DNA of 64,000 bases from Mustelus asterias (taxonomy: Eukaryota). The notes beneath the pieces are model-generated. The model made no database searches. It was not told the origin of the DNA and saw only the letters and a program-made list of their open reading frames with translations. Below, one piece after another: positions 1 to 64,000 of this stretch; positions within the stretch are counted from its first letter, which is position 1, and each line of letters opens with the position of its first letter. The stretch is from positions 78,616,001 to 78,680,000 of the forward strand of contig NC_135815.1 of the NCBI RefSeq assembly GCF_964213995.1, written 5' to 3'. Both the position numbers and the translations under genes were made by a program.

Positions 1-315
1 AGTAAAAGAATGATCAGGACCCATGAGCCTTGCAGATCCCAAACTTGAGATGACGCTATATTAATCCCACATTTTACTTGGGACTAACTGAAAGCATTCT
101 ATAACAAGTGAGATATTATAGATTGTTAAATTCTTCTCATTATATTTGTCAGATTTTCTTGATTCTCCGTCATTTGTAACTTTTTTGAAACTGTTTCTAG
201 TGCACGCTATAACAATGAGCATTTGTTGAAAATAAAATGAAAAATTGTTGCTAAATCCATCAGAAGTTCAAAACAAGTCTTAAGTTATCATTTTTAAAGA
301 TATTGCAAACTGTAC

Positions 316-445
316 CTCAAATCTTTGCTCTTCAGTATCAGATTCTTTCCACTCACACTGAGATTTGTCTTCAGAATTAGTGAAAGATTGAATGTGTACA
401 TTCTTTCTGACTTCAGTAGTTCCATAGCAGCTTGGTACCTTTTGA
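316..445 (-). CDS. ARHGEF33: ARHGEF33 coding exon, start of the RhoGEF (DH) domain; gene continues beyond the left edge
   Basis: ctttctag|TC AAA AGG...GAT TTG AG|gtacag, 130 nt, phase 1 to 2. (V)KRYQAAMELLKSERMYTFNLSLILKTNLSVSGKNLILKSKDL resembles human AKRQTVALELLESERKYVINISLILKIK. Confidence 0.93.
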
Positions 446-1159
446 CTAGAAAGTGTAAAGGCAGAGAATGATTGGTTGTAAAATATGTTTGGTTACCTTA
501 TTTGTTGTTATTTTAATAGTTTTCATGAAATATTCATAACTTTGGCTGTAGTGTAATTTATGCTGTGTAACAAAAATGTTCATAGGTCAAAATTTTGCGC
601 TCCCCCCACCACTCACCTGGAGTTTTGACCTAATCTCTGACACCCCAATCAGCCCCCCCACAGGCTTTCCCTGCACATGACCCCACCACCTCCTGCCAAT
701 TACCTTTCCTCCAGTTCCTGGCATTTTTTTGTTCCAGGCAGTTAGCTGCAGTGCCTCTTCCGGCCACTGCAGCACTGTTCCTGGAATGACTGGAGAGCTG
801 CCAGCCAATCTGATTGTATTTGTTAGAATATTTGTTAGAACATGAAACGGCATCAGGCCTGATGGAGTTGGCAGGGATGCATTCCTTGTGGCCCCCGGCC
901 ATCCTGAAAATTCAGACCCTTGAATCACATGGCACAGGAAGAGGCCATTGGGTCCATTGTACCTCTTTGAAAGAGCTATCTAATTAATTCCATACTTATA
1001 TAAACTTCTTTTACTCTAAGACTATCCTTAACATTCTTAGTAAGCCACAGAAATCTTGCTGAGTTTATTTTTCAGTGGAATATATTTTTGTTGACCTTCT
1101 TGAATTTTTTCTTTAAATGTTTCTGTTGGTAACATACTGTTACAATTCTTAGTCTATTT

Positions 1160-1745
1160 ATTCAATCAATCTTAGCAGGCTCTCCCCTCATACCTACATA
1201 ATTGGCTTTGTTTAAGCTGAAGATTCTTGTTTGGGATTCAAATATATTGCTCTCAAACTTAATATGGAATTCAACTGTATTATGATCACTATTTCCCAGT
1301 GGTTCTTTTGCTATGAGATTCCTAATTAACCTTGCCTTATTGCACAATACTAGATCTAAAATAGCTGTTCTGTTCAAGGAAATTCTTATGAAAGTATGGT
1401 ACAAACTCATTTTCCAAACTACCTTCACCAATTTGATTGCTCTCGTCCATATTGCTTAAAGTCATCCATATCATCACACTGTGTATGTTACATGCTCCAA
1501 TAATTTCATTCTCAATGCTCAGACCAATGGTATAACTACTGCTAGGGGGCCAGCATTTTGTGATTCTTGATATTCCTAATCTCCACCCATATTGATTCTA
1601 TTTCCTGACTTACAAGCCAAGATCCTTTCTCACTAATGCCTTTACTATCAGGACTAAATGTTGTGTACCCTGGAGTATTTATTTGCCAAACTTGATCACC
1701 TTGTAACCATGTCTCATAATGGTGATTAGATTGGAACACCTATTA
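1160..1745 (-). mobile_element. CR1 LINE endonuclease-region fragment
   Basis: AILDLVLCN...EPLGNSDHNTVEF...LNKANYVGMRGE and ETWLQGDQVWQINTPGY are CR1 ORF2 APE motifs, with frameshifts. Confidence 0.85.
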
Positions 1746-1769
1746 GTGTCACTAATTAATCTGTCTTTA

Positions 1770-2145
1770 ATGCAAAGGAGGTTCACCAGGATGTTGTCTG
1801 GTCTCAAGGGTGTTGATGATGAGGAGAGGTTGAATAAACTAGGATTGTTTTCACTGGAAAGACAGAGACTAAAGGGAGACCTGATAGAGGTCCACAAAAT
1901 TATGGGAGGCATAGACATGGTGGATGGTCAGAGCCTTTTTCCAGGGTGGAAGTGTCAAAAGCAAGGGGGCAGAGGTTCAAAATGAGAGGGGGAAAGTTTA
2001 AGGGAGATGTGTAGGAGAAATTTTTCAGAGTAATGGGTGCCTGGAATGTGCTGCCAGAGGAGGTGGTGGAAGGAGACATGTTAACAACATTTAAGAGGCA
2101 TCTGGATGGGTACATGAATTGGAAGGAAATAGAGGGATATGGATC
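1770..2145 (+). mobile_element. CR1 LINE 3' end fragment
   Basis: QRRFTRMLSGL...LGLFSLERQRLKGDLIEVHKIM is the CR1 ORF2 C-terminus. Confidence 0.9.
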
Positions 2146-2709
2146 AAGTAACCCCTGCAGCAGAGCTGGTACCAAACAGTATTGGTTTCACCTTTGCCTC
2201 TGGACAATACTAACAGTTGGCAGAGGGAGATCCTGATTCCTCAACGGTTCAGAATCTCTATTATATTTGACCAGGACTGTACCCTGGAAAGGAGACCACA
2301 CCATTGTGGCCACCGTTAGCGCAATACAGGAAGGAACAGTAATCTCTCACTCGATTGGCACAGAACACAAGTACCAGGGTTTGCTTTCAATAGTTTGTGA
2401 AAGCTTCAGGCTTCAGTGAATAGCTACCGTCCATTGTACCAAGTGTGTTTGCTACTGTCCCACTATGGCCTACTGGACCATTGAAGCTTAGTGAATCCTC
2501 TCTCAGCCGGAAGGTTGCTAATCTCTGCACTAAGTAAGAAAAACTCAAACGAAGGCCATTACCAAAGAAAAGCCAAGCAGCCTGCCATAAAAAGGTTTTT
2601 TAAATTTAGTTAGGGCATCATGATCAACACGGACTTGGAGGGCCAAAGGACCTGTTCTTATCCTATACATTCTTTGTTCTTATTGTAGATGCTTTGCATG
2701 TTCAGATAA

Positions 2710-2885
2710 TCATAGAATCATTGAATCATAGAATCTACAGCACAGAGACAGGCCCTTAGGCCCAAACTGGTCCATGCTGACCAAAATGCCCATCTAAGTT
2801 AACCCCATTTTCCTGCATTTGGCCCAAATCCTTCTAAACCTTTCCTATCCATGTATCTGTCCAAATGCCTTTTAAATGTTGTCAA
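2710..2885 (-). mobile_element. CR1 3' tail fragment
   Basis: ATCATAGA-type microsatellite tail plus CR1 3' UTR on the minus strand. Confidence 0.7.
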
Positions 2886-5109
2886 TTTGTGTTAGTATTT
2901 GCGTGTTAAGAAAAGGTTAAGAATATGGCTTTTGCTTAGTTTGCCTATTGTTTTGCATGGACTGTGTACTTACTGTGTAAATTAGAGTATAAAATAGATT
3001 TATTTTGTATTTTGTGTCACCCTAACAAATCTGTATGGCTGCCATTCTCAGTGCCAACGCCTGAAGAAATACTGAAGGGTTTTGCACTGATGCTGGGAGT
3101 GTCTGTCAGGTGGGATTCACCCAGCTGATGGATGCAAATTCATGCACCCCAACAACCCACCGGCCAGCCCAGCTGTTTACAGATTGGGCACCTGATCTCC
3201 ATGCTCAGAGACAGGCCCCCCACCCCCCCAAAAAAATGAAATGTGACCCCACCCCACTGTCCTTGGGAGCGCCGCCAACCACTCACAAAAGAGGGACATC
3301 CTCCCCACTCACCCATATATAACGGGTCACCCACCCCTCGACACCACACAGGCATGAGGGTAAAATGATGCCCTCCCACTCAGTCTCCCATTCATCCCCC
3401 CCCCCCCCCTCCACATTCAGACCTGCCACTCATCCCCCCTTCCCCATTCAGGCAGTCCATCATGCCCCACACCTTGGTAATGCCAGTGGAAACTACCCCA
3501 TGGGACCCTGGCACTGATACCCTGGCCTCGCACTTTGGATAACGAGAGTGGTCAAGGAGATAGGTCCAGTGGGCATTTGCCCCTCTGCTGCTGCCAGGCT
3601 GCAGAGGGAAGGTCCCCTGCAGATCCTGGGGGTTGAATGGGCTCAGGCTGGGGGCAAGGGGCTGACCTCACCACTCTCCCCTAGGATGAGGGTCTCGTGG
3701 CTGGACTGCCCCATCTAGCCTGGGCAGATTTGAAGATTAGCCCCGGCATAGTGATTTCAGACAGCCGTGTGATCAACATCTTAATTCTTTAATCTCCTTG
3801 CCCCCTGGACAGCTGGCAGGCTTTTAAATCACAATAGCATTCCATTTTGCAGCAGGGACTTTCCCTTTCTTTCTGTAAGAAGCTGCATGTGTGAGCAGAT
3901 CTCTTTGAAGTCTCTGACAGAGAGAAAATGTCAATTTCACTGTTGGGGGCGGGAGGGGGGGTCCATTCTCCACAGCTATGCAATCATCCCCAGTATATTC
4001 ATGCAGCTTTGATTTGAAGTCAATAAGTGGTTTAACTTCCTCTTTTGCAGACTAATTATTCCTTTTGAAGAAACCAAAACTGTCAATCAAGCTTCAATTG
4101 TCTGTAAACATTGCAATTAGAACAATAGAGGTACTTGAGATGCATTCAAGCATGAAGGGAAATGAAAATAAACACAGATGACTGGAGGCTGAGTAGAAAT
4201 ACATTAAGGTGTCAATGGAAGCTTATTTCAAAGCATTGCACTTTGAAATTGACAGAGATCAAAGGTTTCTAATGCAATAGAGAGGGTTTCAAAGCTCTCA
4301 AGGCTTGCAGACTTCAAATCATTGTGAATACATTGGGGCTGAATGCACAGTTGTGGAGAATGGAAAGTGGCAGTCAAGCCATGAGACCCCTATCTTGAGG
4401 GAGACTGGTGAGGTCAACCTCTTGCCCCTTGCCCAAGCCTACCAATCCCCAGGACCCTTGAGGGAACCCTTTCTCTGCAGCCTGGCAGCAACGGAGGGGC
4501 AAATGGCCACTGGACATACCTCCCTGATTCCCCTCTGGGCCCAAGGTGCCAAGTCAGGGTGTCAGTGCCCCCAGGATGCCAGGGTGCAGTGCACCATTGG
4601 CACTGCCAAAGTGTATGGCCTGAAGGTGAGCCTGAATGGGGGGTCTGAGGGAACCGGGGTTGAGTGAGGATTCTGAGGGGGAGGGGGGGGGGGGGCTACA
4701 GGGGGGTCTGAGGGGGAAGGGCACCTGAGGGGGCTGTGAGGAGAGGGGGGGTGCTGGAGGGGAAAGGGGGCTGTGGGAAGGGGGTCAGGTCACCCTCATG
4801 CCTGCGTGGTGTGGGGGACGGGTAACCTGTTATTTGAGTGGAGGAAGGGAGGCTGCCTCTCTTTGCTGAGGGGTTGGTGGTGCTCCCGTGGACCCCTTGG
4901 GGCCCAGCATACCAGGCCCACACTAGTCAGCACCAGCAGCAAAGCCTGCCTGGTGCATTTCCTGCTGGAGAGTTGGGCCAGTGAATGGGCCATCAATCCC
5001 GCTAATTGTAACGGGAGCAGGTGCCAAACCCATTTTTTGTCCTACGTCTGATTCTCTAGGCTATCATGATTCTCTAGGCTATCGTGATTCTCACCAACAG
5101 CTAGGGGGT

Positions 5110-5338
5110 CCAGAGAATATCGCATATCGGAAAGATATAGCTAGGGTGAAGGAGTATTGAATTATAGTTCATCTTTTCTTGTCGAATAAATGTTTTATTC
5201 TTTTGTATGAAGTTAATTACTCTGTTCAGTAGCCACCTTTCACACCCCTAAACAAAAAATACAAGTTAGGATCTATCAAGCCGGGTTCCATCCTGGGATC
5301 TGACTTGTCCAATAGTAAAATCAGCTGGAATTGTAACA
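5110..5338 (+). mobile_element. Probable LTR 3' fragment
   Basis: AATAAA followed by a U5-like region ending ...TTGTAACA, the same terminus as the solo LTR at 28262-28959. Confidence 0.4.
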
Positions 5339-5670
5339 GAAGTATGAATGTATGGACTTTAGCTTTGGACAAGATTGGACTCTGCAGGTTCTCCCTGCCC
5401 CCTGAATGATGAAATAGATTGTTGTGACTATAAAGGTTCTCATATGAATACGTTAATAGCCACCATAATAGTGGAGATGGAATCATTAGCAACAAGGAAC
5501 CTAAATGTTCAGGAGGTGGAGGGAGAAACTTAGCCAATTATGTTTTTTCTAATTCTGAGGAGACTTCAAAAAAGGAATCACCAATCAACAGAGTACCTAT
5601 GAACACATTTTTTTCCTTCCAATACAACATTATAAAAAGTTGTATTATTATTTAAACAGTAACATGTTAC

Positions 5671-5931
5671 CTTGGTATTTCTTTTTCAGATATTGAACAT
5701 TCTTGCTGTCTAACTGACTTGTGACATGGTTGGTTTCCAATCCATTTTCTTGGGAAGTATATCTGCTTTGGTTCAATTCTTTGCAACTGTCTGAATATTC
5801 CACCATTGGTTTTGTGTCAACATGTTGCTGAAACTCGTGATCATTTCTCACCACTGGTGACATCAACTCATGTATTGGGTGAGCATTGCCAGGTGAGTTT
5901 TGCCCTCCTTCCATGTCTGTTTTATGCACAG
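5671..5931 (-). CDS. ARHGEF33: ARHGEF33 coding exon (261 nt, phase 1-1)
   Basis: ttgtattccag|CT GTG CAT...TAC CAA G|gtaaca, within ORF 5648..5929. DSCKELNQSRYTSQENGLET resembles human DKLKEAGQGRHSSLENVLCET. An earlier phase-1 donor (ACA A|gtcagt) is also possible. Confidence 0.8.
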
Positions 5932-6134
5932 CTGGAATACAAACAGATCTACTGAACTATCAGAATGGGTTAGCATAACTTCAGGCAGTTGACATCTTTA
6001 TTTTGTGAATCAGCTTCAAAATATAAAGGTAGCAAGCAAATTCACCCTGGAAACCTTACAAGTAGCCTGCAAAATCTCAAAGAAAAAAAGGGCAAAAAAT
6101 TCAAGAAAGGTCACCCCACCCCACACAAAATGTA

Positions 6135-6266
6135 GGGTGGGATTTTCCAGCCGCGCTCAGCCCAAAAGTGGAAAACCCGCCCGAGGTCAACAGATCTTTG
6201 CATGCCCCTACCCCCCTCACGCCACTACGATTCCCGTGGCAGTTGGGATGGGAAAATTCCCCCCAT
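6135..6266. mobile_element. Short MITE, representative of a dispersed family
   Basis: TIRs GGGTGGGATTTTCC...GGAAAATTCCCCCC. Similar copies at about 9462-9630, 12306-12403, 22620-22750 and 31030-31207. Confidence 0.55.
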
Positions 6267-7113
6267 AGAGTTTGATTGGAGGAGCAGTGAGTGTGGAATA
6301 GACAGGTCTGTGAGGAGCTGCTTCTCCAATCACAAACTCTGTCTCTCTCATGCATGATGTTCCAGCTCCTCCAATCACAAGTTCCCTCCCTCCTGCTCTT
6401 GCTGCCCCTCCAGAGACAGAACCTATGATTGGAGGAACAGGAAGGGGGGGAGATAGGGAACCTGTGATCAGAGGTTGAGGAGCACTGCGTAAGTTACTAC
6501 ATAGAAGTTTTTTTTTCAGCCCAAATATATTTTGCAATTACATCCATTACATTGCAAGAAGGCTAAGAATCTGGAATAGGAATTAAATAAAACTATATTA
6601 TACAAAAAAATAGTTGCAGACTAACATTCAAATACAAATAATGATTCACAGACATTCCCTCGAGACCACCCCTAATTGTTTTTCAAATCATAAAACAGTT
6701 CTGTATCACACAAGCAGAGTTACTCAGTGAGTAAGGGCTCGGGACAGGGACGGTGAGAGGGAGGGAGTGGGAGAATCAAGGAAGGAGGTAGCAAGTGAGA
6801 GAGGAGGAGAGGGAAGCATGAGGTCATTAGGAAAGAGGTGGTGGGTGAAGCAAAAATAACGACTCAATTCCCTTCAATAATCAAATATAGTACTGAGGTG
6901 CAATATGTTGGGACTGTGTGCCAATGTTGTGGAATGATAGGAAAGAGTTATATGACATACTGTATCTGTCAAAAGTAGCAAAGTCAGTAGGACAACGCAT
7001 AAAGTAAAAACTGAGGGAATGGCACTAAGTATTTTCTGACAGAGGGAGAAAAAAGTTCAAAGAAAGTATAGTACGAATCTTACTTTACTCAAAGAATTTG
7101 AAGTCATCCCTAC

Positions 7114-7259
7114 CTTTCTGGAACATGCTATGGGGAAGGCTCACAGAATAGCGTTTATTCAGTGTAGGTTCATAATTCACGTACATTTTACAGTATAAAG
7201 CTGGGTCTACCGGATATTTCTCTCCTGTGTTTTGAGCTTCCCAATTCCACATTTTATTG
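7114..7259 (-). CDS. ARHGEF33: ARHGEF33 coding exon (146 nt, phase 2-1)
   Basis: ttttcttttag|C AAT AAA...CAG AAA G|gtaggg. Open frame NKMWNWEAQNTGEKYPVDPALYCKMYVNYEPTLNKRYSVSLPHSMFQK bridges the phases of both neighbours, with weak similarity to human INIPEPVLPSEDFTNLLPSQAYEK. Confidence 0.75.
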
Positions 7260-7865
7260 CTAAAAGAAAATTATGAACATTAATTCCTCAAGATTATGCA
7301 TTTGACAATCATTCTATATCACCATCACGTGAAATAATAAAAGGCAATTTGAAAATGTCAACCAAGATATATGAATAAAAGAATTGCACAGCCATTACTC
7401 CACTTGGCTTTTACTTAAAGCCTAGGATAGAAAGCAAGGTGGTAGACAATGTGCACCACATATCAGATAGGTTATTTATGCTTTGTAGCTTTCCCTGGGG
7501 AAAAAGGAAGTCACTGGTTTAGTAGCATGAGGGAGAGGGATGTACTAAGTTTTTGTAGCATTGGCTGGAGTTCTCGTGTTGCTTGGAAGAATCATAGTGT
7601 AGATAGTAGGACTTTTCAGCACTGTGGTCCTAACTTTAGAGGTAACTGAAAGGGAGATAGTCCACAGCATTTGGACTGGGAAGGCCATGGAGTTTGACAA
7701 CACTGAAGCCTGATGCTCCAAGGGCCAGGCAGCAGGGAAGAAGATAAAAAGGGAATAGATATCCCCCTTCTCCAGAAGAGTAAATAAACAAATTGCACAA
7801 AAACAAAATATGCCGGATGTTGGCAATTTGAAATTAAAACAGAAAAAGCTGGAAACACTCAGCAG

Positions 7866-8354
7866 TTTACAGATGCACCATAGAAAGCATTCTTTCTGGT
7901 TGTATCACAGCTTGGTATGGTTTCTGCTCTGCCCAAGACCACAAGGAACTACAAAAGGTCATGAATGTAGCCTAATCCATCACGCAAACCAGCCTCCCAT
8001 CCATTGACTCTGTCTACACTTGCCGCTGCCTCGGAAAAGCAGCCAGCATAATTAAGGACCGCACGCACCCCGGACACACTGTCTTCCACCTTCTTCCATT
8101 GGGAAAAAGATACAAAAGTCTGAAGTCACGTACCAACCGACTCAAGAACAGCTTCTTCCCTGCTGCCATCAGACTTTTGAATGGACCTTCCTCGCACTAA
8201 GTTGATCTTTCTCTACACTATGACTGTAACACTACATTCTGCACTTTCTCCTTTCCTTCCCTATGAACGGTAAAACTTTGTATCTATGCAAGAAACTTTT
8301 CACTGTAGACTAATACATGTGACATAAATCAAATCAATAAATCAAATCAAATCA
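7866..8354 (+). mobile_element. Rex1/Babar-type LINE 3' end nested inside a short Penelope-type repeat
   Basis: Translates to YRCTIESILSGCITAWYG...HPGHTVFHLLPLGKRYKSLKSRTNRLKNSFFPAAIRLLN with an (AAATC)n tail. The host repeat at about 7800-7865 resumes at about 8355. Confidence 0.8.
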
Positions 8355-8981
8355 GTTCAGCAGCATCTATGGAGAGAAATGGAGGTAACATTGCAGATCG
8401 TGTCCTTGCATCAGAACTGAAAAATGTTAGAGATGTAACAGTTCTTAAGCAAATAAACACATGGGTTGCTTTCATCAAAATAACTCAAAAAGTAAAACCC
8501 CTATAGGCATATTGTTTTGAAAAAGAGTTTTAAAATCCTTGTTTTATACTTGTTTTGATGGAATAACTCAGGTAGAAGCCTCAATCTGCATGGTTGCCCA
8601 GAGCTAAGGAATTACTTGGAGCTACTCTCATTTTGTCCCTTTCTTTCTGACAGTTTATTTACAATAAAAAGCACCCAATTTTATCGTTACTGGAATTTCT
8701 CTAATCTTTTTTAAAAAATCAACTTTGAAAATCAACAGTGCAATAAAAAAGTGCAGATAAATATTTTGGTATTTCAGTTTAATAAATGCTGCTGGTGCAT
8801 TGTGGCAATTAGGTGTTCAGACTGCACAGTCCATATTTGGTAAATTGTCATACCTTTGGGAATGGATATCATAAGTACTGGGGAAGACTGAAGTTTTCAA
8901 GTAATTGTTTTGATAAAGGCATTACAATAACAATGGATTCATGTTCTCATGAAATATATGTTGAATTGATTTTCAGTTTAA

Positions 8982-9390
8982 GGGGGACAGCATGGTGGCA
9001 CAGTGGTTAGCACTGTTGCCTTACAGTAAGAAGTTTAACAACACCAGGTTAAAGTCCAACAGGTTTATTTGGTAGCAAAAGCCACACAAGCTTTCGAGGC
9101 TCTGAGCCCCTCCTTACAGTGCCAGGGACCCAGGTTCAATTCCAACCTCAAGTGACTGTGTGGAGTTTGCATGTTCTCCTCATGTCTACATCAGTTTGCT
9201 CTGGATGCTCTGGTTTCCTTTCAAAGATGTGCAGGTTAGGTGGATTAGCAATGCTAAATTGTTGTTTAGTATCAGAGGATTAGCAGAGTAAATGCATGAG
9301 GCTATGGGAATAGGGCCTGGTGGGGTTGTTGTTGGTGTAGGCTCGATGGGCCAAATGGCCTCCTCCTGCTCTGTAGCGGTCCTTTGATTC
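8982..9390 (+). mobile_element. HE1/V-SINE interrupted by a Penelope terminal fragment (about 9026-9110)
   Basis: tRNA head GGTGGCACAGTGGTTAGCACTG and V-domain TGTGGAGTTTGCATGTTCTCC. The insert is flanked by repeated CCTTACAGT. Confidence 0.85.
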
Positions 9391-9729
9391 TTAGCTGAGA
9401 ATTCAGAAATGTTGGTTACTGAGAAAAATGCTACATGATATTTTAATTCCTGGAAACATATTCGCTGGAATTTTACCACCCCACGCACCATGGGAATCGG
9501 ACAATAGGAAAGAACATTGACCTTGGGCGGGATTTTCTGGCTTTGGGGCAAGTGCAGCCAGAAAAACCTGCCCGATGGACACGGACCTTTGCGCGGTCTG
9601 TGTCCCGCCCACCACGGGAATCTTAGTGCGTGGGATAGGAACATTTCTGAGTACAATGTAGAGAAAAGATAATGAACCAAATTTTGCTGTAAAAGCACAG
9701 AAACATAGAAATTAGAAGTCGGAGGAGGC

Positions 9730-11040
9730 AATTTGGAGATAATACATTCAGTTCCAGCTTCCAAATCATTAATATATAATGTGAACAGTTGGGGTCCTAA
9801 CACAGATCCCTGTGGAACCCCACTAGTCAATGACTGCCAATCAGAAAAAGACTCATTTATGGTAACTGTTTGCTTTCTATCCATCTCAAGACATTATCTG
9901 CAATCCCATGTGCTTTAACTTTACATAGTAGTCTGCTTTGTGAGACCTTGTCAAAAGCCTTCTGAAAGTCTAAATAAATCGCATCCACTGGTTCTCCTCG
10001 GTCAACTCTACTCCTTACATCCAATTCCAATAGATTCGTCAAGCACAATTTCCCTTTTGTAAATCCATGCTGATTTTGTCTGATTATACCACAGCCTTCC
10101 AAATGCTGAGTTCTGAAATCCTTGATAATCGACTCTAGCAACTTCCCCTGTACCAACATTAGGCTCACTGATCTATAATTCCATGTTTTCCCTCTATCTC
10201 CCTTTTTGAATAGCTGGCTTACATTAGTTACCCTCCAATCTGTAGGAACTATTCCAGAGTCCAAAGAACTTTGCAAAATAACCACCAATGGATCTACTAT
10301 TTCCAGGGCCAATTCCTCAAGTACTCTGGGATGAAGATTATCAAGACCTGGAGATTTATCCACCTTCAATCCCATCAACTTCCCCAAAACCATTTCTCTA
10401 CTAATGCTGATTTCATTCAGCTCCTCACTAAAACATGTTTCTCTCAGCACTTCTTGTACATTATTCATGTCTTCCTTTGTGAAGACTGAAGCAAAGTACA
10501 AATTTAATTCCTCGGCCATTTCTTTATTCCCCATTATGAATTCTCCCATTTCTGACTGTAAGGGGCCTATGTTCGTTTTTGTCAATCTTTTTCTCTTTAC
10601 ATATCAATAGAAAATTTTATAGTCAGTTTTTATGTTCCCCGTTAGCTGACTTTCATATTGTATTTTTCCCTTCTTAATCAATCTCTTGGTCCTCCTTTGC
10701 TGAAGTTTAAATTGCTCCCAATCCTCAGGCCTACTACTTTTTCTTGCCAATTTTTAATGCTTCTTCCTTGAATCTGATGTATCTCTAATTTCCCTTGAGA
10801 GCCATGGTTTGGCCACAATTTATTTACCATTCTTGTGCCAAACAGGAATAAACAATTTCTGGAGTTCACCTATTTGTTCTTTAAATGCCTGCCATTGCCT
10901 GTCCACTGTCTTTCCTTTCAGTAGTGTTTTCCAGTTCATCATGGCCAATTCAGGCCGCATACCATCATAGTTCCCTTTATTGAGATTCAGGACCCTGGTC
11001 TCAAAATCAACTACATCATTATCCGCCTTGACAAAGCTGA
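9730..11040 (-). mobile_element. CR1 LINE ORF2 (RT) fragment
   Basis: ORF 9857..10585 (KSPGLDNLHPRVL, QHGFTKGKLCLTNLLE, VDAIYLDFQKAFDKV) and SGVPQGSVLGPQLFTLYINDL. Confidence 0.95.
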
Positions 11041-11287
11041 TCATCTAACAGAATCTACTCTACTTATTTAGATTTTCCCTTGTATGTTAAAATATTACAT
11101 TATTTGTATGGCAAATTGCTGAGGGTGCAAGCTGATAATGTCACAACAAGGGAAATAGGACCTGCGTCCTGAATGAACAGGAGAAGCATTGTGTATCTCC
11201 ATAATCAATCAGACTGAAGGATTGTGAAATTAATAACGTAAGAACTGAGGATATGCCAATTAGAATGGGTGAATTCAATGTCAATCA

Positions 11288-11634
11288 GGGGCGGCACGGT
11301 AGCACAGTGGTTAGCACTGCTGCTTCACAGCTCCAGGGTCCCGGGTTCGATTCCCGGCTCGGGTCACTGTCTGTGTGGAGTTTGCACATTCTCCTCGTGT
11401 CTGCGTGGGTTTCCTCCGGGTGCTCCGGTTTCCTCCCACAGTTCAAAGATGTGCGGGTTAGGTTGATTGGCCAGGTTAAAAATTGTCCCTTAGAGTCCTG
11501 GGATGTGTAGGTTAGAGGGATTAGCGGGTAAATATGTGGGGGTGGGGCCTGGGTGGGATTGTGGTCGGTGCAGACTCGATGGGCCGAATGGCCTCCTTCT
11601 GCACTGTAGGGTTTCTATGGTTCTATGGTTTCTA
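11288..11634 (+). mobile_element. HE1/V-SINE, full length
   Basis: A box GCACAGTGGTTAG, B box GGTTCGATTCCC, V-domain, CR1-like tail GGGCCGAATGGCCTCCTTCTGCACTGT, TTCTATGG repeats. Confidence 0.93.
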
Positions 11635-11817
11635 GATGCAAAAATTAAATAAAATGAGGGAAAGAAAGAATGGGTTAAGAGAGAGGGAGATAGAAAATAA
11701 AAAAGTTATATTTTAATCATCTCTAATTACAGTTAAAACATGAAGGAATGAGACTTCACATTTGTAATAGTTAATTTTTAATGAGAGAGATTGATTGGCA
11801 GTAATTAAAACTAATCA

Positions 11818-12130
11818 TGTTTGGAACTCGGGGTCACAGTTTGAGGATAAGGGATAAACCTTTTAGGACTGAGGTGAGGAGAAATTTCTTCACCCAGAGA
11901 GTGGTGTATCTGTGGAATTCACTACCACAGAAAGCAGTTGAAGCCAAAACGTTGTGTGATTTCAAGAAGAAATTAGATGTAGCCCTTGGGGTTAAAGGGA
12001 TCAAGGGATATAGGGACAGTGGAGGCAGGATCAGGATATTGAATATGATGATCAGCCATGATCAAAATGATTGGCAGAGCAGGCTCAAAGGGCCGAATGG
12101 CCTGCTCCTGCTTTTATTTTCTATGTTTCA
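11818..12130 (+). mobile_element. CR1 3' end fragment
   Basis: TRGHSLRIRDKPFRTEVRRNFFTQRVVYLWNSLP. Confidence 0.9.
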
Positions 12131-13828
12131 TCAGCCTAGAATGGACAAGACTTAAATATCTGTGGCAAATTTAGTTTGTATTCACCACACAAATACAGCA
12201 ACTTCATGCCACTTGATGTATTTCAGCCATCAGATAGACAGCAAGATGCTGTTTTTACAAAGCTAATGGCGGAGTATTGCAGCTCGGACAGCATGTTTTG
12301 GGTTAAAGGCTGGAAATTTACCGCCTCGTGCAGAATGGCATTCTCTGTTGGCCTCAGGTGGGATCTCACAAGCCTTGGGCGGGCGAGGTCGTAAAATACC
12401 GGCAAAAGTGTTTAACCATTTATTTGTTCCTCATATACCATTTGTGCATAAATAACGGTGAGCATCAATTGTCCTCACTATTATTTTGACAGGAAAATCT
12501 GGGTCACCATGCCACCTAATGTCATGAGAGATCATTATTGTCAGCCAAAGTTGTAATTTAACATTGGATTTCCTGTTAGATCATCACAAGGTGCATCATA
12601 GGTAAGGTTATGGGTAAGTGTATTACAGCTAAATGTTTACATTTTAATGAACTTCTCCTTAGAAGTTTTTACAATAGCATTTTACAGTGTAAACTCGTGA
12701 CGCAGTGTGGATCCCACACAAGACTTTTAACAGTACATTGATATACATGTTCATGGTGTGGGAGAAAGCATGGACCATGATTGCATCAAAAGTAAATCAA
12801 GGATTGGATCCTGGACAGGCATGTGTATTAGCTGAAATTCATATCAAGGAAGGATGCATTATTCAAGTCATTTGAACTCCATTATGTAGCATTTGAGAAT
12901 TTAAAAAATTTGGTGTATGTAACTCTGAAACAGTGAAAGTGGGAGGAGAATATTGGATGTTAATGCAGGCCAGCAGCAAGAGAACATATGTGAAGGATGG
13001 ATGGAAAACTTGAGTAAGTGTCTGAAGTGAATGTAATCTTGATCTGAAATTGAAGAAGGTCTTGTAGAAAGGGAAAAGTGAATGAACATTGCTGGCAACA
13101 ATTGCATGTGTTGCAATCATTAGTACTGAGGGCGCGAATGAGTGAGAAAACGGGAGAGAATTGCACCCATTTTTGGCAAGCTCCGAATCACAATCTTATG
13201 GCACATGGTGCAAAAAGAGTGATGGTCATCACATCTGGTCTCCCGTTGGCGGAGACCATCTGTGATTCTTGCTGCTGAGAAGCTCGACCGGCGAGTTAAA
13301 GTGAGCCCAGAGACTAGTCCGGTACGATCAGGGGAAGCGGGAAACCGGGCATGTTTCTCCTTTTTTGCCTCTCACCCAATCGTACCACCTTGCCTCACCG
13401 AAAGTCGGGCAGGGCGAGGTCGTAAGATCACACCCTTGAGTAACAAAAATTGCTGACCATACTTACAGGAGACTTGGATTTACTCAAACAATCCTGTTAG
13501 ATTTTATGCAACACTTTGTCAACCTATTCTTTCCTCTATACTTGAATGCTTCCATTTCTTAAAGCATCTCAATCAAGAACTAATGGTGGCTATCCAATTG
13601 ACAGAAGCTTAACTAAGTGACTAGATAATCTGTTTGAGCTTGCAACCTTCTAGCTAAGTTTCAAAATCTCAACCTGGGCCCCTTCCTGAAGTTTCCTGAA
13701 CCACAGCATACATTTGTACCTTGTTCAGAAAGCAATTCATTAACTTCTTCTATTTCACAAAATGCTGTTTTCTAAAAATGTGATTAGATTCATACAATTA
13801 GAGGCACATTCCCTGCACAATGTGATAC

Positions 13829-13965
13829 CTATTTTGTGCTGATGTAGAGCTTGTTTTTTTCTGATTCTGTTGATGGTCGTGCTGGAGTATTTCTATAAAC
13901 TCTGTCATTTCTTTCTGTCTTTCACCAAGTTCTTTGATTTGAGTGGTTGCTCCTTGAAGTTCATC
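13829..13965 (-). CDS. ARHGEF33: ARHGEF33 coding exon (137 nt, phase 0-2), coiled-coil region
   Basis: attttacag|GAT GAA CTT...AAT AG|gtatca. DELQGATTQIKELGERQKEMTEFIEILQHD resembles human EELSNAMSMIQAITSKQEEMQQKIEQLQQE. Confidence 0.88.
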
Positions 13966-14103
13966 CTGTAAAATGAATTTTTAAAACAACCTTGTTACAA
14001 AAAAAAACTTCCAAGTCAGAATCCTACTCCAGACACTGAAGCATGTAATCCAGCCTAGCACTCCAGTGTGCTACTGAAAATGTGCTGCATTATTAGACCT
14101 GCC

Positions 14104-15189
14104 GGGGGGCGATTCTCCTGGCTTTTGCAGCTGGGAGACTCAAGCGGAGGCCATTTCGCGGGCTTCCCGCTGGGCGCTACAGCCTCCACAAGTATCCGGC
14201 CACCGGATTTCCAGCGCCGTCAGCTCTGCGCCAGAAATCGGCACGGAGAGATATAAATTATTTAAATCGTGATTTACATATAATTCGCAGGCCCGGGACT
14301 GAAGTCTCTGGGTCCACTAGCAACCCCCCCCCCCCCCCAGCTCCCCCCCCACCTTCCCCCCCCCACCAGGAGTGTTTCACTCCAGGTGGGGTTTACAACG
14401 GCTCCCCACTAATGGGGAGCTGGTGGCCCGACCCCGCCTAGGTGAAGGACAGCCATTGAGGTCCCCCAGGAGGTCAGGGGTGAGGGGGGTTGCCCCCTGG
14501 GGATTGCCAGCCTGGCAATGCCAGTCTGGCCTCCTGACACTGTGCAAAGGGCAAAGTGGCAATGCCCAGGGGCATCTTGGCATTGCTCACCAGGCATGGG
14601 ACAGTGCCAAGAGGGGCCCTAATGGAGGTGGGGCCTTTGGGGGCAATCAGTAGGGTTGAGGGGGGAACCCGTTGCCACTCTGCACTTGGGATCGTAGGCA
14701 GAGTTCTATGATCTCTGGCCAGCGATTGGGGCTGGCCATCAGGGTTGGGGGGGTCAGCCTGCTGGGAGGGTCGGGGCTGTTGGGGGGTGCAGATCGGGAC
14801 TGCAAGGGGGGAGATCAGAACTGCAGGGGTGGGAGGGAGTCGAGGCTGGCCCGGACATGTCTGGGGGAGCCAGCGATCGGGCTGTGACAGGATCAGAGAG
14901 GCAGCAATGCGGGGCTGGCCAATGATTGAACTGGCCAGCAATCGGGAGGCTGGCAGTGCGGGGCTACTGCGCATGCGCCGATCTCGATGCTGACAGATCG
15001 GCACATGCGCAGTGGCCCGCTCAGTGCTGAGCTGCCAGCCTCTCCATTGGGAATAGGCCCTGCCCACTGATTTTTAGCATGAATCACGCTGGTGCACTCA
15101 GCAATGCTCAGAATATGGGAGATTCACTTTGAAAATCCCGCTAAAAAAGCGAATTAGACACTTAGAATTTTTTTGGGAGAATCCCACCC
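14104..15189. mobile_element. GC-rich non-autonomous TIR element (Harbinger-type MITE) inserted in a Deu-SINE
   Basis: Imperfect TIRs GGGGCGATTCTCC...GGGAGAATCCCACCC. It splits a Deu-SINE (about 14031-14100 and 15190-15480). A related sequence lies at 54345-55250. Confidence 0.6.
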
Positions 15190-15841
15190 ATCACCTTTGA
15201 AGCAAGACATTAAACCAGGGCCCTATCTCCACTCTTAAGTGGATGTAAGAAAGCCCATAGCATTATTTTGAAGAAGAGCTGGGGGGTTTCCCCCAGTGTC
15301 ATTACCAACATTTTCCTGTCAACTGACAACACTAAAGGATTAACCGGTTATTCACCTCGATGCATTTGCTATGCAATAACTGTTGCACTTTCCTACATGA
15401 TAACAATGATTACATTTCAAAACTGCTTCATATGTTTTAGGACCCCTGAGGTTGCGAAAGGCACTATTTATGTGCAAGTTTGTTTATTTGTTACTATGCA
15501 AATTATGCCAATAGTGGAGTCTAAGGGAAAGATTTTTGTCATGGAGGCAGGAAACCTTCCAACTCGGCAGACCCATCTCCATGGAAATGATGCCCACACA
15601 CACGATTTACGCTCCTGGTGGATAGGGATGGGCGTCAGACCTGCTGCCTCTGAAGGTGGTTCGGAGGTGGTCGGGTGCCATGGCAACTTGCTTAGAAGGC
15701 CTGCCTCAGTTCTCTGAGACTTCAGCCCAGTCTTATAAAAGGGTGTGGAGGCCCCCTAGACCTCACCCTCCACCTCACCCACTCCTATAAGCCCTCATAC
15801 CCACATGCGTATCATGACATCTTTAAACTGTCAATCAAAAC

Positions 15842-16173
15842 ATCGCTTCTCGGCCTTTTGGCTAAGATCAAGTGTAGTATGGATCGCCTGCACTTGGTTG
15901 AGGTCATTAGGTTACGCTGAGGCTTCATATGTTTCATATGAAGCAATTTTTAAAAGCGGCATCTCGGCCTTTTGGCTAAGATGCAAATGAGCTCAAGTCT
16001 TGGAGGAGGATCCTCCCCCTTCTCCAATCAGCTTGACACATGTAGATCAGGCCCAGGACAGGGTGGTTTTGGTCTCCCGTCCTGTCTTGTCAGCCTGGAT
16101 CTGAAATGTCTCAACTTGTTGAGACTCTGAATTGGATTTGATTTGATTGAATTGGAAAAGTATATTTTTAAAA
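15842..16173 (+). mobile_element. U2 snRNA-headed retroposed element (candidate SINEU-like SINE)
   Basis: 15842-15880 is U2 nt 1-39 (ATCGCTTCTCGGCCTTTTGGCTAAGATCAAGTGTAGTAT). A second U2 stem-loop I copy lies at 15962-15982. Short A tail; 17-bp TSD AAACTGTCAATCAAAAC at 15825-15841 and 16174-16190. Confidence 0.85.
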
Positions 16174-17483
16174 AAACTGTCAATCAAAACATGAACTCAA
16201 TCCCCCTGCTGAGGTAAGTGAATTTGGAGCTTTTGAAACTCAAAGCGTTTAAATGGATCAACTGTAATAACACTTCTTGGAAAATGTCAATATTTAAGTG
16301 TATCAGAATTGCAGGAACAGGTAGTATTTTTTAAGCTATATCAATGGCCTGTCAATCAATACACTCCAGCGATGTTTTTTAACTCTGACAGTTACAGCCT
16401 GCTTTCCCCCCACCCCACTTTTGAAGGGCTAGAGATTTAAACAACTTCAGATCATGATACTTAAACAGACATTATCAGCTCTGAAGAGCATTTATGCTTC
16501 CTCCATAAATTAGTGACTCCAATACTGCCCTTGGAACAATGAAAATGGGGTCTAGTTGAACTCAGCACAAATTTCAAATAGCCTTGCTGAGTTTGTGTTT
16601 CCCACCTGTATAGTCCACATGCTGTCCCTTCCTCCGCTAACAAAAATAGGATATGCCAGAAATGGGGCGGCACAGCCCACCATCTTCAAAGGCCTCCAGA
16701 GTCAACTCGACTCTGAAAACCTGGCCCTAAATGTACTTTGTAGGGACATTGAGAAACAATAGAAGTGTTAATAGCAGGCTAATGCTACAGACGAGAGGCT
16801 AATGTATAGAATTCAGAGGTTTGTGACATTTCATGTTCTTTTAAAAAGCATTATCAGGGACATAGACAAGCGGTTTGTTTGCTCATTCTCTGTCTGGGAA
16901 TGGTTTAACATAAATGGGGAACTAAGAAAGAAGAAATTGTATGTTGTTTAAAAAGTACATTAAGCAATCAATAAGTAGTGTGGAGTACTTGAGGAACCAT
17001 TACTGTTTTAGGAAGGAAATAAATATGGAAAACCATAGCCTTATTTTCAATCTGTGCAAAAGACATGGGGAGGGTGTGATTTTCTGCCCCAGTTTCAGCA
17101 ATCAGGAAAGCTGGAGGGGGCAGAGAATCCAACGGAAGTCCCAAAATGTCTTTTATGGCAGTAGGATTTCCTGCTGTGATTGTCCCTGCCCCCTGCCAAT
17201 GACATTGTGCCGGGGGCAGGGGTGTACTCTGGGGACACTCCTATGTTCTTTGGGAGAGTTTCTGGAAGGTTCTGTGTCCACGGGGGGAGGGTTCTGTCCC
17301 TGTGCTGGGGGGTGGGGGGAGGTCAGTTTTTTTGTTTTTACAAAACCCTAATCTGTTAGAAACTAAGGTTGCCAGCGGGGCAGGCTCATTCAAAGCGCCC
17401 TACCAGCATAACTTCACGGGACCCGCTCTTCCATTTTTTGTCTCTAAGTGTTCACAGCTGATGGACTGCTCTCTACTTTTTCC

Positions 17484-19689
17484 CAGTAAGAAGTCTCACA
17501 CCAGGTTAAAGTCCAACAGGTTTATTTGGCAGCACTAGCTTTCGGAGCCTCAAGCGCCTTCTTCAGGTGAGTGAGGACTTGTGTTCATAAACAGGGCATA
17601 TAAAGACACAAATTCAATTTACAAGATAATGGTTGGAATGCGAGTCTTTACAGGTAATCAAGTCTTAAAGGTACAGACAATGTGAGTGGAGTGAGGGTTA
17701 AGCACAGGTTAAAGAGATGTGTTTTGTCTCCAGCCAGGACAGTTAGTGAGATTTTGCAAGCCCAGGCAAGTCGTGGGGGTAGACATAGTGTGACATGAAC
17801 CCAAGATCCTGGTTGAGGCCGTCCTCATGTGTGTGGAACTTGGCTATTAGTTTCTGCTCAGCGATTCTGCGTTGTCGTGTGTCGTGAAGGCCGCCTTGGA
17901 GAACGCTTACCCGAAGATCAGAGGCTGAATGCCCGTGACTGCTGAAGTGTTCCCCGACTGGAAGGGAACACTCCTGCCTGGTGATTGTTTTTTTCTGATT
18001 CTGAATACAGTCACATTGTCTGATTCTCAAAGGGGTGATTGTTGAGCAGTGCTCATTCATTCGTTGTCGTAGCATCTACATGGTCTCCCCAATGTACCAT
18101 GCCTCGGGACATCCTTTCCTGCAGCGTATCAGGTAGACAACGTTGGCCGAGTGCAAGAGTATGTACCGTGTATCTGGTGGATGGTGTTCTCATGTGAGAT
18201 GATGGCATCCGTGTCGATGATCCGGCACGTCTTGCAGAGGTTGCTGTGGCAGGGTTGTGTGATGTCGTGGTCACTGTTCTCCTGAAGGCTGGGTAGTTTG
18301 CTGCGGACAATGGTCTGTTTGAGGTTGTGTGGTTGTTTGAAGGCAAGAAGTGAGGGTGTGGGAATGGCCTTGGCGAGATGTTCGTCTTCATCGATGACAT
18401 GTTGAAGGCTCCAAAGAAGATGTCGTAGCTTCTCCGCTCCGGGGAAGTACTGGATGACGAAGGGTACTCTGTCCACCGTGTCCTGTGTTTGTCTTCTGAG
18501 GAGGTTGGTGCAGTTTTTCACTGTGGCACGTCGGAACTGTCGATCGAAGAGTTGAACGCCATATCCTGTTCTTATGAGGGCATCTTTCAGCGTCTGTAGG
18601 TGTCTGTTGAAATCCTCCTCATCTGAGCAGATCCTGTGTATATGGAGGGCTTGTCCGTAGGGGATGGCTTCTTTGACGTGTTTAGGGTGGAAGCTGGAGA
18701 AGTGAGGTTATCCGTGGGCTTGCGGTAAAGTGAAGTGCTGAGGTGACCGTCCTTGATGGAGATGCGTGTGTCCAAGAATGCAACCAATTCTGGAGAGTAG
18801 TCCATGCTGAGTCTGATGGTGGCATGGAACTTGTTGATGTCATCATATAGTTGTTTCAATGATTGTTCGCCATGAGTCCAAAGGCAGAAAATGTTATTGA
18901 TGTATCTAGTGTATAGCATCGGTTGAAGGTCCTGTGCAGTGAAGAGGTCTTGTTCGAACCTGTGCATAAAGATGTTGGCATTTTGAGGTGCGAATTTGGT
19001 CCTCATGGCTGCTCCGTGTGTCTGGATGAAGAACTGGTTGTTGAAGGTGAAGACGTTGTGGTCCAAGATGAAGCAGATGAGTTGTAGAATTGCATCTGGA
19101 GATTGGCAGTTGTCGGTGTTGAGTACTGAGGCAGTTGCAGCAATGCCGTCGTCATGGGGGATGCTGGTGTAGAGTGCTGAGACATCCATTGTGACGAGGA
19201 GTGCTCCTGGTTCAACTGCTCCATTTCTGTAGGAAGTCCGTAGTGTCATGACAAAAGCTGGGGGTTCTTTGTACAGTGAAACTGATAGCCAAGTTTCGCA
19301 CACATGAGGACGGCCTCAACCGGGATCTTGGGTTCATGTCACACTATCTGTAACCCCCACGACTTGTCTGGGCTTGCAAAATCTCATTAACTGTCCTGGC
19401 TGGAGACAATACACACCTCTTTAACTTGTGCTTGGCCCTCTCTCCACTCACATTCTTTGTACTTTTAAGACTTGATTACCTGTAAAGACTCACATTCCAA
19501 CCATTATTTTGTAAATTGAGTTTGTGTCTTTATATGACCTGTTTGTGAACACAAGTCCTCACTCACCTGAAGGAGGAGCTTGAGTCTTCGAAAGTTTGTG
19601 CTACCAAATAAACCTGTTGGACTTTAACCTGGTGTTGTGAGACTTCTTACTGTGTTTACCCCAGTCCAACAACGGCATCTCCACATCAT
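17484..19689 (-). mobile_element. Penelope-like element (RT plus GIY-YIG), 5'-truncated, with an inverted second terminal repeat
   Basis: RT motifs TMDVSALYTSIPHDDG and RYINNIF (decayed YIDD); GIY-YIG YLIRCRKGCPEAWYIGET. Inverted copy at about 19278-19689. 13-bp TSD CTCTACTTTTTCC at 17471-17483 and 19690-19702. Confidence 0.92.
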
Positions 19690-19909
19690 CTCTACTTTTT
19701 CCACCAAAGACAACACTTAGAAGAAAATCTGAAAAGATCATGGATTCCGTTCATCATACAAAGACATTTCTACAATACAAATTATTGCTTTGTTAGTCAA
19801 TAAACAGCATTGGAAAGTTTTTGGTAAATCATTTAAAAAATGATTGAATCTATGGGCAAATTTACAGTTGGGTCTTATTATGTGATAATAAAACAATGAG
19901 ATATAAGCA

Positions 19910-20500
19910 AGACTAACCATCTCCAACTTTCCAAACTGCTTGTCTGACATTCAGGCCTGGTTGATCAGAAGTTTCCTCCAATTAAATATTAGGAAGACTG
20001 AAACAAATGCCTTCAACAATTTACTGTTTCCTAACAATTATCCCTCTTGTTGGTAATTGTCTAAGGCTGAGCTAGAACATTTGCATCCTTGGTATCCCAT
20101 TTGACCCTGAATTGAGCTTCAGACCACATAACCATTCCATCGTCAAGCTTGCCTACTTCCATGTCTGCACCATTGTCCAACTCCACCCCACCTCAGCTCA
20201 TCTGCTGCTGAATCCTTATTCATGACTTTGTTACGTATAGACTTGACTATTTCAATGCTTTCCAAACCTACCCTCCATTAAACTCATCCAAAGCTCTGCT
20301 GCCCATATCCTAAATTGCACTAAGACCCTTGCACCTGTCCCCTCAATGCTTCTTCCGGTCTGTAAACACCTCAATTTAGAAATTTCCATCTTTGTTTTCA
20401 AATCCATCCATGGCTTTGTACCTTCCTATCTCTGTAATCTCTTCCAGCCCTATAATACTTAGAGATCCCTATGCTCCTCCAATTCTGTCCTCCTCTGTTT
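19910..20500 (+). mobile_element. Old L2 LINE 3' fragment
   Basis: CLSDIQAWL..FLQLNI.KTE and IHDFVT.RLDYFN motifs typical of L2, heavily decayed. Confidence 0.7.
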
Positions 20501-20514
20501 TAATTACTCAAATT

Positions 20515-20866
20515 GTGGCACAATAGCACAGTGGTTATCACTACTGCCTAACAGTGCCAGGGACCTGGGTTTGATTCCAGCCTTGGGTGACTGTCTGTGT
20601 GGAGTTTGTATGTTCTCCCCGTGTCATCATGGGTTTCCTCTGGGTGCTCCAGTTTCCTCCGACAGTCCAAGTTTAGGTGGATTGGCCATATTAAATTGCC
20701 CTTTGGCGTCCAAAGATGTGTAGGTTGGGGGGATTAGCAGGGTAGATGCACAGGGTTACGGAGACAGGGTGGGTGTTGGGCCTGGGTAAGATGCTCTGTT
20801 GAAGAGTCTGTGCAGACTCAATAGGCTGAATGGCCTCCTCCTGGACTGTAGGGATTCTATAATTCT
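20515..20866 (+). mobile_element. HE1/V-SINE
   Basis: Same head, V-domain and tail as the copy at 11288. Confidence 0.85.
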
Positions 20867-21774
20867 CTGATTGTCAGCTTTACCTTCAGCAGACCAGGTA
20901 TTGCAAGTCAACTTAGCTAATTGAATGGTGACACAGGCTTGAGGGGCTGAATAGCCTACCATTTTCGTTCCTATGTTCCTATATCAACAAAGATTGTAAT
21001 TCTGTCTGCATAATGATTATTTAAAAATGTTTCCCATGTGAACAATAGAAAAATAAATGTTTGATTGTTTCTACATCCTGATTACGTAATGTATAACAAC
21101 AGAGTTCGTAATTATATGCAGAAATCAGAAAATTACTGGATGCCTTGCTGAATTGTGAGGTGAGTGAGTTTCCTTTACTTTAAGTTGAAACAGGGGATAC
21201 TATTGTGATATGATAGGTCACAAAGGGACCGTGTAATGTGAAAGGATCTACAGAGACAAAACACTTATTAGCAAAGTGAGCAGCAACCTTTATTTATCGT
21301 TATCAGCTTCTGATCCAGCCAATTCGTCAAATTTAAAATCCTCATTCTAGTACTCAAACGACCCTATGGCCTTGCCTCTCCCAACTTCTATAACATTTCC
21401 CAGTCCTACTGTCCTCCAAGAATTCAGCGTTCATACAATTTTCATCTCTTTGTATCCCGCACCCCATCCAGGCCCTAAGCTCCAGAATTCCCTCCCTAAA
21501 CGTCTCCGTCCCTCTACCTCTCTGTCTTCCATTCTGACAATCTTGAAAACCTACCTCTTTGACCTAACATTTATTCACCTGTCCTAACATCTCTTAAAAT
21601 GGCTCAGTGTCAATTTTAATCTGAAAAATATATTCGCTTTCAAAGGCTAGATTATAATGCCAGCATTGATGGACTTGAGACTGAATGATCCCTTCCAAGC
21701 ATTTCTGAATGCCTACAATCTGTTGAATCATTGAATTATAAGTCTAAAAAACTTCCTACGGCAGAAAATATTTA

Positions 21775-22420
21775 CATAGAAACATAGAAGATAGGAGCAG
21801 GAGGAGGCCATTTGGCCCTTCGAACCTGCTCCGCCATTCATCACGATCATGACTCATCGTCCAACTCAATAGCCTAATCCTGCTTTCTCCCCATAATCTT
21901 TGATCCCATTCGCCCCAAGTGCTATATCAAACCGCGTCTTGAATACATTCAATGTTTTAGCATCAATTACTTCCTGTGGTAATGAATTCCACAGGCTCAC
22001 CACTGTTTGGGTGAAGAAATGTCTCCTTATCTCCGTCCTAAATGGTCTACCCCGAATCCTCAGATTGTGACCCCTGGTTCTGGATTCCCCCACCATTGGG
22101 AACATCCTCCCTGCATCTACCCCATCTAGTCCTGTTAGAATTTTATAAGTCTCTATGAGATTCCCCCCCTCATTCATCTGAACTCCACCAAAACAATCCT
22201 AACCTAGTCAATCCCTCCTCATACGTCAGTCCCACCATTCCTGGAATCAGCCTGGTAAACCTTCGCTGCACTCCCTCGAGAGCAAGAACATCCTTCCTCA
22301 GAAAAGGAGACCAAAACTGCACACAATATTCTAGGTGTGGTCTCACCAAGGCCCTGTATAATTGCAACAACACATCCCTGCTCCTGTACTCGAAACCTCT
22401 TGCAATGAAGGCCAACATGC
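21775..22420 (-). mobile_element. CR1 3' end
   Basis: LYRALVRPHLEYCVQFWSP...TRGHNLRIRGRPFRTEIRRHFF with a (TTCTATGT)n tail. Confidence 0.93.
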
Positions 22421-22804
22421 CATATTTATTTTCCTATGTGAGTCTGACGAGGAGAAGACTTGCATAGCTTATCGATGAGGCTGATTGCATTTGTGGCAGG
22501 GGAAAGTTGGAATCTTTAATTAAAATTGAATAACTGAATATTTATATAAAGAAAAAAGCATGAGAAAAACCTGGGGGACAGATAGGATAAGAAGAAATTA
22601 TTTTAAGCAATAAGTTATGGGTGGGATTTTTTGGTTTCACATGCCTGAAACTAGAAATGACTGCCCATGATCAATGGACCTTTCCATGGTCCGCTAAAAT
22701 TTCCATATGAGTTGTGATGATTGCAGTGGCGGGACTGGAAAATTTACCCATGATCTGGAATGCACTAAAATTGTGGTGAAAACCAATTCAATGGTAAGTT
22801 TTCA

Positions 22805-23150
22805 ACAGCAATAATTTGCACTTGTTTGGTGCTTTTAATTAATAAAATGTCCTCAGGCACTTTACTAGTGTTATCAACCAAAATTTGGTAAGGAGTCACA
22901 GAAGGAGATATTAGGACAGGTTACCAAAGAGGTATGTGGTGGTAGGAGCATTTTAAAGGAGGAAAGAGAAATGGAGAGATTTGGTGAGGGAATTCCAGAG
23001 CTTGGAGCATTAGCAGCGGATGGCACAATCACCAATGGTGGAATGTTCAAAATGATCAAGAGGCCAGAACTGGTGAAACACAGAGATGGTTTAAGGCTGG
23101 AGGAGGTCACAAAGATAGGGAGTGGCAAGGCCATGAAGGGATTTGCAAAC
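22805..23150 (-). mobile_element. L2-type LINE/SINE 3' tail
   Basis: Decayed L2 3' end; related copies at 21330-21620 (+) and 30270-30700 (-). Confidence 0.55.
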
Positions 23151-23598
23151 ATGCTGCCGGTTTGGGGAGGTGGGGGGGGAGATTCATCGTGGGCGGGCAC
23201 TATGGCATAAAGCTATTTAAGTACATTTAAATTTATTCAAATTAATGGAAATCAGGTTCATGTCCTTTCTGGGTATGAATTTGGTCACTTCACCAGTGGG
23301 AAGAGGGAAAGATCTCAAACTGAGATCTCGCAGGTGCAAATCCCATTATGGCCCTCTTGTGAGACCTAGCAGCCATAACGGGATTTGCACCTGCGGTGAA
23401 AGGGTCCGCTACATTCCACCCATTGTTTAAGAATAGTTTAGATAGATAAGGTTAATATGGTGGGCCCATAGTATTAGGGCTACTGCTTATGTGGAGGATA
23501 AAAACCAATATATTCATTTAGAGTTGATCAACAATTCTACCCTGTTCTTTGGAAAGAAATGGATATAATTTTTTTGATGACTAGAAACATTTTCACAC

Positions 23599-23763
23599 CT
23601 TAAATAAGCTTATTGTGTCTTTAAGCTGCTTCAGTTTTTCTTGCCATTCCAGTTCAAAAGTTCGAATGCTTTCCTTCAGGAAGTGTTTGGCATCCTCAAT
23701 TCTGGCCAACACTTGCATGGATCCTGTGAATTCAGCTTTCAGGTCAGCGACCAAAGCCTGCAA
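23599..23763 (-). CDS. ARHGEF33: ARHGEF33 coding exon (165 nt, phase 0-0)
   Basis: tttag|TTG CAG GCT...TTT AAG|gtgtga. LQALVADLKAEFTGSMQVLARIEDAKHFLKESIRTFELEWQEKLKQLKDTISLFK resembles human LQALASELKTGFTEAMQELSRIQ...KNSLNYFK. Confidence 0.92.
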
Positions 23764-23821
23764 CTAAATAACACTGCATGAGTTAAGCACAGACTACACA
23801 TTATGGAACTCTGCCAACAAC

Positions 23822-24208
23822 TCCAGAGCCTTGAGCACATTATCCAGGCTGACACACAGTGCAGTGCTGAGAGAGTGCTGCACTGCTGGAGATGCTGTTT
23901 TTCAAATTAAACTTTAAACCGAGGCCCAGTCTGCATTGGATGTTGAAGATCCCATGGCATTAATTTGACAAAGAGCAGAAAAGTTCTATTGAGTGTCTTG
24001 GTCAATAAAAATCCCTCAACAAATATCACAAAAATCAAATTATCTGGTCATCATCATGTTGCCAGTTATGGCACTGTGCTCTGCATAAACTGGCTGCAAT
24101 ATTCCCCACACTACAAGTGTGATGACACTTGAAAAGCATTTCATTGGCTGAGAAGTGCTTTGGTGGGCTCTTGAGGTCATGTAAGGTGCAATATGAATGC
24201 AAGTCATT
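23822..24208 (+). mobile_element. Deu-domain SINE (SacSINE1/AmnSINE-like)
   Basis: GAGTGCTGCACTG...TTAAACCGAGGCCC...GAAGATCCCATGGCA Deu core and an L2-like tail. Other copies at about 25225-25482 (+), 38826-39087 (-) and 40290-40500 (-). Confidence 0.75.
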
Positions 24209-25482
24209 TTTCTCTTTTATAATTTCTAGCTTGTTAAAAATTCTCATCCCTGTTTTCAAATCATTCCATGGCCATGCCCTTTCCTATTCCTGTAACCTCC
24301 ACCAGCTTTAAAATCCTTTGAGATACTGCACTCGTTCAATGTGAACAATTTGCACATCCCCAATTTAAAAATAAAATGTTTTTATTGAAGATTTTCCATT
24401 TTACCAAATGATGCCATGATGCCACAAACCCCCAAAACCCAGTACAGCGCAGAATAATCATCATTCCGCATGTACATTCAGAAGACACTGGCAAATGACG
24501 TAACAATTGATTCGGATTATCAATTACAATTTGTTATAATCAGCGCCTCCCTTCGCATGGATGATGCAAAAAGTGGGGGATATCAGCATAACAGGATAAA
24601 GCCATGGGAATATGGCACAATGGTGCACATTCACCCTCAGGATAACATGGATCAAGCTATCTAGCATAAGGGAGACCCAGGGTGTCAAATACAATCAATT
24701 GGAGCCTAAAACAGTACCTCAAAACCTCTGAAAGGATACCCCAGAAACAGGGGGACATCAGGATACAACCCAGACCCAAGATGTGGCGTGACAGTGTACA
24801 TTCTCTCACACAGGATAACAGGAGCAGAGCTACACAGCCTCGCCGGAAGAGTGCGGATAAAACAGTGCCTAGGTATCTAAACTCATCCTCAGGCCCCACA
24901 GATAACAGGATACCTTCCACTAGGAGTATAATTTCCACACCTCCCAAATACAAAATTTCCTTGCCTACACAGCCTGAGAAAGAATGCACTATTTAGACAA
25001 ATAGAAGGACAGCCCATAAGCCAAAGATTCTAACACCATGCTTGGGCTCACAAACAAACAAGTCTCATTCATCCCCAGCCACACTGGAGGTGCTGCTCAA
25101 GCCCCACCATCAGCTAAAGAATTTAACCCATTTTCTACCAAGGAGATCCCACCAACTGGAAGTAGGAGAATTGCCAAGACACCCACAAACGTGATATCTT
25201 CTTTCACTCCAGAGAGTGTAGCATAGTATCTGGGCTGACTTTGTAGTACTGGCGGAGGACTGCGCTGTCAGTGATGCCTTCTTTTGGATGAGATGTTCAC
25301 CTGAGACCTGTCTGTCCTTTTGGGTGGGCAATGAAGATCCCACAGTGCTCTCTGGTGTCCTGGTCAATATTTATCCTTCAACAAGCATCACTAAAAACAG
25401 ATTATCTGCTTATTAGCACATTGCTGTTTGTAGGACCTTGCTTTGTGCAAAATGGCTGTTGCATTTCCTACATTACAACAGT

Positions 25483-26265
25483 GATCTGAAGTAGATCAGT
25501 TCCACTTACCCGCCTGACCCCTATAACCCCTAATTCCCTTACCGATCAGGAATCCATCTATCCGTGATTTAAACATATTCAACGAGGTAGCCTCCACCAC
25601 TTCAGTGGGCAGAGAATTCCAGAGATTCACCGCCCTCTGAGAGAAGAAGTTCCTCCTCAACTCTGTCCTAAACTGACCCCCCTTTATTTTGAGGGCCTCT
25701 AGTTCTAGCTTCTTTTCTAAGTGGAAAGAATCTCTCCACCTCTACCCTATCCAGCCCCTTCAATATCTTATAGGTCTCTATAAGATCCCCCCTCAGCCTT
25801 CTAAATTCCAACGAGTACAAACCCAATCTGCTCAGTCTCTCCTCATAATCAACACCCCTCATCTCTGGTATCACCCTGGTGAACCTTCTCTGCACTCCCT
25901 CCAAGGCCAATATATCCTTCCGCAAATAAGGGGACCAATACTGCACACAGTATTCCAGCTGCGGCCTCACCAATGCCCTGTACAGATGCAGCAAGACACC
26001 TCTGCTTTTATATTCTATCCCCCTTGCGATATAGGCCAACATCCCATTTGCCTTCTTGATCACCTGTTGCACCTGCAGACTGGGTTTTTGCGTCTCATGC
26101 ACAAGGACCCCCAGGTCCCTTTGCACAGTAGCATGTTGTAATTTTTTTCCATTTAGATAATAATCCAATTTGCTATTATTTCCTCCAAAGTGAATAACCT
26201 CGCCTTTGTCAATGTTATACTCCATCTGCCAGATCCTCGCCCACTCACTCAGCCTGTCCAAATGT
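25483..26265 (-). mobile_element. CR1 3' part, young family
   Basis: ORF 25668..26261: LSEWARIWQMEYNIDK...LVRPQLEYCVQYWSP...LRGDLIETYKIL. Confidence 0.95.
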
Positions 26266-26749
26266 TTAGTCTTTGATGTTTAGTCTTTGCAAGGTAAAGG
26301 TCCATTTGCCAAACAATAACAGTGCCACCTTGTCAACAGGTTTAATGACAATGTTATGGTTGGACCATTGCCCTCCTCTGTTTGGCTGAATTTATTCTTG
26401 CCTTGAACAATATATTTGACTCACTCCTTTACGCCAAATAAAAAGGTGTTCCCATGGGAATTCCTAGGGTCCTAGTTATACCTGCTTTTTCTTGTGATAC
26501 ATGCAGCATTCTTTGTTCCAGCCATACACTGTTCCCCTCTTCCACCTCTTTTCCTAATATATCAATTACTGTATTGGTGCCATTTATTGCTCTCATCTCA
26601 ATGTGCTGACATGGAGGAAATTGACCATGTTTCAGAAACCCGATAGAAGTTATTTAATGACGATTCACATTGAGTCGCCCATACTTCTTAATAATTCAGC
26701 TTCTGCTCACAAAATAAGCACATACAAAGAATGGTGTAAGAACGTTTAC

Positions 26750-26796
26750 CTGCGAGATCTGTAATGTTAACTCTGTCCCTGCAATGACTTCAGTCT
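26750..26796 (-). CDS. ARHGEF33: ARHGEF33 short coding exon (47 nt, or 50 nt with the upstream AG)
   Basis: ttttatttttctgagcag|AG ACT GAA...ATC TCG CAG|gtaaac. ETEVIAGTELTLQISQ corresponds to human ENEHMPVNNPSTQIYQ. Phase 1 to 0. Confidence 0.78.
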
Positions 26797-27999
26797 CTGC
26801 TCAGAAAAATAAAATGAGATTCAATTTATGAAGAGTACATAATTTGAGGACATCGAGTTAAGATAATTGACAAAAGAACAAGAGGGGAGAGATGAACAAC
26901 ATTTTTACAAAGTAAGTTGTTATCAGCTGAAATGCATTGCTTGAAAGGGTGGCAGAAGCAGATTCAATAATACATGTCAAAAGATAATTGGATATTTGAA
27001 CTGGAAAAAAAAATCAGGCTTATGGGGAATAGATCTTTCAAAGAGCTGGCACAAGGCATGATGGGCTGAATGGCCTCCTGTACTGTATCATTTTATGATT
27101 CTATAGAAATGTTGTGTTTATATATATATTTATGTTTCAATATAAATGGAATGTGAAGTATAATTCTATCTGGGTATCCAAGAGTAGAGTAAAACTACCA
27201 TCAGCTGGGACTATTGACAGTGAGATACCCAAATGACCTCCTGGGAGGAGATATGAATGTATTACAAAAGCAAAATACTGCAGGTGCAGGAAATCTGAAA
27301 GAAAAAGAGAAAATACCAGAAATACTCAGCAGTTCCAGCACATCCATGGACAGAGACATAGAATTAACAGGCCTGATTTTCACCTTTGAGACCGGAATTG
27401 TGAGTCGGGCCATTTCCCAGCATCACAATCCCGCCTCTTGTCCAGCAGTGCCTGCCCATGCGGGGATGGGCTGGAGTCGGGCACGCTGCATCTAGAAGCA
27501 GTCCTGGGCGGAAACACAGGCAGGTGAATGTTGAGGTGGGCAGTTTAGAACGCCTGCCTCCATATGATGGGATATCTGCCCAGTTCTCCTTATTCCTCAC
27601 CCCTCTGAACTCATGCCCTCTTGAAATGGCCTATGCGCTTTTGGGGAGAAACCTATATTTTATGTTGGCATGATGGTCCCTTTAAGAAGTAGCTTTCTCT
27701 AGGGATAAGATTTTTCAGATGGGGTTTCCCACCCAGCCACCCAAAGAGTTGGTAGAGAACACAGCGCTATAAATACTTGCTGACATGCATTCATTTAACG
27801 CAGCGAGGACCATTAGTTGGCTGGAGACAATATTTCTACCCCTCATTTGGGAGGAAATCCAGTTTCAGTGGTTACTTATGTTTTAAGAACAAAACCCTAT
27901 TATCAATCATTGCATTACAAAATTTGTCATGACACCAGGTATTGCAGATACACTAGCCATGATTTTCCAATCCCACTTAAATTCAGGGGTGTTGCCAGG

Positions 28000-29830
28000 T
28001 GACTGAAGAATTGAAAATGATAAACTCTTGTTCAAAAAAGGGAGTAAAGATAAGCCCAGCAACTACAGTGCTAATCAGTTTATCCTTGGTGGGGAACTTT
28101 TTAGAATTGATAATCCAGGATAAAATTAAAGGTCCTTTGGGCAATGCGAGTTAACTAAGGAAAACCATCAGCGATTTGTTACCGTCAAATGGTGTTCAAC
28201 TAACTTGCTTTATTTTTTTGATGAGGTAACAGAGGGTTGATGAGAGTAATGCTGTTGATGTTGTCATGTGACTGTACCTTTAAGAAAGTTTTTTCTTTAA
28301 ATCATGCAGCTTCCAGCTTCAGTGATGTCATTGTGGGTGGAGCTAAGCTGTGGCAGTCAGGTGATTGGGCTTTCAGTTTTGTTTGTGGCAGTCAGGTGAA
28401 AGGGGTTTTTTCCTTTGGGCTTTCAGTTTTGTTTTGCGGTGTGTTGCAAGCAGTTATAGCAGCAAGCTAAGAAGCAGTCTCTACGCCCCGCCCCCCCCCC
28501 CAGTTCTTCTCTATAAGGAGCTGTGTTTTGGGGAAACAGATTCGATTACAACCTCTTTTGAGTTTCTTCACAAGGGATTTTCAGCATTAAACCCAGGAGG
28601 CTGGATTCCTGTAACAAGTGGACATTAACCTCTACTGTATTGTACTTATTTGGAGGGTTTTGTGTATTGGATGTTGGCTTTGGTTGGAACACATTAGAGA
28701 TATTCCTCAAGAGTTGTACATTATAGTGGTTGTTGTGTTTCTTGTCTGTAATTGTTAAAAGTTCTTGCTAATTGTCTTACTATACATGTCAACAATATTC
28801 TTAATTAAACTTTGTTTGTGATAAAAGCTCCTCATGGATCAGTTGAATCATACCTGGAGTGAAACCTCTCATGCTAATCCTAGCCAAATTCAACGTAAGA
28901 CATTATAGGTCAGGCAAGCTTCACAGAACACCTTGAAGTATCCGACCTGATTTGTAACAATGTGGTGTTACATGAACTTCAAAAAGACATTTAATAAAGT
29001 ACTGCACAACAGAATTGTGAGCAAAGTTACAGCTCATGAAATAAATGGGACAGTAGCAACATGGATATGAACTTCAAAAGGACATGGACAGGTTGGTGGA
29101 ATGGGCAGACAAGCAGCAGGTGAAAAATGTGAAGTGATTTATGTTGGTAGGAAGAACTTGGAGAGACAACATAACATAAAGGGTACAATTCTGAAGGGGG
29201 TGCAGGAGCAGAGGGGCCTGTGTGTGTACATAAATCATTGAAGGTGTCAGAACAGGTTGAGAAAGTAGTTAATAAAGCAGTTTGGGTCTTTGGCTGTATT
29301 AATAGGGGCAGAGAGCACAACAGCAAGGAAGTTATGTTAAATTAGTGTAAAACACTGATTCAACTTCAACTAAAGTATTGTATCCAGTTCTGGGCATCAC
29401 ACTTTAGGAAGGATGTGAAGGCATTATAGTGGGTGTAGAGAATGGTTCTAGAGGTGAGGAATTGCAGTTGCATAAATTGGAGAAGCTGGGACTGTTCTCC
29501 TTGAAGGAGAGAAGGTTGAAAGAAGATTAGATAAATGTATTCAAAATCATGAAAGGTCTGGACAGAGTAGATAGGAAGGAACTGTTCACATTGCTGTTGC
29601 TTCTTTCTCAATCCTTCCACCAATGTGAGGAAAACTTTTTCACTTAGTGAATGGTTAGGGTCTGAAATGCACCACTTAAGAGGAGAGTGGGGACAGAACC
29701 AATCAAGGATTTTATCTGCAAAGGAAAAATTTGCAGGATCATGGGGAAAAGGCACAGGCAAGTGACACCTGATGAATTGCTCCTTCAGAGAGATGACACA
29801 GACATGATGGATCAAACAGCCTCCTTCTGT
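28000..29830 (+). mobile_element. Old CR1 RT fragment interrupted by a solo LTR
   Basis: Decayed CR1 RT coding sequence on both sides of the LTR, continuous across the insertion point. Confidence 0.75.
28262..28959 (+). mobile_element. Solo LTR (probably Gypsy-type), 698 bp
   Basis: Starts TGTCA and ends TAACA; 4-bp TSD ATGT at 28258-28261 and 28960-28963. Confidence 0.8.
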
Positions 29831-31719
29831 AACCGTTTGTTGATTCTAAGAGGGTGATTATTAATCCTGTAGCATGATAACCCATGCATAAGAATTAAGT
29901 TTTAGATTATTGGAGGCTCAGCCTTTTGAAGTGAGCACATGTAAAGAGGGTTGAATTTGTTGAGGCATGTAACAAGAAAGGCTTTGTTTTCGACGTGACC
30001 TAAAAAACATCTCTGCAAATGACGATGGGACTGTTCTTCACAGCCTCATCTACTCAGTTTATTTATCACACTGGCTTTCCAATAGTAACATATGGTTTAA
30101 GAATTTTAAAGCACTGCAAACTTGTAGAAACTTTGCATCCTTTTTGGTGACTAGCTCAAGTGGGACAGAGATGAAGGTTTGGTAGCAGGATTTGGCACTG
30201 TCTTTCATTGTAATGGGGCATGTACTGAAGGGACCCAAAATGGGGATAAATAATCACTAAATGGTATGAAAATAACAACTTGCATTTATATAGCACCCTT
30301 AATTTAATAAAGTGTTGCAAGCTGCTTCACGGGAATGTTAACAAGCAGATTTGGAACCGAACCACATGAGATGATCCTATTAGGATAAGTGACCAAAAGA
30401 TTGGTCAAGAAAATAGGATTTAAGGAGAGTTTTGTTGTAAAGGCATAGGAAGGGAATTTCAGAACTTATGGCCTAGACAGCTGTGGACATATGGATCAAT
30501 GAAAATTGGGGATGTGCAAGAAGTCAGAATTGAAGGACTATAAAATCTAGGAGAGTTGCAGGGCTGGAGGAGCTTAAAGAGATAGGGAGGGATGATGTCA
30601 TGAAAACAAGGATTTGAGGCATTACCAAACCAGGAGCCAGTGTATGGGATTCTGTGCAAGTTAGGACATGCCTAATAGAGTTTTGGATGAGCTAAGATAT
30701 TCAAGATCCAAGATGTTTCTGGTATCTCAGCCAACTAAATGATATGGAAAGTCCATGAATGGAACAAATGAAGGAATTAGGATATTTACTAGCTAATGAA
30801 GTGGCAACTATTTGAAAATTACAGTAATGTTTCTGTCCCAAATAAAGTATACAATGCAGAATTACGATATTATCTTTAAGTTCGTTTTTCTGCATTGAGG
30901 TAAAGTCTCCTCTAATCATTTCAATGAAAGAATTGGCTCAACTGAAGTTCCATTGAAAGACCTTCAATTGCAGGATGCAGTAAAGTGAGAACATTGCATT
31001 TCTGATTCATTGTTGCAGCATATGATGCTGGGCAGGATTTTCCATACAATCTGTGGCCCACTGTTGGCTGACAATGGGATCTTCTGGTTCGCCCTTATCA
31101 ACTGAGTTTTCCATTGTATGCAACCCTTGCTGCTGGGAAACCTGCAGCAGGGGTCTACTGCGGGACCGGAAGTTCCTGCCGACGTGAACAACCGGAAAAT
31201 TCCATCCACTGTCTTTGTAAAGTATCCCCCCTGTTCTTTTTCCCAATCTCCTCTGAGTGGTAGAACTTCAATAGTAACTATCAAGATGAAATTGGATATA
31301 CACTTGAAAAGGAGAGATCTAAAGGGCTATGGATAAGAAGTAGGGGAGTAGAGCTATTTGGAAAGCTCTTTCAAAGAGTTGGCAAGGGCTAATGGACTAA
31401 ATGGCCTTTCTCTGTGCTGTATGACTTGATGACTAGGCATTAACTGCAGCCAAAGCGGCTCGAGAAAATAGGGCTTATTCCTAGATCTTCATCAATTCTA
31501 CTCTGAACCATCTTGAACCATCCGTTTGCTATATGGATACATATAGTGGAGACATTGAGCTGCATCCAAAAATCCTTAGCTTAGTGTGTTGTCTCACCTT
31601 TTAGCAATTTTAAATAATGGCAAGTATGTCCGCAGCTGTGGACCATTGTGGTTATTTGATTGACTAAGACAATGCACAGAGATACCAGATAGAGTGGGCA
31701 GTGCCAAATATAGAATGAT

Positions 31720-32095
31720 TTTAAAAAAGGAGCAGCAGGAGGCCATTCGGCCCTTCAAGTCTGCTCCACCATTCATTGTGATCATGGCAGATCATCCATC
31801 TCAATAGCCTGATCCCACCTTCTCCCCATATCCTTCAATCCCCTTCACCCCAAGTGCTATATCTAGCTGCTTCTTGAAATCATACAACGTTTTGGCCTCA
31901 ACTGCCTTCTGTTGCAGTGAATTCCACAGGCTGACCACTCTCTGGGTGAAGAAATTGCTCCTCATCTCTGCCCTAAATGGTCTATCCTGTATCCTCAGAC
32001 TGTGACCCTCTGGTTCTGAACAGCCCCTCCATCTGGAACATTCTTCTTGCATCTACCCTGTCTAGTCCTTTAGAATTTTATAAGTTTCTGTGAGA
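31720..32095 (-). mobile_element. CR1 3' end
   Basis: GHSLRIQDRPFRAEMRSNFFTQRVVSLWNSL. Confidence 0.88.
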
Positions 32096-32469
32096 TCACC
32101 CCCTTTCCCCCACCCCCCAGCTCCCCCTCATCCCCCAGCTCCCCCTCATGTCTCCTGACTTAGGATATTCTGCTATGCTGTGTGGTGAAAAATAAATGAT
32201 TGTTATTGATAGATAGTTGGAATGTCAGCTGTTCTTTGTTTCTTTATGATGGAACTGAATAGCTTATGACTTTGGCGAAGAGTAGTCAAATAAGTCACCT
32301 GATTTTTCTTGTATGTTTCAGAAATTACTTTAATTATTCATTTGTTCCGCACCTTCAGTTAGGAAGTTGGGTATTGAATTATCTAGTGAAATTCAATTAA
32401 TTTGGATTTCAAGCAGAATTATTACTTGAAGGAAGCACATTGAAATATAATAGATAAAATGTACCAAAC

Positions 32470-33760
32470 GTACATACAAACATGCAAATTAGGAGTAGGC
32501 CATTTGGCCCCTTGAGCCTGCTCCGCCATTCAGTAAGACCATGGTTGATCTGATTGTAACCTCAACTCCACATTCTCATTAACCCCCAATTACCTTTCGC
32601 CCCCTTGCTAATCAAGAATAAATTTACCTCCTACCTTAAAAATATTCAAAGATTCTGCTTTACTGCCTTTTGAAAAAGAGTGTTTCAAAGACTCATGACC
32701 CTCATCCCTGTCTTAAATGCATGATTCCTTGGCTAAGATTCTCCCGTCCTGCTGCAGGGAATGGAGATGTGGCTAAGTGCCAAATTCTCTGTCCTCTCTG
32801 GCAATGGCGGTGAGGCATGAACGGCCAGAGAATTCCAATCCTTATTTTTAAACAGTAACCCCTAGCTCTAGATTCTCCCACAAGAGGAAATATCCTCTCC
32901 AATCCACCCTGTCTAGACCCCTCAGGATCTTGTATGTTTCAATCAATTTACTCTTCTAAACTCCAATGGATACAAGCCTAGCCTGTCCAACCTTTCCACA
33001 TAAGACAACCCACCCATTCCAGGTATTAGTCTAGTGAACCTTCTCTGAACTGCTTCCAATGCATTTACATCCTTCCTTAAATAAAGGAGACTAATACTGT
33101 GCACAGCACTTGAGCTGTGATCTCACCAATGGCCTGTACAACCAAAGCATAACCTCCTTACTTTTGTGTTCAATGCCCCTCGCAATAAATGATAATATTC
33201 TATTGGCTTTCCTGCTGTACTTGCATACTAGCCGATTCATGCACCAGAACATCCAGATCCCTCTGCATCTCAGAGGTTTGCAATCTAAATTGTATGCTTT
33301 TTTATTTATCCTGCCAAGATGGACAGTTTCCTACAATATACTCCATTTACCAGATCTTTTCTCACTCACTTAACTTGTCTATATCCCTTGGTAACCTCCT
33401 TATGTCTTCTTCACAACTTACTTTCGTACCTATGAAATGTACCATTCTCCTCGTGTCTGCGTGGGTTTCCTCCGGGTGCTCCAGTTTCCTCCCACAGTCA
33501 AAAGATGTGCGGGTTAGGTTGATTGGCCATGCTAAAATTGCCCTTAGAGTCCTGGGATGCGTAGGCTAGAGGGATTAGTGGGTAAATATGTAGGGATATG
33601 GGCGTAGGGCCTGGGTGGGATTGTGGTCGGTGCGGACTCGATGGGCCGAATGGCCTCCTTCTGCACTGTAGGGTTTCTATGATTTCTTTCTATGATTTCT
33701 ATCTTTGTGTCATCAGCAAACTGAGCAATCAAACTTTCAACCCCTTTATCCAAGTCATTT
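32470..33760 (-). mobile_element. CR1 3' part with a nested MITE (about 32735-32835) and a partial HE1 SINE (33446-33700, +)
   Basis: IAQFADDTKI motif, RIFPLVGESRARG and CR1 tail; SINE V-domain and tail lie inside. Confidence 0.85.
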
Positions 33761-33872
33761 ATATTGTACTCTTACATTAACACTTTTGTCTGTTCAAATA
33801 GTTCATGGCACAATTACTTAGAAAATATTATTTTGCATCTATCAGCAATAAATAAACATTTCAACATCATAC

Positions 33873-33891
33873 CTTCATTTTTCTTCTCCAT
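33873..33891 (-). CDS. ARHGEF33: ARHGEF33 probable first coding exon (ATG)
   Basis: aataATG GAG AAG AAA AAT GAA G|gtatga gives MEKKNE(E), compare human MEKTKTKQG. Good Kozak context (A at -3, G at +4); the phase-1 donor fits the next exon. Confidence 0.7.
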
Positions 33892-35287
33892 TATTGATTT
33901 CTTAAATTCTCAACTCCAGGCTTCCTTTCGATGGTTCCAAAATGCCCACTGATCATGCAGCTTGGGTGACAAAGGGTGGCTGTTTGTCTATTGTAAGCAT
34001 CAAGATGTTGTGATAAACCACCATTATATGTGCGATGAAAGGTGGCTTTATATGTTCAGTGCTTTGATGTTCCCTATGGATAGAATGGAAGCAGCCTAAT
34101 TAGCAACGCATGTGAAGTGTAGATAGCTGTGCAAATTGAACTTGAGCAAGATGTTCATGAAATGATCGATTAATTTCTGCATAATATAAGGCTAGGTTTC
34201 AAAGGTGGGACTAAATAGTATGTTCTTTTAATTTAGGCTTTGTTAATATCAGAAAATGTGCAAAGAATAGATATAAACAATCCATTACACTCTCCATCAC
34301 TTACACACACAGTCCGTGCTTAGCATGAGTAGCAGCCATATTAGACAAATGGCACCAACCATTACAATAGTGCGGTTTATAAATCTATTAATGGTGCCAA
34401 CTATTTTGGGCAATTCACTAAGTACCCACTCATTTAAAAAGTTCTGCTGAAATTATCCAAATCAGGCTTTCAAGCAGGTTAGGGTCTTAAAGCAGCTATT
34501 TATATCAGTTAAAGGTTGATTACCTTACTGATAAGATTTTGAATGTCACTGCTCATAATCAGGAGAGGCTGTTGCTAAGTGAGATTTCCTCTTTAAAAAA
34601 ATTACTTTTTGGTTTACCAGATATCACCTATAGCAAATTGATTGTGTTAAAACCATGGGACTGCCAAAGCAGTGGGGACTGATCTGGAAATGCAATAATG
34701 AATGAACACAGATTTAGAAGGCACCTGATCAACATCTCCAGGTTGAAATTGCAATGTGACATGATGAAAGGTACCTAAATTTATAGAAAGATTTGGATAA
34801 AGTCTCACAAATATGCTACTTCACAAGCTCTGGATATCCTACACGAATTTTCGGTTAATAAGGAATGAGATTGGAAAGTACTAGCTATGGGTTGTGATGT
34901 GGCACTGGGGAGGTTTGCTGAATGAAATACTGTCTTAAATTTACACCCTATCAGAAGATTTTGACTTTCAGGTGATTGATTGGCAGAGGCCCCCATCACT
35001 TTGAAGCTCCAGTCTCAACCACATTTGGTAGAATACCAAAGAATACCAAACAGGAGGCTTGATACATAGAAAGAAACATAGAAAGAAACATACAACTTGC
35101 TAAATAGAACATTGAAAATTGGATGAGAGCTCCCACCAGAAAGGCAAGTTGTGAGGGTGCAGGGAGGATAGTAGGTCATGATCGTGGTGGGTGTGGTTCC
35201 TGAGGTGGCAGGAACCTCACTGCTCTGAGATCCACTAAGATAATTGAGCAATTATCTTTGGGATATAGCATCTTTTCTTTCATCAAC

Positions 35288-35567
35288 TGTAGTAATTCAG
35301 CCACACGCCAGTTTCCCATTACCGTCACCAACCTTTATTGTGTACCAAAGGAAAAGGCTGCTCCCGTGGCTTACAGTCAGGTAGTCTTCAATTCAGGACC
35401 TACAACACCAGTCCGGGTAAAGCTACAGGCTTAGATACTCCTGCTGGCTGATTCCCATTGAGCGAGCCACTGCTCACTCAATAAGGCAGCTCGTACTCTA
35501 CAAGGTCCATGGGTAGACCTATTAATGATTCCCTGTGGCCTTCGTGGTCATCATAACATCCCTCCCC
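35288..35567 (-). mobile_element. 3' LTR (271 bp) with adjacent polypurine tract
   Basis: Minus strand reads GGGGAGGGA|TGTTATGATG...AATAAA...TTACTACA. LTR at 35288-35558, PPT at 35559-35567. Confidence 0.65.
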
Positions 35568-35739
35568 ATTAAGTCCACACCTCTCCTAGTACCCTCTTTT
35601 CGAGGATGTCACCGTCAAATCATGTAACCAGCTCTTAAAACAATTATTCAACTACTTAAATATATAATAGTTCTGACCTAAAATGGCAATTCGGGTTTTA
35701 TTTGTGCAATAGGAATCTGATTTCCACATTCCCTTCGTC

Positions 35740-36285
35740 AGACCCCACTTAGAGTACTGTGCTCAGTTCTGGTCACCTCATTACAGGAAGGATGTAGAAA
35801 TTATTGAAAGGGTGCAGAGAAGATTTACAAGGATGTTGCCTGGATTGGGTGGCATGCCTTATGAGGATAGGTTGAGGGCGCTCGGTCTTTTCTCCTTGGA
35901 GAGACGAAGGATGAGAGGTGACCTGATAGAGGTGTACAAGATGTTGAGAGGTATAGATCGGGTGGATTCTCAGAGGCTTTTTCCCAGGGCTGAAATGGCT
36001 GCTACGAGAGGACACAGGTTTAAGGTGCTGGGGAGTAGGTACAGGGGAGATGTCGGGGTAAGTTTTTCACTCAGAGGGTGGTGGGTGAGTGGAATCGGCT
36101 GCCGTCAATGGTGGCGGAGGCAAACTCGATAGGGTTTTTTAAGAGACTTCTGGATGAGTACATGGGACTTAATAGGATTGAGGGTTATAGGTAAGCCTAT
36201 ATATAGGCCTAGGTAGGGAGGGACATGACCGGCGCAACTTGTGGGCCGAAGGGCCTGTTTGTGCTGTAGTTTTTCTATGTTCTAA
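35740..36285 (+). mobile_element. CR1 3' end
   Basis: VRPHLEYCAQFWSP...QRRFTRMLPGL...MRGDLIEVYKML. Confidence 0.93.
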
Positions 36286-37289
36286 AACAGGACCTATTGC
36301 TTGAAACAGAGCAGTATTTTAGATACCTAGGGGTTCACCCCCTTTTCAAAATGGAGCCTGCTACCTAGGCTGTTAATAGGGTAGTTATGCTACCAATCCT
36401 ATTTTTGAGGTCGCTAATGCACTGTTAAAGCCAGGCAAGAACAGAGAAATCAACCCTTATAATCATAAGTATAATAACGATTAATTGATTTTGCAGGTGA
36501 GAGTGGAGGGCAAAAATAAGCTAGATGAAATTCAATGGGTGGGATTCTTTGGTCTTGTTCATCCTGCCCTCTCTGCCAGTAAGAACAGAAAATTTGGAGC
36601 TCGGCCAAAACTCGATTTTCTGCAGTGGCACTGAAGAATTCCAGCCACGGACGAGGTCAGAGGTTTTTTTTACGGCAAATATGGTTAAGTGCAGAGTAAT
36701 ACACAGTGATGCAAGTATAAGGACAGCTACACTTCTTATGTGCATTTCTGTGAGAGGCTTTTATTAAACCGATCTCAAAATGTCTGCCCCTAGAGGCAGA
36801 GTGGTGATCAGCACATCTGGAGCAATGCAACACGATGGCAGAAAGTCTTTGTTGCGCTTGCCTTGAGGTACTTGTGAACTGAGGACTGCCTTGTCCATGT
36901 CACTCTTTAGCAATTGTGTTTTAGACCAATGTAATTTCACACTAGCATGGAGGCCTGACAGGATGCTGGCAGGTACCTCTCTGACGAAGGGTCTTCCACA
37001 CTTGAAACATTGGCTCTATTCTCTGTCCACAGATGCTGTCAGACCTGCTAAGATTTTCCAGCATTTTCTATTTTTGAATTGGGAAAACTGCCAAGTTTGC
37101 CACACATCACTGGAGATGGGATTAGAAAATTTACTGCAGCCATTTTTATTTACTCAATTTATTTGCCAGTATAAGGTCAGCTGTACTTCTTTAGTGTGTT
37201 TTGGTGAAAGGATTTTATTGCAATGATCTCAAGATATCTGTCCCCAGAGGCAGACTCCTCACTGCAAACTTACATGGCAAACCAGTTAG

Positions 37290-37585
37290 TTATAGAATCA
37301 TAGAGGTTTGTCCATGCCACCCCTTTTTTTAAATCCCTAAGCTAGTCCCAATTGCCCGCATTTGGCCCATATTCCTCTGTACCAATTTTACCCATGTAAC
37401 TGTCTAAACGCTTTTTAAAAGACAAAATTGTACTCGGCTCTACTACTACTTCTGACAGCTTGTTCCAGACACTCACCACCCTCTGTGAAAGAATTGCCCC
37501 TCTGGACCTTTTGTATCTCTTCCCTCTCACCTTTAAACCTATGCCCTCTAGTTTTAGACTCCCCTACCTTTGGGAAAAGATATTG
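37290..37585 (-). mobile_element. CR1 3' end
   Basis: SQRVVSVWNKLSEVVVE...FKKRLDSYM followed by the tail. Confidence 0.8.
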
Positions 37586-38371
37586 ATCGTTAGTACATCA
37601 TTGCACTTCCAAAACCCAAACGCACAGCCTCAGAATGGGAGAGAGACTGGGGAAAAATTGCACAAAACAGTCGATTAAATGGTGGGATGAGACTTCCACC
37701 CAACTGATAACATGAACATCTGATCATATTTTTCCTGGGGTCGGGAAAATTGTTCTCACTGTGTATGCAGGGCACAATCTCCGTGACAATCCTGATCCTG
37801 GTCAGGTTTCTAACAGGCTGTTGGAGGGGAAATTGGGCAATCTGTTGCAGCTAAAAGTCTGCAGCAGCAGAATTGGGCACAAGCGTAGCATGTCAGTCAG
37901 AAAGAGGAGAGAGGGAAAGTTGGAGCACTAGAATACTGATTAGTAATGGCAAGAGGACCAAGACTTAAGGATTGTCAGATGATGCTAGCAGTAATAAGGG
38001 TCAGAAGACACAGCCATTTGGCATCCAGGGAGTTTTGTCCCAGGAAAGGATGCAGCATGGAGGAAGGTCGTACTGTACTGGGAGATGGAAAATCTGGGGA
38101 AGAGCTGTCAGAGGCAGATGGACAATGGACGAAGAGAGAACTTGCGTGCACAGATATAAATGTTTGTTACCTGCTAACAGTGTGATGCAAAGCCTTGTTG
38201 TTATTGTTCAGTTAAGCTTTTCTGATTCACAAGTTAGAAGCAACATCCCAGGATGAATGCCATCTTGTGTCCCTCTCAGAAGTTGAAATAAGGATCTGGT
38301 GAGCAGTGTAGCACTTGTTGGGGACTCCTTTCCCCACTCCAACATTGCAGCTTAACTACTCAAGCACAAGT

Positions 38372-38678
38372 CCGGCACGGTGGCACAGTGGTTAGCACTG
38401 CTGCCTCACAGCCAGGGATCCGAGTTCAATTCCCGGCTTGGGTCACTGTCTGTGTGGAGTTTGCACATTCTCCCTGTGTCTGCGTGGGTTTCCTCTGGGT
38501 GCTCCGGTTTCCCCCCCACAGTCCAAAGATGTGCAGGTTAGGTGGATTGGTCATGATAAATTCTCCCTCAGTGTACCCGAACAGGTGCTGGACTGTGGCG
38601 ACGAGGGGATTTTCATAGTCACTTCATTGCAGTGTGAATATAAGCCTATTTGTGACTAATAAATAAACTTAAACTTAA
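38372..38678 (+). mobile_element. V-SINE with a different 3' tail
   Basis: HE1-like head and V-domain, but the tail is GTGGCGACGAGGGGATTTTC...AATAAATAAACTTAAACTT. Confidence 0.8.
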
Positions 38679-39158
38679 GTCCAGATTCATCCAAGATGAT
38701 TCATCCAAGGCTGAGAACATTATTAATACAGGAGAAATCACTGTGGACCATGATGAACTATGAGAAGTGAATGGAAAGGAAAAAAATGTGTTCCACTGAG
38801 ATGGGGTGGAAGCAGACAGAAATGAGTATTTAATGATAGATATTGTCCATGACACCAGTGAAAACTCCCCTGTTCTTTTTTGAAATGTTGCCTTGGGATC
38901 CTTGAAGTCTGCATGAGAGGGCAAACCAGGTTAAAGTCTCATCCAAAAGACAACACTTGTGACATTGCAACTCTCCCTTAAAGAGACACAGGAATGTCAA
39001 ATTGTGCTTAAATCTCTTTGATGGGGCTTGGAATCACAACCTTCTGACTCTGAAGTGAGAGTGCATCCCACTGAGCTACAGCTGACAGTTAAAACAGATA
39101 TTTTTTACCATTTTTTTTTCAAAAATGAAATCGTCTGTACTATTACTGCTATAATATA

Positions 39159-39402
39159 CGAACAAAGAACAAAGAACAAAGAACAATACAGCACAGGAAC
39201 AGGCCCTTCGGCCCTCCAAGCCCGCGCCGCTCCCCAGTCCAGGATTGAATCCTGAATCCAGGATCCCCACCCAATTTTCCAGCCTATCTACATACCAATA
39301 TCCTATCCACCGAGCTGTCCCTCACAGCTACGATGCTTTGTTCATTACAACCTATTAACTTACCCCCACCCCCCCATTCCAGACCATGTGATCTCCAGGG
39401 AG
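39159..39402 (-). mobile_element. CR1-type 3' tail with (GAACAAA)n
   Basis: Same tail and 3' UTR start as 52205-52515. Confidence 0.65.
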
Positions 39403-40899
39403 AGTTAAATACATCAGCTGAAATTTAATTACAGATTATACTTAATGCAGACATTACTGTTAATTATAAATGACCAAAACCGAAAATGGCGTGTGTTTTT
39501 TTTGGCTGCAAAGGGATTCTTCCTGTTTGTAGTTATGCACTATTTATGGGAGAGAACTTTTCTGCAGTTAGTCTCGAAATTGTGTTCACTATTTTGGATC
39601 ACACAATTTCAAAATAATATTCCAATAGTCCTAATAAATTTATGTGGCAGTCTCAGATCATTGTGAACTATCAATTGAAGTGCAAGACGAAACTCCCAGA
39701 TCAAAGTACAAGCATAAAAAAATCTGCTGTTACCAACCAGTCTTGTGAGTTGCAGCTTAGGGATGATTACACCATTTCGTCCAAAGAAGTAACAAATTGT
39801 GCTGAACGAAGAGAAAAACATTTTATCCGATGAATAAAAGTTTTCTAGCACCACATATTTAAAATTCTTTTGACAAATGTACCTATGCAACAAACATTAG
39901 AAAGAAAAGTTTGAAAATATACTCACGGGCAATTTAGTTGCTTATCATCTTCTTTAAATACTGCAGTATGTTGCGAAGATGAATCTTCTGCCCAAGCTCT
40001 GTTAACAAAAGACTCAGTGTTGAGTAACTGCTGGATGTTTACTGGATGTTGATCATGTCAGAAATTGGTCATGAACTTAAATAAGGCAGTTAGTATCTTA
40101 TGGATCACCATTCATGAGTCAGTGTGTTAGCTCCCGAAACCAGAATAGCCACTGTCAACAGAGTGCCTTTTGTATCATAACCTTAATGCTGCTGGTCCAA
40201 AAGGCTTTGTAAGCCTTTAAAGCAACTGGCAGATCCCCTGTGGCATTGCATGCATTAAACAAATTGATACACTATTTTATAGAGAAAGAAAGACTTTCAT
40301 TTATATAAAACCTTTCGTAACCTCAGGAAGTCAGAAAGCACTTTCCAACCAATTAAGTACTCCAGAATTATACTGTTAGTTAATGTTAGAATGTAAGATT
40401 CCTCAAATAGCAATGTGATAATGACCAGGTAATCTGCTTTAGTGATTTTGGTTGAGGTATACATGACAAGACATTGGGGAGAACTCCTTTTCTTTGAAAG
40501 GTCTTGGTTAATCATCAAAGTCACAAAGTGGGGCACTGTAGCACCCATAGTTTCAGAGCCAGTTTTCTAACCAAAATGACATCCACACCATGCATGCACA
40601 CATCTGGCATGGCCCAACCCAAATATCATCTAGGTGAGGATGTTAGCCCTGGAGATTAGGAGCTTGCACTGGGTGTAAGGAAGGGCAACACCTCTCATGG
40701 GTAGGATTGCTGCACTCTTTGGACTGACTCACCCTGTTTGGTCCTCACCTTCATCCAACTCTCACCAATACTCCAAGTAGTTGTTAGCATGCAACAGTGG
40801 CCCACCCCGGTAAACCGCTTTGAGCCACTAAGGGTAGCCATTGGGTTTCCTACCTTTGGCGACTTAGAGATTTGTCCAGAGAAACATATCCACTTTCAC

Positions 40900-41410
40900 T
40901 TGAGTTGGCTTTGGAAACTTCTGCAGATCAGATGACAGGACAAAATATCAGACAGTGAGGTGTTTACCCAGGCTGGCCTGCTAAGCATCCACTCCATATT
41001 GAGACAATCAACAACTGAGTTGGGCTGGTCACGTGGCCAGAACACCTGACACAACATGCTTACAGAAGCAAATCTTCTATGGAGAGCTTGAGTCTGGGAT
41101 GTGCTCTCATGGTGGTCAAAGGAAGCACTACAAAAACACTCAGAAGGTTTCACTTAGGAAACACCAAGCCTTGGGAGAAGCTTGCCCAAGATCGCTGCAC
41201 CGAGCACAATCAAATCAAAAATGGTGAGGCTTCTTTTGAAGGCAATTTCATGAGGCCGACAGAAAACATAGTAAGAAGAATCTTTAGCCAGAAACTCATC
41301 CAAGACTCAATCTTGGATCTTGTTCAGTTTGCAGCAGAATCTTCTAGGTGCATATTGGCCTTAGCAGCGATCACCCATCAGAACCCTACCAAACATCTCG
41401 GATGATGAAC
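40900..41410 (+). mobile_element. RTE-clade (BovB-like) LINE 3' fragment
   Basis: LQIR.QDKISDSEVFTQAGLLSIHSIL...WAGHVART...KQIFYGELESGMCSHGGQRKHYK. Confidence 0.8.
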
Positions 41411-41796
41411 ATGGTCACTTTCACCTCAAAAGGTGAACAAGATGAGGAGCTTGCACCAGAATTGTGCAGAAGGATTTGACTTCAGTCAACATGTAATACT
41501 GATTTAATACCACCTTGTTGCTTTAGCAAACACCCTCTCTTAACTTCATGCAGCTGGGAGGATTTTCCACAAGCAATATTTAAAGGGATCATCAACAACT
41601 TGCAGGTTAGTTGCTGATTCCTTTCTACTTGCCTTGTTTGAGTTCATGGAACTGCAGGGTGGCTTGAGGAGATGTTTACAGCTGGGGACGTCTTGAAGGA
41701 AATTGACACAAATGGGGAAGGCATTTGCCTTCAAGAGTTCTGAACACACCACCTGCTCCCTGTCACGGGTGGTATGGTTGAAATATGCCTTGGGCA

Positions 41797-41955
41797 GAAT
41801 CATAGAATCCTTGCAGTGCAGAAGGAGGCCATTCGGGTCAGCATCAACCACAATCCCACCCAATCCCTATTCCCGTAACTCCACATATTTACCCTGCTAA
41901 TCCCCCTGATGCTAGGGTCAATTTAGCATGGCCAATCCCGCACATCTTTGAACTA
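41797..41955 (-). mobile_element. HE1 SINE 3' fragment
   Basis: Reverse complement of the HE1 tail. Confidence 0.75.
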
Positions 41956-42299
41956 TGAAATATGAGAGAGAGATAGAGCAGAGGCAGCAGAAGACAAACT
42001 GTTCACAGAGAGGAGGAAAAGGCAGATAAGGACTCTCAGCAGAAAGCCTTATCCATCTAGGGATCTTCTGGGAGCATTTTTCTTGCCTCCACTTAAGCCA
42101 GGAGTATTGTGTGTACATTTCTTATACTTTACAAAGATAGTTTGCACAGAACTCTGCCATGTCTTGAAACCAGACCTGCAACCAAAGAGCAGGGTATGGA
42201 CAGTGCTGCCAGTTGCTGTGAATGTGGCTGTGGCTAAACTTCTTCACATTGAGTTTGGGATCCTTCCAGATTGGAACAGATTACATATTTAATTTCTCC

Positions 42300-43000
42300 C
42301 AGTTGGCCATCCATTGCTGCATTAGAGAGGTGACATTATGGCAGGAGACAGGAGTTCATTGTGTTCTCTTAGAACAGAGAGAAGCAGGTGGAGCTGGAGA
42401 CTCGATATGTCCATGGTGCAGGATGACAATGAAAGCAAGTGGCTTTGTGCGCACTGCATCTCAACACTGATCTCAATACTGCAACTGCAAAGATTGCCAT
42501 TTGCTGAATGTGCAGTTGGCTTGTGACAATGCTCAACATATGATGCTGGTGAATACTCACTAAGCTAGAAGCAATCATGATGCTTTCTGCCTGAGCCAGC
42601 CCACTGTTCCCTCAGTCATTGCGCCACCATGACAAACCAGAGGGTAGCTGCTAGATGACGAGCTATCCATTTAACATTTGGCTCATGATTCACAACACAA
42701 GCATACATGGCCAGCCTATGTAAAATTAGAGCATTGCTGCAGGGGACACATTATCGAGCAGATTATTGGGGTGCTCAAGCAACAGCTTCAGCTGCTCTGG
42801 AGAAGCTCTCCACTACTCGCTGGAGTGTATGTCCTGATTTGTAGTGGTCAACTGTATTCTCTGCAACCAAACCATCATGAGGGTACAACGCTTGCCACTA
42901 AGGATATGGCAGCCACCTCAGGAGGAGGCAACTGGCATACAAATGTTCCAGTTGGGCTGTCCCAGATCACTTCATCTATATACAATGGTTGTCTTGGCTC
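42300..43000 (+). pseudogene. Decayed PIF/Harbinger transposase fragment
   Basis: LNVQLACD...HDAF...G.LLDD..YP...IIEQIIGVLKQ pattern with stops and frameshifts. Confidence 0.6.
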
Positions 43001-43926
43001 CCAGCCAAATATACATAATGAGGATTGTACCAGACACATATTAAGCTTGTTGGCTGCAGTCACTGGCTTGGTGCCTCACTATGTGCAGTTCCTGCCTATA
43101 TGCTATCCTCTAAAATAAAGGCAGTGTCAGTACCTGAGTTGGTGGCTGTGAGTGTGAGATCGAGTAACGCTGTTTCTTCATTCAGCATGTTGAAATAGCC
43201 GTGCCCCAGAGAAAACATTGATTGAATGACAATTCAAGCTATGATCTCTGCTGTCAATTTCACATGTTTGTTTACACAACATTAAGCGCTTTCAAGCATT
43301 TGTGGTTTTTGTTATTGATGCTTTAAAGGATCTGGATGATTAACATTTTTATTAACTTGTAGTGAAATGACTTTTTTTAGTCATGAATGAATTACCATTT
43401 TCAAAGCTTTTATGTTTACCTGTTCCACTGTCTCAACAGGGTTCATTAATTCTAGACAATGTTTTGTGGCTTAATGGGCATGTAAGTGCCATAGCTTGAC
43501 ATGGAGTGCATGAAGGGCCATGAGTGATGGGTGGAATAGCAGAGCTTGGCATGAGGGACCAGAAGGGATAGGTGGGGGCATCAGGTGGTTTGGAGGGTGA
43601 GGGGGTTTGAGGGGTAAGGGCTGGAGGGTCTTTGCGTTTTTATTTTAACTAGGACAATTGCACCAAGGCGGGCCTTTTAAACGGCCTGCCTCCATACCTG
43701 GCAGCCTCTGCGGATGCCTCCAAACGTCTCCTTGGGTCGGCTGGCTTAACTCCAGCCCACACCCACCCCCGGCAATGAAGATCCTGCCTTTGCAAGCTCT
43801 TTCTCCTGGGGCAGGTGAGACAAACTGGGAATTTTTGCAACTCCCGCTACCTGCTTCAAGGATGAAAATCCAGGCCAATGTTTCTTTACTCTGCACGATG
43901 CACAGGCCAAGACTGAGCTGGAGTTC

Positions 43927-44271
43927 ATAGAATCATAGAAACACTACAGTGCAGAAAGAGGCCATTTGGCCCATTGAGTCTGCACCAACCACAATCCCAC
44001 CCAGGCCCTACCCCCGTATCCCTACATATTTACCTGCTAATCCCTCTAACCTACGCATCTCAGGACACTAAGGGGCAATTTTTAGCATGGCCAATCAACC
44101 TAGCCCGCACATCTTTGGACTGTGGGAGGAAACCGGAGCACCCGGAGGAAACCCACGCAGACATGGGGAGAATGTGCAAACTCCACACAGACAGTGACCC
44201 AAGCCAGGAATCGAACCCAGGTCATTGGAGCTGTGAAGCAGCAGTGCTAAACACTGTGCTACCGTGCTGCC
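43927..44271 (-). mobile_element. HE1/V-SINE, full length
   Basis: Highly similar to the reverse complement of 11288-11634. Confidence 0.92.
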
Positions 44272-44759
44272 CATTTTCCATTCTCCGTGGCAGTGCCAGC
44301 ATGTGTTCTGGCAGGCCTACCAATCCACCAATCATTTCTATGCACATTGCCCATTTAAATCCCCATCTGAATTCTCTGCAAAAGAGTTTGTTTATGACCT
44401 CCTCCTGGCTGCAGTCACTTGCTTGTTGCCTCATTATGTGCAGTTCCTGTCTGTATGCTACCCTTTAAAAAAGGGCAATGCCAGTATCTGTGTTGGTGGC
44501 TGTGAGTATGAGATCGAGTAACACTGTTTCTTCATCATCAGTGTCCTGCTCCTCTTGGCCTTCACGCTCCCACGTCACTGCTTGGCCAAATGGTATTTTT
44601 GGGTATCTAAAAGAAGAAAGGCACATCTGTAGCATTGTGCTGAATGGAGAGAGAAATGTAAAATGTTCATGTTGACCACATTTGCAGCTTGTGTATCAGC
44701 AGAGATTGTGGGATGAGGGTGAAGTTGAATGTGAGAAGATGGGTTAGGTAGAAACATAC

Positions 44760-45500
44760 TAGGTGGGATTCTCTGATCTCATTCGTCCTGCCCCTGCTGC
44801 AAGTGAGAATAAAGAAACCCATCCGCATGCGAGGTTGGAGGTTTCTGGCGACTGTCTTCTTCTGAAGACTCAGCCCTGTCATTAGCACAGTTTTAGTGGT
44901 GGCCTCTCCAATGATGGTGACTATGTTCCATGAGGCTGAGGACAAGCAGCTCTGTCTGTTCCTGCTGGTTAGCTACGCTGCTTGAGGTTATGCGCCACTT
45001 TATCCTGCAAGAAAAAGAAAAGCGAGTCAGTGAGTGTGATGCAATATATTTGGGTAATGTGGCTATCATGATTGAAAGCTGGCAATGTGTGCAAGATGTG
45101 AGGTAAGTGTATGAGCTTGCAGCAGTGCTATGCGTATGAGGCTGGTCTGAATGTGAGTTATGAGACATGCTTGATAGAGACTGTTGGTAGATGAGAGAAG
45201 AGGGTGTGGTGAGTTGAGCAGTGAGGCTAGTGGATCAGTCATAAGGATATGGCATTTAAAGATTCATTTACTGACAGTGACCACTTTCAGGAGGTCATTA
45301 ATCTTGCAGCACTGCATCCAAGTCATCGGGATGACATTGTTTTCATTGAATTTGAAGGCTATTTGTTCCATTCCCTTCTAAGTGCTGGACGGCCTCCAGG
45401 TCTCCTGTAGGAGAGGATTTCTCTCCTCCTGTTCACCTCCTGCATCAGGACCTCGCGTTTCGCATCAGACATCTGGGAACCATTTTTGGTCAGGTTGTGC
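44760..45500 (-). pseudogene. Decayed Harbinger Myb/SANT-like accessory gene
   Basis: Minus strand has MTWMQCCKINDLLK (RTW.QC.K..DL-like), then an acceptor cttgcag|GATAAAGTGGCGCATAAC (DKVAHN). It converges on the transposase relic at 42.3-43 kb. Confidence 0.5.
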
Positions 45501-45656
45501 CATCCTGCCTACTTTTGTTGGTTACAATGCTCTTCAACGACTTCCAGTAGCTGTGGCAGCCACTGTGCTGCTTTTAAGAGATACTGTGGCCATAACGGCT
45601 TCCTGCAAGTGGCAGGTAACCAGTTAAGGTCATATAAAGACCAATTAAAGCTATGG

Positions 45657-45994
45657 ATCATAGAATCCCTACAGTGCAGAAGCAGGTCATTCGGCCCATC
45701 GGGTCTGCACCAACTCATCAACAGAGCACCTTATCCAGGCCCTATCCCTCTAACCACACATATTTAACCCACTAATCCCTCTAACCTACACATCTTGGGA
45801 CACTAAGGGGCAATTTACCATGGCCAATCCACCTAACCCACACATCTTTGGAGTGTGGGAGGAATCTGGAGCACCTGGAGGAAACCCACACAGACACAGG
45901 TAGAATGTGCAAACTCTGCACAGTCACCGGAGGCCAGAATTGAACCAGGGTTCCTGGTGCTGTGCGGCAGCAGTGCTAACCCACTGTGCCACCA
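45657..45994 (-). mobile_element. HE1/V-SINE
   Basis: Head, V-domain and tail on the minus strand. Confidence 0.88.
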
Positions 45995-46079
45995 TAACCT
46001 CAGTTTTGAGTGGCAATAGATTTTTGGACAATGAGAGGATTAAGAGATATGGGGAGCAGGAAGGGAAATGGAGATGATA

Positions 46080-46558
46080 TAGAATATTTATATGAAGCCT
46101 TGGTTAGGCTGCATTTGGAGTATTGCCTGCAGTTCTGGTCACCACACTACCAGAAGGATGTGGAAGCTTTGGAGAAAAAGCAAAGAAGGTGTATCAGGAT
46201 GTTGCCTGGTCTTGAGGGTGTTGGCAATGAGGAGAGGTTGAATAAACTAGGATTGTTTTCACTGGAAAGATGGAGGGTGAGGGAAGACCTGATAGAGGTC
46301 TACAAAATTATGAGAGGCATAGACAGGGTGCATAGTGAGAAGCTTTTCCCAGGGTGGAAGTGTCAGTTACAAGGGGACACAAGTTCAAGGTGAGAAGGGG
46401 AAAGTTTGAGGGAGATGTGCAGGGGAAGTTTTTCCACACAGAGTGGTGGGTGCCTAAAACATCCTGCCAGAGCAAGTGGTGGAAGCAGGTACATTAGCAA
46501 CATTTAAGAGGCATCTGGATGGGTATATGAATAGGGAGGGAATAAAGGGATACAGACC
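46080..46558 (+). mobile_element. CR1 3' part
   Basis: LYEALVRLHLEYCLQFWSPHY...; same family as 1770-2145. Confidence 0.9.
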
Positions 46559-46564
46559 TGTACC

Positions 46565-47177
46565 TGTACAGTACCTGATACGCTGCAAGAAAGGATGTCC
46601 CGAGGCATGGTACATTGGGGAAACCATGCAGACGCTACGACAACGGATGAATGAACACCGCTCGACAATCACCAGGCAAGACTGTTCTCTTCCTGTGGGG
46701 GAGCACTTCAGCAGTCACGGGCATTCAGCCTTGGATCTTCAGGTAAGCGTTCTCCAAGGTGGCCTTCACGACACACGACAGCGCAGAGTCACTGAGCAGA
46801 AACTGATAGCCAAGTTTCGCACACATGAGGACGGTCTAAACCGGGATGTTGGATTTATGTCACATTATCAGTAACCCCCACAGCTTGACTCCTGGACTTG
46901 CACAATTTCACAAGCTGTACTGTCTGGAGACAATACACATCTCTTTAACCTGTGTTGAATGCTCCCTCCACCCACATTGTCTGTGCATTTAAGACCTGGC
47001 TGGCTGTAGAGATTTGCATTCTAATCAGTATTCTGTAATTTGATTTCTGTGTCTGTGCCCTGTTTGAGAACAGAGACCACTCCATCTGACGAAGGAGCAT
47101 TGCTCCGAAAGCTTATGGTATTTGCTACCAAATAAACCTGTTGGACTTTAACCTGGTGTTGTGAGACTTCTTACTGT
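46565..47177 (+). mobile_element. Penelope 3' end (GIY-YIG C-terminus plus terminal repeat with hammerhead-like core)
   Basis: YLIRCKKGCPEAWYIGETMQTLRQRMNEHR...GLNRDVGFMSHYQ*; ends AACCTGGTGTTGTGAGACTTCTTACT. Confidence 0.92.
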
Positions 47178-48119
47178 ATAAAAATTGGTGCAGAAAGAAC
47201 ATTTCACTAGAGAGTAACATACTGAAAAACACTTTCTACTTGTTTTGAAATTTTGGTTGTATATATAGGGCAATATTTTGGAAGCCAACCAGAGGTGGGA
47301 ACGGAGGCAGACGGGCTTGGAATATCCTGCCACTGGTTGACATGCCAATTTCCCAGCATAGTCTTGCGTCTGAACTATTTCTAAGGAGGCTGAGTCGGGG
47401 ATGAGACAACTGCCCATCTGCAAGTGGCCAACTGAAGCCATTAAGGCCAGTTTCACTGACTAGAATCACCCAATGGGCAATTGGAACACAGACAGTGAAA
47501 AGGGACCGTTTCCCAGAGGCAGACTGGGGAGCGAGCACTCCTAAGAATCCTCTTCCATTGCACTAAAATTACCCTCCGCAAAGGCAGCTGTGGCTATTGT
47601 TATTCTCAAAGATTTTAAAAAGGCAGAGAGGGCCCCTCCACCTTGAGGCATCCTCTCTCTCTAAGTGGGCTATAACCTTTTCAATGTGAAGGACTTCTAT
47701 TGGCCCTGCAGCATTGTGAGCCCACCTACTATCCTTAATTGAATGGTGTGCACACCCTCTGGCCATTAAGTGGCCAATCCAAGTAAAATCAGTCTTTACG
47801 TGTCACTGTGTTGGGACTGGCAAACAATCCTGACTCTAGACCAAAGATTCGGCAAATAATTTTTATTTTAAGGTAGAGAAGGGAATCTGTTAGTTCTACA
47901 TTAATTGTAGGCAGATGATGGGCATTAACTAGGGATTCACTTGTGCCCCTATAACTACATGCACTGTCCCTCCATAGTTTAACTGGTTCATCATTTTGCT
48001 CCAAAAGAGTATAAATACACACAGACTGCAACTGCAATGATTATAGTAATCCATAACTGTGTAAATAAATGCTTATAAGAGATCGGTTCCAGTTATATCC
48101 TTCATCAACTGGCTTTAGT

Positions 48120-49375
48120 AATAGAAGTATCCAGCACAGAAAAAGGCCCATTGGCCCATCATATCTGTGCCAGTCAAAGATAAACCATCCAACTATTCTA
48201 ATGCCATTTTCCAGTACTGGGCCCACAGCCTTGTATGCCTTGGGAAGTGCACACCTAAATACTTCTTAAATTTTATGAAGGTTTCTGCCTCCACCACACT
48301 TCCAGGTATTGAGTTCCAGACTCCCACCGTCCTTCAGAAGAAAAGGTTTTTCCTTACATTCCCTCTAAACCTCCTGCCCCTTACCTTAAATCTATGCTCC
48401 CTAATCATTGATCCCTCCACCAAGGGGAAAAATTCCTTCCTGTCTACTATAACTATGCCCTTCATAATTTTATACATCTCAATCATGCCCCCCCTCAATC
48501 TCCTCTGTTCGAAGGAAAATAACACCAGTCTATCCAATCTCTCTTCATTATTAAAATTCTCCAGCCTAGACAACATCTTGGTTAAAATCTCCTCTGCACC
48601 TTTTCCAATGCTATCACATCCCTCCTATAATGTAGATTCCAAAACTGCACATAATACTCTAGCTGTGGCCTAACCAACTTTTTATATAGTTCGAGCATAA
48701 CTTCCCTGCTCTTAAACTCTATACCTCAGCTAAGAAAGGCAAGTGTACGTTATGCCTTCTTAACCACTTAACCTGCTACCTTAAGGAATTGGTGTACATG
48801 CACACCAAGGCCCCTCTGATCTTCAGTGCTTCCCAGGGTCTTGCTGTTCATCATGTATTCTTGCATCACCTCACACTTATCCATCTTTTTGACCAACCAA
48901 ATAAACTAAATCAAATTATCAAGGGACAAATTAAAAGGGGCAGCTCCTAAAAGGAGGGGAACCGCCCGAAACAAAAGACGAAGTAGAAAGGAAACTTAAA
49001 ACATAAAATTAAAATATGATTAAAAGAGTCGATAATGCACCCCAGCCCGTGGTGCCCAGCAGGCACTGAAGACATTAACAGTGCCCTCAGATACTGCATA
49101 CTCCCTCTCCAGGAACACCCGGCCACGAATATAGCCACAGTAGAGGGGCAGACAGTCGGGTTGGATGATCCCTCGGTCGCCCGCTGCCTGGACCTGTTTA
49201 TGGCGAATTTTGCCACTCTCACACTTATCCTGGATTGAATTGCATTTGCCATTGATCAGCCCATGTGACCAGTTATTTAGCCTGTAATCTAAGGCTATCC
49301 TCTTCACTATTTATTTCCTCACCAATTTTCATATCATCTATGAACTTACTGATCAACCCTCTTGCATTCAAGTCT
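48120..49375 (-). mobile_element. CR1 3' part interrupted by a Tx1-type LINE
   Basis: RLDRLVLFSFEQRRLRGGMIEMYKIM; CR1 sequence resumes at about 49218. Confidence 0.8.
48883..49217 (-). mobile_element. Tx1/L1-clade LINE 3' end
   Basis: AKFAINRSRQRATEG..QPDCLPLYCGYIRGRVFLEREYAVSEGTVNVFSACWAP. A-rich tail; 13-bp TSD CTCACACTTATCC at 48870-48882 and 49218-49230. Confidence 0.75.
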
Positions 49376-50134
49376 AACACTAGTGCACTCCCTATGTTAT
49401 GCAGTGTGTGCCGGCATTGTCACATTATTAAATATGTGAGTTAATCTCTCGGTGCAGCATGAGGTCATCCCACGACACTAGCAATATACACTCAACAGAG
49501 CAATTGGACAGCAACCTCACACCTACAACACATTGTTAACTCCATTATTTGATCAGGGATACAACAGGAGATAATCAAAGTATTCTCGTTAATATTTTGT
49601 TGTTTTATTTGTTTCATTAAAGTAAACATTTTAGAACTATCCAATTGAATGTTTTAGTGTAAGCTAAACAGAATGTGCATAATATGGATTCTTTGAAAGA
49701 AGATTGTATTTATACCTGTAGCAGGGGATACGGAAACCCCTGCTTTCTGAGAGCATTAAAACAAAGTAGATTAGTTAAAAAAAAGGGACCACAGTGTGCC
49801 TTAACTACATCAAAAGGTATCACAATGTGCCTCACTTATATATTATACAAAGGTATTGTCTGTATAAGCACATATATAACCATTTTTGAACACGCATTAT
49901 AGATTTAAACTGTATTTTTGTATTTTCTTGTGAGCTTTGGCCAACAAGCAATTTACCCCTTGGCATAATGGGAAATAGGTTTGATTAGACAGACCGCATT
50001 CTTTTGGAACAAAGAAGTATAAAGCATATACCCTGGGGTATATGCTTTATATAAGGGGCAGGCCAGGCAGATACAAGCTATCAAGGTTTTTGAAATGAAT
50101 AGAAAGATTTAACTTCTAGCTGCAATGAATATGA

Positions 50135-50505
50135 AGGAACTGGATAGGGTAGAGATGGAGAGATTCTTTCCACTTAGAAAGGAAACTAGAACTAGAGGGC
50201 ACAGCCTCAAAATAAAGGGGGGTCAGTTTAGGACAGAGTTGAGGAGGAACTTCTTCTCTCAGAGGGTGGTGAATCTCTGGAATTCTCTGCCCACTGAAGT
50301 GGTGGAGGCTACCTCGTTGAATATGTTTAAATCACGGATAGATGGATTCCTGATCGGTAAGGGAATTAGGGGTTATAGGGATCAGGCGGGTAAGTGGAAC
50401 TGATCTACTTCAGATCAGCCATGATCTTATTGAATGGCGGGGCAGGCGCGAGGGCTACATGGTCTACTACTGCTCCTATTTCTTATGTTATGTTCTTATG
50501 TTCTA
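50135..50505 (+). mobile_element. CR1 3' end, young family
   Basis: ERFFPLRKETRTRGHSLKIKGGQFRTELRRNFF; nearly identical to the reverse complement of 25490-25750. Confidence 0.93.
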
Positions 50506-51096
50506 ATAGACATATTCAGCCTCCACTGATTATAAGGGACAAAAAACAGATAAGGAAGATGACTCCTTTCTCGTTCCCAGGACTGCAGGTGTTAGGAGTG
50601 ACCCTTGAACCTACCAGATTTGCGTAGGTGAAGATACTAGGCAACGGGGGGGATGAATCAATGGGTTCAGTTGACGAATGAATCCCTAATTCTGCTAGAA
50701 GGTCAAGTGCTATTGGCCAAAGTAAATAAAGAGTATGAATGTAATTGGACCATCCAGTTTGGATGACAGGTGGGGCAGGAGGATCAAATCTTCAGAAGTG
50801 TATATCTGTTATACTCATGTGATGTAACATCAGAGAGAGATTAGAATCCTCTGACCATCTCTCTCCCAATACGTGTTGGTCAAATAAAGAACGTCTTTAA
50901 CTGTATGCTGTCTTTCGCAAGTCTTTGTGTTTGCTGAGATTGGCTGAATATAAGACCCCCAGTGGGACACCCCGAGAAAATCTCCTTACGATACTCTAAT
51001 ATTTCAGTTGGACATAAAGACGATGGTGATGTTTTTAAAAAACTATATTAAGATTGCATAACAATGTTCCAGGAATCAGTCCCATCCAGAAAGGGA

Positions 51097-51199
51097 TTAC
51101 ATATCCAGTTTCAACTTCAGTCCCGGCGCAGCTTTGTAATGAAATGTGCCAACCCATTCATAGTCATCTTCATCTATGAACTTGCCTTCTCCTTCCAAT
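51097..51199 (-). CDS. MORN2: MORN2 last coding exon
   Basis: ctttgcag|A TTG GAA GGA...GAT ATG TAA. LEGEGKFIDEDDYEWVGTFHYKAAPGLKLKLDM* resembles human [33 protein letters not shown]. Confidence 0.95.
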
Positions 51200-51569
51200 C
51201 TGCAAAGGAACAACTTGTGAAAAAGTATATAATTGCAATGACATTTATAAATTCCTTTATATAAATTATACATTAAAACATCTAAGTAGGATGGAATGAA
51301 CATTGAATAAAATAGATAAGCTTATTAAAAGCTTAGCTCTCTACTAATATGCTTGTTAATGAATTCTCTAAGAAATCAGTATAACAGCCACTCATGTGTG
51401 TTCACTAAAGCCTAAATAAAACCTAATATCTGAACTCCAGAGAAGAAATTTGGTGAAACATTGGCTCACAAATCAAATATGATGGCATTCTGCGTTGAGA
51501 AAATACTGAAAGCATCTTTTGATAGATCAGCTAGAGAGGACAGTGCGAAACTGAGCCACGTACGATCAG

Positions 51570-52050
51570 ATGATACAGCACAGGAGGAGACCATTCTGCC
51601 CATTGTGCCTATGCCCGCTCCTCAAAAGAGCTAACCAATTAGTTGCACTCCACTGGTCTTTCCTCAAAACCCTGTAAATTTTTCCCTTTCACTAGTTTAT
51701 CGAATTTACTTTTGAAAGTTAATAATAAATGTACTTCCACCACCTTTCAGGCAGTGCATTCCAGATCATCATACCTCATGTTATAGAAAACCTCTCCTCA
51801 TCTCACCTCTGGATCGTTTGCTTAAATCTCTGTGCTTTGGTTACTGACCTTCTGCATTGGAAATAGTTTCTCCATCAAAACTTCATTATTTTAAACACTT
51901 CTATTAGATTTCTTCTTAATTTTCTCTGCCCTTAAGAAAACAGTTTCTCCAAATAACTGAAGATCCCTCATCCCTGATACCATTTTTATAAATCTCCCCT
52001 GCTCCCTCTAATGCCTTGATATCCTTCCTAAGTGTAGTGCCCAAAATTGG
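51570..52050 (-). mobile_element. Old CR1 3' fragment
   Basis: Decayed CR1 C-terminus and 3' UTR. Confidence 0.65.
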
Positions 52051-52204
52051 ACTCAATGGCCGGAATCTTCCGTTCTGGAGTCTAGATTTGACAGCAGACA
52101 TGGAAGTGGGAGTGATTCCTGCTGAGGTGGGCAGGACGGTTGACCATGCACAATCTTGTGCTGTTCAGTTTATTACGAATGCATCTGCGAGGAGCTTGTT
52201 GAAT

Positions 52205-52515
52205 CAAAGAACAAAGAACAAAGAAAATTACAGCACAGGAACAGGCCCTTCAGCCCTCCAAGCCTGCACCGACCATGCTGCCCGACTGAACTAAAACCCC
52301 CTTCCCTCCCAGGGACCAAAGCCCTCTATTCCCATCCTAATCATGTATTTGTAAAGGCGCCCCTTAAATGTCACAATCGTATCTACTTCCACTACCTCCC
52401 CAGGCAGTGAGTTCCAGGAACCCACCACCCTCTGTGTAAAAGACTTGCCTCATATATCTCCTCTAAACTTTGCCCCTCGCACGTTAAACTTATGCCCCCT
52501 AATAATTGACTCTAC
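52205..52515 (-). mobile_element. CR1 3' end with (GAACAAA)n tail
   Basis: CR1 C-terminal coding sequence and tail on the minus strand. Confidence 0.8.
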
Positions 52516-52529
52516 CCCCCCACTCAGAA

Positions 52530-54342
52530 CAGATGCAGGACGTTCTAGAGGAAGAGGGTGAACAGCCAGCTGTTGTGGTGCATATAGGCACCAACGATAT
52601 AGGTAAAAAATAGGATGAGGTCCTATAAACTGAATTTAGGGAGTTAGGAGTTAAACTAAAAAGTAGGACCTCAAAGATAGTAATCTCAGGATTGCTACCA
52701 ATGTCACATGCTAGTCAGAGCAGGAATGTCAGGATAGCTAAGATGAATACGTGGCTTGAGAGATGGTGCAAGAGGGAGGGATTCAAATTCGTGGGACATT
52801 GGAACCAGTTCTGAGGGGGATGGGACCAGTACAAATCGGATGGTCTGCACCTGGGCAGGACTGGAACCAATGTCCTAGGGGGAGTGTTTGCTACTGCTGT
52901 TGGAGAGGGTTTAAACTAATGTGGCAAGGGGTTGGGAACCGATGCAGGAAGTCAGAGGGAAGTAAAGTGGGGACAGAAACAAAAGGCAGTAAGGGGAAAA
53001 GTGAAAGGCAGAGAAACCAAAGTCAACAATCAAAAAGGGCCACAGTACAGAGACTGTGGGAAACTCAGTGAATGGGTGCAGTAAGGCTAAGAGAAGTAAA
53101 ACACAGGGAGAGTGTACAAAATCTGACCGGACAGATGGTCTGAGAAAGCAGGGCAGAGAGCAAGGGAAGTCTATTTAAATATAAGATGCCTGACGGGCAA
53201 GGCAGATGAACTCAGGGCATGGACTGGGATATTATTATAGCTATACTGAAACGTGGCTAAGAGATGGGCAGGACTGGCAGCTCAGTGTTCCAGGATACAG
53301 ATGCTATAGGAAAGATAGAACAGGACGTAAGAGAGGAGGAGGAGTTGGGTTTTTGATTAGGGAAAACATCACAGCAGTGCTGAGAGGGGATATATCCGAG
53401 GGTTCGCCCATTGAGTCTATATGGGTAGAATTGAAAGATAAGAAGGGAGAGATCACCTTGATAGGATTGTACTACTGGCCCCCAAATAGTCAGTGGGAAA
53501 TTGAGGAGCAAATCTGTAAGGAGATTACAGATAGCTGCCAGAAAAATAGGGTGGTAATAGTCGGGAACTTTAACTTTCCCAAAATTGACTGGGACAGCTA
53601 CAGCATTAGGGGCTTGAATGGAGAGAAATTTGTTGAGTGTATTCAGGAGGAATTTCTCATTCAGTATGTGGATAGCCTGACTAGAGAGGGGGCAAAACCT
53701 GACCTCTTCTTGGGAAATAAGGAAGGATAGGTGACAGAAGTGTTAGTGAGGGATCACCTTGGGACCAGTGACCATAATTCCATTAGTTTTAAGATAGCCA
53801 TGGAGAATGATAGGTCTGGCCCAAAAGTTAAAATTCTAAATTGGGGCAAGGCCAATTTTGATGGTATTAGACAGGAACTTTCAAAAGTTGATTGGGGGAG
53901 TGTGTGAGCAGGCAAAGGGATGTCTGGTAAATGAGAGGTTTTCAAAAATGTGTTAACCAGGGTTCACGATAAGCATATTCCTTTTAAAGTGAAGGGCAAG
54001 GCTGGTAGAAGGAGGGAACCCTGGATAACTCAGGATATTGAGGCCCTGGTCAAAAAAAAAGGAGGCATATGACATGCATAGGTAGCTGGGATCAAGTGGA
54101 TCCTTTGAAAAGTATAGGGGGTGTAGGAGTAGAGTTAAGAGAGAAATCAGAAGGGCAGAAAGGGGACATGAGATTGCTTTGGCAGATAAGGCAAAGGAGA
54201 ATCCAAAGAGTTTCTACAAATACATAAAGGGCAAAAGAGTAACTAGAGAGAGAGTAAGGACTCTTAAGAATCAACAAGGTCATCTACGTGTGGATCCACA
54301 AGAGGTGGTTGAGATCCTAAATTAATATTTCTCATCAATATT
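52530..54342 (+). mobile_element. CR1 LINE: ORF1 SGNH esterase domain plus ORF2 endonuclease
   Basis: VVVHIGTNDIG...IVISGLLP...DGLHLGRTGTNVL (esterase), then TETWLRDGQDWQL...GNFNFPKIDW (APE), with stops. Confidence 0.92.
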
Positions 54343-54344
54343 TA

Positions 54345-55255
54345 CCCACGGCCCGGAATGCAGCCCCCATGGACCAGACCTATCGCGGGCCCGCCGCTCC
54401 CCCCCCCCCCCCCCCCCACCCCCCCACCGATCACATGCAGAGTGGCAGCAGGCCCCCCTCCCTCCCCCACCGATCGCATGCAGAATGGCAGCAGGCCCCC
54501 CCTCCCTTCCCTCCCCCCCCCACCGATCACATGCAGAATGGCAGCAGGCCCCCCTCCCTCCCCCACCGATCGCATGCAGTGGGCCCCCTCCCCCCATTGG
54601 TCCTGTCCCCTGGCCCACCCCCATTGGCTTTGCCCCTGGCCCATGCCCCATTGGCCCCACCCCCTGGCACTGCCACCACAGGCCCCATCCCCCATTGGCT
54701 CTGCCCCGGCACTGTCCCCCACAGACCCTGCCCCCATTGGCCCCACCCCTGGCACTGCCCCCACAGGCCACACCCTTCATTTGTCACACCTCCTTGGCAC
54801 TGCCCAGTGGGCATTGCCAAGGTGCCAGGCTGGCACTGCTAGGGTGGCACTGCCAGTCTGGCCCTGCCCAAGGGGCACCCCCACTTTGCACTCAGCCTCC
54901 CTGGGGAGCCTCAATGGCCTCCGGTTCCACCGGCAATGCTAACACAACTGTTCCCCATTATGGGGAGCAGGTGTTTTCCTCGCCGGAGAGAACCTCTCCT
55001 GGCGAGGTCACAAAGGCAAGCAGGCCCAGACGATTGAGCGCCGGGCTCATTAAACACATTGAAATGTATAAGTTAAATAAATTAACCAGCCTCTCGCCCA
55101 TTTCCGGCGAGAGGCTGACCGCACCAGAAATCCGGGTGTTGTAAAATCGCAACAGGTGCGATAACTGCCGCCATTTTCTCCAGCCGCTTTGTGCCCGATT
55201 TTATGACATTTTTCCGCTGCAAAATGGGCGTAAAGTGGCCGAAAAATTCCACTCC
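54345..55255. mobile_element. GC-rich non-autonomous element with internal tandem repeats
   Basis: About 4 copies of a 43-52 bp unit CCCCACCGATC(A/G)CATGCAG...GGCAGCAGGCCCCC at 54420-54590; shares motifs with 14104-15189. Confidence 0.6.
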
Positions 55256-55363
55256 ATGTGCCAAATGGTCTCCTTCAGTGCTGTAAAGTTTTATGATTCT
55301 ATTCACGCATATCTTCTCCTTTAACTAAATAACCAGATCTCTTTTAATGTTTATAGTCACTCA

Positions 55364-55546
<183 letters not shown>

Positions 55547-55609
55547 TTAGAAAATTGTTATTGAATGACTTACTGAAGGAATGTAAGGAAAGGAATAGGT
55601 CAATCATTC

Positions 55610-56340
55610 AATGATGTTACCATCACTGAAGCCCCCACTGACAACATCCTTGGTGTTACTCTTGACCAGAAACACAACTGGACTAGCCATATACACAGTG
55701 GCTACAAGAACAAGTCAGAAGTTTGGAATACTGCGGCGAGTAACCCACCTCCTGACTCGCCAGAGCCTGTCCACCATCTACAAGGCACAAGTCAGGAGTG
55801 TGATGGAATACTTCCCACTTGCCTGGATGGGTGCAGCCCCAACAACACTCAAGAAGCTTGACACCATCCAGGACAATACAGCCTGCTTGAATGGCATCCT
55901 TCCAAACGCAGGACCACTTCTATCTACAAGAAGGGCAGCAGATACATAGGAACACCACCACCTGCAAGTTCCCCTCCAAGCCACTCACCATCCTGATTTG
56001 GAAATATATCGCCGTTCCTTCACAGTTGCCGGGTCAAAATCCTGGAATTCCCTCCCTCATTGGCATTGTGGGTCAACCCACAGCACATGGACTGCAGCAA
56101 TTCAAGAAGGCAGCTCACCACCACCTTCTCAAGGGCAACTAGGGATGGGCAATAAATGCTGGCCGGCCAGCGACGCCCGTGTCCCACAAATGAGTAAATA
56201 AATGAATAAATAAAACCCACAGGACGAGGATTGCAGTGTTTCAAGAAGGCAGCTCACCACCACCATCTCAAGGGCAACTAGGGGTGAACAATAAATGCTG
56301 GCCAGCCAGCGACGCCCGTGTCCCATGAATGAATTTTAAA
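55610..56340 (+). mobile_element. Non-LTR retrotransposon 3' end (RTE-X-like) with a duplicated 3' terminus
   Basis: TIYKAQVRSVMEYFPLAWMGAAPTTLKKLDTIQD. The tail TTCAAGAAGGCAGCTCACCACCA...AATAAATGCTGGCC occurs twice. Confidence 0.75.
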
Positions 56341-56914
56341 AATCAGCTCTTTGAGCCTCTCCCCACCCCCCAATCAAATAGCTCATGGCTAATCCATATC
56401 TTAACTTCATTGACCAGTCTGATTCCTTGTCTAACAAAAATCTATCAATATCAGTTTTGAAATGTTTTATTGGCCTAGACTCTCCAACAACCTTGTGGGG
56501 GAAAGTTCTGTATTTCCAGTTCCCTTTGTGTGAAGAAGTGCTTCCTGACGTTACCACTGAATGGGTTTATTAAATCATGTCAAACACTCTGAACATGGAG
56601 GGTATCTCAAACATCACAAGCAGAAGAAAAGGATGAATGAAATCAATCAGAAAATAAATTAAATAAATTGCAAAACAAACGGGCCTTTTAATGCAATTCT
56701 GTGAATTAGCTGAATCCTTTGCTAGACCAGCTCTCATACCATAACCTTGTTATAAAATTGGGAATGTACATTTTTGATAACTGACTGGAAATCCTGCGAG
56801 GTGGTAGCATAGCAGTATAACGCAGAGGCCTGGACTAATGGCCTAGGGGCATGAGTTCAAAGCCCACCACGGCAGCTAGGGAAATTAAACTGCATTAATA
56901 AATCTGGAACAAAG

Positions 56915-59445
56915 ACTGATTGGGAAATGGAAGGGAGGAAGGAACTCATGAAAATTACAATCACCAAGTAAGTGGTATTGAGCAAATTGTTGGGTCTGCA
57001 GGTAGACAGATTCCCTGGTCTGGATGGATATCACTCTGAGAGCTTGAAAGAAGTGGCTAAGGACATAGCTGATGCATTAGTTTTAATCTTCAAAAATTGC
57101 CTAGATTCGGGGAAGGTTCCATTAGATTGAAAGGTAGAAAATATCATTCTTTTATTCAAAAAGAGAGGGAGACAGAAAGCAGGAAACTACAGGGAAAATG
57201 TTAAAAGCCATTACTAAAGATGTTATAGTACGGCACTTGAAAAAAATTCAAGGCAATCAGGTAGAGTCAACATCGTTTTGTGAAAGGGAAATCATGTTTA
57301 AGCAATTTACTGGAGTTCTTTGAAGGAATCATGTGAGCTGTGGATAAAGGGGAACTGGGGATGTGCTGTACTTAGATTTCCAGATGGCATTTGATTACAT
57401 TCCACATCGAAGGTTATTGCGTAAAATAACATTGTGGGGGTAACATATGGCATGGATAGAAAATTGGCTAGCTAATAGGTAACACAGAGTTGGCATAAAT
57501 GGGTATTTTTCTAGTTATGATGTGGAGATGCTGGCGTTGGACTGGGGTAAACACAGTAAGAAGTCTAACAACACCAGGTAAAAGTTTGTGAGCAGACCTC
57601 CCACTCCACCTGACGAAGGAGCAGCACGGTCTGAAAGCGAGTGGCATTTGCTACCAAATAAACCTGTTGGACTTTAACCTGGTGTTGTTAGACTTCTTAC
57701 TCTTTTTCTAGTTGGCAGGATGTAACGAGTGGTGTGCCACAGAGATCAGTGCTGGGGCCTCAACGTTTTACAATTTATATAAATGTCTTGGCTGTAGGGA
57801 CTGAAGGTAGGGGGCGGAATTTTCCTTTTTTTCTTCTAAGTGCTGGGCCAGACGAGAAAAGTGGTGTGCAGCTTGCCAGTTGCACAGATGGCTTTTCTCG
57901 CCATATTGTCCAGCACTTAGAAGAAAAAAATTCTGGAGGCATGTCTCACACTGTCACGGTGGTGGGGCAGGGCCTGAAAAAGCTGACAACTTCGGGTATC
58001 CAGAGATGAGGCCCCCTTTTTAAAGGGCGCACTGATCTCTGGTTAAAAAATAGGAGACGCCCCCATGCACATCAGAAACCTCACCCACCCCCCCTACATA
58101 CACGGGGAACCCCCTCCTATGGAGGTCCCCATAGGACGGCTTAGTACTAGGATGCCAGGTGGCAGTGCCAGGAGCTGTACTTACCTGTGGGCCCTGGCAG
58201 GTTCCCTCTACCTGGTTCCTATTTCTAAAATAAAAGCAAATTACTGTGGATGCTGGAATCTGAAACAAAAACAGAAAATGCTAGAAAATCTCAGCAGGTC
58301 TGATGGCTTCTATGGAAAAAGAACAGAACAAAGGTTTCGAGTCTAGATGACCCTTCATCAAAGTCCTGGGTGGGAAATAATTACGTCATTGGTGGGCTGG
58401 GGACAATCGCATCCTGAGCCGGTGAGAATCTTGGTTTTGATCTCTCGTGGGATTTTGCACTGGTGTCAACATTTGCGTCCACAGCTAACGTGGGCACAAA
58501 ATCCCAGTTATAGTTTGGTGACAAACACAAAGATAGGCAGGGAAGTAAATTGTGAAGAGGGAGTAAGAAGGTTACAAACAGACATAGATAGGTAAAGTGA
58601 GTGGGCAAAAATCTGGCAAATGGAGAATAATGTGGATAAATGTGAAATTGTCCATTTTGGCAGGAAGAATAAAAAAACTTATCTAAATGGTGAGATTGCA
58701 GAACTCTGAAATACAGAGATCTGAGTTCCTAGTGCATGAATCACAAAAGGTTTGTATACAGGTAAAGCAAGTAATTAGGAAAGCTGGGAGCTTATTTGTT
58801 GTTATTTGTCATAATTTGTTATTATTTGTTGTGAGGGGAATTGATTACAAAAGTAGGGAGATTATGCTTCAGTTATACAGGGCATTGGTAAGATCGCATT
58901 GTAGTATTTTGTACAGTACTGGTCTCATTATTTAAAGAAAGATGTAAATGTGTTAGAAGCAGTTCAGAGAAGGTTTACTAGATCAATACCAGGAATGGGC
59001 GGGTTATCTAATGAGGAAAGGTTGGAGAGGTTAGGCTTGTATCCACTAGAGTTTAGAAGAGTAAGAGGTGACTTGATTGAAACCTTTAAGATCCTGAGGG
59101 GTGGCTGTGGAGAGGATGTTTCCTCTTGTAGAATCTTGCACTAGGGGTCAATTTTTAAAAATAAGGGGTCACTCATTTAAGATAGATATGAAGAGAATTT
59201 TTTTCTCTCAGAGGGTCGTGTGTCTCTGGAACTCTCTTCCTTAAAAGGCAGTGGAAGCAGAGTCTTTGAATAGTTTTAAGGCAGAGTTAGATAGATTATT
59301 GATTAACAAGAGGGTGAAAGGTTATCGGGGGGAGACAGGAATGTGGGGTTGAAGTTACAATCAGATCAGCCATAATGTTATTGAATGGTGGAGCAGGTTT
59401 TGAGGGCCCAAGGGGTCTACTCCTGCATCTAATTTGTATGTTCAC
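56915..59445 (+). mobile_element. CR1 ORF2 (RT to 3' end) with nested insertions
   Basis: QHRFVKGKSCLSNLLEFFE, DVLYLDFQ, GVPQRSVLGPQ, AVQRRFTRSIPG. Confidence 0.9.
57517..57702. mobile_element. Miniature Penelope insertion with inverted termini
   Basis: Inverted repeat AGTAAGAAGTCTAACAACACCAGG...CCTGGTGTTGTTAGACTTCTTACT; 11-bp TSD TTTTTCTAGTT at 57506-57516 and 57703-57713. Confidence 0.85.
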
Positions 59446-59687
59446 AACTAGTACCTGTAATAATGATCATGAAACTACTGGATTGTCATGCAAAGCCATC
59501 TTGTTCACTGATAATTAGTCTTTAAGGAAGCAAATCTGCAGAGTCGTACCTGGTCTGGCCTATATATGACTCCAGACCCACACCAATGCGGTTGACTTTC
59601 TCTAAAATGACCTAACAAGCCACTCAGTTCTAGGCAGCTGATCACCATCTGCGAAAGAGCATTATGGACGGGCAATAAATGCTGGAC

Positions 59688-59955
59688 TGGGTGGCACGGT
59701 GGTTAGTACTGCTGCCTCACAGCTCCAGGGACCCAAGTTCAATTCCAGCCTTGGGTTACTGTGTGTCTGGAGTTTGCATGTTCTCCCCATGTCTGCGTGG
59801 TGATTGGTCATGCTAAATTGCCCCTTAATGTTCCAAAATATATAGGTTGGGGGATTAGCAGGGTAAATATGTGGGGTTACAGGGGAAACCTGATTACGGG
59901 TCGGTGCAGATTCGATGAGGTGAATGGCTTCCTGCTGCCCTGTAGGAATTCTATG
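59688..59955 (+). mobile_element. HE1/V-SINE with internal deletion
   Basis: Head, partial V-domain and tail. Confidence 0.8.
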
Positions 59956-62900
59956 AATGTCTGCATCCTAAGAACGAACATAAAATCGTATCAAATTATA
60001 AGTTTAGCATTGTTAAACTTAGATTAACATATCAACCATCAGCTTTTCAATCCATTGCATCAGTTTGTTAATGTTTTACAAGAGAAATAGTTACTTTTTT
60101 AAACTGGCATTGAAAGTTGTCAACATCAAATAATCATTTATTTTGAGATAAAAAGAGAAAATGCAGGAGATACTCAGCGGGTCTACATCTTTGTAAGTGA
60201 AACAGAGTTAATTGGGGCAATTCTCTGGCCCTGCGCACCCTGGCACAAGGGATGGGGCCTGAAGGGTGTTCCTGAAGGGAGCATGGCTTTAGGCAACCCC
60301 ATAGAGGAGCGTTGCGCACTTGGTGGGGGGTGCCTGAGGCCTTGTGTCGATGAGGATGGATGGGGGTGTGCCAGGTCACCCTCATGTCTGCATGGGGGGA
60401 TGGGTGATCTGGACATTTAGTGACGGAGTAGAGGTTGGTCCTCTGGGGTGAAGGGTTGGGGGTGTTCCCATGTTGGAGGTGTGTTGCAATGTCTGTGGGA
60501 GGGGCAGGGGGACCTTCAACTTAACTGTGAGATTTAAAAGCAGTATCCCAATCTCTGAAGAGGCGGATTTACCGGCTTCCTTTGGTCCAGCACATCTCAT
60601 TGCTGGCAGGAAGCTCCCCAATCTCCAAAAAAATGACTTAAGTGTGGGTGGATTGCGATGTGGATTGGGCTGAACCACTTGGCAGAATTCTCACTGCTCT
60701 TCACGCCGGAGATGACACTTAGGGGGGGGATTCATCGACCCTGTTCACCACCAGCGGGAATCCCAATGGCCTGCTGAATAGGGCATTGGGGCTAAAATGG
60801 GATTCTCATTTACCCGGCCCGCCCCACTGGCCACGATTGGGTTCTTACCGGGTAATTATGCAAAACCCCCCATGCACCCACATCCTCAGCTGGAAGTCAC
60901 GTGTGTTCGATTTGGTGATGTTCTTGAAAAGTGGGGCCCTGGGGCAATGAAATTCAAGGGGGAGCAAGGAGGTAAGTGGCCATTGTTAAATTTATCTGTG
61001 TTGCATCGGGAGTTGAGCGTCTTAACTGGGGAAAGTGAGGGTCAAGCAGTAGGGAAGGTGACCTCGGGGTCCCCCTGGAACACGGGTGCCTTGGCTAACC
61101 AGCTTCCTTGTGCGTTTAAACATTAGCAACTAACTCTCACCACGTTAGTTTCAGGCACCTGACTGTTAAAAGTGTCTATTCCCCTTTGCGTCCTATAACA
61201 GCTCTGAAGATTCTGCTCAGTGCTAATCCATGCACTATGCCCATCTGGACCCCTGCATACTTCTTCCAATCTGGCCTAGCCCTGAGTTTATTAAATGACC
61301 GCCAGCTGTCGCCAGCCCTCCCAGAACTCCTCTCTCTCACAGGATATGTTAGTGCACCAAGAGCTCTCTGCCTTGTAAGCCTGAATGAGCACAAGCTGTT
61401 GTTCAGCTTGTTAAAGTGAGAGTTCATGGAGTTCCCTTCATTCACAGTCCCACAGCAGATGAGGGAAAGGAAATCGCTGAAGTTAGTGCATACAAGGATC
61501 AGATGCTCCAGTAGCAAGTGAAAGATGTGCTGGCAGCAGCCCACATCACATCAAAAGCTGCACTGACAAGACATTCATTGAACACTCCATGAAGGCTGCT
61601 GCTCTCTGTCCCTGCCCCACATCTGTTCTCTCTGGTCTCATCCTTATCCCTCTGGATAACATGAATACACTGGAAAGCTTGCAGGAGATCATAAGTGCCT
61701 TTTGACAAGACTCTCACCTTAGCCAGTGGCTATATCACTCAGTGATGCCAAGGTTCCAGCAAAGGCACATCTCTCACTGACCAAATCCTTAGTCTGTGGC
61801 ACCACTTCAACTTCTTCAGAAAGATGCTTGCCTTCACACAATTAACATCCTGACCACACAAACAGCTGCCACAGCTCAGGCAAGAAGCCACAAGGGGCCC
61901 TCATTGAGGAGAGGCCCACTTGCACTCTCTGGGAAACCCAGAGGAACGGCCACAGCGCACTTTACTAACACCCAGTGTAGCACCCACAGGCTCCTTATGT
62001 GTGAAGGAGGGATTGTGACTGCAGCATTTCAAACCAAGGAGTCGCCGGCAACTCCCTGAAGGCTACCGGGGTGTAGTGTCAACTGTGGTTCCTGAAAGGG
62101 GCTGGGGCTTTGTGGGGTGGCGGGCGATGTACTGTCAATCGAATGTTGTGTGGCAGGTCATATTGTGTCTTCCCAGCTCTTTGGAATCTGCCGACCTGCC
62201 AGGAAGAAGGTGATGTGATGCTCACTTAGGAGGTTCCACCAGGCATCCTTCCTTGCCTGAGACACCAAGAGGTGCCCTCTCTCATCCATGCTAGTCCTGG
62301 TCCTCCTACCAAGTTCCTCAGCATCGATAAATCAGCTATCCCCCATGGACTAAACTTTATCAAGTCTTAGGGAAAGAAGCAGTCACAGGCAGGGACATGA
62401 GGCTCACAAGCATGGGACCACCGAGTGGCCTCCACTGTCACCACATCATGATGCGCTCCATAACTGATGAGGTGAAGGGAGGGATGATGCGGACAGGAGG
62501 CCATGTGGCAAGATGAGGAGATATGGGGCAGTGTCTGTGACCATGCAAGCTATCTGGTGTGGGCAGCAGCTGCTGTAAAGCAGCTGGGTAGCAGAAATGC
62601 TGAGGGTTGGTCAGCCTTTAACAATTTGATCACAATCAGGATTAGAGGGGAGGTTACAGTGAAAGGATGGATTATATTGCTCACTATCTCTCTCTCATTT
62701 TTCCACATCCTCACAGATTGAAGATGAATACTGGTTTGGAGCCAGGCCAGCTTGTATTATTGCTGCTGATAGGTATCAAGGTACGTAGGAGGTGGTGAGA
62801 GTGCCAGGGCAAGCCCAGGCTTGACCCAGAAACCACAGGAACCAGCCATCAGGGTACTGCCACAGAGGCTCAGGTGCTGGCCGTCCATCAGGCTGAGGTG

Positions 62901-63059
62901 GGGAGGACAACGATACTGTTGTACACATGTCTACAGGAGGCCCTCGCTGGTCTTTTCATGAGCTGTCAGAAAACATGTGCCGCTGACAACACCACCTACA
63001 CAGGGACACAATGTGGCACCTGTGGCAGGTACTTGTACACCTGGAACAAAGAGGAGGAA

Positions 63060-63950
63060 GAGGACACCCACTTCAGTGGCTGTGAAAGTCACGGTTGCCC
63101 TGAACGTTTATGAAATTGGATCTTTCCAGGGCTTGAATGGGGACCTGTGTGGGATCTTACAATCCTCCATGCACAGGTGTATCTGCAAGGTAATGAATGG
63201 CTTGTATGCCCGAGCATCGGACTATATCACCTTGAACATGGACCAGGTCCACCAGGATGCCCAGGTTGCAGGATTCATTGTCATCACTGGGATGCCCCAG
63301 GTCCAGGGGGTGCTTGATGGCACCCATGTTGCTCTTGGAGCACCATGTTGAGAGGGAGTGCCCTTCATCAATAGGAAGGGGTTCCACTCCTTTAACATAT
63401 AGCTGGTGTGTGACCACCAGCTCAACATTATGCACGCCTGTCCACATTTTCCTGGGAGCATGCACAATGCCTTCATTCTGGCAAACTTGGAGGCATCCGA
63501 TGCCTTTGAGGGTAAACCTCGACCAAGCGGTTGGCTAGTGGGGGACAAAGATTACCTGCTAAGCCATGGTTAATGATGCTTGTGCGGAGACCCCAGACCG
63601 AGATGGAGAACTGCTACAATGAGGTCCACTCTGCCTCCAGAGCATCATCAAGCGGTACATAGATCTTCTAAAGATATGGTTCCGTTGACTGGACTGCTCT
63701 GGCATGGCTTTCCAATACAGCCCCCAGAGCTTGGATCATGGTCCCTTGCTGTGTGTCACAAAATAACCCAACAGCAGGGTGACATGCTGGAGGAGGAGCA
63801 GGAACAAGCAGTCTCATCGGAGGAAGAGGACCGGAAGATATTGAGGAGGAGCCCAAAGAGGACCCGGAGGATGCTGGACAGGCGATGGCCAGGGTGCTAC
63901 AGGGCCGGAGGACCAGGGAGGCTCTTGGAGCCTCCAAATATGCTGACTAG
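63060..63950 (+). pseudogene. Decayed PIF/Harbinger (HARBI1-like) transposase
   Basis: GDLCGILQSSMHRCI...GMPQVQGVLDGTHVAL...FINRKGFHSFNI*LVCDH...FPGSMHNAFIL...WLVGDK with in-frame stops and frameshifts, then an acidic tail. Confidence 0.88.
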
Positions 63951-64000
63951 GAGGATAAATATTCGACAGCTCATTCCCTACTCGCCCCCCTCTTTTCCTC

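Follow-up and report, generated by a model that had tools for sequence, protein, structure and literature searches.

Examination of a 64,000-nt stretch of the Mustelus asterias genome, hereafter the window (NC_135815.1, positions 78,616,001 to 78,680,000 of the forward strand), revealed a short interspersed element on the forward strand at 15842-16173 of the window, consisting of a 328-nt element and a short A run between two copies of a 17-bp target-site duplication (TSD). The two TSD copies, 15825-15841 and 16174-16190, agree at all 17 nt, as an earlier reading made from the sequence alone (the sequence-only reading) had stated; two bases beyond the 17-nt repeat also match, which leaves the 5' edge of the copy ambiguous by 2 nt. 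The head (15842-15880) comprises U2 snRNA nt 1-39 and stops where Keno inserts into U2 (nt 37/38), and the start at U2 nt 1 noted in the same reading is confirmed by identity at 39 of 39 positions to the U2 genes of this genome on C24. The Rfam match to U2 in the window lies above the gathering score (49.3 bits) and no family except U2 did so in a scan of the whole window; the body was rejected as another known RNA, the seven further Rfam matches all falling far under the gathering score.

The head is followed by a linker (15881-15958), the first ~10 nt of which vary between subfamilies and which contains a hairpin at 15922-15944 and a T5 run at 15947, and then by a second U2 piece (15959-15982) corresponding to nt 4-27, 23/24 identical to U2 and with a predicted hairpin, which is possibly an older head. 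The body had been described as mostly non-U2, which holds overall with the exception of this piece. An octamer-like ATGCAAAT at 15981-15988 is kept in 33 of 34 representative copies; an Oct1 site is given as the motif of the distal sequence element (DSE) in PMC5493778, and the conservation seen here may reflect pairing only. The structured body (15983-16125; folding z -4.8) is predicted to form three stem-loop domains, in which the stems are conserved and the loops vary, and the tail (16131-16169) resembles the 3' end of a Keno-type LINE, to which its last 13 nt (16157-16169) are identical. A T run at 16165-16169 precedes the short A tail (16170-16173), which belongs to an A7 run including the first three bases of the TSD, with 4 A outside it. 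A classical Pol III SINE was rejected, as only U2 passes Rfam and four internal runs of 4-5 T lie ahead of the end of the window copy. Elsewhere in the window, open reading frames of at least 130 aa appear by eye to be pieces of other LINEs and low-complexity repeats, with no host gene evident.

Regarding the folding of the body, five helices are paired at 97-99% across the 34 representative copies. The reverse strand folds equally far below shuffles (z -4.9), covariation in the body helices of the 34 copies is not above shuffles (33/500 reach the score), and both sides have changed in 2 of 68 base pairs; covariation as proof of RNA structure was rejected on these grounds.

The window copy certainly belongs, as a young member, to a multicopy family of U2-headed SINEs. 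Searched against DNA, the body returned 2,178 candidates, the best 40 of which are 99-100% identical, and the two alleles of a 3' 23-mer have 2,589 and 2,433 exact matches assembly-wide, giving a family size of at least 5,022 copies as the sum of the two exact words. The young type comprises about 300 copies, a word of its body having 313 exact matches in the whole assembly, and every count by exact words was paired with a reversed control that gave zero. The U2-derived SINE family proposed from the window is therefore borne out, the body being multicopy rather than single-copy, nor does the body occur as a unit independent of the U2 head: among 30 loci chosen by the 3' word, the head is kept in 23 and the other seven are 5'-truncated within the body, with a TSD at the break in four of these seven. 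The same loci bear on the alternative that each copy arose independently as a chimera, by template switching between U2 RNA and the 3' piece of a LINE, an idea to which extra U2 fragments 5' of some copies (L015, L073, L122, L167 and L176) would lend themselves. None of those 30 copies runs on into a LINE, however, one exact head-body junction word is common to 277 copies across the whole assembly, and the full body is present at all 30 junction loci fetched, so that this alternative is largely refuted and hardly credible.

Alignment of 119 bodies shows 17 that are identical, from which the window copy is separated by one position. The subfamily tree (FastTree, midpoint root) is ladder-like from ~80% to 100% identity, and the head-body junction is the place of greatest difference between subfamilies in the 119 bodies. 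Starts among 108 copies, a sample partly picked for heads, lie exactly at U2 nt 1 in 35 and within the head in 100. TSDs exceed chance, being at least 7 nt long in 50 of 82 anchored copies versus 22 of 759 mismatched-flank pairs, and A runs of 4-12 are present in 40 young copies. The element, non-coding and ~330 bp long with a 3' A tail and TSDs, thus has the features of a short SINE (<500 bp). A search of sequencing runs returned part of the body in 20 rows from 12 studies and seven organisms, with shares of 0.28-0.79; no RNA run was listed among the runs with body sequence.

Regarding target sites, the TTT/AAA context noted in the sequence-only reading is present at the window copy and does not extend to the family as a nick motif. 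With the slash marking the nick, dispersed sites have Y/A in 35 of 40 cases and TT/AAA in three of 40, and the argument for an L1-type TT/AAAA nick fails for the family. Extended resemblance of dispersed targets to the U2 site was likewise rejected, with clear information only at positions -1, +1 and +2 of 42 sites, and no match to U2 nt 39-44 was found among the TSD starts of 41 sites. The TSDs of dispersed copies measure 7-23 bp and the flanks of the copies read are varied. Insertion-site reuse far exceeds what the weak nick motif explains: for the first 100 family words on C1, 15 copies have another no more than 1 kb away, against 0.16 expected, with reuse being strong at L012, L060, L124 and L141. 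In 18 tandem pairs, the copy nearer to the young type is upstream in 11 and downstream in two, with five ties.

The U2 arrays on C24 hold a LINE with a zinc-knuckle ORF1 (RBD_ZCCHC3/zf-CCHC) and an APE-RT-zfRVT ORF2, which has a U2 head of its own (nt 5-35) and adjoins U2 nt 38-191 at its 3' end. Pfam matches of ORF2 to Exo_endo_phos and zf-RVT are above cut-off and that to RVT_1 is partial, all three domains being present in homologs of 44-46% identity; an unbroken ORF2 frame of 1,144 aa was found on C21, with amphibian sequences as its closest named homologs (44-47%), the homolog names containing neither Tx1 nor Keno. Keno denotes U2-targeting LINEs of the Tx1 clade (Kojima and Fujiwara, 2004, as cited in PMC4494074, PMC4640811 and PMC6136364). 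The partner LINE is likely a Keno-type Tx1 element, given that its junction at nt 38 matches the 3' target of Keno in U2 as quoted in PMC6136364 and that it has an APE endonuclease, which according to PMC4640811 is present in Keno and lacking in Utopia. Of the two candidates named in the sequence-only reading, Keno (Tx1) is retained and Utopia does not fit because the LINE encodes an APE-type endonuclease. Unlike Keno as described there, this LINE is dispersed, and its full-length copies carry the U2 head behind a U2 upstream region. The assembly contains 286 exact 3' end words of the LINE and all 30 LINE 3' ends sampled on C1-C3 lie outside U2 arrays; strict U2 specificity thus does not hold for this Keno-type LINE, which is weakly specific here.

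The SINE is likely mobilised by this Keno-type LINE, because the two share the U2 site, the tail and TSDs with dispersed ends. SINE copies within U2 genes are followed by nt 38, the same nucleotide as for the LINE, and the TSD of a SINE in a U2-A gene, the type found on C24, corresponds to U2 38-55. Local alignment of the last ~40 nt of the SINE with the LINE 3' end scored 31 (maximum of 200 shuffles, 27) and includes 13 nt of exact identity, and a SINE lies within 1.5 kb of seven of the 30 sampled dispersed LINE 3' ends, three of these sharing one TSD. Comparison of the body with the untranslated regions of such LINEs, as proposed in the sequence-only reading, gives similarity in the ~40-nt 3' tail and, for the 5' UTR, none above shuffles. 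As the Keno 5' UTR in sense orientation the body scored 17, a value reached by 106 of 200 shuffles, and was rejected; an antisense match of 17 nt, which scored 24 against at most 23 in shuffles, was taken as chance. A SIDE-type internal-deletion derivative of Keno was also rejected, with only the ~40-nt tail aligning and no 5' UTR in common.

Promoter capture might be real and the mobiliser another Tx1 family instead of this Keno. Such a family could be sought in a second LINE with a similar end motif that is followed by U2 nt 40, or in a Tx1-like fragment with a U2 4-94 head in L208, and the tail shared with Keno is only ~40 nt long. This alternative is nevertheless improbable, as the U2 sequence behind SINEs in U2 genes resumes at nt 38, as for this Keno, and not at nt 40, and the 13-nt exact terminus and the shared TSDs belong to this Keno family.

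Several further arrangements of Keno-like sequences were observed. A tandem unit of 8,035 bp at C24:44.81-44.94 Mb (L081, L082, L086) carries an intact U2 gene that has been amplified along with a Keno copy, the ORF2 of which is interrupted by a ~350-bp repeat. Members of the second Keno-like family of LINEs, whose 3' ends are similar and adjoin U2 nt 40, not nt 38, were seen in L084, L085:3430-3500 and L086. Short, internally deleted Keno derivatives with a diverged U2 head are located at L083:5650-5980 and L084:6500-6870; the piece before this head we take to resemble the U1 5' end, and these derivatives are possibly a second snRNA-headed non-autonomous element. An old SINE copy at L208:1070-2220 (minus strand) contains two tandem inserts of a Tx1-like 3' fragment with a U2 nt 4-94 head, which join at the internal U2 piece of the SINE.

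Regarding the U2 arrays, on C24 the U2-A upstream region and U2 nt 1-40 run directly into a SINE variant with 81% identity to the window copy, the one U2-A-fused variant found; 5-7 nt of the U2-A upstream flank are present on three dispersed copies, within the TSD in L119. A second array, U2-B on C21, was reached by way of a dispersed cassette on C1; its intact U2-B genes score 170-175 bits, and one of its units has the order upstream spacer, U2 nt 1-39, SINE body, A run and U2 nt 38 onward, the fused SINE being 92% identical to the window body. A master-type locus had been predicted in the sequence-only reading, and this one is preceded by the U2 upstream region and followed by U2 from nt 38; the two options given in that reading, a U2-derived SINE and a derivative transcribed from an interrupted U2 locus, appear to coincide. 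The U2-B array (C21:28.05-28.08 Mb; L183-L186) has a 448-bp unit, is full of Keno copies and contains inversions, and the U2-B variant is ~90% identical to the C24-type U2. At C24:43.02-43.06 Mb (L237-L240), at least seven U2-A units are 16 nt longer, and in the one that was read U2 nt 38-50 are replaced by repeats of upstream U2 sequence, with the Keno site gone.

The assembly contains 16 promoter-proximal ends of U2-B, eight in the C21 array leading into four U2, three Keno and one SINE, and eight dispersed leading into six SINEs, two Keno pieces and no intact U2; one more, more diverged end is present on C2. In five of seven dispersed cassettes tested, a TSD encloses the upstream region together with the element, which identifies dispersed cassettes as retrocopies of RNA running through the fused unit; judged from these retrocopies, fused units were transcribed. 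The upstream flank in a retrocopy is read-through from an upstream unit and no demonstration of initiation at +1. The C14 cassette, itself a retrocopy, has a fused copy 99.3% identical to the young type (~2 positions differing), and the eight copies fused to promoter B lie at several levels of the ladder-like tree. The upstream regions of U2-A and U2-B align at -80 to -35, with 14 of 2,000 shuffles scoring as high, and the position expected for the proximal sequence element (PSE) from PMC4494074 falls in this region; no octamer within one mismatch was found in the 300 nt upstream of either U2 type.

The preferred reading, which we hold to be probable, is that of a SINEU-type element with a Keno-type Tx1 LINE as its mobiliser, transcribed from U2 promoters captured at the Keno site. 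In the first step of the proposed cycle, the Keno ORF2 would nick a U2 gene at nt 37/38, the site seen in the arrays, and copy the SINE RNA, the enzyme being assigned from the likely partnership. The U2 head of the RNA would then join the upstream U2 nt 1-39, with the head putatively guiding the 5' joint by homology, to give the structure observed in the array: upstream region, head, body, A run and U2 nt 38 to the end. Pol II at the external U2 promoter would produce RNA beginning at U2 +1, and Keno, its specificity relaxed, would scatter copies at weak Y/A sites and reuse earlier sites, matching the pattern of dispersed copies. New promoter captures likely found new subfamilies, and most copies would derive from promoter-fused loci.

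U2 genes are targets too, and fused copies could accordingly be sinks. An alternative with the same family and partner therefore holds that fused copies are sinks only, most RNA coming from dispersed copies through a promoter inside the element, a tandem neighbour lying upstream or read-through of host transcription. An in-array young-type promoter-fused copy, as would be expected of a master, was not found in the U2-A gaps or the other U2 loci fetched from this assembly, copies bearing an upstream flank number ~10 among >5,000, the internal octamer-like motif is conserved, and nine of 30 copies lie immediately next to a further SINE or the end of a Keno. Dispersed sources are nonetheless unlikely to provide most of the RNA: among 36 full-start copies, only the U2-A flank is shared over at least 5 nt beyond one pair (the two other matches are single 5-nt pairs), the fused units were transcribed and copied, the Keno LINE has the same fusion of promoter and head, and snRNA promoters are external as described in PMC4494074 and PMC5493778.

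The features of the SINEU class are present in the Mustelus family: the U2-derived head, a length <500 bp, an A tail and TSDs, and amplification as a unit, the last because of the 277 junction words, the 17 identical bodies and the subfamily tree. SINEU-1, -2 and -3 were reported only from crocodilians in Kojima (2015; PMC4494074), SINEU is cited from crocodilians in reviews (PMC5381603; PMC4758252) and it is listed as a Repbase class (PMC5753468). As described in PMC4494074, these elements likewise have internal T runs and repeated U2 pieces, snRNA fragments added at the 5' end, tandem copies sandwiching a TSD and an inferred Tx1 partner, Tx1 LINEs themselves being able to carry snRNA heads. 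Unlike SINEU, for which that paper gives Mariner-N4 as target and no LINE with a shared 3' end, the Mustelus SINE inserts at the Keno site of U2, shares its tail with a LINE and has promoter-fused loci; its layout, compared by description only, also differs from SINEU-2 (U1 plus U2) and SINEU-3 (an internally deleted U2) (PMC4494074). The host is likely elasmobranch and not crocodilian by its own proteins as well: a CR1-type RT from this genome shows 65-67% identity to named proteins of sharks and rays and no more than 53% to those of birds and turtles among the 120 matches listed, where two entries with a bacterial label (69-70%) probably carry the wrong name.

The nearest functional analogue is provided by the R2 SIDEs of Drosophila (Eickbush and Eickbush, 2012; PMC3414825), which are likewise non-autonomous, lie at the site of the LINE in an RNA gene array and need transcription of the host gene. 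According to that paper they have LINE-derived ends and a ribozyme and reside in rDNA, whereas the head of the Mustelus SINE comes from the target gene, its body is not related to its partner LINE and its dispersed copies number >5,000. The U2 insertion site is also that of Utopia (Kojima and Jurka, 2015; PMC4640811), some families of which are weakly specific; the endonuclease of Utopia is restriction-like, and that of the partner LINE an APE. According to the sequence-only reading, no such element is known from elasmobranchs; the literature search found no snRNA-headed SINE from sharks or rays in the records and passages covered, with no match in the parts of PMC10886601 that were covered.

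Taken further, the family may be the first SINEU of a vertebrate other than a crocodilian, and the first for which source loci are available. It would then lack a promoter of its own and use its U2 head as a homing arm to regain, repeatedly, the external U2 promoter at the Keno site; every such event would found a subfamily, and the same trick would drive the partner LINE. We consider the case for this fuller reading to be evenly balanced. Regarding its meaning, transcription of SINEU was left as an open question in PMC4494074, where flanking promoters were suggested and U1 and U2 were described as being without an internal promoter. The Mustelus family offers a testable answer to this question of Kojima, and named U2-fused loci, their retrocopies, very young copies and a LINE whose ORF2 is unbroken allow it to be tested directly. 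The findings suggest that SINEU-type elements emerge in every setting with an active U2-targeting LINE, and the young copies may, if polymorphic, serve as insertion markers for shark or ray populations.

Follow-up and report, generated by a model that had tools for sequence, protein, structure and literature searches.

What kind of RNA lies behind the U2-headed, densely folded element at positions 15842-16173 of the window, by which we mean the whole 64,000-nt stretch of Mustelus asterias DNA analysed here? The first-pass annotation read its intact stems as the mark of a selected structured RNA, possibly an undescribed U2-like snRNA variant, and proposed folding against shuffles, covariation and comparison with Rfam as checks. 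We found that the element is a retroposon (SINE) copy belonging to a dispersed family and not an snRNA gene. The idea of a selected structured RNA survives at the level of source elements, while that of a U2-like snRNA variant gives way to A-tailed copies flanked by target-site duplications (TSDs) and numbering in the thousands.

Anatomy of the window copy and its relation to U2

The element is non-coding, about 330 nt long, and ends near 16173 in a T run and A tail (Table 1). It is a passive insertion without U2 upstream DNA: the DNA preceding it shows no relation to the flanks of U2 or U1, and its tail runs directly into a TSD. The 3' flank (16173-16300) matches many contigs of one public sequencing run, which differ from it at ~10-13 of every 70 bases; the copy may thus have landed in an old repeat. 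Among the collected SINE and LINE loci the flank matches only itself.

Table 1. Features of the U2-headed SINE copy, in window positions
Feature	Positions	Strand	Remarks
Left TSD	15825..15841	+	17 nt; 19 nt with first two head bases; exact repeat 15825-15843 / 16174-16192
Whole U2-headed SINE copy, youngest subfamily	15842..16173	+	best 40 genomic places 99-100% identical
Head, U2 snRNA nt 1-39; predicted 5' strand of foldback hairpin	15842..15880	+	
Head/body junction, loop of foldback hairpin; varies between subfamilies	15881..15887	+	junction types per subfamily
Foldback strand, predicted partner of U2 nt 8-36	15888..15921	+	centroid helices; head foldback in 6/6 subfamily folds
Perfect 10-bp hairpin	15922..15944	+	5 bp in old subfamilies, longer in younger
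Unpaired T/A ('Sm-like') tract	15945..15956	+	pairing probability <=0.04; without G of RAU3-6GR
Second U2 nt 7-27 copy (stem-loop I) with extra closing pairs	15959..15984	+	Rfam U2 model positions 7-26, 19.5 bits
Hairpin module 2, 20 bp	15987..16041	+	homologous to module 3 (old-subfamily copy, 0/1000 shuffles as good)
Hairpin module 3, 23 bp	16043..16103	+	sole clear A-U / G-U / G-C series
Terminal 7-bp hairpin	16108..16125	+	5-6 bp in old subfamilies
3' tail: short GATTT-type repeats, AAAGTAT motif, T run, A tail	16126..16173	+	
Right TSD	16174..16190	+	repeats 15825-15841

The structural landmarks of the first-pass annotation all lie where it had placed them. The hairpin it called perfect (15922-15944) is so over 10 bp, and the T/A tract it put about 104 nt from the 5' end, AATTTTTAA, begins at 15945, nt 104 of the element. 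Its second copy of stem-loop I (15962-15982) indeed repeats nt 7-27 of the same genome's U2 gene and is re-closed within a helix of 15959-15969 with 15974-15984. Among its further stems, that at 16000-16027 (16000-16009/16018-16027) sits inside a longer 20-bp helix spanning 15987-16041, that at 16043-16103 pairs 16043-16066 with 16077-16103 over 23 bp, and that at 16108-16125 pairs 16108-16114 with 16119-16125. To these we add a long foldback helix, 15849-15877 with 15888-15921, which is predicted to sequester the U2 head. Modules 2 and 3 represent an old duplication. A dimeric origin of the T/A tract, as the former tail of a left monomer, was considered by comparing the left and right ends of a young copy, for which 495 of 1000 shuffles were as good. 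The element also contains internal T4 and T5 runs.

Scanning the window with Rfam gave a sole match at cut-off, to U2 (RF00004; 49.3 bits, cut-off 46), exact only over nt 1-39, where the head is 100% identical to the genome's U2 genes. The true U2 genes score 178-190 bits (48 scored) and stand in tandem arrays on contig C24; the element lacks their stem-loops II-IV, and the nt 7-27 repeat is the only U2 sequence detectable downstream of its head. When the body was compared with U2 nt 40-191 (stem-loops II-IV), 412, 109 and 106 of 1000 shuffles did as well, and comparison with U1 revealed no significant similarity; we rejected both as sources of the body. No family came near cut-off in an Rfam scan of the body, and no ribozyme matched. 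We likewise rejected a classic Pol III SINE, given the U2 head and the lack of a tRNA, 5S or 7SL match in Rfam.

The T/A tract is unpaired and lies between hairpins in all subfamilies, a position that fits an Sm site, and the first-pass annotation had called it Sm-like. By sequence the tract departs from an Sm site, although it may still bind Sm proteins: the consensus stated in the accessible text of PMC2582628 is RAU3-6GR, and the tract fails it because the G is missing. It ends in AA rather than GR, its T run varies from 5 to 8 among copies, and the genome's U1 and U2 carry the consensus G. Within the head, both stem-loop I and the bases that pair with the branch point are predicted to be occluded. 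The modelled probability of pairing within the head is 0.0, head nt 8-36 pairing instead with 15888-15921, and forcing stem-loop I together with free nt 33-38 carries a predicted cost of 14.8 kcal/mol. Searching after young-type tails, with the young-tail pattern only, gave 0 matches to a 3'-box-like motif. A comparison of proximal sequence elements (PSEs) detected no shared motif even between the genome's own U1 and U2. A U2 or Sm-class snRNA gene was rejected on these grounds: there are no stem-loops II-IV, no consensus Sm site and no 3'-box-like motif after any young-type tail, and the head is predicted to be occluded. Copies of this family nevertheless exceed the Rfam U2 cut-off and would be mis-annotated as U2 genes.

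The window holds other repeats as well. An abundant SINE that combines a tRNA-like head with a LINE-type tail, and is presumably akin to shark HE1-type SINEs, occurs at 8984-9389, 11288-11622, 20512-20864, 33443-33684, 38369-38562 and 59680-59958, with inverted copies near 43926-44272 and 45657-45926. Two long inverted pairs, 17498-17780 with 19353-19635 (92% complementary) and 25482-25762 with 50132-50417 (99%), are likely recent copies of other repeats, and C-rich tandem repeats with units of ~27 and 43-53 nt occupy 54380-54780.

Family history and probable selection on the fold

Exact matches to a 21-nt motif of the body number 5,487 in the genome (control 0), a lower bound on copy number because the window copy itself is one base off the motif. 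A 39-mer of the youngest subfamily has 116 exact matches, and a genome search returned 2,292 candidates, of which 40 were scored, all 99-100% identical. Among 30 young copies, 14 are flanked by a TSD of at least 12 nt, 4 by a shorter repeat and 12 by none; of 133 distinct copies, 69 lie between repeats of at least 10 nt. The flanks are unrelated, with no dominant family (the largest flank cluster comprises 11 of 83 loci), and a second SINE copy lies within 120 nt at 11 of 83 loci. At scattered sites, 43 TSDs display only a weak A-rich preference, and we rejected a U2-like sequence preference there. Some loci (L075, L087, L090, L111) hold a SINE inverted relative to a neighbouring SINE or LINE at common insertion hot spots.

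Clustering divided the copies into six groups of 51, 8, 4, 3, 33 and 28, with 6 left over. Subfamilies share diagnostic changes, which points to propagation from source copies, and their succession is roughly ladder-like. In the young group of 51, U2 nt 1 is the first base of 22 copies and nt 2 that of a further 7; the young copies use several junction types and vary in T-run length. Contigs of public runs, which speak to the presence of 15990-16300 and not to ends, strand or level, matched this segment in three of four runs compared, from three different organisms (914, 75, 1 and 0 contigs). The window stretch or part of it was matched in 20 of 24 listed runs (12 studies); no matching run was listed as RNA, though the one with 75 contigs is possibly such a run.

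The folding check bore out the first-pass expectation. Positions 15842-16130 have a minimum free energy of -124.1 kcal/mol, against a shuffle mean of -86.1 (s.d. 5.0), giving a z-score of -7.57 with 0 of 200 shuffles as good; without its head, the body still reaches -5.1. Controls with 30 shuffles each scored -1.5 and +0.2 for the flanks, +0.9 for a tRNA-type SINE of the window and -3.3 for a true U2 gene. Consensuses of the six subfamilies, 72-93% identical in their bodies, fold into the same series of hairpins (z -5.5 to -12.2), with 82 pairs in at least four of the six folds and 70 in all six. In each of them the head is predicted to be buried in the foldback hairpin, and two hairpins are longer in the younger groups.

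Substitution patterns suggest that this fold is likely to have been selected in source copies, since the changes that define subfamilies keep pairs far more often than private ones do. The 26 consensus changes in stems comprise 16 that keep a pair, 2 that break one, 6 that create one and 2 in gap columns, whereas singletons keep or break pairs at 47:111 (Fisher p 1.5e-6); the 16:2 ratio is inflated, as the pairs were themselves taken from these consensuses, and each reversal counts double. Circularity is lower for changes common to at least three copies within groups, which keep or break pairs at 18:9 versus 47:111 for singletons (p 4e-4). Consensus substitutions number 26 in 142 paired columns against 75 in 90 unpaired ones, the loop counts being inflated by uncertain alignment. 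Private mutations are about even (1.11 per paired versus 1.36 per unpaired column; four groups, 120 copies), and inserted copies likely decay freely. Two-sided covariation is slight, at 2 of 49 pairs (term -0.86; 14-copy alignment); one of the two is a clear series, columns 141/186 of module 3 with AU in 7 copies, GU in 2 and GC in 5. The covariation score was 0.085 versus 0.072; in a control that takes no account of kinship, 3 of 500 shuffles reached it.

If it is selected, the hairpin series likely serves RNA stability or handling by the LINE proteins. More tentatively, and with somewhat less than even confidence, we suggest that the foldback has been kept because it holds the head out of splicing.

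The probable partner LINE and the U2 loci

From a zf-RVT profile search of the genome, in which 150 of 1,389 candidates were scored, twelve loci with long frames (one picked for its adjoining SINE) proved to belong to a single LINE family whose members are 94-99% identical along most of the element. Its ORF2 of ~1,144 aa contains APE, RT and zf-RVT domains (PF03372, PF14529, PF00078, PF13966), and its ORF1 contains ZCCHC3-type RNA-binding domains and zf-CCHC. One ORF1, at L108:6128-7186 on the minus strand, matches both ZCCHC3 RNA-binding domain models and ZCCHC3-named Atlas clusters; our literature search found no paper joining ZCCHC3 with Tx1 retrotransposons. Full-length LINE copies start with a U2 head of their own, running from nt 4-9 to nt 33-35. 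Within U2 clusters on C24 and C21 the LINE A tail runs into U2 nt 38, and LINE copies sit in U2 genes before nt 38/39 at L107, L113, L205 and L206, with many others scattered.

This LINE very probably supplies the endonuclease and reverse transcriptase that mobilise the SINE. Six SINE tails found with the exact young-tail pattern run straight into U2 from nt 40 onward (control 0), as does that of an old-subfamily copy (L213), and TSDs at U2 insertions are 15-21 nt long and end at nt 53-58. A same-strand SINE lies within 60 nt after 3 of 25 LINE 3' ends picked regardless of SINEs (chance ~2e-4), and after 4 of 12 LINE ends in the chosen loci. Both elements have mixed A/T tails. The likeness between SINE and LINE tails is weak, with 11 of 1000 shuffles as good for the window copy and 7 of 500 for the oldest consensus; it fell below 10 of 500 in 2 of 16 comparisons, most other pairs being not significant.

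Locus L107 (G000:C24:44814000-44823999), with an 8,035-bp repeat continuing to ~44.94 Mb, is a U2 array; each of its units contains one intact U2 gene together with a Keno-like LINE lodged in a 5'-truncated U2. In L107, ORF2 is broken into frames of 577 and 515 aa, the second of which recurs in 15 C24 array units. L113 and L205-L207 (G000:C21:28.04-28.08 Mb) hold a minor U2 variant, ~89% identical to major U2, in units of ~449 bp heavily interrupted by LINE and SINE. By eye this variant has a 3'-box-like motif, while the motif comparison showed no PSE for it; an exact 36-mer of the variant occurs only 7 times in the genome. Older LINE 3' ends at L211, L212 and L214, 70-88% identical to the young family, adjoin U2 nt 38-40 or intact U2, which suggests that earlier Keno-like LINE families existed.

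Several junctions suggest that the SINE borrows U2 promoters: copies lie behind U2 upstream DNA, and scattered copies carry it. At L209, a SINE head directly follows 400 nt that are 99% identical to the major U2 upstream region, at array spacing. SINE heads also adjoin upstream DNA of the variant U2 in 6 of 21 pattern matches (the other 15 being chance; control 3) and at L113; four of these seven cases have 240-260 nt of upstream DNA, the other three 93, 32 and <10 nt. The SINE heads join the U2 upstream DNA seamlessly, as do full-length LINEs at L206 and L207. Upstream spacer of U2 is present in L129, L135, L143 and L185, and two of these, L129 and L185, are scattered and TSD-flanked.

In a further 19 copies, the head is preceded by U2 sequence reaching nt 52-57 (control 0; matches had to extend to nt 52 and could extend beyond). 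They look like transcripts of a SINE-bearing U2 gene, since these ends match those of the TSDs at U2 insertions. Their junctions are mostly different; by script, 11 have a TSD, and in 1 the tail is followed by U2. Source copies in present-day U2 genes are scarce in an assembly whose U2 arrays may be collapsed: a search with the exact young-tail pattern placed only 6 of at least 5,487 copies at the U2 site, and of the 116 places of the youngest subfamily, the 100 listed all lie outside the C24 and C21 U2 clusters. Behind the major U2 promoter, our search yielded no intact source copy; its single match, L209, has lost ~40 nt of body. A youngest-type copy that does follow variant-U2 upstream DNA, on C14, has private changes. 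Judged from these junctions, we lean slightly towards transcription of the SINE from U2 loci, through the promoter or by array read-through, as the supply of new copies and the means by which the head stays matched to U2.

Competing explanations and known elements

The explanation that we consider probable as a whole is a young SINE copy with a Keno-like LINE partner, source transcription in U2 genes and a predicted hidden head. The LINE would cut U2 genes before nt 38 and copy SINE RNA into them, often with a seamless 5' join through homology of the head. Once lodged there, the SINE would be transcribed from the U2 promoter or by array read-through, and RNA from the U2 locus would give rise to new copies whose head stays U2-matched while the body drifts. 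In the source RNA, the foldback would hide the U2 head from splicing. A bolder version, which we regard as doubtful, is that the family is a parasitic snRNA: a U2-promoter transcript running into U2's Sm site and 3' box would mature like an snRNP, with the foldback avoiding the spliceosome. Such an RNA would gain a TMG cap and an Sm ring, and with them stability and nuclear entry, and each re-entry into a U2 gene via Keno would found a new subfamily.

The same SINE and LINE could instead operate with transcription from flanking promoters, the head being renewed by template jumping onto U2 snRNA and insertion into U2 being a by-product. Kojima 2015 argued for this account in crocodilian SINEU-2 (PMC4494074, as far as its accessible text goes), and R2 is described as jumping onto U12 snRNA and tRNA in the available part of PMC3414825. 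The mostly distinct junctions of the 19 U2 extensions are as template jumping predicts, L005 bears an extra head of nt 1-39, and the major U2 gene yielded no intact source copy. We nonetheless think this account unlikely. Jumping onto mature U2 fails for L129, L135, L143 and L185, because their upstream spacer is not part of U2 RNA; the extensions stop at nt 52-57 though the pattern permitted longer ones; and full-length LINEs lie seamlessly behind U2 upstream DNA, while scattered LINEs carry the same kind of head.

Transcription in U2 genes must also be weighed against two readings that dispense with a U2-targeted SINE. Retrocopying of a single host gene, one encoding a U2-like or Sm-class variant that works as a structured RNA, would agree with the strong conserved folding, with a U tract that stays unpaired between two hairpins in every subfamily and with the roughly ladder-like series. 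Such a gene is very unlikely to be the source, given the absent Sm G and variable T run, the lack of U2 stem-loops II-IV, a head whose release from predicted occlusion would take 14.8 kcal/mol, the 0 young tails with a 3'-box-like motif and the want of any Rfam family fitting the body. The body, moreover, drifts by 28% within one genome, and young copies have several junction types. Independent U2/LINE chimeric processed pseudogenes, with hairpins as unselected leftovers of foldback and duplication, are scarcely credible, as the same body and the same head boundary recur in thousands of copies. It is true that modules 2 and 3 are duplicated, that the head has a foldback partner and that inverted duplications fold well without selection, as the z-score of -4.3 for the element's reverse complement illustrates. 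Yet common changes within subfamilies keep pairs far more often than singletons do, consensus changes avoid paired columns while singletons are about even, and hairpins grow longer in younger subfamilies.

Set beside published systems, the element is a SINEU-type retroposon, a variant apart from the crocodilian SINEU described so far, and is likened to it by description and not by body sequence. Like SINEU it has a U2 head, is shorter than 500 nt, non-coding and multicopy, carries a poly(A) tail and TSDs, propagates from source copies and shares its target with a LINE. The accessible text of PMC4494074 describes for SINEU-1, -2 and -3 a U2-derived head, an internal repeat of a U2 piece, poly(A), TSDs and internal oligo-T, as well as tandem copies sandwiching a TSD, repeated 5' additions of snRNA sequence, and a Keno-related partner of the Tx1 group deduced from common targets; in all of these our family is alike. 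Its host is Mustelus asterias rather than crocodilians, and it targets U2 genes and scattered sites where SINEU targets Mariner-N4. Unlike SINEU, it contains no U1 sequence, and its body is not an internally deleted U2. It is also predicted to have a conserved fold and a masked head, neither of which is described for SINEU in that text, and differs further in the traces that suggest transcription at U2 loci.

By its domains and U2 site, the partner LINE appears Keno-like. Keno belongs to the Tx1 clade, has an APE endonuclease and is U2-specific (PMC4494074, PMC4640811, both in their accessible portions); Utopia is placed at U2 nt 39 in the latter, with an identical 3' flank for Keno. Our LINE resembles Keno in its APE domain, in U2 from nt 38 directly 3' of it and in TSDs of 15-21 nt at U2, and differs in being widely scattered and in having a U2 head at its 5' end. 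As with the R2/R1 SIDEs outlined in the available part of PMC3414825, the SINE is non-autonomous, inserts in a multicopy RNA gene and, if U2 loci do transcribe it, would be made as a gene co-transcript. SIDEs are LINE deletion derivatives with a 5' ribozyme and are confined to rDNA, unlike the present element, which has no clear LINE-derived body and no Rfam ribozyme match and is found genome-wide.

In a literature search covering SINEU, shark SINEs, snRNA and Tx1, the Keno promoter and shark U2, with Repbase, Dfam and most subscription papers outside its scope, the family was undescribed; the accessible text of PMC5381603 and PMC7245038 cites snRNA heads only via Kojima 2015. SINEU was not found outside crocodilians according to the consulted portion of PMC4494074, and as far as our searches show, snRNA-headed SINEs extend beyond them. 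The same source reports no promoter for SINEU and treats its transcription as an open question, since snRNA promoters lie outside the transcribed region. The Mustelus family is young, lies in U2 genes at the Keno site and has scattered copies with U2 upstream DNA, so that promoter borrowing by targeted re-entry offers a testable answer. In addition, RNA structure appears to be under selection in the source copies of this SINE, and part of that structure is a foldback that would mask a spliceosomal sequence.
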